Shown here: positions 1 to 17,827 of the stretch, piece after piece
How the letters are laid out: each line of letters opens with the position of its first letter
Numbering within the stretch: position 1 is the first letter of the stretch
UHGV virus genome: UHGV-0159506
DNA: 17,827 nt
Strand: one strand, 5' to 3'
DNA from: a virus
The notes under the pieces: generated by a model
Seen by the model: the letters and a program-made list of their open reading frames with translations, nothing else
Database searches by the model: none
Told to the model about the DNA's origin: nothing
Made by a program: the position numbers and the translations under genes

Positions 1-11061: not shown

Positions 11062-12426
11062 TTAATAATCCTCTTGCCAGTCAGCACCAGCATAGTTATC
11101 AAACCGTGAGTATTGGCCGTTAAAAGCCAATCTCACCGTGCCAATTGGGCCATTTCGTTGCTTTCCGATAATTACCTCGGCAATGCCCTTCATTTCGCTA
11201 TCCGGGTGATAAACTTCGTCGCGATACAGAAACATGATCAGGTCTGCGTCCTGCTCAATTGCTCCTGATTCACGTAAATCTGAATTTACCGGTCGTTTGT
11301 CCGCACGCTGTTCAAGCGATCGATTAAGTTGTGACAATGCCACCACCGGTACTTGTAATTCCTTCGCCAACGCCTTCAGTGAGCGAGAAATCTCGGCAAT
11401 TTCCAGCGTTCGGTTATCTTGCAGCTCGGGGACGCGCATAAGTTGCAGGTAGTCGATCATAATCATGCTCAAACCACCATTTTCTTTATAAACACGACGA
11501 GCGCGGGAACGAAGCTCTGTAGGTGTCAGGGCGCTTGAGTCATCAATAAAAATATTCTGCTTGTCCAACAGAATACCCATTGCGCCAGAAACCCGCGCCC
11601 AATCCTCGTCGTTAAGTTGCCCTGTTCGAATACGAGTCTGATCAACGCGTGCAAGAGAAGCCAGTGAGCGCATCATCAGCTGGTGGCTCGGCATCTCAAG
11701 GCTAAAAACCAATACGGGCTTATCGTTACGGACTGCGGCATTTTCGACGAGATTCATCGCAAACGTGGTCTTCCCCATAGATGGGCGGGCGGCGACAATG
11801 ATGAGATCGGACGGCTGAAGCCCTGCCGTCTTCTTATTGAGATCGGTAAATCCCGTATCAAGCCCCGTTACACCATCATGTGGTCGCTGAAACAACTCTT
11901 CTATGCGAGATACCGTTGCATCGAGAATGCTGGCGATATCTTTTGGACCACTACCGCTCTTTTGTCGTTTTTCAGCTATTTCAAAAACGCGGCGCTCGGC
12001 CATATCCAGCAATTCATTGCTGCCCCTGCCATCCTGCGCATATCCAGCTTCGGCTATTTCATTTGCGACGGAAATCATTTCACGAACAACCGCGCGTTCA
12101 CGAACGATATCCGCATAAGCACAAATATTTGCCGCGCTGGGCGTGTTCTTTGACATCTCCGCAAGGTACGCAAAACCACCGGCGCGTTCTAATTTACCGT
12201 TCTGTTCAAGTGCTTCAGCAAGTGTTATCAAATCAATCGGTTTGCCATGACTTAATAACCTCTCCATCTCACTGAAAATTTCACGATGAGCACTGGTATA
12301 AAAATCATCAGCAACTATACGATCTGCAACTTCATCCCAGCGGCAGTTATCAAGCATTAAGCCACCAAGTACAGCTTGTTCTGCACTAAGGGAATTTGGC
12401 ATGGATTCAAGAGGGGATGCAGACAT
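11062..12426 (-). CDS. ban: DnaB-family replicative helicase (phage P1 Ban-like)
   Basis: Track ORF of 456 aa, co-linear and highly similar to E. coli DnaB as I recall it (AEQAVLGGLMLDN, SDLIIVAARPSMGKTTFAMN, RNGPIGTVRLAFNGQYSRFDNY). The likely start is the ATG at 12424-12426, preceded by GGTGGAG. The context (tRNA-Ile, TerB-like gene, tRNA-Thr/Asn, methyltransferase) matches my recollection of the P1 ban region. Confidence 0.9.
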   Translation of the reverse strand: MSASPLESMPNSLSAEQAVLGGLMLDNCRWDEVADRIVADDFYTSAHREIFSEMERLLSHGKPIDLITLAEALEQNGKLERAGGFAYLAEMSKNTPSAANICAYADIVRERAVVREMISVANEIAEAGYAQDGRGSNELLDMAERRVFEIAEKRQKSGSGPKDIASILDATVSRIEELFQRPHDGVTGLDTGFTDLNKKTAGLQPSDLIIVAARPSMGKTTFAMNLVENAAVRNDKPVLVFSLEMPSHQLMMRSLASLARVDQTRIRTGQLNDEDWARVSGAMGILLDKQNIFIDDSSALTPTELRSRARRVYKENGGLSMIMIDYLQLMRVPELQDNRTLEIAEISRSLKALAKELQVPVVALSQLNRSLEQRADKRPVNSDLRESGAIEQDADLIMFLYRDEVYHPDSEMKGIAEVIIGKQRNGPIGTVRLAFNGQYSRFDNYAGADWQEDY

Positions 12427-12706
12427 TAGCACTCCACCCAGGCGTGCTGAATGTCAGATATAATCGGCATACTCAAATCACTCCTAACGATATGAGTCAT
12501 CACCAGAAAATCAGGATTAATTCGCCGGACTCTTCCCGGCTGTCACACCGAATCGCCAAGATGGTGAATCCGCAGTCCGACGCTATGAACGGGGCTTGCA
12601 CATTCCGGCTACCTGGTTTGTTGCCTGAGCTAGGGGAAAGGTTACCCCTTTAACGTCACCAGACCGCTAACGACGCATGTGCCAGACGCCGTGTTACAAC
12701 CAAATA

Positions 12707-12782
12707 TGGTGGCCCCTACCGGACTTGAACCGGTGACCGTGCGATTATGAGTCGCCAGCTCTAACCACTGAGCTAAAGGGCC
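12707..12782 (-). tRNA. tRNA-Ile (anticodon CAU, lysidine type; Met cannot be fully excluded), CCA encoded
   Basis: Manually folded cloverleaf: acceptor GGCCCTT/AGGGGCC, D-arm GCTC-AGTGGTTA-GAGC, anticodon loop CTCATAA, T-arm ACCGG-TTCAAGT-CCGGT. It closely resembles E. coli ileX as I recall it. Confidence 0.8.
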
Positions 12783-12785
12783 GGA

Positions 12786-12893
12786 TTACTGTTTCCTGAG
12801 TGCTTCTATGACGCCAGCAATACCGCCTACAACTATGCCAGCAATGACAACGAGAACAATTGGATGCTTGTCAGCAAAATCCCAGAAGCCCAT
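12786..12893 (-). CDS. 35-aa hydrophobic peptide, predicted single-pass membrane protein
   Basis: Not in the track (below 60 aa). Its ATG overlaps the upstream TGA (TGATG). Translation is MGFWDFADKHPIVLVVIAGIVVGGIAGVIEALRKQ. Confidence 0.4.
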   Translation of the reverse strand: MGFWDFADKHPIVLVVIAGIVVGGIAGVIEALRKQ

Positions 12894-13057
12894 CACTGAT
12901 CCTTAGAAGCTGTTTTTAATATCGGCCATACCAATGTTACAGCTACTGCCACCAACGCCCCGTCCGATAAAACTGACAGGATTGTGCTGGTGAAATCCAC
13001 CAGCACGGACAGCAAGAGAAAACCAATGGCGATTGCGATACGTGCCTTGCTTGCCAT
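12893..13057 (-). CDS. 54-aa hydrophobic peptide, predicted membrane protein
   Basis: Not in the track. Its ATG overlaps the TerB-like gene's TAA (TAATG). Translation is MASKARIAIAIGFLLLSVLVDFTSTILSVLSDGALVAVAVTLVWPILKTASKDQ. Confidence 0.45.
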   Translation of the reverse strand: MASKARIAIAIGFLLLSVLVDFTSTILSVLSDGALVAVAVTLVWPILKTASKDQ

Positions 13058-13491
13058 TACAGATAATCTTCCACACGAAGACCTAAACGACGGCCTACTT
13101 CTTCCAGTACTTTGTGTTCTGCTGGCTCGATTTCACCGTCCGCTTCTGCAATTGTCAGCATGTTAACGAATACTTCTTCCGCTTCTTTTGGATCGTTTTT
13201 GATATCTTCAATTTCGCGAAGGATATTCATGCGACCAACACGGAAGCCAGCTTCCAGTTGCTCGGTAAAGCGGGTAATTGTTGCAGTAATTTCGTTACCA
13301 AAATGACTAAGACGCGGATTAGAGCGGACAAGCTGATCAAGTTTCGCTGTTTCTTCTTTTTCGATTTCACCATCAGCGGCAGACACCAACAAACAGCCAC
13401 CGATACTGGCCTCCATCAGATCGCGATTCTCAACTTTTTTCAGCTCTACTTTTGCAGAAGCGACTTTCTTGCCGAACAATTTACCGAACAT
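13057..13491 (-). CDS. tciA: TerB-like (tellurite-resistance TerB domain) protein, P1 TciA-like
   Basis: Track ORF of 144 aa with ATG start and GAGGG SD. It has the two TerB-like acidic ADG-containing helices (LLVSAADGEIEKEE, LTIAEADGEIEPAEHKVLEEVGRRLGL). Confidence 0.75.
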   Translation of the reverse strand: MFGKLFGKKVASAKVELKKVENRDLMEASIGGCLLVSAADGEIEKEETAKLDQLVRSNPRLSHFGNEITATITRFTEQLEAGFRVGRMNILREIEDIKNDPKEAEEVFVNMLTIAEADGEIEPAEHKVLEEVGRRLGLRVEDYL

Positions 13492-14241
13492 TGGTTATCC
13501 CTCAATAAAAGTGACATATTTATTAGATTGCGGTGCCGGGTTCCTCCCGGTGTCCTTTGGCTGGTTATCCACCGTGGACGGGGAAACAAGGAGAAATGAA
13601 TGGACTGATATAACCATTTCCCCGCGTGCGCTTAGCCGCATTCACCGCAACGGAAAGAGCATTCTTGGTGGACCTGTAGATTGGGATATGAACCCGTTAC
13701 AGGAGAATGCTCTTACCTTTTACGTGCTCCGTTTCGTGGAGCTAACGGCGGGTGATCGGGCCGCACCAGACTGGACTTATTTCAGCGTTATGCTCATGCC
13801 AGAGAATCAAACTGTGATGGTCGGTGCTGAACTCCGACACAGGGTTGTAGCAAGCCCCACAAAGCGCGCACTACTGTAGTTGCGGCACATCAGCCTGTGC
13901 ATTCACCACAATGTTGAGAACACTGGTTGTCACGCTGCAACGCAACATTTATTCGTAGATTGGGATATGACCCCGTTACGCCAGTGTTCTCAACGTTGTA
14001 GTGCCGGTTACGGTTCCGGCCAGGCCTCTTCCTCAACGGGGTGTTCTCCATACGGACTACCGTTTATTGGTCGTTCCTGCGGTTTATGTTGTGAAGCCAG
14101 ATGCTTATCTTCTGGTTGCTTCAAAGAGCTGCACTTCATCACAACGGTAAGAGCACTGATACGGTTGGTTTTTGCCTCCGGATCGACTTGCGTCTTGTGT
14201 GCTGGCCCGCTCATCGCCAATGCTCTTACCTGTTGTGTTGG

Positions 14242-14314
14242 TGCCGATTAACGGACTCGAACCGCTGACATCCTGCTTACAAGGCAGGCGCTCTACCAAC
14301 TGAGCTAAACCGGC
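14242..14314 (-). tRNA. tRNA-Thr (anticodon UGU)
   Basis: Manual fold: acceptor GCCGGTT/AATCGGC, D-arm GCTC-AGTTGGTA-GAGC, anticodon stem CCTGC/GCAGG with loop CTTGTAA, T-arm with TTCGAGT loop. It is separated from tRNA-Asn by about 2 nt. Confidence 0.8.
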
Positions 14315-14316
14315 AT

Positions 14317-14392
14317 TGGCGATGGTGGATGGATTTGAACCATCGACCCGTTGATTAACAGTCAACCGCTCTAACCACTGAGCTACACCATC
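14317..14392 (-). tRNA. tRNA-Asn (anticodon GUU), CCA encoded
   Basis: Manual fold: acceptor GATGGTG/CACCATC, D-arm GCTC-AGTGGTTA-GAGC, anticodon stem GTTGA/TCAAC with loop CTGTTAA, T-loop TTCAAAT, discriminator G followed by CCA. Confidence 0.8.
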
Positions 14393-14856
14393 ACTTGCCG
14401 GGTACGTCTCCGGCGAGGGCTTCCACCTCCGTATGCTTTTCGGCGCACCGCGCCCTGACTGCAATTCGGTAACAGGGGATGCATAACCCTGGCTTCCAGC
14501 GTGATTAGCGCCTTCAGCATGACGGGATATACCCGTAAATTCGTGGAACTGTACCCAAAGTGCTGTTAAGCACCGCTGTTACGCTGAAAAGAAGACGCAA
14601 CAGGAAAGGACGCTGACCAACAGATGGCCCCTTCTCGTTCATCTGGTTAATCACACCAGCGCCCTTACCTGTTGTGCCTCCCCGTTCCCTAATACACAGA
14701 CGGGGACACTCTGCGGTCGATTTTTTGACGGGGGACGACTCATACCCCGTGGCATCTGGCTTCTTAGGCCGCTACCATCATCAGATCATCGTTTGCATTT
14801 ACTTTAATGGTCAGTTTCTAAACCGCCGCAAAGTCGCTAACCATGACGAAAACCCT

Positions 14857-14883
14857 GAAAAAAACGCCCACCCGAAGATGGGC
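14857..14883 (-). terminator. rho-independent terminator within the leader upstream of the tRNA/helicase operon
   Basis: On the minus strand: GCCCAUC-UUCG-GGUGGGC (7-bp stem with one G-U pair, UUCG tetraloop) followed by GUUUUUUUC. It lies about 165 nt downstream of the operator-controlled promoter. Confidence 0.6.
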
Positions 14884-15047
14884 AAACTGGAAGCTCGTAA
14901 CGCACTTCGGTGTTGCCACTTAGGCGTATGGTCAACCTGGCAACTCGGCGTCATGAGGGGGAAGGAGTCACTACCCCGCCATACTTGCCGCCGCGCCTGT
15001 CGCGGCTAACAGCTAAATCGCTCTATAAATCACGATTCATTGAGGCG

Positions 15048-15077
15048 ATATTACACTAATAAATTTATTAGAGCAAT
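15048..15077 (-). promoter_or_regulatory. sigma70-type promoter overlapped by a palindromic pair of C1 operator sites
   Basis: The minus strand reads ATTGCTCTAATAAATTT, a 17/17 match to the P1 C1 operator consensus, at 15061-15077. An overlapping 15/17 site lies on the plus strand at 15050-15066. The -35 TTGCTC, a 17-nt spacer and the -10 TAATAT are read off the minus strand. The methyltransferase stop codon is embedded in the operator. Confidence 0.6.
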
Positions 15078-16978
15078 ATGCCTAAAACGTCATGAGCAAC
15101 ACCTCGAGTGTCCCCCTTACAAGACACAGAACGTCTGGCAAAGAGAGGTTCCACTCTGAAGCCACTGTCCTGATAAAGCTCTCTGATGTTTGGCGCGCCA
15201 CTGTTAGTAATGAGTACCTTTGCACCTCGGCGATGAGCATCCGTCAACAGAGACACCAGGCGTTTTTGCTCTTCAAACTTAAAGTCATGACCGGAATAGT
15301 TCGTGAATCCCTCTGTATTTGGAAGCGGTTCATACGGCGGATCGCAAAAGATGACATCTCCTTCTCCGGCAGCTTCAATCACCGCTGCAAAATCACCGCA
15401 TACAAACTCAGACCGCCCTTCCGCACCGAGGAAGGCTTCCATCTCCTGTAATGGAAAATGCGTAGACTTATACTTCCCATACCCTACATTGAACTCACCG
15501 GCCTGGTTGTAGCGCGTCAATCCATTAAAACAATGTCGGTTCAGGAACAAAAACGCCGCTGCGCGATGTAAATCATCATAGACTTGTTTGTTAAACGCAT
15601 TCCGTACTGCCAGGAATCCCTCCTGGGTGTTGTAGTCCAAGAAGAAACGATGTGCCAGAGTGATAAGTGAATGCGCCTCGCGTTGCAGAGTCTTGTAAAA
15701 GTTAATCAGGTCAGCATTCACATCATTTAGCAGATTTTCCTGGTATCCGGCATTCATGAAGACAGCTCCGCCACCGACGAAAGGTTCAATCAGGCGCTTC
15801 CCTTCTGGCAAATAGCGAAAGATTTGTTCCAGAACACCAAATTTTCCACCAGCCCATTTGAATATGGACCGTTCGAATTCTGCCGCTGGTTTAACTTTTC
15901 GCTCTTTTGTTTCACTCCCTTCATTCTGCCGACATGCAGCCTTGGTAATCCGATCGCCAATCCAGCGCATTACTGGTATTGCCATACTATTGCCGATCGC
16001 TTTGTAACGCGGTCCGTCAGCTGCAAGCATCGCGGCCTCTTCTTCGCTTAAATCAGGATAGTTATTGCGAAGGTATGCCAGTTCATCTGAAGAAACTTTT
16101 TTACGCTTTTCCGTAGGGATCAACGTATGCCCATCAGGAAAACCTTGCAGCCTTTCACATTCGACAGGGGTAAGACGGCGTATTCTACCGTCGCCGAGCA
16201 ATACAATTGGTGCTTCATGGTTACATGTCAAAGTTGGTGCCGAATTATCGGTTTTTATCTCAGCCCCTCCTTGCCCATGTGCCATGGCAACTATGTTTGT
16301 ATCATCGCAAGATCTGATAGCGATGTTTGAAGTATATCTGGTAGTTTCCTTCCCCTCGCCTCTGCTCGGCGCAATATCCCGGCGCACGCCTTCGAACTCA
16401 AAAAGTACCGTTGCGGGATCGAGGTCTGTTCGAGCACTTGCGACAACAAACACGCGTCGGCGTCGTTGTGCCACTCCGAAGTATTGGGCATCAAGGATTC
16501 TCCAGGCCACTTTTCGCTGCGGTCCATAAATACAACCACACTGCGGCCACTTTGGAGCATGGCAACCGGTTTTGCCATCCCACCGCCAGAACGCGTTACT
16601 TTTTCCTGATTCAGGTCGATCACCTGGTTCAAATGGCGCATCTTCTCCAGCCAATCCGGCAAGGAAACATCCGAAGGCGTTATCTGCCGATGACAAGACT
16701 CCTGGGACATTTTCCCAGACAATAACGGCTGGTTTGAGAAATGACTCAGCCCGTTTGTCGTCAATTGCATTTGCAAGCTCCACATACTTTAAAGTTAGCG
16801 CGCCACGCTCATCATCAAGCCCACCACGTAATCCAGCGATACTGAATGCCTGACAGTTATGGACCACCGCACCATTGAGGATATAGGAATGATCACCTTC
16901 GACTTCTATGTTGTATACAGTATCTAGGCCTACCGATTTAAACTCTTTGACTGTTCGTAAAAGCATTCCGTGAGCCAA
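15068..16978 (-). CDS. dmt: bifunctional DNA methyltransferase: C5-cytosine domain (motifs IV-X) fused to Dam-like N6-adenine domain; the first ~41 codons are the intein C-terminal segment
   Basis: Track ORF of 636 aa. C5 motifs present: IV (CQAFSIAG), VI (ENVPG), VIII (QRRRRVF), IX (RLTPVECERLQGFPD), X (IGNSMAIPV). Dam motifs present: KWAGGK, EPFVGGGAVF, DPPY. Motifs I-III are absent because the N-terminal part lies upstream of the intein. As drawn, the ORF begins at a TTG four codons after an in-frame TAA; the ATG five codons in (MLLRTVKEF) is a plausible start. Confidence 0.8.
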   Translation of the reverse strand: MAHGMLLRTVKEFKSVGLDTVYNIEVEGDHSYILNGAVVHNCQAFSIAGLRGGLDDERGALTLKYVELANAIDDKRAESFLKPAVIVWENVPGVLSSADNAFGCFLAGLAGEDAPFEPGDRPESGKSNAFWRWDGKTGCHAPKWPQCGCIYGPQRKVAWRILDAQYFGVAQRRRRVFVVASARTDLDPATVLFEFEGVRRDIAPSRGEGKETTRYTSNIAIRSCDDTNIVAMAHGQGGAEIKTDNSAPTLTCNHEAPIVLLGDGRIRRLTPVECERLQGFPDGHTLIPTEKRKKVSSDELAYLRNNYPDLSEEEAAMLAADGPRYKAIGNSMAIPVMRWIGDRITKAACRQNEGSETKERKVKPAAEFERSIFKWAGGKFGVLEQIFRYLPEGKRLIEPFVGGGAVFMNAGYQENLLNDVNADLINFYKTLQREAHSLITLAHRFFLDYNTQEGFLAVRNAFNKQVYDDLHRAAAFLFLNRHCFNGLTRYNQAGEFNVGYGKYKSTHFPLQEMEAFLGAEGRSEFVCGDFAAVIEAAGEGDVIFCDPPYEPLPNTEGFTNYSGHDFKFEEQKRLVSLLTDAHRRGAKVLITNSGAPNIRELYQDSGFRVEPLFARRSVSCKGDTRGVAHDVLGILL

Positions 16979-17827
16979 TCTTGATTTACGTTACAATGTC
17001 TGCGGGCAGATTGTTACCTGATAATAATTCCGTTGATTTACCACGCGATCCTCGATCACTTTTTTGGGCTCAACTTCAATAAAGCTGACCGAAGAAACAT
17101 AACCACAAGTCTGTGACAACCCCGCAACGCCCCAAGCAAGCGCAGGACTAACACTATTAATTCTAAATCCCGCTTTACCACTTGGTGTCCCATCAGTATC
17201 AAGATAGCCTTGTAAAAACACATGACGCAATGGATGCGACATCACCCATGCAGGGATACGCTTAGCATGGCTTAACTCGCCAAAATGTTCATTAAGCCAA
17301 TTGGCATAACACGTATCATTCAAGGTTACTTTGATGCGCCCTCGGATTTCGCTTGCCACGGAAAATATGTTTTCTGGTATGCGGCAATGAAACTTTCTCA
17401 ATTTCTGGCAATTTATGCCAAAAACAACCGCCTTCTTAGATTTACCTCTCCATCTCCTAATATATCCATCGCCAACATAAGCGCCCGCAAGATACATAGC
17501 CTGTTCTTCAGACAAGAACCGAGAACAAATATCTGGAGATGCAATATTGAAATTAGTTAGAGCGCACCATTGATATCCCGGCATATCACATGCTGCTCGC
17601 CATTCCGGTTCAGACAACAACTCTCTCTTAAAATATGTGCCATTTTTCCGGGTGTTTTGGGCTTTCCACCGAACAGCCAGGAAGGGATGGTCATTGGTTG
17701 TTCTTATACCTAAAGGCTGCCCAACGGCATTAAGTAACCCCGTATTAGCTATTTTTGAACCAACTCTTTTTACTTGTTGTAACCGCCCGAGATGACTGAC
17801 TACGTAATCGCCAGGGCAAACATCTTC
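16856..17827 (-). mobile_element. intein (Hint blocks B, F, G plus LAGLIDADG endonuclease) inserted at the PCQ catalytic cysteine of the C5-methyltransferase, carrying an internal in-frame stop
   Basis: Blocks F/G (VYNIEVEGDHSYILNGAVVHN) are immediately followed by the +1 Cys of CQAFS (motif IV). The intein start (Cys1) and the N-extein lie beyond the right edge of the window. Confidence 0.7.
16991..17827 (-). CDS. intein N-terminal splicing region plus double-motif LAGLIDADG homing-endonuclease domain (5' end beyond window)
   Basis: The track ORF 16991..17620 is an artefact of start-codon choice. My translation of the same frame is open to the window edge and contains the block-B-like GIRTTNDHPFLAV, followed by LAGAYVGDGYI and FLQGYLDTDGT. 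The ORF ends at the TAA at 16991-16993. Confidence 0.7.
   Translation of the reverse strand, partial: EDVCPGDYVVSHLGRLQQVKRVGSKIANTGLLNAVGQPLGIRTTNDHPFLAVRWKAQNTRKNGTYFKRELLSEPEWRAACDMPGYQWCALTNFNIASPDICSRFLSEEQAMYLAGAYVGDGYIRRWRGKSKKAVVFGINCQKLRKFHCRIPENIFSVASEIRGRIKVTLNDTCYANWLNEHFGELSHAKRIPAWVMSHPLRHVFLQGYLDTDGTPSGKAGFRINSVSPALAWGVAGLSQTCGYVSSVSFIEVEPKKVIEDRVVNQRNYYQVTICPQTL

Follow-up and report, generated by a model that had tools for sequence, protein, structure and literature searches.

A 14-codon open reading frame that ends on the ban start codon of P1-like elements may couple helicase translation to the opening of a hairpin over the ban ribosome-binding site

How is translation of the helicase gene ban started in a P1-like phage, when a short open reading frame with its own Shine-Dalgarno (SD) sequence ends exactly on the helicase start codon? 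The locus lies in a 17,827-nt stretch of DNA (the window) that comes from a P1-like phage or plasmid. Our subject is the translation-initiation region of ban within the Pban operon, read on the minus strand. Ban is the textbook example of a phage counterpart of DnaB. In the window, the gene (11062-12426, minus strand, 454 codons) encodes a protein 99.8-100% identical to P1 Ban, and an identical N-terminal fragment of Ban bears Pfam domains PF00772 and PF03796; the N- and C-terminal domains, together with the near-identity to P1 Ban, place the product in the DnaB family of replicative helicases. In the phage P1 record (AF234172, 71295-72659), ban is annotated as starting at the ATG considered here, and RefSeq plasmids place the dnaB start at this ATG too.

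The operon runs in the order dicF-like region, tRNAs, tciABC, trnI, a 175-nt RNA element, the upstream open reading frame (uORF), ban and dbn. A tRNA with a CAU anticodon (12707-12782, minus strand; trnI, or tRNA-Ile2, in the P1 record) is co-transcribed upstream of ban, and dbn (10064-11062, minus strand) follows as the next cistron, joined to ban via a TAATG overlap. No promoter-like or intrinsic terminator-like site was found on either strand between 12200 and 13000, and ban therefore relies on read-through from upstream.

The uORF is arranged as the initial annotation had described it, on the minus strand. Its SD sequence, AGGAG (12481-12485), precedes by 10 nt an ATG at 12470-12468, which opens a reading frame of 14 codons (12426-12470 with its TAA at 12428-12426) encoding the peptide MPIISDIQHAWVEC; the reverse complement of 12426-12485 is AGGAGTGATTTGAGTATGCCGATTATATCTGACATTCAGCACGCCTGGGTGGAGTGCTAA. 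The TAA and the ban ATG (12426-12424) share one A, so that stop and start overlap as TAATG at 12428-12424. The AGGAG is the same in all 18 leader haplotypes, its duplex with the 3' end of 16S rRNA amounts to -6.8 kcal/mol, and phage P1 carries a uORF sequence identical to the window copy. A 10-nt spacer is among the longer ones that function in E. coli. Overlaps of the U(A/G)AUG type (TAATG or TGATG) are also found at three other junctions of the operon, tciA-tciB, tciB-tciC and ban-dbn. In order to estimate how often such an arrangement arises by chance, the 120-nt leader was shuffled 20,000 times, and we counted the shuffles in which an ATG opens a uORF of 8 codons or more that ends in a stop codon overlapping the start. 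Such a uORF occurs in 2.6% of the shuffled leaders, and in 0.3% when an SD sequence is also required. The arrangement is thus uncommon, although chance alone could still produce one among the roughly 25 genes of the window.

It had been proposed that ban may depend on the leader uORF because the SD sequence of the helicase is weak. This reason does not hold. The ban SD sequence is a GGAG (12432-12435, minus strand) at a near-ideal spacing of 5 nt, and its duplex of -5.9 kcal/mol compares with -6.8 kcal/mol for the uORF and is typical of the window, where most genes have SD/anti-SD duplexes of roughly -5 to -7 kcal/mol. Natural variants of the ban SD sequence range from -3.9 to -10.2 kcal/mol, and include haplotypes in which it is stronger (GGGAGGAG) or weaker (GGGTAGAG). 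As the GGAG is normal and ideally spaced, some initiation independent of the uORF is to be expected.

The case for dependence can be restated on other grounds, namely a hairpin over the ban start, the cost of opening it, and the operon's habit of overlapping its cistrons. A predicted hairpin (12422-12455, minus strand), formed by the pairings GACAUU/AAUGUC, AGCAC/GUGCU and CC/GG, takes up both the SD sequence and the AUG of ban in its 3' arm, and its 5' arm corresponds to uORF codons 6-10. The folding models thus suggest that the ban ribosome-binding site (RBS) is sequestered by an arm that lies inside the uORF. The predicted free energy of this hairpin is -17.0 kcal/mol (z = -2.87), it accounts for 74% of the ensemble, and only one in 200 shuffled sequences folds equally well. 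Opening the ban start (from -15 to +13) would cost 17.1 kcal/mol, the highest value among the 15 starts compared and about the 94th percentile of 572 random window positions, against 10.0 kcal/mol for the uORF start and 5.3-11.2 kcal/mol for the 13 other gene starts. The uORF start, by the same calculations, should be accessible and is served by an SD sequence of its own, with a spacer on the long side. When the 5' arm is kept single-stranded in a longer context, the cost of opening the ban start falls only from 15.1 to 11.1 kcal/mol, because alternative pairings arise.

We also observe a weak hairpin further upstream (12476-12522, minus strand; -9.6 kcal/mol, z = -0.45), in which the uORF SD region (UUAGGAG) pairs with AAUCCUGA. 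When the whole leader is folded, the z-score is not significant and long-range alternatives prevail; only the local hairpin over the ban start appears robust in these models. Of 13 haplotypes, 12 preserve the latter, with energies between -11.1 and -17.0 kcal/mol, and the C14Y uORF allele is a natural variant that breaks it. Changes at its paired positions comprise a single series from G-C through G-U to A-U and three replacements of C-G by U-G, and the upstream hairpin shows one G-U to A-U change. Covariation was not significant for either hairpin (234 of 500 shuffles match the observed value), and the hairpin over ban loses nearly as much stability to the observed substitutions (+2.1 kcal/mol) as to random ones (+2.3 kcal/mol).

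We somewhat favor the reading in which the uORF is coupled to ban translation by opening this SD-hiding hairpin, in the manner of iraD and its leader ORF27. The ban RBS would be adequate in sequence and yet locked by a hairpin of -17 kcal/mol, so ribosomes would load instead at the accessible AGGAG and AUG of the 14-codon uORF. Translation of codons 6-10 would unwind the 5' arm, and termination would take place at the UAA which overlaps the ban AUG. Initiation on ban could then follow by either of two routes: the same ribosome may restart on the adjoining GGAG-5 nt-AUG, or a fresh 30S subunit may enter the briefly opened site. With such loading and unwinding, Ban output would be set by the initiation rate on the uORF and the stability of the hairpin. 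We infer both the translation of the uORF and the dependence of ban translation on it.

Relatives were compared, since loss of the frame in close relatives had been named as a result that would speak against coupling. The 75-nt stretch from the uORF SD sequence to the ban start is found in 434 PLSDB plasmids, practically the full set of those with a P1-type Ban. Across the 18 leader haplotypes (about 190 loci) there are no indels and no loss of the uORF start or stop, and the frame is thus retained in every trustworthy relative, with little statistical power: 14% of the possible point changes break the uORF, so that finding none among 14 substitution types has a neutral P of about 0.12. P1-like Ban proteins are all at least 98.5% identical, which makes the comparative evidence weak, and almost no relatives fall between 98.5% and about 79% identity. 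The plasmid dnaB homologues at 66-78% identity are uninformative for the uORF, because they lie in unrelated conjugative-plasmid contexts and have full-length N-termini. Phage D6, which lacks ban, also lacks the leader and the uORF from about 12522 on and retains the tRNA and the RNA element, a pattern which indicates that the uORF travels with ban.

The sole copy in which the uORF is disrupted, L058/L178 from metagenome 3300045988, was set aside as a probable chimeric metagenome assembly. At its junction (window position 12462), P1-like DNA passes into the interior of a Mu-like phage genome, which has a different continuation in contig L339. Over the 9 kb further upstream, the contig of the disrupted copy shows no P1 homology.

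The uORF peptide has accumulated 9 nonsynonymous versus 5 synonymous substitution types, and residues 10, 11, 12 and 14 vary freely (A>T, W>R/L, V>M/E/G and C>Y, respectively). Judged from these changes, the uORF does not appear to be under the purifying selection expected of a functional small protein, and the peptide itself is most likely irrelevant. The variation is concentrated in a hypervariable stretch (12429-12447, minus strand) that spans the hairpin apex, uORF codons 8-14 and the surroundings of the ban SD sequence. Counted over 77 unique sequences, 10 of its 19 sites vary, compared to a maximum of 8 in any 19-nt window inside ban, where 27.5% of third-codon positions are variable overall and 12% in the adjoining 150 nt. 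Only 2 of 60 sites vary in the leader at 12530-12471, and the uORF SD sequence, AUG and first seven codons show a single variable site out of 23 despite lying directly beside the hypervariable stretch. Conservation of the leader seemed strong when set against synonymous sites of the whole of ban (P about 1e-8), a signal that disappears when the comparison is made with the neighbouring 5' part of ban, which is less diverse; with 3 of 83 leader sites variable versus 6 of 50 adjacent synonymous sites (Fisher p = 0.08), we do not rely on it.

Several of these observations would also suit a uORF that is fortuitous and essentially untranslated, with ban starting at its own GGAG and AUG and the hairpin serving to throttle a dose-sensitive helicase. 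We regard this as possible, though distinctly the less likely reading. It is in keeping with a ban SD sequence that is normal in strength (-5.9 kcal/mol) and spacing (5 nt), with the 2.6% of shuffled leaders that yield a similar uORF, with a peptide that is not conserved (9 nonsynonymous versus 5 synonymous types), with a frame retention that is not significant (P about 0.12), and with the long 10-nt spacer of the uORF SD sequence. It fits less well with the 0.3% of shuffles that also provide an SD sequence, with a uORF start as accessible as those of real genes (10.0 kcal/mol) ahead of the least accessible of the 15 starts (17.1 kcal/mol), with the near-invariance of the uORF SD sequence, AUG and first seven codons (1/23) beside a hypervariable stretch, and with an overlap that matches the other coupled junctions of the operon. 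Leader ORFs that counteract Rho polarity exist, and the uORF might be translated mainly to bring ribosomes onto the roughly 280 nt of otherwise untranslated leader that separate trnI from ban, shielding the transcript from RNases or from Rho-dependent termination. The stretch between the tRNA (12707-12782) and ban is long, structured and untranslated, and ban needs read-through from upstream, with neither an intrinsic terminator nor an internal promoter in 12200-13000. This seems unlikely as the main role, as the uORF spans just 45 nt beside ban, with about 235 nt ahead of it remaining untranslated, and the exact stop-start overlap and hairpin geometry, which coupling predicts, are unneeded for pure anti-polarity. 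The two roles are mutually compatible.

The uORF might also be a fossil, the 5' end of a once full-length dnaB-like gene in which a frameshift arose near the beginning, so that translation today resumes from an ATG further inside. Ribosomes are known to restart after terminating early, and the 14 and 454 codons add up to 468, near the 459-470 of plasmid dnaB homologues and the 471 amino acids of E. coli DnaB. With the frameshift corrected in the query, however, none of 706 DnaB N-terminal homologues aligns to its first 14 residues, a comparison of limited weight because DnaB N-termini are highly variable; those that were inspected bear no relation to MPIISDIQHAWVEC, and some DnaB proteins of mobile elements are naturally short (e.g. 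MSEIKSPPHSIEAEQ...). We hold a fossil origin to be quite improbable, and it would be compatible with present-day coupling. Least credible of all is that the uORF is the shadow of a small protein on the opposite (plus) strand, the 71-residue "hypothetical protein" WP_077632605.1 called by PGAP in some plasmids. PGAP and GenBank records do annotate an ORF opposite ban, a matching plus-strand ORF is present in the window at 12396-12653, and none of the substitutions at 12443, 12440 and 12437 alters an amino acid in that frame. Against this, the length of the ORF differs by haplotype (25, 35, 52, 71, 78 or 84 amino acids) with frame-shifted C-termini, the variable stretch holds 7 nonsynonymous versus 5 synonymous changes in its frame, and the ORF crosses the conserved RNA element in antisense, where the indels of the element would not preserve a reading frame, their lengths not being divisible by three. 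A second pipeline calls a different ORF, on the other strand. The unstable length and frame of the PGAP ORF lead us to reject it as a gene.

The 5' part of the ban leader consists of a conserved element of about 175 nt (12523-12700, minus strand) which resembles a non-coding RNA and is considered here as context. This element is unannotated, looks like a structured RNA and is widespread in E. coli prophages and P1-like plasmids. It occurs in 1376 of 5426 complete E. coli genomes, it has no Rfam match, and short leader ORFs come after it in P1-type and lambdoid copies alike. A more far-reaching reading, which we offer as speculation with little expectation of its being right, is that the ban leader is a tunable translational switch with a diversifying apex, and that the element represents an undescribed class of cis-acting leader RNA. 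Diversifying selection on the apical 19 nt would then reset Ban dosage or allow escape from a trans-acting factor, and the element would gate the cassettes behind it, possibly via the short ORFs that follow it.

If confirmed, coupling of the uORF to ban would add a translated element, so far unannotated, to a very thoroughly annotated model phage, since the P1 record has 535 features and none placed here; it would explain how a probably dose-sensitive helicase stays at a set low level, and it would be relevant to the cloning of ban with its native leader. A full-text literature search found no description of the ban uORF; Lobocka et al. 2004, on the P1 genome, and Lemonnier et al. 2003, on the Ban protein, are where a mention could stand. 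In a CRISPRi screen, ban was not needed for P1 plaque formation (PMC10695390), and the practical stakes are therefore small. The hypervariable hairpin apex over the ban SD sequence and the element of about 175 nt, the more intriguing by-product, are more useful leads than the coupling itself.

Two other modes of leader control were considered and rejected. Control by an antisense or trans-acting RNA finds no promoter or terminator in 12200-13000, nothing within the window that is complementary to the hairpin apex, and no match to the C4 family or any other Rfam family in the ban leader. Attenuation of the trpL type is at odds with the lack of an intrinsic terminator, with the hairpin being followed by ban coding sequence, and with a peptide, MPIISDIQHAWVEC, that has no codon run.

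Coupling by overlapping stop and start codons is well known from trpE-trpD and trpB-trpA, which overlap as UGAUG. The ban junction shares with them the U(A/G)AUG motif, also present at tciA-tciB, tciB-tciC and ban-dbn, and a putative termination-reinitiation step, whereas the upstream trp cistron encodes a full-length functional protein and that of ban is 14 codons long with an unconserved peptide. In tap-repA of IncFII plasmids and repY-repZ of IncI-alpha and IncB plasmids, translation of a leader ORF opens the RBS of a replication gene that is closed by structure. In these systems, as predicted for ban, the RBS is shut and a short leader ORF ends at or near the start; they are controlled by an antisense RNA encoded in cis (CopA or Inc RNA), with a pseudoknot as well for repZ, and no promoter, terminator or complementary sequence for such an RNA was found at ban in the stretches searched. 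Phage P1 has its own case in the immI operon, where icd-ant1 coupling is under the c4 antisense RNA. It belongs to the same phage family and likewise has a downstream gene driven by translation of a small overlapping upstream ORF, but icd encodes a functional protein and it is icd that c4 RNA controls.

In iraD of E. coli, loss of translation of the leader ORF27 lowers translation downstream (Park et al. 2017, mBio, PMC5574718). ORF27 differs from the ban uORF in length (27 versus 14 codons) and in its control by CsrA, which acts at GGA sites over its SD sequence, and the dependence of iraD was proven experimentally, whereas that of ban is predicted from sequence. Both have a short uORF with its own SD sequence, a stop codon that overlaps the downstream start, and a downstream SD sequence in a sequestering hairpin, a predicted one for ban, that translation of the uORF would disrupt. 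The ban uORF is thus plausibly an undescribed case of a known kind of leader-ORF coupling, whose mechanism is a textbook one.

The sequence identifies the window as a P1-like phage or phage-plasmid. The 331-nt stretch around the 14-codon upstream ORF (uORF) matches several E. coli plasmids at 100% identity, Salmonella phage SJ46 at 99.4%, and P1 and P7 at ~94%. The helicase, a minus-strand ORF ending at 11062, shows 99.8-100% identity to P1 Ban, the phage's DnaB analogue. The gene order of the P1 record (Pban with its C1 operator, a dicF-like region, tRNA-Asn, tRNA-Thr, tciA, tciB, tciC, trnI, ban, and dbn) is repeated on the window minus strand, with tRNAs at 14392-14239 and 12782-12707. One-base stop/start overlaps are used systematically in the Pban operon, at three minus-strand junctions besides uORF-ban: tciA-tciB (TAATG) and tciB-tciC (TGATG), which jointly account for the positions about 13055 and about 12893, and ban-dbn (TAATG, 11058-11062). 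We also observe a sub-threshold Rfam match to the STnc100 sRNA family at 13529-13649 (-), inside or beside the tciA region (33.9 bits, below the family's gathering score of 47; E = 7e-5).

The minus strand at 12485-12426 reads AGGAG-TGATTTGAGT-ATG CCG ATT ATA TCT GAC ATT CAG CAC GCC TGG GTG GAG TGC TAA, which bears out exactly the anatomy given in the initial annotation, i.e. an AGGAG, an ATG, 14 codons, and a TAATG overlap. The ban ATG (12426-12424) opens with the final A of the uORF TAA and is the start annotated in P1 (71295-72659) and for the PGAP dnaB gene of plasmids; the uORF is absent from the 535 features of the P1 record. The earlier claim that ban has a weak Shine-Dalgarno sequence (SD) is wrong: GGAG at 12435-12432, 5 nt from the ATG, has a duplex energy with the 16S 3' end of -5.9 kcal/mol, typical of the window, where most genes lie at ~-5 to -7, and the uORF AGGAG reaches -6.8.

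A predicted hairpin at the ban ribosome-binding site is a better supported reason to expect coupling than this SD argument. The ban SD and AUG both fall within the 3' arm of a compact structure, GACAUU-c-AGCAC-g-CC-UGGGU-GG-a-GUGCU-AAUGUC (12455-12422, minus strand), which, folded alone, has -17.0 kcal/mol, 74% of the ensemble, and z = -2.87, with only 1 of 200 dinucleotide shuffles folding as well. Its 5' arm consists of uORF codons 6-10, so a translating ribosome would have to melt this arm and would then terminate exactly at the ban AUG. Of the 15 starts tested, ban is the most costly to open: the computed value for positions -15 to +13 is 17.1 kcal/mol, at about the 94th percentile of 572 random positions, whereas the uORF start needs 10.0 and 13 other gene starts 5.3-11.2. 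In folds of the whole leader, uncertain long-range pairings dominate and significance is not reached, and holding the 5' arm open lowers the computed ban opening cost only from 15.1 to 11.1 kcal/mol. The recurrence of the overlap at the three other operon junctions also speaks for coupling. Translational coupling of ban to the uORF is plausible, and we place its likelihood slightly above even.

The same hairpin serves the main rival reading, that the uORF is fortuitous and untranslated and the hairpin alone throttles ban, which we consider rather unlikely. A comparable ATG-uORF with overlapping stop arises in 2.6% of shuffles of the 120-nt leader, and in 0.3% when an SD is also required. That uORF translation mainly shields the long leader from Rho polarity or mRNA decay seems improbable to us as the principal role, but it is compatible with coupling, neither excluding the other. 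We give even less credence to the uORF being a remnant of the 5' end of an ancestral dnaB: 14 plus 454 codons approximates the usual DnaB length, but none of the 706 DnaB N-terminal homologues recovered has such an N-terminus.

The initial annotation had proposed conservation of the uORF frame in related phages as a check on coupling. The frame is indeed kept in 18 leader haplotypes, obtained from ~190 loci of IMG/VR and metagenome contigs, all free of indels and premature stops and all with start and stop codons intact, but these relatives are too close for the result to weigh much. Of 135 possible point changes, just 19 would disrupt the uORF, and the absence of any of them among the 14 observed substitution types has P ~0.12. 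About 434 PLSDB plasmids carry a Ban of at least 98.5% identity; the next homologues fall below 80% and are typical plasmid dnaB genes with unrelated neighbourhoods, leaving the test little power. In 434 plasmids, the 75 nt running from the uORF SD to ban codon 4 are present (369 identical, 47 with 1-3 mismatches, and 18 with 4-7). The predicted uORF peptide is not conserved, with nine nonsynonymous and five synonymous substitution types, including A10T, W11R/L, V12M/E/G, and C14Y; if the uORF matters, it would be the act of translating it that matters. Of 13 haplotypes, 12 retain the hairpin, with predicted energies of -11.1 to -17.0 kcal/mol. One pair changes from G-C through G-U to A-U, C-G becomes U-G in three sequences, two changes break pairs, and covariation is not significant against column shuffles.

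Phage D6 and D6-like plasmids retain the tRNA and the next 188 nt, and from about 12522 onward the leader, uORF, ban, and dbn are replaced by other genes. Leader and uORF are thus lost together with ban, which makes the uORF part of the ban cassette. A metagenome-derived viral contig of 42.7 kb (L058, the same as L178, also L335; IMGVR_UViG_3300045988_115882) has no uORF start, its junction falling inside the uORF at window position 12462, where P1-like DNA meets a Mu-like phage portion of ~30 kb with gemA/mor-like genes. We rejected it as a uORF-disrupted relative and consider it a probable assembly chimera: the junction does not coincide with a phage end but falls inside the Mu-like genome, this phage continues differently in another contig, and in L058 itself P1 homology is absent from the 9 kb upstream.

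Variation is unevenly distributed among 77 unique P1-like sequences. On the minus strand, 2 of 60 sites vary in the leader (12530-12471), 1 of 23 in the 5' part of the uORF (12470-12448), and 10 of 19 at the hairpin apex (12447-12429), compared with at most 8 in any 19-nt window inside ban; third-codon positions of ban are variable at 27.5% over the whole gene and 12% in the adjacent 150 nt. The sparse variation in the upstream leader hints at constraint; compared with neighbouring synonymous sites, it is not significant (p = 0.08). Several apex changes recur across different backgrounds. With these changes, the duplex energy of the ban SD ranges from -3.9 to -10.2 kcal/mol, and that of the hairpin from -17 to -9 kcal/mol. 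Possible causes of this hypervariability are tuning of Ban dosage, a mutational hotspot in the hairpin loop, and escape from some factor.

In a CRISPRi screen, ban was dispensable for P1 growth (PMC10695390). Its frame is disrupted or altered in five P1-like contigs from IMG/VR and metagenomes (L105, L155, L210, L220, and L115), the first in-frame stop lying at codon 118, 148, 231, or 379 in four of them and at codon 499 in L115, which is consistent with dispensability. Leader and uORF are intact in all five.

Between trnI and the uORF, in the 5' part of the ban leader, lies a highly conserved non-coding RNA-like element of ~175 nt (12523-12700, minus strand). Other copies occur in compared loci L001 (2516-2706), L003 (3012-3195), L228 (1508-1690), and L229 (1504-1680). 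Its core is ~95% identical among P1, P7, SJ46, and D6, and overall identity is ~79% for the copies in lambdoid and phiV10-like phages. The lambdoid copies directly follow a cI-type repressor gene and have a promoter-like site ahead of them; the phiV10-like copies sit upstream of an adjoining tRNA-Arg(TCT). Of 5426 complete E. coli genomes, 1376 contain the element, annotated in none, and Rfam 15 gives no match for it up to E<=10. Two of its 3' hairpins carry compensatory changes, and one of these has a constant purine-rich GGAAGAG loop resembling boxB. Among 159 unique contexts, 76 have a tRNA(CAU) or tRNA-Ile(TAT) just upstream, 22 a tRNA-Arg(TCT) just downstream, and 61 neither. About 15 nt past the lambdoid and phiV10-type copies (L228 1690-1731, L229 1678-1719), we observe GAGGG or GAGAG followed by a 9-codon mini-ORF, MEPRQSV(V/A)P, a layout that parallels the element-then-uORF order 5' of ban.

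Other ORFs have been annotated in this region. In some plasmids, PGAP places a 71-aa hypothetical protein (e.g. WP_077632605.1) antisense to the ban leader, at window 12396-12653 (+) and at 258-473 in L332 and L333, and the JL22 annotation has a different ORF, of 48 aa, across the conserved element on the ban strand. Both look spurious. A protein on the opposite strand was rejected, since between haplotypes its length varies over 25-84 aa and its frame shifts.

Nothing favours antisense-RNA control of the tap-repA, repY-repZ, or P1 icd-ant type: there is no promoter or terminator on either strand in 12200-13000, no complementary sequence within the window, and no Rfam match for the ban leader. 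The ban leader lacks the defining feature of antisense-controlled leader-peptide systems, and likewise that of attenuator leader peptides. The closest proven system is E. coli ORF27-iraD, in which a short ORF with its own SD has a stop overlapping the iraD start, a hairpin sequesters the iraD SD, and abolition of ORF27 initiation, or its repression by CsrA, lowers iraD translation (PMC5574718). Judged from sequence, the ban leader shares the three sequence-level criteria of this class, namely the stop/start overlap, a uORF with its own SD and start, and a predicted sequestered ban site whose other hairpin arm lies in the uORF. It would be a new, apparently undescribed member of this well-known kind of translational coupling.

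Follow-up and report, generated by a model that had tools for sequence, protein, structure and literature searches.

What do a TerB-domain gene and the two very small genes that overlap it do for a phage: do they protect the lysogen that carries them, or do they act while the phage itself is growing? We addressed this question for a locus in the virus genome UHGV-0159506, of which the whole analysed stretch of 17,827 nucleotides is referred to here as the window. An earlier note, made from the letters alone, had described a TerB-like gene followed by two coupled membrane-peptide genes, had likened it to the tciA-tciB-tciC arrangement of P1, and had suggested a membrane-stress or superinfection-exclusion module. 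The ORF list and the raw sequence bear out this layout, with three ORFs on the minus strand at 13491..13057 (144 aa), 13057..12893 (54 aa) and 12893..12786 (35 aa). The junctions read TAATG between the TerB and 54-aa ORFs and TGATG between the 54-aa and 35-aa ORFs, each a 1-nt overlap of stop and start. The identity proposed there was also correct, as the locus shares 99.4% DNA identity with P1 isolate OP279344, in which tciA, tciB and tciC are annotated. Identity to P7 is 98.8%, and the genes are named terB, upf69.4 and upf69.6 there.

The surroundings follow the same order as in reference P1, namely Oban, tRNA-Asn, tRNA-Thr, upl/plp, tciABC, trnI and ban. The bivalent C1 operator Oban (Op72), at which the Pban promoters are annotated in P1, occupies 15050..15077. 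The tRNA-Thr (UGU) and tRNA-Asn (GUU) genes lie between Oban and tciABC at 14239..14392 (minus strand; ARAGORN, Rfam). Downstream of tciABC, and also on the minus strand, are trnI at 12707..12782, with anticodon CAT (ARAGORN; Rfam tRNA, 64.7 bits; annotated as tRNA-Ile2 in P1), and ban at 11062..12432, a DnaB-like replicative helicase gene identified from the ORF list and the P1/P7 annotation of the homologous position. The window is that of a P1-like phage or phage-plasmid, and the locus comprises its tciA-tciB-tciC accessory genes. These genes are already known, being annotated in the P1 and P7 GenBank records (AF234172 and AF503408). The historical annotation of tciABC is 'tellurite or colicin resistance', and their role has been described by homology or as yet to be tested (PMC9603915, PMC6799933).

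The locus differs from reference P1 in one segment, at 13027-13521, which covers 30 nt upstream of tciA, the whole of tciA, and tciB codons 1-10. In blastn comparison with AF234172, positions 13522-14500 are 94.5% identical and 12401-13026 are 95.6% identical, and the interval separating these two stretches has no DNA match; protein alignments place the replacement in the same segment. The window carries a P7/D6-type tciA allele in place of the reference P1 allele. Of the 298 carriers found in complete E. coli genomes, 128 match at least 80% of the locus, P7-type tciA included, and the partial matches, among the matches listed, hold tciC and the 3' part of tciB only. P1-like elements have eight hypervariable regions, of which the tciABC locus is one, and the operon has been lost from nearly half of the P1 subgroup 1 phage-plasmids (PMC9603915). 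Such hypervariability, together with the allele replacement seen here, is a common pattern for defence-related cargo, and to this extent it favors superinfection exclusion or lysogenic conversion, in which a lysogen would express tciABC and thereby block phage DNA, pore-forming colicins or tellurite.

tciA (13057..13491, minus strand) is preceded by a GAGGG Shine-Dalgarno sequence 7 nt before its ATG. Its product matches Pfam TerB (E 2.8e-14), PHROG 632 (5.5e-63) and the TerB structure PDB 2JXU (3e-7). Protein identity is 99% with P7 TerB and 31% with TciA of reference P1. It has no hydrophobic segment, with a maximum 19-residue Kyte-Doolittle mean of 1.1, and TciA is, as judged from its sequence, a soluble TerB-domain protein. 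Across 26 distinct phage TerBs, two DGxxxxxE motifs (D40 G41 E47 and D118 G119 E125) are at least 90% conserved, as are the N-terminal residues G3, K8, K9, K18, K19, E21, R23 and D24, and the N-terminal tail is basic, with a net charge of +3 to +7. An AlphaFold model of TciA from the single sequence is composed entirely of helices, and its pLDDT of only 64.5 was considered insufficient for a fold search. TciA peptides have been found in material purified from P1 lysates (PMC9024508).

The homology to TerB is genuine (Pfam, PDB 2JXU), and resistance to tellurite and colicins as well as inhibition of phages has been reported for ter operons (PMC9603915, PMC8123226); both points speak for exclusion, and the two small membrane proteins are similar in size class to known exclusion proteins. 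However, TerB stands alone here, with no TerC, TerD, TerE or TerZ annotated within 2.5 kb in P1, P7 or the closest isolate, and the tciABC operon has been called incomplete (PMC6799933). PADLOC likewise returned no credible defence-system match for the locus (a weak match at E 0.013 was disregarded).

tciB (12893..13057, minus strand) encodes a 54-aa DUF3927 mini membrane protein that matches Pfam DUF3927 at E 1.7e-26 and also PHROG 1470. It is 98% identical to its P7 counterpart and 85% identical to P1 TciB (85-100% across P1/P7 TciB). The earlier note had assigned one hydrophobic helix to each small protein. This holds for the 35-aa TciC, which we read as single-pass, and is uncertain for TciB, whose hydrophobic stretch (maximum 19-residue Kyte-Doolittle mean 2.2) runs over about 41 residues (7-47), is broken by the conserved D21-F-T-S and D32-G, and has basic residues at both ends. 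This length exceeds that of a single ordinary membrane span, and TciB may therefore form a two-segment hairpin. AlphaFold, given an alignment of 29 sequences, instead models one continuous helix over residues 2-52 (pLDDT 90). Hydropathy and model thus point differently as to a hairpin or one long helix.

Conservation of DUF3927 goes beyond chance. Two of its residues, D21 and F22, never vary, and three others, V18, S28 and D32, are conserved to at least 90%. Frame conservation in related phages, on which the earlier note had let the reality of the small ORFs depend, is found for tciB in about 30 clusters (50% identity), with a dN/dS of about 0.35-0.45. A word-indexed protein search with TciB retrieved close relatives only; an exhaustive HMMER search recovered the approximately 30 clusters, whose members are small and stand-alone, and neither search revealed a TerB-DUF3927 fusion among these clusters. 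The sole long HMMER match, P0014 (813 aa, 13 stretches), has tandem repeats and no DUF3927 motif and was rejected as spurious. In the literature searched, DUF3927 occurs in two papers, in one of them as a label in a figure, and a functional study of tciABC was not found.

tciC (12786..12893, minus strand) encodes 35 aa from its ATG, or 36 aa if translation began at a GTG one codon earlier. The protein is 100% identical to P1 TciC and P7 Upf69.6 and matches PHROG 23152 (3.4e-27). Its hydropathy peaks at residues 11-29, with a 19-residue Kyte-Doolittle maximum of 2.7, and the membrane span carries G19xxxG23xxxG27. trnI starts 3 nt past the tciC stop codon on the same strand. The gene is limited to the P1/P7/SJ46/D6 lineage, and its annotation is inconsistent: RefSeq records omit tciC, and in the GenBank record of D6 the tciC-like ORF is missing as well.

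This raises the possibility that tciC is not a gene, only an incidental open frame between tciB and trnI, and that the module is a two-gene pair. The RefSeq pipeline makes no call, TciC has no Pfam family, and all other lineages with TerB and DUF3927 are without tciC. Between P1 and SJ46 alleles, dN/dS is 0.6-0.9 over very few sites, a sign of only weak purifying selection, and we estimate that a random frame of this length would stay open with a probability of roughly 0.2. Nevertheless, the frame is open in all 53 of the P1/P7/SJ46/D6-type loci examined (one allele is one codon shorter), in keeping with what the earlier note had expected of a genuine gene, and the substitutions between alleles are conservative and hydrophobic. 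tciC also has a good Shine-Dalgarno sequence, AAGGA, 6 nt before its ATG, in addition to the 1-nt overlap with the tciB stop. Moreover, D6 has an unannotated ortholog at the equivalent overlapping position, about 31% identical by manual alignment, which shares the start position, an M-x-F-W-x3-D-K-x-P head, the hydrophobic core and the basic tail. We therefore regard it as quite improbable that tciC is a chance frame. A 31-aa ORF with an MLDFF start, found after DUF3927 in the lambdoid group, was considered as a tciC remnant and dropped for insufficient evidence.

The conserved core of the module is the overlapping TerB and DUF3927 pair, which is found in P1-like, D6, N4-like, SSU5-like and lambdoid phages as well as in Pantoea and Pseudomonas phages. 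We surveyed 101 related loci with a DUF3927 ORF. An intact TerB lies upstream in 76 of them, and the two genes overlap by 1, 4 or 8 nt in 75 of these 76, the remaining one abutting. In about 21 further loci TerB contains an in-frame stop, and it is missing from three loci only (two 434-type and one other). A frameshifted TerB in E. coli lambdoid prophages was considered and rejected, as tblastn gives a single frame with an in-frame stop, that is, a nonsense mutation. Because some prophages keep DUF3927 beside an inactivated TerB or none, TciB may also act without TerB.

Other phages also place a small membrane protein after TerB. The Pantoea and Pseudomonas phages encode a TciA-like TerB followed by a DUF3927 protein above the Pfam cutoff, and in an Erwinia jumbo phage a sub-threshold DUF3927 relative is placed after a TciA-like TerB. 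In three Pseudomonas phages, the DUF3927 position is taken by an unrelated protein of about 70 aa that has a membrane helix at its N terminus. Coupling of TerB to a tiny membrane protein is almost obligatory across many phages, and this speaks for a membrane link of the kind that the earlier note suggested. We also note that tight linkage of tciA and tciB is equally expected of any co-transferred cassette.

The small proteins could instead be the effectors of the locus, depolarising the membrane, inhibiting division or tuning lysis in a holin- or antiholin-like manner, with TerB as their regulator or antidote. TciC carries a glycine zipper (GxxxGxxxG), and the long hydrophobic helix of TciB presents two Asp residues, invariant or nearly so, on one of its faces; glycine zippers and in-helix Asp residues are known from membrane peptides that oligomerise. 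In phage LMessi the holin and endolysin genes come directly after the pair, and DUF3927 persists where TerB is inactivated or absent. This same persistence of an intact DUF3927 beside a dead TerB argues against strong toxicity of the small protein alone, and searches of Pfam, PHROG and NCBIfam profiles turned up nothing resembling a known holin or type I toxin. The P1 locus, for its part, lies among tRNA, ban and dbn genes, with no lysis genes annotated within 2.5 kb. CRISPRi has shown tciA, tciB and tciC to be non-essential in P1, and knock-down of any of them has little effect on plating (PMC10695390), which also speaks against such effectors. On this evidence, we consider an effector role for the small proteins unlikely.

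The position of the genes relative to the C1 operator is informative about when they would be expressed. The operator ATTGCTCTAATAAATTT has a perfect match at 15061-15077 on the minus strand and a match with two mismatches at 15050-15066 on the plus strand, and the P1 and P7 annotations put Oban at this site. tciABC lie downstream of it, between Oban and ban, and no promoter region annotated upstream on their strand is nearer than Oban/Pban. A simple scan of the minus strand between Oban and ban revealed no promoter-like site, although an internal promoter is possible, and the part of the P7 annotation available to us states that Op(ban) governs the downstream tRNA genes. Between Oban and tciA there are also a terminator-like hairpin (14884..14865) and the opposed upl/plp genes. 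The leader upstream of tciA (13529..13649, minus strand) resembles the prophage sRNA family STnc100 (Rfam RF02076) at 33.9 bits, below the gathering score of 47; with E 3e-4 for the whole window and 7e-6 for a 401-nt stretch, the significance of this match is uncertain. Transcript levels of tciA, tciB and tciC are on record for two times after P1vir infection (bioRxiv 10.64898/2025.12.28.696737).

The phages that carry the pair provide a second line of evidence. In lambdoid phages it occupies a late-gene slot after Q. It is also present in N4-like Schitoviridae, and TciA-like TerB proteins occur in jumbo phages; N4-like Schitoviridae are regarded as virulent, and jumbo phages are taken as non-lysogenic. 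Because tciABC lie downstream of Oban and the pair is present in N4-like phages, the evidence points to action in lytic growth rather than to classical exclusion expressed by a lysogen. The occurrence of the module in N4-like and jumbo phages, and the position of the genes behind a C1 operator with no promoter of their own detected on that strand, both argue against exclusion or lysogenic conversion, which we consider improbable. As the pair occurs in N4-like phages and follows either a repressor-controlled operator or the Q antiterminator, the label 'tellurite/colicin resistance' is doubtful; it is probably misleading for tciABC, and a lysogenic-conversion trait is probably not what these genes confer.

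The explanation we favor, with a probability of roughly 0.55 for the whole, is that tciABC are co-transcribed from Pban and that TciB, together with TciC, holds TciA at the inner membrane during lytic growth. From the annotation and the promoter scan, co-transcription would begin once C1 repression is lifted, upon infection or induction, and the three genes would be translated in a coupled fashion. TciB, aided by TciC in the P1 lineage, would serve as the inner-membrane partner that tethers TciA at the cytoplasmic face, and the conserved basic N-terminal tail of TciA would help in this tethering. TciABC would represent a minimal, split form of the systems in which TerB is associated with the membrane, be it through TerC or, in DjlA, through a helix joined to the TerB-like domain. 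Counting against this explanation are the lack of a TerB-DUF3927 fusion among the approximately 30 clusters, the prophages that retain DUF3927 beside a dead or missing TerB, the weak selection on tciC, the hairpin and opposed genes between Oban and tciA, and the loss of the operon from nearly half of the P1 subgroup 1 phage-plasmids. The complex may adjust or protect the inner membrane and ion physiology of the infected cell in lytic growth, a function that would be dispensable in the laboratory. Candidate outputs are a defence against pore-formers or incoming phage, homeostasis of metals or of the proton-motive force, and control over when lysis occurs.

More tentatively, a TciA-like TerB with a tiny membrane protein could be a widespread two-component phage module of the lytic phase, in which the mini-protein would be a membrane receptor for TerB that replaces TerC. 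The module is hosted by temperate phage-plasmids, lambdoid prophages, and N4-like and jumbo phages of several Gammaproteobacteria. If this were true, a system of about 200 residues would be the smallest tractable model for the role of the TerB domain at membranes, a question shared with ter operons and DjlA (PMC11709261). TerB with DUF3927 offers a minimal, non-essential and easily manipulated version of a putatively membrane-associated TerB system.

Among known systems, the closest is tciABC of P1 and P7 itself, in which the three genes, their order, their overlaps and the flanking genes are all as in the window. Reference P1 differs in that the tciA and the first 10 tciB codons of the window are of P7/D6 type, giving the 31% protein identity for TciA. 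The Ter systems (terZABCDE) have in common with TciA the TerB fold and signature motifs, and in both cases a membrane partner is encoded beside TerB. In contrast, this partner is the integral membrane protein TerC in Ter systems and the 54-aa TciB, unrelated to TerC, in the window, and the annotated neighbours of tciABC within 2.5 kb are tRNAs, upl/plp, ban and dbn rather than genes for TerC, TerD, TerE or TerZ. In the Vibrio N4-like phage PhiImVa-1, a tciA-like TerB directly follows TerD-TerB-TerC (TerC, Pfam 1.5e-41), which also speaks for a membrane link.

The E. coli co-chaperone DjlA places a TerB-like domain at the cytoplasmic face of the inner membrane beside a transmembrane helix (PMC11709261). 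Whereas DjlA combines helix and TerB-like domain in one polypeptide that also contains a J domain, TciA and TciB are separate and have no J domain. The match of TciA to the NCBIfam DjlA TerB-like region (E 1.4e-5) is far below the cutoff, so the resemblance is one of analogy, not membership. Other NCBIfam matches (YmfL, RfaL and EssA), all far below their cutoffs, were rejected.

A further parallel is the moron cargo between Q and the lysis genes of lambdoid and Stx phages. In E. coli lambdoid prophages, TerB-DUF3927 follows Q and three tRNA genes (anticodons CAT, TCG and TCT) and precedes a nanS-p type esterase gene. This slot is where Stx phages carry their toxin genes. The lambdoid pair belongs to a Q-dependent late operon, whereas the P1-like pair lies downstream of the repressor-controlled Oban/Pban. 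The tRNA genes are upstream of the pair in the lambdoid cargo, while trnI is downstream of it in P1-like elements, and the lambdoid tRNA with the CAT anticodon is 85% identical to trnI of the window.

In the raw sequence, the ORF list places three consecutive genes on the minus strand: tciA, encoding a TerB-domain protein (13491..13057, 144 aa), tciB, encoding a DUF3927 protein (13057..12893, 54 aa), and tciC, encoding a hydrophobic protein (12893..12786, 35 aa from its ATG, with an in-frame GTG one codon upstream). The junctions read TAATG (tciA/tciB) and TGATG (tciB/tciC), with one base common to each stop and the next start. The earlier note had described this same run of overlapping ORFs, and the exact coordinates agree with it. 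tciA and tciC are preceded by Shine-Dalgarno sequences GAGGG (7 nt upstream) and AAGGA (6 nt upstream), respectively. tciB has only a weak one (GGAAG, ~10 nt upstream), as expected if its translation is coupled to that of tciA. The tRNA gene trnI (anticodon CAT; 12782..12707, minus strand) begins 3 nt after the tciC stop (stop and spacer together, 12783-12788), compared with a spacing of 9 nt between tciC-ortholog stop and tRNA in phage D6 (locus L004, 1775/1785). If tciC and trnI share a transcript, the tciC mRNA would retain almost no 3' untranslated region after RNase P cleavage.

The 1.1-kb region is 99.4% identical to P1 isolate OP279344, which annotates the ORFs as tciA/tciB/tciC, and 98.8% identical to P7, which names them terB/upf69.4/upf69.6. 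Reference P1 (AF234172) has the same three-gene arrangement in the same neighborhood, in the order dmt, the bivalent C1 repressor operator Oban with Pban promoters, a dicF-like region, tRNA-Asn, tRNA-Thr, plp/upl (opposite orientation), tciA, tciB, tciC, trnI, ban (a DnaB-like helicase gene), and dbn. The tRNAs and ban of the window correspond to this order, and Oban is found as a perfect half-site at 15061-15077 and a second half-site at 15050-15066. With all four defining features present, these genes belong to the known P1/P7 tciABC locus, in agreement with the P1 arrangement named in the earlier note, and the finding itself is already known. Further matches to the C1 operator consensus occur at 1526-1542, 1575-1591, and 5199-5215 (2-3 mismatches; 0.07 expected by chance); these are presumably additional operators under C1 control in the P1-like genome.

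The window TciA shares only 31% identity with reference P1 TciA, while in TciB the differences are confined to residues 1-15 and TciC does not differ. At the DNA level, homology to reference P1 covers 13522-14500 (94.5%) and 12401-13026 (95.6%) with no match between them, so the replaced cassette extends from 30 nt upstream of tciA to tciB codon 10. Two DGxxxxxE motifs (D40 G41 E47; D118 G119 E125) are kept in both TerB types. The locus was matched in 298 of 5,426 complete E. coli genomes, almost always plasmid-borne; 128 of these carriers match at least 80% of the locus length, P7-type tciA included, and among the partial matches listed only tciC and the 3' part of tciB are covered. tciABC is one of eight hypervariable regions of P1-like phage-plasmids, and the operon is lost in nearly half of P1 subgroup 1 (PMC9603915).

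TciA matches Pfam TerB (2.8e-14), PHROG 632 'tellurite resistance' (5.5e-63), and, over nearly its full length, the solved Klebsiella TerB structure 2JXU (3e-7), which confirms the TerB-domain assignment proposed earlier. Hydropathy analysis gave no hydrophobic segment in TciA. Its 24-residue N-terminal tail is conserved as well as the TerB motifs across 26 distinct TerBs (G3, K8, K9, A13, K18, K19, E21, R23, and D24; net charge +3 to +7) and has pLDDT <50 in a single-sequence model. TciB matches Pfam DUF3927 (1.7e-26) and PHROG 1470, and TciC matches PHROG 23152 (3.4e-27), with no family found for TciC in the Pfam search. PADLOC and NCBIfam searches returned no match above threshold.

One hydrophobic helix per small protein had been expected, and this holds for TciC, which has one clear span (residues 11-29) containing G19xxxG23xxxG27. 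Its acidic to neutral N-terminus and basic C-terminus (RK) suggest an N-out, C-in topology. TciB is less simple. Its hydrophobic stretch (approximately residues 7-47) is flanked at both ends by basic residues. D21-F22 (no variation among 29 family members) and S28 and D32 (each conserved to at least 90%) break it up, and it could form a two-segment hairpin with both ends cytoplasmic. An AlphaFold model built on a 29-sequence alignment instead predicts one continuous helix (residues 2-52; pLDDT 90.4, pTM 0.47), on which V18, D21/F22, S28, and D32 would share one face.

To assess the small genes we compared 80 IMG/VR loci and 13 GTDB genome loci encoding DUF3927, together with annotated phage records, and recovered the DUF3927 ORF in 101 loci. 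tciB is represented by 33 distinct nucleotide alleles with dN/dS of ~0.35-0.45 (equal-length alleles only). When 1.84 billion representatives were scanned exhaustively with HMMER, ~30 DUF3927 clusters emerged, all stand-alone and ~50-90 aa; one further match was judged spurious. By these comparisons tciB is certainly a gene, and its frame passes the test of conservation in related phages that the earlier note had set. For tciC the outcome is narrower: the frame is open in 53 of 53 P1/P7/SJ46/D6-type loci (10 nucleotide alleles, one of them a codon shorter with a Gly-to-Asp change in the span), and tciC is absent from all other lineages with TerB and DUF3927 among the loci compared. Replacements are conservative (V/I, A/V, G/S/A), and dN/dS between P1 and SJ46 alleles is 0.6-0.9, weak evidence from just 3-5 synonymous and 9-10 non-synonymous differences. 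The RefSeq pipeline leaves tciC unannotated, including in records of P1-like plasmids, and it is possible, but less likely, that tciC is not a gene. The best support that it is one comes from D6, whose GenBank record (MF356679) annotates only the tciA and tciB homologs. There, an unannotated 37-codon ORF (L004 1662-1775; 36 aa from the second ATG) overlaps the tciB-homolog stop at the same position as tciC. This divergent ortholog, MMDFWTYIDKNPGWSLLFLLVIVYGVEQVAKNLRRRK, has the same M-x-F-W-x3-D-K-x-P head, hydrophobic core, and basic tail, with ~31% identity estimated from a manual alignment. tciC is thus probably a gene limited to the P1/P7/SJ46/D6 lineage.

Judged from the loci compared, what is conserved as a unit is TerB paired with DUF3927. 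An intact TerB ends at the DUF3927 start in 76 loci. Most of these (66) show a 1-nt overlap, eight a 4-nt overlap, and one an 8-nt overlap, and in one the genes abut. Carriers include Punavirus (P1, P7, SJ46) and D6, N4-like Schitoviridae (Pollock, FSL SP-058/076 and relatives), elements of ~108 kb (Cyrano, CMS-2020a), the pSLy3 phage-plasmid group, Klebsiella phages, and lambdoid phages, with the pair between Q and holin/endolysin in LMessi. E. coli lambdoid prophages have the order Q, tRNA trio (CAT, TCG, and TCT anticodons), TerB, DUF3927, nanS-p type esterase, the slot in which Stx phages carry their toxin genes. Approximately 21 more loci, near-clonal E. coli lambdoid prophages (a subset of L057-L089), have an intact DUF3927 and a TerB interrupted by an in-frame stop (after roughly codon 45 in intact-homolog numbering; e.g. 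L075 2034-2495). Only three loci lack TerB: two of phage 434 type, in which DUF3927 is preceded by a 247-aa multi-pass membrane protein, and one other. This survival of DUF3927 without TerB, together with the TciC glycine zipper and the TciB intramembrane Asp pair, is consistent with the small proteins being membrane-active effectors and TerB their regulator, although neither a knock-down phenotype nor homology supports that assignment. Beside the tRNA, non-coding window sequence just downstream of trnI (12600-12706) has ~90% identity to a stretch found in many Stx2c-converting phages, and trnI shares 85% identity with the lambdoid prophage tRNA bearing a CAT anticodon, which suggests that P1-like and lambdoid phages have exchanged tRNA-linked cassettes.

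A tblastn search with TciA found full-length relatives in 129 phage records (among them Vibrio 33, Erwinia jumbo 18, Pseudomonas 17, and Klebsiella 17), and we inspected the neighborhoods of ten. The downstream mini-protein scores above the Pfam DUF3927 cutoff in Pantoea LIET2 and Pseudomonas phiK7B1 (27.4 and 30.6 bits) and below it in Erwinia ChrisDB (14 bits). In Pseudomonas Lana (L104), AF (L105), and Zuri (L110), an unrelated ~70-aa protein with an N-terminal membrane helix follows TerB at an offset of -4 or +4 nt, in the position that DUF3927 holds in enterobacterial phages; this family has a conserved motif, C-x-W/I-Y-G-Y/W-Q-T-E/D-R ... V-G-C-M-V, and no Pfam match. Vibrio N4-like PhiImVa-1 (L113; ON042477, 1-2612) encodes a compact TerD-TerB-TerC (TerC, Pfam 1.5e-41), with a second, tciA-like TerB directly behind it. 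No hydrophobic small ORF was found in Cygsa01, K481, and phiM5. Since a membrane partner was found in most but not all of the ten, it is the rule for the TciA-type TerB subfamily without being universal.

tciABC lies between Oban and ban on the same strand and is probably transcribed from C1-repressed Pban, because the promoter scan found no promoter-like site on the minus strand between Oban and ban, the reference P1 record annotates none before tciA, and the P7 record states that Op(ban) controls downstream tRNA genes. As a caveat, a terminator-like hairpin (14884..14865) and the opposed upl/plp lie between. The module would act during lytic development, because the pair follows Q in lambdoid phages and is present in N4-like phages, which are known as virulent phages. 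Lysogenic conversion or superinfection exclusion, a defence-related role that hypervariability and allele swapping would fit, is weakened by this position between C1 operator and ban, by the pair's presence in phages taken as non-lysogenic, and by an annotated neighborhood in which neither TerC nor TerD appears.

The sole sigma-70-like promoter match in 12300-15200 is at 13199-13227 on the plus strand, inside tciA and directed toward upl/plp; the predicted P1upl/P2upl promoters of reference P1 map within the 5' end of tciA or immediately upstream of it. A promoter at 13199-13227 would yield RNA antisense to the 5' part of tciA. Between tciA and the mapped upl position (~13688, estimated), 13529-13649 on the minus strand matches the prophage sRNA family STnc100 below threshold (RF02076; 33.9 bits vs a gathering score of 47). 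STnc100/PasD and PasA/PasC sRNAs have been tied to lambdoid prophage regions, with conserved neighbors including Q in one group and TerB in another (2026 preprint 10.64898/2026.05.13.724894). Given this match and these neighbors, the tciA leader may derive from an STnc100-type element.

In published data, CRISPRi shows that P1 can plate without tciA, tciB, or tciC, all three being non-essential (PMC10695390). A study of P1vir infection measured transcripts of the three genes at two time points (bioRxiv 10.64898/2025.12.28.696737), and CsCl-purified P1 preparations contained two TciA peptides (PMC9024508). We found no tellurite, colicin, or exclusion tests of tciABC in the searchable literature, and two papers explicitly call such work still to be done or the matter unclear (PMC6799933, PMC9603915).

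We propose that TciB, together with TciC in the P1 lineage, would hold TciA against the inner membrane on its cytoplasmic side, and that the complex would condition or protect the infected cell's membrane and ion physiology. The residual value of the finding is that a TciA-like TerB with a mini membrane protein may be a widespread lytic-phase phage pair, small enough that it could be used as a minimal model of what TerB does. By analogy, tciABC may work like a membrane-associated TerB system. The role of the DjlA TerB-like domain is itself undefined (PMC11709261). The TciA-TciB arrangement would resemble, in split and minimal form, TerB with TerC or the DjlA membrane helix with its TerB-like domain. 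The locus is not a ter operon, since its annotated neighborhood includes neither TerC nor TerD, and it differs from a DjlA-type protein in that the TerB domain and the membrane helix are here on separate chains.

Follow-up and report, generated by a model that had tools for sequence, protein, structure and literature searches.

The interval of about 750 bp between the genes trnT and tciA of a P1-like phage-plasmid probably is a transcribed array of RNA modules. We read it as three long conserved hairpins, a set of leader and spacer modules, and a small RNA resembling STnc100/PasD, all on the minus strand. Most likely it does not contain the pair of protein genes, 'upl' and 'plp', that has been annotated at this position in P1.

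Location of the interval and its annotation as protein genes

Judged by its sequence, the stretch of DNA analysed (17.8 kb, called the window below) is from a P1-like phage-plasmid, and positions 13492-14241 correspond to the upl/plp region of the P1 annotation. P1, a model phage, stands for a large group of phage-plasmids as their prototype. Identity between the interval and the corresponding DNA of P1, RCS47 and similar phages is 94-99% (94% for P1 itself), and matches to it were found in 934 plasmid records and in 715 of 5,426 complete E. coli genomes. It lies within the C1-repressed ban operon on the minus strand, where the order from the promoter P1ban is a DicF-like region, trnA, trnT, the interval, tciABC, trnI and ban. 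The bivalent C1 operator matches its consensus with 0 mismatches at 15061-15077 and with 2 at 15050-15066, and the operator and its 61 preceding bases are identical to P1. A search of both strands of 13300-15100 for a sigma-70-like promoter found none. P1ban would be expected to drive minus-strand transcription across the whole array to tciABC, trnI and ban. The genes for tRNA-Thr and tRNA-Asn are the real tRNA genes of the array (14239..14392, minus strand); a tmRNA-tag-like element was also seen at about 14700-14870.

In the one P1 RNA-seq paper that mentions upl, it is upregulated in a dksA host along with tciB, the strand not being stated in the passage found; in the passages found, the P1 RNA-seq papers give no strand-resolved data on the upl/plp locus. 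A literature search for 'ban operon' together with tRNA returned no match.

Table 1. Features of the interval and its surroundings, in window positions.
Feature	Position	Strand	Description
ORFs corresponding to upl (from 13688) and plp of P1	13469..13879, 13880..14251	plus	judged not to be genes
SL1	13529..13649	minus	STnc100/PasD-family-like small RNA element (Rfam RF02076), directly upstream of tciA
Hairpin unit A	13648..13721	minus	arms 13649-13665 / 13704-13720; loop has copy 1 of the 25-bp repeat (13676-13700)
Module X2	13722..13812	minus	91 nt; small hairpin GCUCCACGAAACGGAGC at 13726-13742
SL2 leader module	13813..13898	minus	starts with UGUGGUGAAUGC (STnc100/PasD-type start motif); ends with hairpin GUCGGAGUUCAGCACCGAC, then CAUCACA
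Hairpin unit B	13899..14003	minus	arms 13904-13926 / 13981-14003; loop has copy 2 of the repeat (13955-13979)
Module X1	14004..14087	minus	84 nt; slot between leader and hairpin unit, filled elsewhere by a tRNA
Short leader	14088..14131	minus	hairpin GAAGCAACCAGAAGAUAAGCAUCUGGCUUC, then ACAACA
Hairpin unit C	14142..14235	minus	core arms 14146-14158 / 14218-14230; stem extends to ~20 bp with one bulged A
tRNA-Thr(UGU)	14239-14314	minus	ARAGORN, Rfam
tRNA-Asn(GUU)	14317-14392	minus	ARAGORN, Rfam
Hairpin unit D	14599..14674	minus	fourth family member, upstream of tRNA-Asn, outside the interval
C1 operator Oban/Op72	15050..15077	.	bivalent, overlaps P1ban; P1 annotation and consensus match

The 2004 annotation of P1 reads the plus strand as a small protein (Upl; YP_006539, hypothetical protein) and a lipoprotein (Plp; YP_006538, 'putative lipoprotein'), and these are the same ORFs at the same locus as here. 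The preliminary description had noted that the two ORFs share one frame, with a TAG between them and a copy of the 25-bp repeat in that frame in each, and this is correct. The window, P1 and RCS47 all have both ORFs open and sharing a frame, and read-through of the TAG could possibly join them. The distance between the repeat copies, 279 bp, is divisible by three, hence the deletion seen in SJ46-type relatives stays in frame. PHROGs families also exist for the ORFs (phrog_7444 and phrog_14500), but they are made solely of these ORF predictions.

The substitutions tell a different story. About 220 unique substitution events were scored in six frames with tciA as the control, and no codon-level constraint was seen in any of the six frames of the interval. 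In upl the changes are spread 16/16/17 over the three codon positions and in plp 15/23/27, with synonymous fractions of 0.35 and 0.37 against a neutral 0.28, and plp acquires two new stops. The control tciA is strongly constrained (2/2/22; synonymous fraction 0.81 against a neutral 0.29). Three short minus-strand ORFs (48, 53 and 70 aa) have no coding pattern either. Comparison with P1-type relatives, which had been proposed as a check, adds indels of 1 and 2 bp at 13847, 13870, 13884 and 13936, and swaps of whole segments: P7/D6-type relatives have tRNA-Ser in place of most of upl, and others have, instead of the 3' part of plp, a different sequence that is 247 bp longer. Moreover, plp overlaps tRNA-Thr in antisense, there is no promoter-like site, no Pfam domain is found in either ORF at E<=0.1, and by inspection the Plp translation has only 6 residues before its first cysteine, the supposed lipobox cysteine. 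PGAP calls no gene here in nearly all of the RefSeq P1-like plasmids listed among the 715 matching E. coli genomes, and the P7 record has no gene annotated at this position. By the codon test the protein-gene reading is largely refuted, and we regard real upl and plp genes as highly improbable. The earlier statement that no convincing gene is present agrees with all of these lines: codon test, Pfam, frameshifts and cassette swaps, PGAP and the P7 record.

A family of long hairpins

The interval holds three hairpin units of one kind, in the order C, B, A. Together with unit D they make four in the window, all between 13648 and 14674 with none elsewhere, and in the complete P1 genome the stretch from dmt to tciA is the one place where units are found. 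Read on the minus strand, the stem of 20-24 bp has the form CACAAC-A-GGUAAGRGCAUU…AAUGCYCUUACC-GUUGUG with one bulged A. The loops, of ~20-70 nt, differ between units.

What had been noticed of this family was a 25-bp direct repeat and two inverted repeats. The direct repeat, GTAGATTGGGATATGA[A/C]CCCGTTAC, is real; copy 1 was placed correctly and copy 2 one base too far, at 13956. Within the window it has 2 matches at <=3 mismatches, against 0.00 expected from 200 shuffles. It forms the shared core of two hairpin loops, with a predicted small stem-loop GUA-ACGGGKUCAUAUCCCAAUC-UAC, and it is a deletion point in SJ46-type relatives. The inverted repeat bracketing copy 2 also exists, but at 17 bp it was given too short, its arms being 23 nt long and 91% complementary. 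That abutting tRNA-Thr had its left arm placed ~9 nt off; the true arms are 13 nt long and 92% complementary (Table 1). The preliminary description did not contain the third hairpin, around copy 1, nor unit D, nor a direct repeat whose three copies (13638, 13899 and 14132) each stand where a hairpin starts. It had offered a structured RNA, a duplicated element or a decayed gene as possible readings. The hairpins do form a repeated family, and a structured RNA, on the minus strand, is the best supported of the three by the STnc100-like match, the covarying stems and the strand-specific excess of G·U.

Structure prediction and covariation, also suggested at that stage, favour the sense fold and covarying stems. 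The predicted energy of unit A is -32.3 kcal/mol in sense and -28.8 in antisense, that of unit B -45.3 and -39.1, and in 11 of 12 unit types the sense fold is the more stable. Compensatory changes set the stem of unit B apart from those of units A and C (GUUGAGAAC/GUUCUCAAC versus GGUAAGAGC/GCUCUUACC). When 52 distinct arm pairs were aligned by their arms only and counted directly, 87.0% of cells paired compared with 76.7±0.6% after shuffling, a control that ignores relatedness. Changes on both sides occur in 12 of 21 stem pairs. Cells with such double changes number 128, against 39.6±4.4 in shuffled sets (reached in 0 of 500 shuffles), and the covariation score is 0.396 against 0.202 for shuffled and <=0.131 for slid partners. 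The inner helix contains 72 cases of G·U and 7 of A·C; the asymmetry is weak in the outer 7-bp helix (27-28 G·U versus 17-31 A·C). The stems thus keep their pairing by compensatory change, and G·U is accepted in them where A·C hardly ever is, which points to a selected fold on the strand of the tRNAs, the minus strand. Much of the covariation comes from the comparison of paralogous units, where copying of palindromes at the DNA level could also match the arms. Since single-stranded DNA, too, tolerates G·T better than any other mismatch, the strand asymmetry is no strict proof of RNA.

Hairpin units directly follow the last tRNA of a block, starting 4 nt past the CCA of tRNA-Thr (unit C in the window) and of tRNA-Ser; 161 units start <=10 nt from a tRNA 3' end, units adjoin the 3' ends of tRNAs in three unrelated phage backbones, and 1350 lie on the same strand as nearby tRNAs versus 128 that do not. 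In SSU5-like Klebsiella plasmids they come after tRNA 3' ends, next to tRNA-Ser, and in lambdoid prophages they lie between Q and the holin gene, in the late leader; in both settings the units stand between elements resembling stable RNAs. A genome-wide species scan for the unit gave only two loci, of which one, in a metagenome-assembled genome of Omnitrophota, is probably a chance match; it is uninformative because species-representative genomes rarely carry such phages. In full-text literature searches the stem sequences turned up only in vertebrate and plant primers that have no relation to them.

Exchangeable modules and a candidate small RNA

Between the hairpins lie modules that relatives exchange. 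In many of them a tRNA-Ser(UGA) with its own trailer hairpin takes the place of 13669-13812 (X2 and, from unit A, the loop and 5' arm), and SL2 stands directly upstream of tRNA-Ser. The 3' part of X2 recurs ahead of a hairpin unit in the lambdoid late leader, with a chromosomal match to 13706-13750. The stretch 14088-14155 is 94% identical to the one immediately upstream of tRNA-Ser in Klebsiella SSU5-like plasmids. At the site of unit C, OP279344 and RCS47 have two separate units and are 247 bp longer, whereas the window has a single unit with its own loop. The same array in relatives also holds tRNA-Ser(UGA), tRNA-Tyr and tRNA-Arg(UCU), and the hairpin arms and unit edges are the breakpoints at which tRNA-Ser, extra units and loops are gained, lost or swapped. 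SJ46-type relatives have a hybrid unit whose arms match poorly, so that at least one unit is dispensable. Searches of Rfam gave no match for X2, and for X1 neither a tRNA nor any other match. SL2 was considered as a formal member of STnc100; as Rfam returned no match for it, we claim only a resemblance by eye at the level of motifs. Weak hits of the interval to miRNA families in Rfam are merely long hairpins.

SL1, which adjoins the ribosome-binding region of tciA, resembles a known small-RNA family. An 8-bp closing helix (UUGCGGUG…CACCGCAA) surrounds several hairpins with a CUCCUU motif inside. The AAGGAG (13590-13595) followed by ATG AAT GGA CTG ATA TAA, which had been described on the other strand, is present as reported and is the complement of this conserved motif. 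SL1 matches RF02076 with 33.9 bits, below the gathering score of 47 (E 4.8e-5 in the window, 1.7e-5 in a near-identical relative); its orthologues reach 38.0-47.3 bits, the highest, from E. albertii (L007), passing the gathering score. In the window and in the orthologues the match spans only model positions 31-147 of 206, and it aligns the closing helix, the first hairpin and the terminal CCGGGAGGNACCCGG hairpin. The consensus fold retains the closing helix and the terminal hairpins, with scant covariation, as the relatives are too similar or else, in the centre, unalignable: the centre exists in two mutually unalignable variants, both of which keep CUCCUU. A mosaic breakpoint (13522/13529) coincides with the 3' end of SL1.

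PasD (EcOnc13) and the related STnc100 have been described as prophage small RNAs, in Salmonella and pathogenic E. coli. PasD was also seen by RIL-seq in EPEC, and its stability is Hfq-dependent by Northern blot. The setting of SL1, next to tciA (TerB family) and tciB (DUF3927), is likewise of the prophage type and resembles that of PasD2, which adjoins a DUF3927 gene in prophage PP2 of EPEC. PasD2 starts with CAUGGUGAAUCC, which resembles the UGYGGUGAAUGC motif of the locus here. A full-length STnc100 match lies beside DicF and dicB in another sequence (L118). The putative small RNA SL1 differs from these RNAs in its replaced central part, the partial model match and a window score below the cut-off. 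It also differs in its place, ahead of tciA within the long leader of an operon, which belongs to a P1-type phage-plasmid and not to a lambdoid prophage.

Alternative readings and a possible role as punctuation

Several other explanations of the hairpins can be considered. If they were elements of DNA only, either selfish palindromic repeats of the MITE/REP type or recombination linkers at cassette boundaries, one would expect what is in fact seen in their size (70-115 bp, inverted terminal arms of ~20 bp), in mosaic breakpoints at their edges, in the occurrence of hybrid units, and in arms that are kept while loops are swapped. However, the units are confined to one locus in P1 and in the window instead of being dispersed. 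Their strand is almost always that of the adjacent tRNAs, whose 3' ends they abut in three unrelated backbones, and a strand-specific G·U excess of 72 to 7 is unexpected for repeats in double-stranded DNA. Reading the sequences by eye, in an unsystematic look, no flanking target-site duplications were apparent. An explanation purely at the DNA level seems unlikely to us. Hairpins acting in single-stranded DNA, for instance as priming or primosome-assembly signals in P1 replication, would agree with the strand-specific tolerance of G·T and with the position upstream of ban, a gene for a DnaB-like helicase; known single-strand initiation signals are structured and ~70-100 nt long. The same units nevertheless occur in lambdoid late leaders and in SSU5-like plasmids with no helicase gene nearby, their orientation follows transcription and the tRNAs, next to whose 3' ends they stand, and the P1 annotation places no replication origin here. 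We consider such a signal very unlikely indeed.

The interval could also be a graveyard of tRNA genes, neutral remnants of a larger cluster with no present function. Relatives do carry tRNA-Ser(UGA) exactly at 13669-13812 and tRNA-Tyr and tRNA-Arg beside Thr/Asn, X1 and X2 are tRNA-sized and occupy tRNA slots, and T-arm-like hairpins are found in loops (AGGGUUCGAAUCCCU in unit C of P1, GUAGAGUUCGACUCUCUAC in type F, GGGUUCAUAUCCC in the 25-nt repeat). Yet neither ARAGORN nor Rfam finds a tRNA cloverleaf in 13492-14238 (cut-off E<=1 for the window and E<=10 for L002, its near-identical relative), and ARAGORN with permissive Rfam scans of the interval and of its longer version in OP279344 gave no tRNA-like match. 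Of the earlier suggestion of a decayed gene there remains that relatives have a tRNA-Ser here; a tRNA remnant in the window is not detectable. Compensatory change maintains the stems, the 25-nt repeat (one position free) is matched exactly in at least 101 stretches of viral-contig DNA, and SL1 matches a small-RNA family and no tRNA. A functionless graveyard is therefore an improbable account.

Under the reading that we prefer, a transcribed array of RNA modules, cutting of one long primary transcript would yield the tRNAs and small RNAs as well as the tciABC-ban mRNA that follows them. Its punctuation marks would be the long hairpins, most likely double-stranded processing sites of the RNase III type; the predicted stems have the ~20 bp or more of double strand expected of an RNase III hairpin. 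Cleavage by RNase III is what we infer, and RNase E processing, an exonuclease barrier, protection from Rho or binding of a protein would fit the observations too. Besides this, or in place of it, the hairpins may insulate structures or block exonucleases, so that each adjacent RNA could fold and mature by itself. In the DNA, the conserved arms could act as recombination anchors, which would explain the cassette-like mosaicism. In unit C, bases 14212-14223 of the loop are a perfect complement of 14313-14324, where the 3' end of tRNA-Asn meets the 5' end of tRNA-Thr.

Comparable systems exist. The T4 tRNA cluster with its species 1 and 2 RNAs is a phage stable-RNA cluster, RNase III hairpins are found between the early genes of T7 and around rRNAs, and RNase III together with RNase E frees DicF from the dicB operon. 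As in these, several tRNAs and small RNAs are proposed here to come from one long transcript, hairpins of at least ~20 bp stand between units, right after tRNA 3' ends, and a DicF-like region lies in the same leader. Unlike the sites in those systems, the hairpins described here, whose loops vary, are of one sequence family that P1-like, SSU5-like and lambdoid elements have in common. A certain likeness also exists to YrlA and other Y-RNA-like RNAs, which join a long stem to a tRNA-like module: here too there is a long terminal stem, and some loops have a T-arm-like hairpin (UUCGAAU or UUCGACU). The loops of the window itself have UUCAUAU or GUCAUAU and no canonical T-loop, the sole match to the YrlA model RF02553 (25.6 bits, cut-off 69) falls on the true tRNAs at 14255-14372, and the window shows no Rsr/Ro gene context.

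A bolder suggestion can be made only tentatively, and we think it rather doubtful: that the hairpins are a previously undescribed 'punctuation' element common to temperate enterobacterial phages of different families (P1-like, SSU5-like and lambdoid), which would mark off and release from one leader a changeable set of stable RNAs, namely tRNAs, STnc100/PasD-type RNAs and a tmRNA-tag-like element. The variable loops, of which some have T-arm-like hairpins and one is complementary to the tRNA-Asn 3' end, might then be functional small RNAs or decoys. On this bolder reading the ban leader of P1 would be an array of RNA-gene cassettes and not a leader with two orphan ORFs. The common non-coding modules are, as far as searched, absent from Rfam 15.

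If the preferred reading is correct, upl and plp should be dropped from the P1 annotation, and the ~1.5 kb between P1ban and tciA would be redrawn as an array of RNA genes. It would provide a testable model in which phage tRNAs and STnc100/PasD-type RNAs come from one repressor-controlled transcript. The repeated arms, as recombination anchors, would explain why tRNAs (Ser-UGA, Tyr, Arg-UCU) are gained and lost at this hotspot, and P1-like, SSU5-like and lambdoid phages would be linked by common non-coding modules.

Operon setting and coding capacity

The interval between the TerB-like gene tciA and tRNA-Thr (13492-14241), with its flanks, shares 94-99% identity with phage P1 and with its relatives RCS47, JL22, P7, D6 and SJ46. 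The same stretch is carried by 934 plasmid records and by 715 of 5,426 complete E. coli genomes, in which it is mainly plasmid-borne. In the P1 reference record this is the upl/plp region, and the minus-strand gene order there is dmt, P1ban with the bivalent C1 operator, a 'dicF-like region', trnA (Asn), trnT (Thr), the interval, tciA, tciB, tciC, trnI and ban. Both half-sites of the operator are kept in the window, where the operator bases and the 61 preceding them are exactly those of P1. This places the interval inside a repressor-controlled operon whose transcription runs along the minus strand, whereas the predictions of upl and plp are for the plus strand. Some 170 nt past P1ban, where P1's 'dicF-like' region ends, stands a terminator-like hairpin (GCCCAUCUUCGGGUGGGC, then U7), and the route from P1ban to the tRNAs and ban requires read-through of it. 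Around this hairpin Rfam gave no DicF match at E<=1.

Public records of phages, plasmids and viral contigs supplied 74 distinct versions of the region, and each unique substitution that they show relative to the window was scored as one event. In tciA, the control, events at codon positions 1/2/3 number 2/2/22 and the synonymous fraction is 0.81 (neutral 0.29). The corresponding values are 16/16/17 and 0.35 (neutral 0.28) for upl, and 15/23/27 and 0.37 (neutral 0.28) for plp, which also acquires two new stop codons among relatives. The codon test found no departure from neutrality in any of the six frames across the whole interval. Relatives have 1- and 2-bp indels within both ORFs, and whole segments of the interval are swapped among them. 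No Pfam domain was found in either ORF, their PHROG matches are families built from those very ORF calls, and plp lies partly antisense to tRNA-Thr. Neither strand has a sigma-70-like promoter by consensus scan. The NCBI pipeline calls no gene at the interval in nearly all RefSeq P1-like plasmids among the matches listed, and none is annotated there in the P7 record. The preliminary description had seen no convincing gene here, and the codon test, the indels, the segment exchange and the lack of a Pfam domain bear this out. Its cautious reading, a structured RNA or duplicated element rather than a gene, is likewise supported.

Features of the interval and its surroundings in window coordinates
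Feature	Position	Strand	Remark
CAU tRNA	12707-12782		tRNA-Ile2 in P1 annotation
upl/plp ORFs	13469-13879, 13880-14251	+	equivalents of P1 predictions
SL1	13529-13649	-	STnc100/PasD-like element
AAGGAG	13590-13595	+
Unit A	13648-13721	-
Unit B	13899-14003	-
Unit C	14142-14235	-
Unit D	14599-14674	-	fourth hairpin of same kind
Direct repeat, 25 nt	13676-13700, 13955-13979		core of loops of units A and B
Inverted repeat around second copy	13904-13926 / 13981-14003		arms 23 nt
Inverted repeat beside tRNA-Thr	14146-14158 / 14218-14230
Tag-like element	about 14700-14870	-	non-coding, about 170 nt
Tag-like frame	about 14764-14796	-
Terminator-like hairpin	14865-14884	-
C1 operator, perfect consensus match	15061-15077		kept in window
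C1 operator, second half-site	15050-15066		kept in window
Sharp breakpoints (segment map)	13522/29, 13663/68, 13700↔13955, 13809/13, 13885-99, 14002/03, 14084/88, 14157|14219

A family of hairpin units beside tRNAs

Four nucleotides past the CCA of tRNA-Thr, the minus strand begins a hairpin of the form CACAAC-A-GGUAAGRGCAUU… loop …AAUGCYCUUACC-GUUGUG. The same hairpin starts 4 nt past the CCA of tRNA-Ser in relatives, and units A and B repeat the element with no tRNA preceding them. The predicted stems are of 20-24 bp with a single bulged A, while the loops are entirely different from one unit type to another. Every feature reported earlier was found in the window. The 25-nt direct repeat has its two copies (chance expectation none), the second not at 13956-13980 as had been given; the inverted repeat around that copy is longer than described, at 23 nt, and the one beside tRNA-Thr is present, its left arm having been placed about 9 nt too far right. 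What had been missed is the overall pattern: three stretches open with a common motif (13638, 13899, 14132), each being a long hairpin.

All four units of the window fall within 13648-14674, and in a complete P1 genome units are confined to the dmt-tciA stretch. In all loci fetched, units are on the same strand as the nearby tRNAs 1350 times versus 128 times not, these exceptions being near-palindromic units to which a simple scan cannot assign a strand; the start of 161 units is no more than 10 nt from a tRNA 3' end. Lambdoid prophages have the same units between the gene for the Q antiterminator and that for the holin, and SSU5-like plasmids from Klebsiella and E. coli have them beside tRNA-Ser/Thr/Asn.

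For covariation, the arms of 52 distinct units were joined by a fixed linker and aligned, and a stated structure of 21 pairs was counted. Pairing cells make up 87.0%, versus 76.7±0.6% when shuffled, and 12 of the 21 stem pairs have changes on both sides. Double-change cells number 128 versus 39.6±4.4 shuffled (0/500 shuffles), and the covariation score is 0.396 versus 0.202 shuffled and at most 0.131 with slid partners, much of the signal coming from paralogous units. The 14-bp inner helix has 72 G·U cells and 7 A·C; the outer helix has little strand bias. For 11 of 12 unit types, the tRNA-sense strand gives the more stable fold of the two strands. This G·U excess, together with the more stable sense fold, therefore indicates a selected structure on the transcribed strand, though G·T tolerance of the stems would also fit single-stranded DNA.

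Some loops hold canonical T-arm-like hairpins, AGGG-UUCGAAU-CCCU (which stacks beside the long stem) and GUAGAG-UUCGACU-CUCUAC, as in the unit after tRNA-Thr of P1 (NC_005856, locus L001) and in relative loci L015 and L119. They suggest cargo that derives from tRNAs or mimics them. In the window itself the loops carry no more than a degenerate version, GGG-UUCAUAU-CCC. In the loop of unit C, 12 nt (14212-14223) are perfectly complementary to 14313-14324, a junction made up of the final 8 nt of tRNA-Asn with its CCA, the two spacer nucleotides and the first two of tRNA-Thr. Few relatives have this loop variant: of 60 plasmid matches listed, only 1 covers it.

Mosaic tRNA cluster and neighbouring RNA elements

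The edges of hairpin units are recombination breakpoints. L108-type relatives have tRNA-Ser and its own trailer hairpin in place of window 13669-13812. SJ46-type relatives have lost all sequence between the two 25-nt repeat copies (279 bp); this loss, at window equivalents 13700 and 13955, is seen in L006/L076 (phage SJ46), L043 and L046, and leaves a poorly paired hybrid of the unit B 5' arm and the unit A 3' arm. OP279344 and RCS47 have 247 bp extra, forming two separate units versus one unit with its own loop in the window. ARAGORN places tRNA-Ser(UGA) within the equivalent interval of P7, D6 and many plasmids, and tRNA-Tyr and tRNA-Arg(UCU) beside Thr/Asn in other relatives. The sets of P1-like elements are Asn-Thr, Asn-Tyr-Thr, Arg(UCU)-Tyr-Thr or Arg(UCU)-Thr, with or without Ser(UGA), varying at window equivalent 14315 in relatives L008, L009, L012-L016, L105 and others. 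The window's set is minimal, Asn and Thr plus the CAU tRNA, and neither ARAGORN nor Rfam detects a tRNA remnant in its interval.

Directly upstream of tciA, SL1 aligns to the Rfam STnc100 model with 33.9 bits (E about 1e-5). Its orthologous counterparts in eight relatives score 38-47.3 bits, and one of these attains the gathering score. Both STnc100 and its relative PasD are small RNAs of prophages; for PasD, validation came from Northern blotting and RIL-seq in EPEC. Downstream of Q, a DUF3927 (tciB-type) gene has PasD2 next to it, and the start of PasD2, CAUGGUGAAUCC, may be compared with UGYGGUGAAUGC, which opens SL1 and recurs directly after units A and B and the tRNA-Ser trailer unit. The 5' strand of SL1's closing helix overlaps the 3' end of unit A by about 5 nt, so both helices cannot be complete simultaneously. 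SL1's central part exists in two variants, window type and P7 type, that are not alignable to each other; both keep CUCCUU or CCUCCUU, which resembles the anti-Shine-Dalgarno sequence and may be a pairing seed for ribosome-binding sites. The strong AAGGAG noted earlier on the plus strand is indeed present, as the complement of this CUCCUU. In a lambdoid prophage of the E. coli E9 chromosome (L118, 2829-3099), DicF (45.4 bits) and, immediately next to it, a full-length but sub-threshold match to STnc100 (34.9 bits) are found upstream of dicB; the leader of P1 ban likewise pairs a DicF-like region with an STnc100-like element.

Just outside the interval is an element resembling the tag-template part of tmRNA. 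Its frame, UAAAU GCA AAC GAU GAU CUG AUG AUG GUA GCG GCC UAA, reads ANDDLMMVAA and stop, where the E. coli tag is ANDENYALAA. An alignment to the Rfam permuted-tmRNA model spans exactly this part, with a score of only 24.1 bits, and ARAGORN detects neither a tmRNA nor a tRNA-like domain in the element. The frame has 10 codons in 54 of 54 distinct copies from many phage types; the peptide takes seven forms (ANDD/ANDE…AA or VA), and synonymous differences are numerous. The element again lies between hairpin units in phages of lambdoid and other types. A lambdoid-prophage query containing the homologous stretch matched 616 phage records of many families, and most of the matches listed cover the tag-like stretch; they include Drexlerviridae, 156-160 kb Salmonella phages, IME11-like and Klebsiella phages, the DNA there being usually unannotated.

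A proposed model of transcript processing

The interval occupies an operon position, lacks coding constraint and has a modular, RNA-like anatomy; its units covary in their stems, are biased in strand and are linked to tRNA 3' ends. We suggest that a primary transcript would be processed into tRNAs, small RNAs and mRNA, with the hairpins as its punctuation. Cleavage of the RNase III type would be the most natural reading of such long stems, by analogy with T7 early RNA, rRNA operons and DicF. It is also possible that the hairpins are exonuclease barriers or folding insulators, or that they protect a long untranslated leader from Rho.

The locus is a phage stable-RNA cluster with putative processing hairpins, which is a known kind, and it holds a sub-threshold member of a known small-RNA family, STnc100. 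For the hairpin family itself we could find no earlier description: Rfam 15 has no family for the units, the sole matches being chance ones to miRNA hairpins, and nothing relevant to the stem sequence was found in full-text literature. The non-coding result at upl/plp corrects the annotation of a model phage, P1, and the locus gives a testable model of RNA processing.

Follow-up and report, generated by a model that had tools for sequence, protein, structure and literature searches.

In phage lambda, transcription from PR' yields the 6S RNA, a short constitutive leader of about 190 nt that ends at the strong terminator tR' ahead of an operon, and this terminator is overridden by Q. The small RNA DicF is made by early intrinsic termination and RNase E trimming; transcripts that read through continue into dicB and give a second DicF species via RNase III (PMC9438474). 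The put RNA of phage HK022, a processive antiterminator that acts in cis, is about 70 nt long and comprises two stems and a short triplex (PMC9378689). Phage tmRNAs have been found in about 2.3% of phage genomes, and both complete molecules and prophage ssrA fragments are known (PMC9004378).

We compared these systems with a locus within a window of 17,827 nt of viral DNA (UHGV-0159506) that represents a P1/P7-like phage or plasmid prophage; its identity between positions 14200 and 15300 is 98.3% with P7 and 97.0% with P1. The order on the minus strand is dmt/dam, the leader interval considered here, tRNA-Asn, tRNA-Thr, homologues of tciABC, tRNA-Ile (CAU), and ban, and Rfam at gathering score found three tRNAs and nothing else in the whole window. 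The P1ban promoter, the C1 operators, and the label "dicF-like region" are already in the P1 GenBank record; the original prediction for this stretch missed that annotation, together with a pseudoknotted element shared with Qin-type prophages and the tmRNA-related identity of the sequence downstream. The genes that frame the locus are as follows.

15068 to 16978, minus strand: dmt/dam open reading frame, from the list of open reading frames
14317 to 14392, minus strand: tRNA-Asn, the first of the operon's tRNAs
14239 to 14314, minus strand: tRNA-Thr, the second of the operon's first tRNAs
11062 to 12432, minus strand: ban, from the list of open reading frames and the P1/P7 annotation

One plus-strand open reading frame (14674 to 15009, 111 aa), listed as hypothetical in some relatives, was treated as spurious because it runs antisense to covarying RNA structures and is unannotated in P1 or P7.

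Promoter, operators, and terminator of the ban leader

The elements that would start and end the leader transcript are given below.

15061 to 15077, minus strand: C1 operator Oban-a (formerly Op72a), a 17/17 match to ATTGCTCTAATAAATTT, annotated in P1 and P7
15050 to 15066, plus strand: C1 operator Oban-b (formerly Op72b), a 15/17 match, annotated in P1 and P7
15048 to 15076, minus strand: promoter P1ban, with the -35 hexamer TTGCTC (15076-15071), a 17-nt spacer, and the -10 hexamer TAATAT (15053-15048)
15070 to 15068, minus strand: dmt stop codon TAA, inside operator Oban-a
14858 to 15041, minus strand: predicted primary leader transcript of about 184 nt, placed from the promoter and terminator positions
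14858 to 14884, minus strand: intrinsic terminator with a stem of 7 to 8 bp, a UUCG loop, and U7

The two operators lie in opposite orientations with a 6-bp overlap and form a bivalent operator covering both promoter hexamers; five sequences in the window match the C1 operator with three mismatches or fewer, against an expectation of 0.07. A perfect 17/17 site overlapped by a 15/17 site had been read here from the letters alone, with the methyltransferase stop codon embedded in the operator, and the consensus matches and the P1 and P7 annotation bear out both sites, just as the dmt stop codon does lie within Oban-a. The promoter had been described as near-consensus. Its hexamers and 17-nt spacer stand and are those annotated in P1, but the adjective is generous, each hexamer agreeing with the sigma-70 consensus at four of six positions and a consensus promoter scan having passed over P1ban in silence. 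The Op72ab-P1ban region of P1 has identical elements in identical relative positions (97 to 98% identity to P1 and P7 over this stretch) and shows no difference from the window; this is the already known part of the locus. By the P1 annotation, P1ban of the window would be repressed by C1 and would initiate transcription in vivo.

Judged from the -10 hexamer, transcription is predicted to start near 15041. The transcript had been put at about 165 nt; measured from this start to the end of the U-run it comes instead to about 184 nt, and the leader of P1 is about 180 nt long. Its terminator, which the original prediction had described as a UUCG-loop hairpin followed by U7, was recovered by the terminator scan as the top terminator-like site within 12400 to 15400; the stem GCCCAUC/GGUGGGC occupies 14883-14866 and U7 occupies 14864-14858, the predicted fold has a free energy of -12.8 kcal/mol, and the minimum free energy (MFE) fold of the whole leader leaves the hairpin separate and intact. 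Termination is accordingly predicted, from the sequence, to place 3' ends at 14858-14864. No credible minus-strand open reading frame was found in the leader, only frames of 32 to 47 aa that run through the terminator, in agreement with the earlier reading. Conservation of the hairpin in relatives, which had been proposed as a check, holds: the hairpin is invariant, with T6 to T8, in all 41 P1-type copies among the matches listed, and phage D6 has the same hairpin, U-run, and everything downstream, with an unrelated leader upstream. Terminator and operon are thus retained in D6 although the element described below is missing, a limit on the explanation that we favor.

The arrangement resembles lambda PR'-6S-tR' in having a promoter, a leader of similar length, and a strong terminator before the operon; it differs in that P1ban is repressor controlled, and neither Q nor qut is known for P1 ban.

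The leader element and its possible roles

Most of the leader is taken up by a conserved structured element and a short tail.

14912 to 15006, minus strand: conserved pseudoknotted element of about 95 nt, recognized by homology upstream of DicF, covariation, and nhmmer (E = 1e-27)
15006 to 14990, minus strand: 5' hairpin of the element, from the predicted fold
14984 to 14979 with 14931 to 14926, minus strand: helix P2, the 3' strand of which lies in the P4 loop and so makes the pseudoknot
14978 to 14957, minus strand: P3 hairpin, from the predicted fold
14944 to 14938 with 14918 to 14912, minus strand: helix P4, from the predicted fold
14885 to 14911, minus strand: tail ACCGAAGUGCGUUACGAGCUUCCAGUU, 27 nt, at the position of the DicF body and a candidate seed region

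The segment from 15005 to 14908 is about 82% identical to a chromosomal element found in 4433 of 5426 complete E. coli genomes, at a median of two and up to nine copies per genome. Its place in the Qin prophage of K-12 and BL21 is between ydfC and dicB, directly upstream of DicF, and a homologue occupies the same position in phage Tritos; the place that DicF has in Qin-type copies is taken in P1 by 14911-14858. Rfam family RF00039 (DicF), which scores 76.7 bits in K-12 (locus L003, 3122-3173) and 72.5 bits in BL21, has no match up to an E value of 10 within 14380-15100, where C4/IsrK and riboswitch families were likewise without a match at E values up to 10. As judged by sequence, then, the P1 leader has its homologue in the upstream element and not in DicF itself. 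The "dicF-like region" of the P1 GenBank record corresponds to about 14848-14950 of the window, and the homology of the element, found by a sensitive search of E. coli, explains that label.

When the predicted fold was imposed on 36 distinct sequences, 92.6% of cells could pair, compared with 33 to 55% when the partners were slid; Qin-type copies have an additional outer helix. A U-A pair in P2 is replaced by C-G, which is the exact difference between P1 and the window, and in P4 seven sequences have C-G in place of U-A. Pairs with double changes were no more numerous than in shuffles, at a mean column identity of 84%, and because sequences this alike contain few independent events, we consider the pseudoknotted fold of the element supported, not proven.

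At least 146 copies of the element were obtained from IMG/VR and phage records. Among the matches listed, canonical DicF follows 89 copies, the P1-type tail and hairpin follow 41, and the remaining 16 have other short tails that carry other GC hairpins; all 146 have a run of at least five T residues within 106 nt downstream, and at least 35 distinct tail modules follow the element. The T-run in 146 of 146 copies and the 35 tail modules indicate a modular locus, in which a constant structured element is joined to an exchangeable, terminator-bearing tail, and with so many different tails the action of the element should be independent of tail sequence. No Rfam family matches the element, and we found no function assigned to it; to our knowledge the element, its modular pairing with tails, and its prevalence have not been described.

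Comparison with the Qin-type ydfABC-dicF-dicB locus brings out the likeness most clearly. Both have the element, about 82% identical, followed at the same position by a short tail and an intrinsic terminator, and in both the downstream genes need read-through; in P1, as in the dicF locus, the element and a tail that ends in a terminator within about 100 nt lie inside an operon. The differences are that the P1 tail is not DicF, having neither a match to RF00039 nor special complementarity to ftsZ, and that the P1 version stands at the 5' end of the operon under a C1 operator, whereas DicF lies in a 3' untranslated region. As a functional homologue of DicF the tail was rejected: its best duplex with the ftsZ initiation region (-18.2 kcal/mol) was equaled by 124 of 300 shuffles, in a test so insensitive that DicF itself was equaled by 31 of 300, and a DicF-like action on cell division is, by this weak test, unsupported.

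Read-through itself must occur in P1, since the annotated ban promoters, P1ban and P2ban, both lie at the operator upstream of the terminator and the promoter scan found no other minus-strand promoter-like site down to ban. It is likewise required in Tritos-type phages, where dicB, exonuclease VIII, xis, and int, genes of the left operon, all lie beyond the DicF terminator and no N-like gene is annotated.

The sequence anatomy, the homology with the dicF locus, the covariation in the fold, and the invariable arrangement of element then terminator are our observations, and the best reading of them, by analogy, is that the P1 ban leader would be a DicF-type leader with two outputs; we see about an even chance that this is so. 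Release of C1 from the bivalent operator would allow sigma-70 RNA polymerase to start near 15041 and to make the leader first, with its element of about 95 nt, its 27-nt tail, and its strong intrinsic terminator. Polymerases stopping at the terminator would release the leader RNA of about 184 nt, which RNase E could trim, as with DicF, to the tail, hairpin, and U-tail, while those reading through would transcribe the tmRNA-related unit, the cassette hairpin, tRNA-Asn, tRNA-Thr, tciABC, tRNA-Ile, and ban. We infer the transcript ends, the partial termination, the processing, and the role of the element, and the explanation as a whole, with its division between termination and read-through, stands for us evenly between acceptance and doubt. 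RNase E prefers RN↓WUU, and a site that fits occurs at CAG↓UUUG; a cut there would leave just the hairpin, so a seed-bearing small RNA is not assured. The original prediction had left a choice between a separate short RNA and a terminator needing read-through. Both parts fit, and the dicF comparison suggests that termination and read-through would each happen.

How polymerase might pass the terminator is a more tentative matter. We suggest that the element acts in cis to let it through, much as HK022 put does in function, and we place this suggestion somewhat short of an even chance. In its favor, the element invariably precedes a terminator that stands before genes needed by the phage, and it is conserved whatever the sequence of the tail. 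The analogy with put is functional only: both would be structured nascent RNAs between a promoter and the first terminator, with no annotated N-like protein, and they differ in that the window element is about 95 to 125 nt long with a pseudoknot. Membership of the element in the put family was rejected; an nhmmer profile of the element found nothing up to an E value of 10 in the immunity region of HK022 (24 to 34 kb), and a pseudoknot of four to five helices contrasts with the two stems of put.

The same element may do something else. It could be a platform for processing and stability that positions a cut by RNase E (or RNase III) just 3' of itself, so that the short RNA downstream would acquire its 5' end and the RNA upstream would be protected, with the terminator simply leaky. 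This would suit the RNase E cleavage that creates the 5' end of DicF only a few nucleotides beyond the element (PMC9438474), the precise RNase E processing of MicL directed by stem-loops (cited in PMC9438474), and the position of the element, always directly before the tail module among the copies listed. We nevertheless think it unlikely, though to be taken seriously: the P1 promoter could set an RNA 5' end unprocessed, yet about 82% identity persists in the element although its flanks are unrelated, and a multihelix pseudoknot exceeds the known needs of RNase E guidance. Rather less probable is that the element is itself a stable, trans-acting structured RNA, for instance a protein-binding one, whose transcription would end at any terminator that happens to follow and to which DicF and the P1 tail are secondary additions. 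Its far greater conservation than that of the tails (35 variants), its frequently multiple occurrence in those 4433 of 5426 E. coli genomes, and its supported fold would agree with such a role; against it, the element has no known partner and no Rfam family, and DicF, a tail module, has well-documented functions (PMC9438474).

Two further readings we think very improbable. The hairpin and U7, which form the first terminator past the dmt stop codon, about 185 nt downstream, might serve mainly to terminate or insulate the dmt unit, with no RNA function in the leader; this would leave unexplained a conserved, covarying element that occurs also in prophages without dmt, as well as the constant pairing of element and terminator. 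Slimmer still are the prospects of an attenuator of riboswitch type that senses a ligand or factor, with the element as sensor and the hairpin as expression platform governed by alternative pairing. A variable terminator behind a conserved structured domain does recall riboswitch architecture, but no alternative pairing was seen by eye in the window leader, the MFE fold keeps the hairpin apart, and no Rfam riboswitch matches. Moreover, a constant element is followed in different copies by tails and terminators of unrelated sequence, so a conserved alternative pairing with the terminator is impossible. Of the earlier proposal of a small leader RNA or an attenuator, the short RNA fits the comparison with dicF, and a classical attenuator that works by alternative pairing is unsupported.

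A tmRNA-related unit beyond the terminator

Three nucleotides after the U-run of the leader begins a unit that spans 14853-14679 on the minus strand. The original prediction had remarked that the region up to tRNA-Asn is rich in GC hairpins; permissive Rfam scanning and covariation characterize this stretch as tmRNA related. Its parts, and the hairpins that follow it, are as follows.

14819 to 14853, minus strand: 5' arm of the unit, with blocks GUUUUCGUC, GCGAC, and UUUGCGGC, antisense to E. coli tmRNA nt ~68-107
14764 to 14796, minus strand: tag frame ANDDLMMVAA and stop (GCA AAC GAT GAT CTG ATG ATG GTA GCG GCC TAA), from a permissive Rfam scan
14776 to 14751, minus strand: helix-5-like hairpin with the stop codon in its loop, from covariation
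14749 to 14716, minus strand: pseudoknot a, H-type, from covariation
14715 to 14679, minus strand: pseudoknot b, H-type, from covariation
14598 to 14674, minus strand: 18-bp "cassette" hairpin CAACAGGUAAGGGCGCUGG...UCAGCGUCCUUUCCUGUUG, which follows the unit and has a boxA-like 3' strand
14236 to 14140: second cassette hairpin, same family
about 13715 to 13650: third cassette hairpin, same family

No tmRNA family matches the unit at gathering score in Rfam; below it, tmRNA_permuted reaches 24.1 bits against a gathering score of 47 (E = 0.007 in this small search) and beta_tmRNA 14.1 bits against 84. The likeness to tmRNA nonetheless extends to the resume codon GCA, A-U-A at -6 to -4, a 10-codon tag resembling the E. 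coli tag ANDENYALAA, a stop codon in the helix-5 loop, and pseudoknots. The resume codon GCA is preceded by AUAAAU, as it is by AUAGUC in E. coli tmRNA. The tag frame has no start codon, and an in-frame TAG lies eight codons upstream; in all 127 unit copies among the matches listed it has exactly ten codons and a stop, while the other two frames vary in length. The tag peptide takes 17 distinct forms (ANDDVVLMAA, ANEEMYLAVA, and ANDEQFLAVA among them), and its final codons vary synonymously. Because clade effects overwhelmed a pairwise search for covariation in the unit, explicit structures were tested. Over 61 distinct sequences the fold pairs 91.5% of cells, against 34 to 45% when slid, and 17 of 25 pairs show compensatory change, a result reached by none of 500 shuffles; all four stems of the two H-type pseudoknots are among those with compensatory changes, and in helix 5 a covarying pair is divided between G-C and A-U as 32 to 28.

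What sets the unit apart from tmRNAs, two-piece and phage-encoded ones included, is that it has no tRNA-like domain and is missed by ARAGORN at default settings and by Rfam. A motif search of six representative loci, with inspection of the flanks, gave no tRNA-like domain; neither an acceptor stem with G3-U70, nor a T-arm, nor a 3' CCA, nor a complement of the 5' block was found by that search, and default ARAGORN reported no tmRNA in the window or in 242 related loci (2.1 Mb). At an 80% threshold ARAGORN does propose tRNA domains, which fall in dmt or in the leader and are not credible, so the unit was rejected as a complete tmRNA. Cassettes that contain a T-arm and adjoin some of the units were also rejected as the tRNA-like domain, being closed stems without G3-U70 or a free CCA and absent from the window.

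Homologues of the unit were found in 258 phage records, whose hosts include Klebsiella, Salmonella, Escherichia, Serratia, and Cronobacter and whose carriers include Ackermannviridae (ViI-like), N4-like Schitoviridae, T1-like Drexlerviridae, lambdoid phages, and P1-like phages, and in 787 of 5426 E. coli genomes, where the unit is never annotated. The IMG/VR pattern prescribed part of the sequence (GCGAYTWTGCGG...ATGCAAACGA), so the invariance of the fixed blocks is partly a matter of construction; pattern-free blastn recovers the same family. The unit usually heads a same-strand tRNA cluster. Lambdoid relatives, here HK633 and prophage locus L005, carry it in the interval from Q/PR' to the lysis genes, with an intrinsic terminator directly after the Q gene in L005, and among the loci inspected the unit begins at or shortly after an intrinsic terminator in L005, L010, L014, and the P1 type, including D6.

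The cassette hairpins form a family of their own, with a closing stem CAACAGGUAAGrGCA...UGCUCUUwCC and diverse apical inserts; at least 48 variants occur among 146 cassette copies listed, and the stem covaries. Their 3' strand contains UGCUCUUU/UGCUCUUA, identical to the boxA core, and is followed by a hairpin of the GGUGAAUGCGGCUAAGCGCACGCGG type that is found also after DicF in Qin. Rfam matches to miRNA families within 14380-15100 fall on the 18-bp cassette hairpin and were dismissed as chance.

The 5' arm is complementary to a part of host tmRNA, nt ~68-107 (UAAAAAGCCGCAAAAAAUAGUCGCAAACGACGAAAACUA), that holds the 3' strand of pseudoknot 1, the linker, the resume codon, and tag codons 1 to 6. 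For 44 distinct arms, compared with the tmRNA of E. coli K-12 as the sole host sequence, the antisense local-alignment score had a median of 16 (z = 5.4) and was typically reached by 0 of 200 shuffles. The sense score was at background (median 8, z = -0.4), and the arm was rejected as a sense homologue of the 5' tRNA-like half of tmRNA. Predicted duplexes had a median of -32 kcal/mol with the host segment versus -19.5 kcal/mol with the unit's own equivalent, and intramolecular pairing of arm and resume region was rejected, host tmRNA being much the stronger partner for each of the 38 arms compared. The arm matches the host codons GAC GAA AAC even though the tags of the phages themselves have diverged (GAU GAU or GAA GAA), and this points to selection for pairing with host tmRNA.

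We propose, as a computational suggestion only and on balance a doubtful one, that the phage RNA would pair with host tmRNA and swap its tag by way of a hybrid, two-RNA tmRNA. The unit would dock on host tmRNA and mask the host tag frame, its own frame would be presented beside the host tRNA-like domain, and the duplex would take the place of pseudoknot 1; in P1 the leader terminator would then be a gate on expression of the unit. Tag swapping is the most economical reading of a unit that lacks a tRNA-like domain, directs an arm against host tmRNA, and keeps a constrained, translatable tag. It is also possible that the unit is purely an inhibitor or decoy of tmRNA, or that it has an undetected tRNA-like partner.

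Phage RNAs that pair with a host regulatory RNA are exemplified by the anti-sRNAs AgvB and AsxR of enterohemorrhagic E. coli prophages. The concept is shared; the difference is that AgvB and AsxR are short sponges of Hfq-dependent sRNAs, whereas the unit would target tmRNA and has a tag frame of its own. We know of no earlier case of a virus that rewrites the ribosome-rescue tag. Nothing relevant on phage anti-tmRNA or tmRNA-like RNAs was found in the literature searched, and none of seven tag peptides occurred in the full text searched, from which most subscription journals are absent, so that an earlier description is possible.

Implications for P1 and for E. coli

Tag swapping, if true, would be the first such case known to us, and it would explain how a tag-coding RNA has escaped tmRNA finders. 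The leader has consequences of its own. A structured element without a curated Rfam family lies beside a classic small RNA, DicF, in most E. coli genomes, and, being constantly paired with a terminator inside the operon, it is a candidate second class of antiterminator that needs no protein. In P1, a DicF-type module with its terminator stands between the C1 switch and the tRNA and ban genes, so that expression of the replicative helicase after induction would depend on passing the terminator, and the module would offer a testable control point in a well-studied phage.

A tmRNA-related unit and the cassette hairpins downstream

The stretch immediately 3' of the intrinsic terminator of the ban leader, together with the array that follows it, contains the following elements.

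14853-14679, minus strand: unannotated tmRNA-related unit (arm, tag frame, helix 5, pseudoknots)
14674-14598, 14236-14140 and about 13715-13650, minus strand: long-stem "cassette" hairpins of one family, with a shared stem
13650-13620 and 13908-13880: GGUGAAUGCGGCUAAGCGCACGCGG-type hairpin
14597-14393, minus strand: hairpin-rich stretch of ~200 nt, from a cassette hairpin to tRNA-Asn
12707-12782, minus strand: tRNA

The 5' arm of the tmRNA-related unit is antisense to nt about 68 to 107 of host tmRNA and is followed by a resume context and a 10-codon tag, ANDDLMMVAA, 3' of which helix 5 and two covarying pseudoknots complete the unit; a tRNA-like domain was not found within 14853-14679 (minus strand). 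The unit is carried by 258 phage records and by 787 of 5426 E. coli genomes. The cassette hairpins are built on the stem CAACAGGUAAGrGCA ... UGCUCUUwCC, the 3' strand of which equals the boxA core, and their apical inserts are diverse. A GGUGAAUGCGGCUAAGCGCACGCGG-type hairpin often lies 3' of them and is also found 3' of DicF in the Qin prophage (L003, about 3185-3220).

The hairpin-rich stretch before tRNA-Asn is 93% conserved in phage D6; no ORF was found in it and no family could be assigned. The tRNA at 12707-12782 was called tRNA-Met (CAU) by ARAGORN and is annotated in P1 and P7 as tRNA-Ile (ile2, lysidine type). The cassette directly 3' of tRNA-Thr in P1 and D6 has a canonical T-arm (GGGUUCGAAUCCC) along with a stem that is acceptor-like and a hairpin resembling a D-arm, and it is devoid of an anticodon arm. 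At this site the P7-like window has an unrelated insert; in P1, plp is annotated on the opposite strand of this cassette.

Opposite-strand ORF and further C1-operator-like sites

14674-15009, plus strand: 111-aa ORF with a GTG start
5199-5215, plus strand: C1-operator-like site, 2 mismatches
1526-1542, plus strand: C1-operator-like site, 3 mismatches
1575-1591, minus strand: C1-operator-like site, 3 mismatches

The ORF runs antisense to RNA structures that show covariation and probably does not represent a gene; hypothetical proteins are annotated across this stretch in some P1-like records, with none in P1 or P7. Over the whole window, 5 C1-operator-like matches were observed, against 0.07 expected by chance.

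Terminator-then-array order and alternative tails in relatives

The DicF-type element, a conserved pseudoknotted RNA, is absent from D6 (L242 2140-2270, minus strand), where a long hairpin (AAGAAAGAAGCCGACU...AGUCGGCUUCUUUCUU) takes its place and the short tail is a different one; 3' of these, the terminator hairpin and the tmRNA-related unit are the same as in the window. In a lambdoid prophage locus (L005, 2850-3000) and two viral contigs (L010 and L014), a non-coding RNA array of cassette and tmRNA-related unit starts right 3' of an intrinsic terminator, an order that parallels the P1 arrangement, and in L005 the Q gene lies directly 5' of this terminator. In Stx2c-converting phages, the match is confined to the DicF-upstream element, and some copies of this element (L154 and L186) are followed by tails unrelated to DicF. 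Such non-DicF tails at the DicF position may represent new sRNAs in pathogenic E. coli.

Follow-up and report, generated by a model that had tools for sequence, protein, structure and literature searches.

This locus raises the question of what a stop codon is doing inside an intein: whether it has destroyed a phage gene, reflects an error of sequencing or assembly, or has broken the intein into two pieces that could still be joined. The window, by which we mean the whole 17,827-nt stretch of DNA that was analyzed, is one complete metagenome contig (ENA ERZ508014 NODE_1303; coverage, 9.9; single sample) and derives from a P1-like (Punavirus) phage-plasmid. Its minus-strand dmt gene encodes residues 18 to 341 of a class-1 intein, 341 aa long, that includes a LAGLIDADG endonuclease, and an in-frame TAA lies within it (Table 1).

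RESULTS

An intein at the catalytic cysteine of Dmt

The window copy of dmt carries a genuine class-1 intein at the catalytic cysteine of the encoded protein, predicted from its motifs to be self-splicing. Over 972 nt it matches nt 52 to 1023 of the intact intein of the P1 isolate OP279344 with no gaps (99.6% identity); the contig ends before reaching intein residues 1 to 17 (including Cys1) and the 77-aa N-extein, which fall outside the window. The Cys1 junction reads GGTP/CFTAGH (slashes mark insertion or splice points) in other copies of 99.3% or higher identity, and Cys1 is invariant across 15 homologues; the Asp-Gly pairs of both LAGLIDADG motifs are invariant or nearly so in homologues. 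The initial annotation had read an intein with Hint and LAGLIDADG homing endonuclease domains at this place and had called for a profile search. Judged against curated cut-offs, matches lie above them for the intein C terminus (TIGR01443 intein_Cterm, 30.8 to 32.9 bits; cut-off, 15.6), for LAGLIDADG_3 (PF14528, 35 to 36 bits; cut-off, 22.5), and, as measured on an intact homologue rather than the window copy, for Hint_2 (PF13403, 28.5 bits; gathering score, 28.4). Blocks F and G align to the C terminus of the Spl DnaX mini-intein. For the AF2 model of an intact homologue (P0001; mean pLDDT, 82), the best PDB matches in Foldseek are the inteins PI-SceI, TliVMA, PI-PfuI, and PI-PkoII (E values of 1e-18 to 1e-9), with I-SceI and I-OnuI also among the fold matches. 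The profile scores and fold matches bear out that reading, and the nested domain is a LAGLIDADG homing endonuclease, with activity predicted from its retained motifs.

The same annotation had placed the insertion directly ahead of the catalytic Cys of C5-methyltransferase motif IV and had proposed alignment with intein-free P1-type Dmt as the check. That alignment (GTP/CQAFSIAG in the intein-free protein) fixes the insertion point exactly there: the site is GGTP/C...HN/CQAFS, and QAFSIAG follows directly after the +1 Cys. Intein-free dmt alleles exist in the P1 reference, P7, and SJ46, all of which read GTP/CQAFSIAG; around the empty insertion site, the P1 reference dmt has the sequence GGTACGCCG/TGTCAGGC.

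The host gene is that of a bifunctional C5-cytosine and Dam-type N6-adenine methyltransferase. The features of Dmt membership that were found are the catalytic Cys of motif IV (PCQ), an ENV motif, a Dam-like domain, and matches to the C5-methyltransferase (PF00145, 80.7 bits) and D12 (PF02086, 189.7 bits; residues 375 to 608 of the downstream open reading frame [ORF]) profiles, both of them above the curated cut-offs. Motifs I to III of the C5 domain are in the N-extein, outside the window. The window Dmt is 98.8% identical to that of OP279344 over 919 aa, with no further stops or gaps, and the normal dmt stop codon is present (15068-15070, minus strand).

Table 1. Features of the interrupted dmt gene and their positions in the window
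Feature	Position	Strand	Basis or remark
Intein residues 18-341 (of 341)	16856..17827	minus	Translation; Pfam and NCBIfam matches
Block B, TTNDHPF (TxxH)	17681-17701	minus	Thr and His invariant in homologue alignment
LAGLIDADG motif 1, LAGAYVGDG, catalytic Asp kept	17465-17491	minus	PF14528 match, homologue alignment
LAGLIDADG motif 2, LQGYLDTDG, catalytic Asp kept	17189-17215	minus	PF14528 match, homologue alignment
Three window-private substitutions: 16998 (K294T), 16992 (S296*), 16970 (His303 synonymous)	16970..16998	minus	Copy comparison
In-frame TAA, intein codon 296, TCA>TAA (C>A; Ser296 in all other copies)	16991..16993	minus	Translation, copy comparison
TTG (Leu301 codon), first mechanical start of downstream ORF	16976..16978	minus	Anti-Shine-Dalgarno (anti-SD) pairing, -0.7 kcal/mol; no Shine-Dalgarno
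ATG (Met305), first ATG past stop	16964..16966	minus	Weak anti-SD pairing, -2.6 kcal/mol
Putative IntC, Met305-Asn341, 37 aa, blocks F and G, ends HN	16856..16966	minus	TIGR01443, 32.9 bits; Spl DnaX alignment
Block F, VYNIEVEGDHSY	16883-16918	minus	Motif in translation
Block G, NGAVVHN, ending His-Asn	16856-16876	minus	Followed by +1 Cys
+1 Cys codon, catalytic Cys of C5-methyltransferase motif IV (PCQ)	16853-16855	minus	Intein-free P1 Dmt alignment; PF00145
C-extein of Dmt: rest of C5-methyltransferase and D12-class (Dam-like) N6-adenine methyltransferase	15068..16855	minus	Otherwise intact to normal stop

Distribution of the intein and its homologues

RCS47 (FO818745), vB_EcoM-Ro157c2YLVW (MH160767), and the P1 isolate OP279344 have intact, uninterrupted copies with identities of 99.3% or more. 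Among 5,426 complete E. coli genomes, 152 have the intact intein, as do 129 PLSDB plasmids, and it is present in about a third of E. coli P1-like phage-plasmids. Its diversity is 2.5 to 7 times lower than that of the flanking extein sequence, and this suggests that homing sweeps took place recently. The P1-like Dmt intein is part of a large intein family at the PC site of C5 methyltransferases: homologous inteins occupy this site in hundreds of C5-methyltransferase clusters, and actinobacterial homologues (27 to 33% identity) are inserted there too. The supposition that an intein in this methyltransferase family was undescribed is not supported, given these widespread copies and clusters and the listing of C-5 DNA methylases of phages among earlier-reported intein hosts in a survey of actinobacteriophages (bioRxiv 10.1101/2025.01.02.630785). 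For the Dmt intein of P1, RCS47, or Punavirus in particular, the searchable literature yielded no description.

When 1.84 billion protein representatives were scanned for N-halves that end in the linker, only singletons came back and no conserved split form. The Rodentibacter protein P0024, annotated as IntC plus methyltransferase, was considered as a natural split, but its DNA is one continuous, intact intein-containing ORF; P0024 starts in the intein linker because the annotation picked an internal Met. A 439-aa Mannheimia haemolytica prophage protein (P0011; 578 contigs), taken up as a conserved N-half, proved to be a whole intein followed by a degraded C-extein, that is, decay. Two further candidate N-halves are singletons, one with a frameshift inside block F (L053) and the other with a stop after which only 49 nt of contig remain (L052). 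These broken relatives, together with the dmt pseudogenes that other P1-like plasmids carry, fit decay of the window copy.

A private stop codon and its neighboring substitutions

Translation agrees with the initial annotation on the layout of the frame, which is open from the window edge (17827) down to a single TAA (16993-16991) and, after this stop and four codons, reopens at TTG 16978 or at ATG 16966, leaving an IntN-endonuclease ORF upstream and an IntC-methyltransferase ORF downstream. As described there, the segment that starts at the Met and runs up to the +1 Cys has a length of exactly 37 aa, comprises blocks F and G, and ends in HN. Ser296 belongs to an SRKSR linker motif that is conserved in the homologue alignment. 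Both the alignment to the Spl DnaX mini-intein and residue 373 in the AF2 model of P0001 place the stop in the loop that joins the endonuclease domain to the C-terminal Hint lobe.

The frame through intein and exteins is interrupted in the window copy and uninterrupted in 39 of 39 other full-length copies (phage, IMG/VR, metagenome, and GTDB loci), which are open, ungapped, and 99.3 to 100% identical; the window reads ACA..TAA..CAC where these 39 read AAA..TCA..CAT. The three private substitutions are clustered within 29 nt (p of about 0.003 to 0.01), and the synonymous one at 16970 abolishes an out-of-frame ATG just upstream of Met305. The TAA haplotype was absent elsewhere among phages, PLSDB plasmids, the 5,426 E. 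coli genomes, IMG/VR, JGI, ENA metagenome contigs, and GTDB. Within the 76 nt around the stop, each of 153 E. coli records and each of 127 plasmids departs from the window at 3 or more positions, and neither the TAA nor its two neighboring single-nucleotide polymorphisms (SNPs) were present in any of ~320 other copies. As read from these comparisons, the TAA is a private, one-off point mutation of a single metagenome contig.

Gene conversion from a divergent intein homologue was rejected as the source of the SNPs: identities of 47 to 56% would bring many more changes per 29 nt, and no homologue has Thr-Leu-stop there. Recoding or an alternative code was also rejected because TAA is, to our knowledge, not a recoded stop in enterobacterial phages and because 20 other P1 reference proteins align to the window without an in-frame stop. 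An Rfam scan of the window returned three tRNAs and nothing else.

Starts downstream of the stop

The TTG and ATG follow the stop by 12 and 24 nt (Met305 is nine codons downstream), and the gene caller of the source assembly placed the start at the ATG. No ribosome-binding site above background was found for TTG 16978 or ATG 16966, as about 50 to 75% of random start triplets score equally well or better; the 13 real starts in the window have a median anti-SD pairing of -5.8 kcal/mol. The ATG-initiated protein occurs on one contig in one sample. The putative IntC has a net charge of -2 and the N part (Hint-N lobe and endonuclease, residues 1 to 295) a net charge of +14.

DISCUSSION

Explanations for the interrupted allele

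We consider it probable that a recent nonsense mutation, real rather than artifactual, inactivates dmt in a decaying P1-like element. Intact alleles presumably yield a one-chain precursor from which the intein would splice out, restoring the PCQ motif, and their endonuclease presumably spreads the intein into intein-free dmt by homing. In the window copy, the C>A change would terminate translation once the endonuclease domain is complete. A 372-aa N-extein-IntN-endonuclease fragment, unable to splice, is the product to be expected, and the remaining 1.9 kb (encoding IntC, the rest of the C5-methyltransferase, and Dam) would be left without a ribosome-binding site of its own. The outcome, presumably, would be loss or near-loss of Dmt and a recent pseudogene. 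Host Dam could supply the methylation that is required at the P1 packaging site.

Of the three options that the initial annotation had left for the stop, decay to a pseudogene is favored because the TAA is private, no Shine-Dalgarno stands above background, and the same contig carries a second private lesion, a 22-nt deletion (8263/8264 junction) that frameshifts tail gene 24. Sequencing or assembly error comes second, and nothing supports split-intein trans-splicing. Several observations nonetheless speak against the mutation and decay reading. There is a single sequence, so an artifact and a real mutation are inseparable; the stop falls exactly at the canonical split-intein break point; the in-frame Met305 would give an IntC of typical natural length; and the loss of the out-of-frame ATG would suit re-initiation. 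The undamaged C-extein fits either a functional arrangement or a very recent mutation.

It is unlikely that the stop is an assembly or sequencing artifact, in which case the true codon would be TCA, the intein an ordinary contiguous, cis-splicing one, and the SNPs a product of low-coverage consensus or of a strain-bubble path. The contig has ~10x k-mer coverage and breaks off within the intein, as assemblies typically do at strain variation. Three SNPs within 29 nt, a span shorter than the assembly k-mer, would travel as one bubble path, and none of the three is shared by any other sequence. However, three substitution errors are improbable in a 10x Illumina-type consensus, and a bubble path would still be a haplotype existing in the sample. 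The contig also bears ordinary private SNPs elsewhere, as expected of a genuinely diverged lineage, and the 22-nt deletion in gene 24 is atypical for a base-calling error.

Quite unlikely, in our judgment, is partial function without splicing. Low-level re-initiation would then give an IntC-tagged truncated protein with Dam-like GATC methylation, C5 activity would be lost because motifs I to III are missing, and the N-fragment would keep its homing-endonuclease activity, so that the element itself would remain mobile as DNA. The D12 (Dam-like) domain is indeed a separate, complete module by its PF02086 match; both LAGLIDADG catalytic Asp residues and the entire endonuclease domain lie upstream of the stop, and start codons lie 12 and 24 nt past it. 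Yet these downstream starts have no Shine-Dalgarno, folding and activity of the Dam domain beside a truncated C5 domain are an assumption, and transcriptional polarity (premature Rho-dependent termination) would be likely on 1.9 kb of poorly translated mRNA.

A nascent functional split intein, in which re-initiation at Met305, 24 nt past the TAA, would provide two chains that trans-splice to active Dmt, appears very improbable. Still more so is the proposition that the TAA allele is the first step of split-intein birth, with a nonsense cut at the canonical split site, Met305 re-initiation, and trans-splicing that rebuilds the bifunctional Dmt. The idea itself has precedents in the gene-breaking model of split-intein origin (Dassa et al. 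2009, PMC2677866) and in the proposal that split inteins can originate from a stop codon arising where the endonuclease region decays (10.1101/2025.01.02.630785); the novelty first suggested for a split form with retained endonuclease is not supported. The break interrupts the loop that joins the endonuclease domain to the C-terminal Hint lobe, the 37-aa IntC aligns with that of Npu DnaE (36 aa), every splice-site residue that the window covers is intact (block B Thr and His, block F, His-Asn, and Cys+1), as is the C-extein, and the private synonymous SNP erases a competing out-of-frame ATG. Set against this, neither start has a Shine-Dalgarno, the allele is a singleton, neither conserved nor spread among ~320 relatives, and the 190-aa endonuclease is still fused to IntN, unlike in known natural split inteins. 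The charges of IntC and the N part are opposite, but reversed relative to DnaE, and the second inactivating lesion on the contig suggests relaxed selection. If the split-intein reading were true, the allele would be a natural full-length/split intermediate in a genetically tractable model phage. Most likely, however, the evidence points to an ordinary nonsense allele and not to a new kind of split intein.

The Dmt intein could mark recombination between phage-plasmids and could possibly act as a post-translational switch on phage methylation. Both uses are independent of the TAA stop codon.

Comparison with known systems

Like PI-SceI (Sce VMA1), TliVMA, PI-PfuI, and PI-PkoII, the Dmt intein combines Hint with a nested LAGLIDADG domain and has Cys1, TxxH, HN, and Cys+1, although its sequence identity to these inteins is only 11 to 16%. 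Unlike inteins of the PI-SceI type, it has a phage C5 DNA methyltransferase as its host and Pro as its -1 residue. Inteins in C-5 and N6/N4 methylases of actinobacteriophages (10.1101/2025.01.02.630785; Kelley et al. 2016, PMC5050341) likewise combine a phage methyltransferase host with LAGLIDADG, whereas the Dmt intein is found in another phage group (Punavirus of Enterobacteriaceae) and in a fused C5 and Dam extein.

With the split inteins Npu and Ssp DnaE, gp41-1, NrdJ-1, and IMPDH-1 (PMC2677866), the window shares a break between blocks B and F, where the endonuclease inserts. An IntC of about 36 to 37 aa is common to it and natural split inteins, and adjacent halves in the same orientation are common to it and fractured genes. 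It differs from both in that the endonuclease is fused in frame to IntN, being neither absent nor free-standing, and from fractured genes in that the C-half is without a ribosome-binding site or other control element and the locus is a singleton, not a conserved one. Translation signals for each half, conservation in relatives, and a free or absent endonuclease, by which a split intein would be recognized, are all lacking in the window.

The closest relatives are the copies in RCS47, Ro157c2YLVW, OP279344, and many E. coli and Salmonella plasmids, in which the same 341-aa element occupies the same site at 99.3 to 100% nucleotide identity. In these P1-like copies the ORF is uninterrupted and is annotated as Dmt or "Dam family methyltransferase," whereas the window copy has the TAA at codon 296 and two adjacent private SNPs.

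An intein at the catalytic cysteine of Dmt

We conclude that the phage methyltransferase gene carries a genuine intein at the catalytic cysteine of its C5-methyltransferase domain, as the initial annotation had proposed, on the basis of profile searches above threshold and alignment to the intein-free P1 protein, Dmt (a C5-cytosine methyltransferase fused to a Dam-like N6-adenine methyltransferase). Dmt of reference P1, P7, and SJ46 reads ...GTP/CQAFSIAG... (slash, junction). In RCS47, vB_EcoM-Ro157c2YLVW, and the P1 isolate OP279344, 341 additional residues (C-FTAGHMV...VVH-N) lie at GTP/C, each time in one unbroken ORF. Judged against curated thresholds, the intein matches TIGR01443 intein_Cterm (30.8 to 32.9 bits; cutoff, 15.6), PF14528 LAGLIDADG_3 (35 to 36 bits; cutoff, 22.5), and, from an intact homologue, PF13403 Hint_2 (28.5 bits; cutoff, 28.4); the exteins match PF00145 (80.7 bits) and PF02086 (189.7 bits). 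The top PDB matches of an AlphaFold2 model of an intact homologue (mean pLDDT, 82) are PI-SceI, TliVMA, PI-PfuI, and PI-PkoII (E values, 4e-18 to 2e-9). Among 15 homologues, there is little or no variation at Cys1, the block B Thr and His, the Asp-Gly pair of each LAGLIDADG motif, the terminal Asn, or Cys+1.

Essentially all members of the Dmt intein family have proline at the -1 extein position (GGTP/C; L001:2447-2452, in a homologous locus outside the window). As a -1 proline is generally unfavorable for the first splicing step, the family may have adapted to this residue, or its splicing may be slow.

Distribution and spread

The Dmt intein is common, not rare. It occurs in 152 of 5,426 complete E. 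coli genomes, nearly always on P1-like plasmids (query coverage of at least 80%), in about one-third of E. coli genomes with this P1-like region (n = 408 to 483), and, by matches in PLSDB, on 129 plasmids of Escherichia, Salmonella, and Shigella. An exhaustive HMMER scan of 1.84 billion cluster representatives returned 538 relatives at E <= 1e-10; among the 148 newly returned proteins within its 150 best matches, 126 have the xxP/CF junction of C5-methyltransferase motif IV and 122 have xN/C[QTS]. Homologues occupy the same insertion site in C5 methyltransferases of Pasteurellaceae prophages (47 to 56% identity) and of actinobacteria (27 to 33%).

Nucleotide sequences at 39 loci (L001 to L045) differ pairwise by a mean of 0.58% within the intein (window 16856-17827), against 4.1% for the N-extein and, on the other side, 1.4% for the adjacent and 4.4% for the distal C-extein. 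Recent horizontal spread by homing, during which the near flank was co-converted, would be expected to leave such a pattern. P1-like plasmids include dmt alleles both with and without the intein. This C5-methyltransferase intein family is widespread and apparently actively homing, and the window holds a degenerate member.

A Dmt variant 82 aa shorter than that of RCS47 is common to the window, OP279344, and many plasmids (window 15068-16855 compared to dmt in loci L002 and L004), so dmt is a mosaic even apart from the intein. The difference lies between the C5 core and the Dam domain, in what is presumably the target-recognition region.

A private stop codon in the window

The window is the entire contig NODE_1303_length_17827_cov_9.9 (ENA ERZ508014), which occurs in a single sample. 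With its gene order (pmgS ... gene 24, 6, 5 ... dbn, ban, tciABC, three tRNAs, dmt) and 98 to 99% identity to P1-family records, it is a segment of a P1-like (Punavirus) phage-plasmid. Because its end falls within the intein, the contig lacks the N-extein and intein residues 1 to 17, Cys1 among them. Directly beside the tRNA-Thr gene is an intergenic patch crowded with substitutions and small insertions that none of the relatives examined shares. Translation agrees in every detail visible in the window with the description first given of dmt, namely, two same-frame ORFs separated by a single TAA, with block B and two LAGLIDADG motifs before it and blocks F and G and CQAFSIAG after it. From the downstream Met, 37 aa precede the +1 Cys.

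Features of the interrupted dmt and its surroundings
Feature	Position	Strand	Detail
Upstream open frame	Window edge 17827 to TAA 16993-16991	-	Translation
Block B, TTNDHPF	17681-17701	-	Upstream part
LAGLIDADG motifs (two)	17465-17491 and 17189-17215	-	Upstream part
AAA>ACA, K294T	16998		Versus OP279344
TCA>TAA, S296stop	16992		Versus OP279344
CAT>CAC, His303 synonymous	16970		Coding-strand T>C, versus OP279344
Downstream frame	TTG 16978 or ATG 16966; stop 15068-15070	-	Reopens four codons after TAA; 632-636 codons
Blocks F and G, VYNIEVEGDHSY...NGAVVHN	16856-16918	-	Start of downstream part; CQAFSIAG directly after
tRNA-Thr/Asn	14239-14392		Adjoins private patch 14166-14224

The intein part differs from that of OP279344 at four positions, three of them within 29 nt. 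Thirty-nine further full-length copies were compared, drawn from phage records, IMG/VR, metagenomes, GTDB genomes, and E. coli plasmids. Every one has an open frame with no gaps, at 99.3 to 100% identity, and A, C, and T at 16998, 16992, and 16970, respectively. A 76-nt query centered on the stop matched 153 E. coli records and 127 plasmids at 96.1% at best (three mismatches), so none of the three changes occurs in any of them. The SRKSR motif containing Ser296 is kept in homologues down to ~47% identity. Only five SNPs in the window dmt are private; three of five would cluster within 29 nt by chance with a probability of ~0.003, which suggests a single multinucleotide event or a single assembly-graph path. 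All other copies have an out-of-frame ATG (cATGg) 5 nt before the Met305 ATG; the SNP at 16970 abolishes it and so makes Met305 the first ATG after the TAA.

Decay, artifact, or split intein

Of the three origins first offered for the stop (decay, a split-intein-like arrangement, or sequencing error), decay is best supported, by the private stop, the lack of a ribosome-binding site, and a lesion in gene 24; the split arrangement suffers from being a singleton. Neither TTG 16978 nor ATG 16966 has a ribosome-binding site (anti-SD pairing, -0.7 and -2.6 kcal/mol; median of 13 real starts in the window, -5.8 kcal/mol), and some 50 to 75% of random start triplets pair as well. Only low-level re-initiation of the downstream ORF is plausible. 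Gene 24 (about 7611-8374, plus strand), a baseplate or tail stability gene in P1, has a 22-nt deletion at 8263/8264 that shifts the frame beyond roughly residue 223 of 261. All three aligned relatives and the best E. coli hits retain the missing stretch (CACCGGCACCGCCGACAACAGG), and IMG/VR has no match to the junction; the deletion is the contig's second private inactivating lesion.

Isolated breakages also occur elsewhere: dmt is a PGAP pseudogene in CP012497 and CP083706, a copy of the intein family in locus L053 has a frameshift in block F, and an intein homologue in Mannheimia haemolytica CP151240 (L047:4001-5837) has a degraded C-extein, on 578 contigs. An apparent natural split analogue in Rodentibacter pneumotropicus QXNH01000011 (L046:3900-6206) proved to be an annotation artifact, as the ORF is intact and annotated only from an internal Met. 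Given these breakages, the dismissed analogue, the singleton status, the missing ribosome-binding sites, and the second lesion, we favor a dead copy of dmt.

A consensus or assembly-bubble artifact in place of a true mutation would be compatible with the clustering of three private SNPs in 29 nt on a single assembly-graph path, and we consider it unlikely. Partial function, with Dam activity from the re-initiated chain and endonuclease activity kept by the 372-aa fragment, seems quite improbable.

The stop (intein residue 296, residue 373 of the intact homologue P0001) maps in the model to the loop that joins the endonuclease domain to the C-terminal Hint lobe, between the last element of the former and the first strand of the latter. 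Intein residues 300 to 341 align with Spl DnaX mini-intein residues 96 to 137, and the break point is the canonical endonuclease-insertion and split site. The Npu DnaE IntC (36 aa) aligns with window Met305-Asn341 (37 aa), which, with the break at that site, makes the split-intein idea structurally reasonable. Loss of the out-of-frame ATG at 16970 is the sole observation that favors an adaptive split over decay, and it may be coincidence. Nevertheless, the split is a singleton among ~320 relatives, with neither spread nor conservation seen, and both starts lack a ribosome-binding site; functional trans-splicing of the two halves is thus very unlikely.

Relation to known systems

Novelty had been suspected for both the intein and its split form. 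Neither is supported, since the intein is widespread, C-5 DNA methylase is among the hosts earlier reported with inteins in an actinobacteriophage survey (bioRxiv 10.1101/2025.01.02.630785), and the idea of a stop-codon origin of split inteins is already published. Inteins of N6/N4 methylases were described by Kelley et al. 2016 (PMC5050341). What retains value is the P1 Dmt intein itself, seemingly undescribed: we found no mention of an intein in dmt of P1, RCS47, or Punavirus in the searchable literature, and GenBank/RefSeq labels the intein-bearing genes only Dmt or "Dam family methyltransferase." A split at the stop codon fits published ideas on split-intein origin (bioRxiv 10.1101/2025.01.02.630785; PMC2677866). 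The Rodentibacter and Mannheimia inteins (47 to 48% identity, same PC site) lie beside rdgC and mazG-like genes in HP1-like prophages, and this rdgC/mazG-like setting echoes the uhr-hrdC-dmt module of P1.
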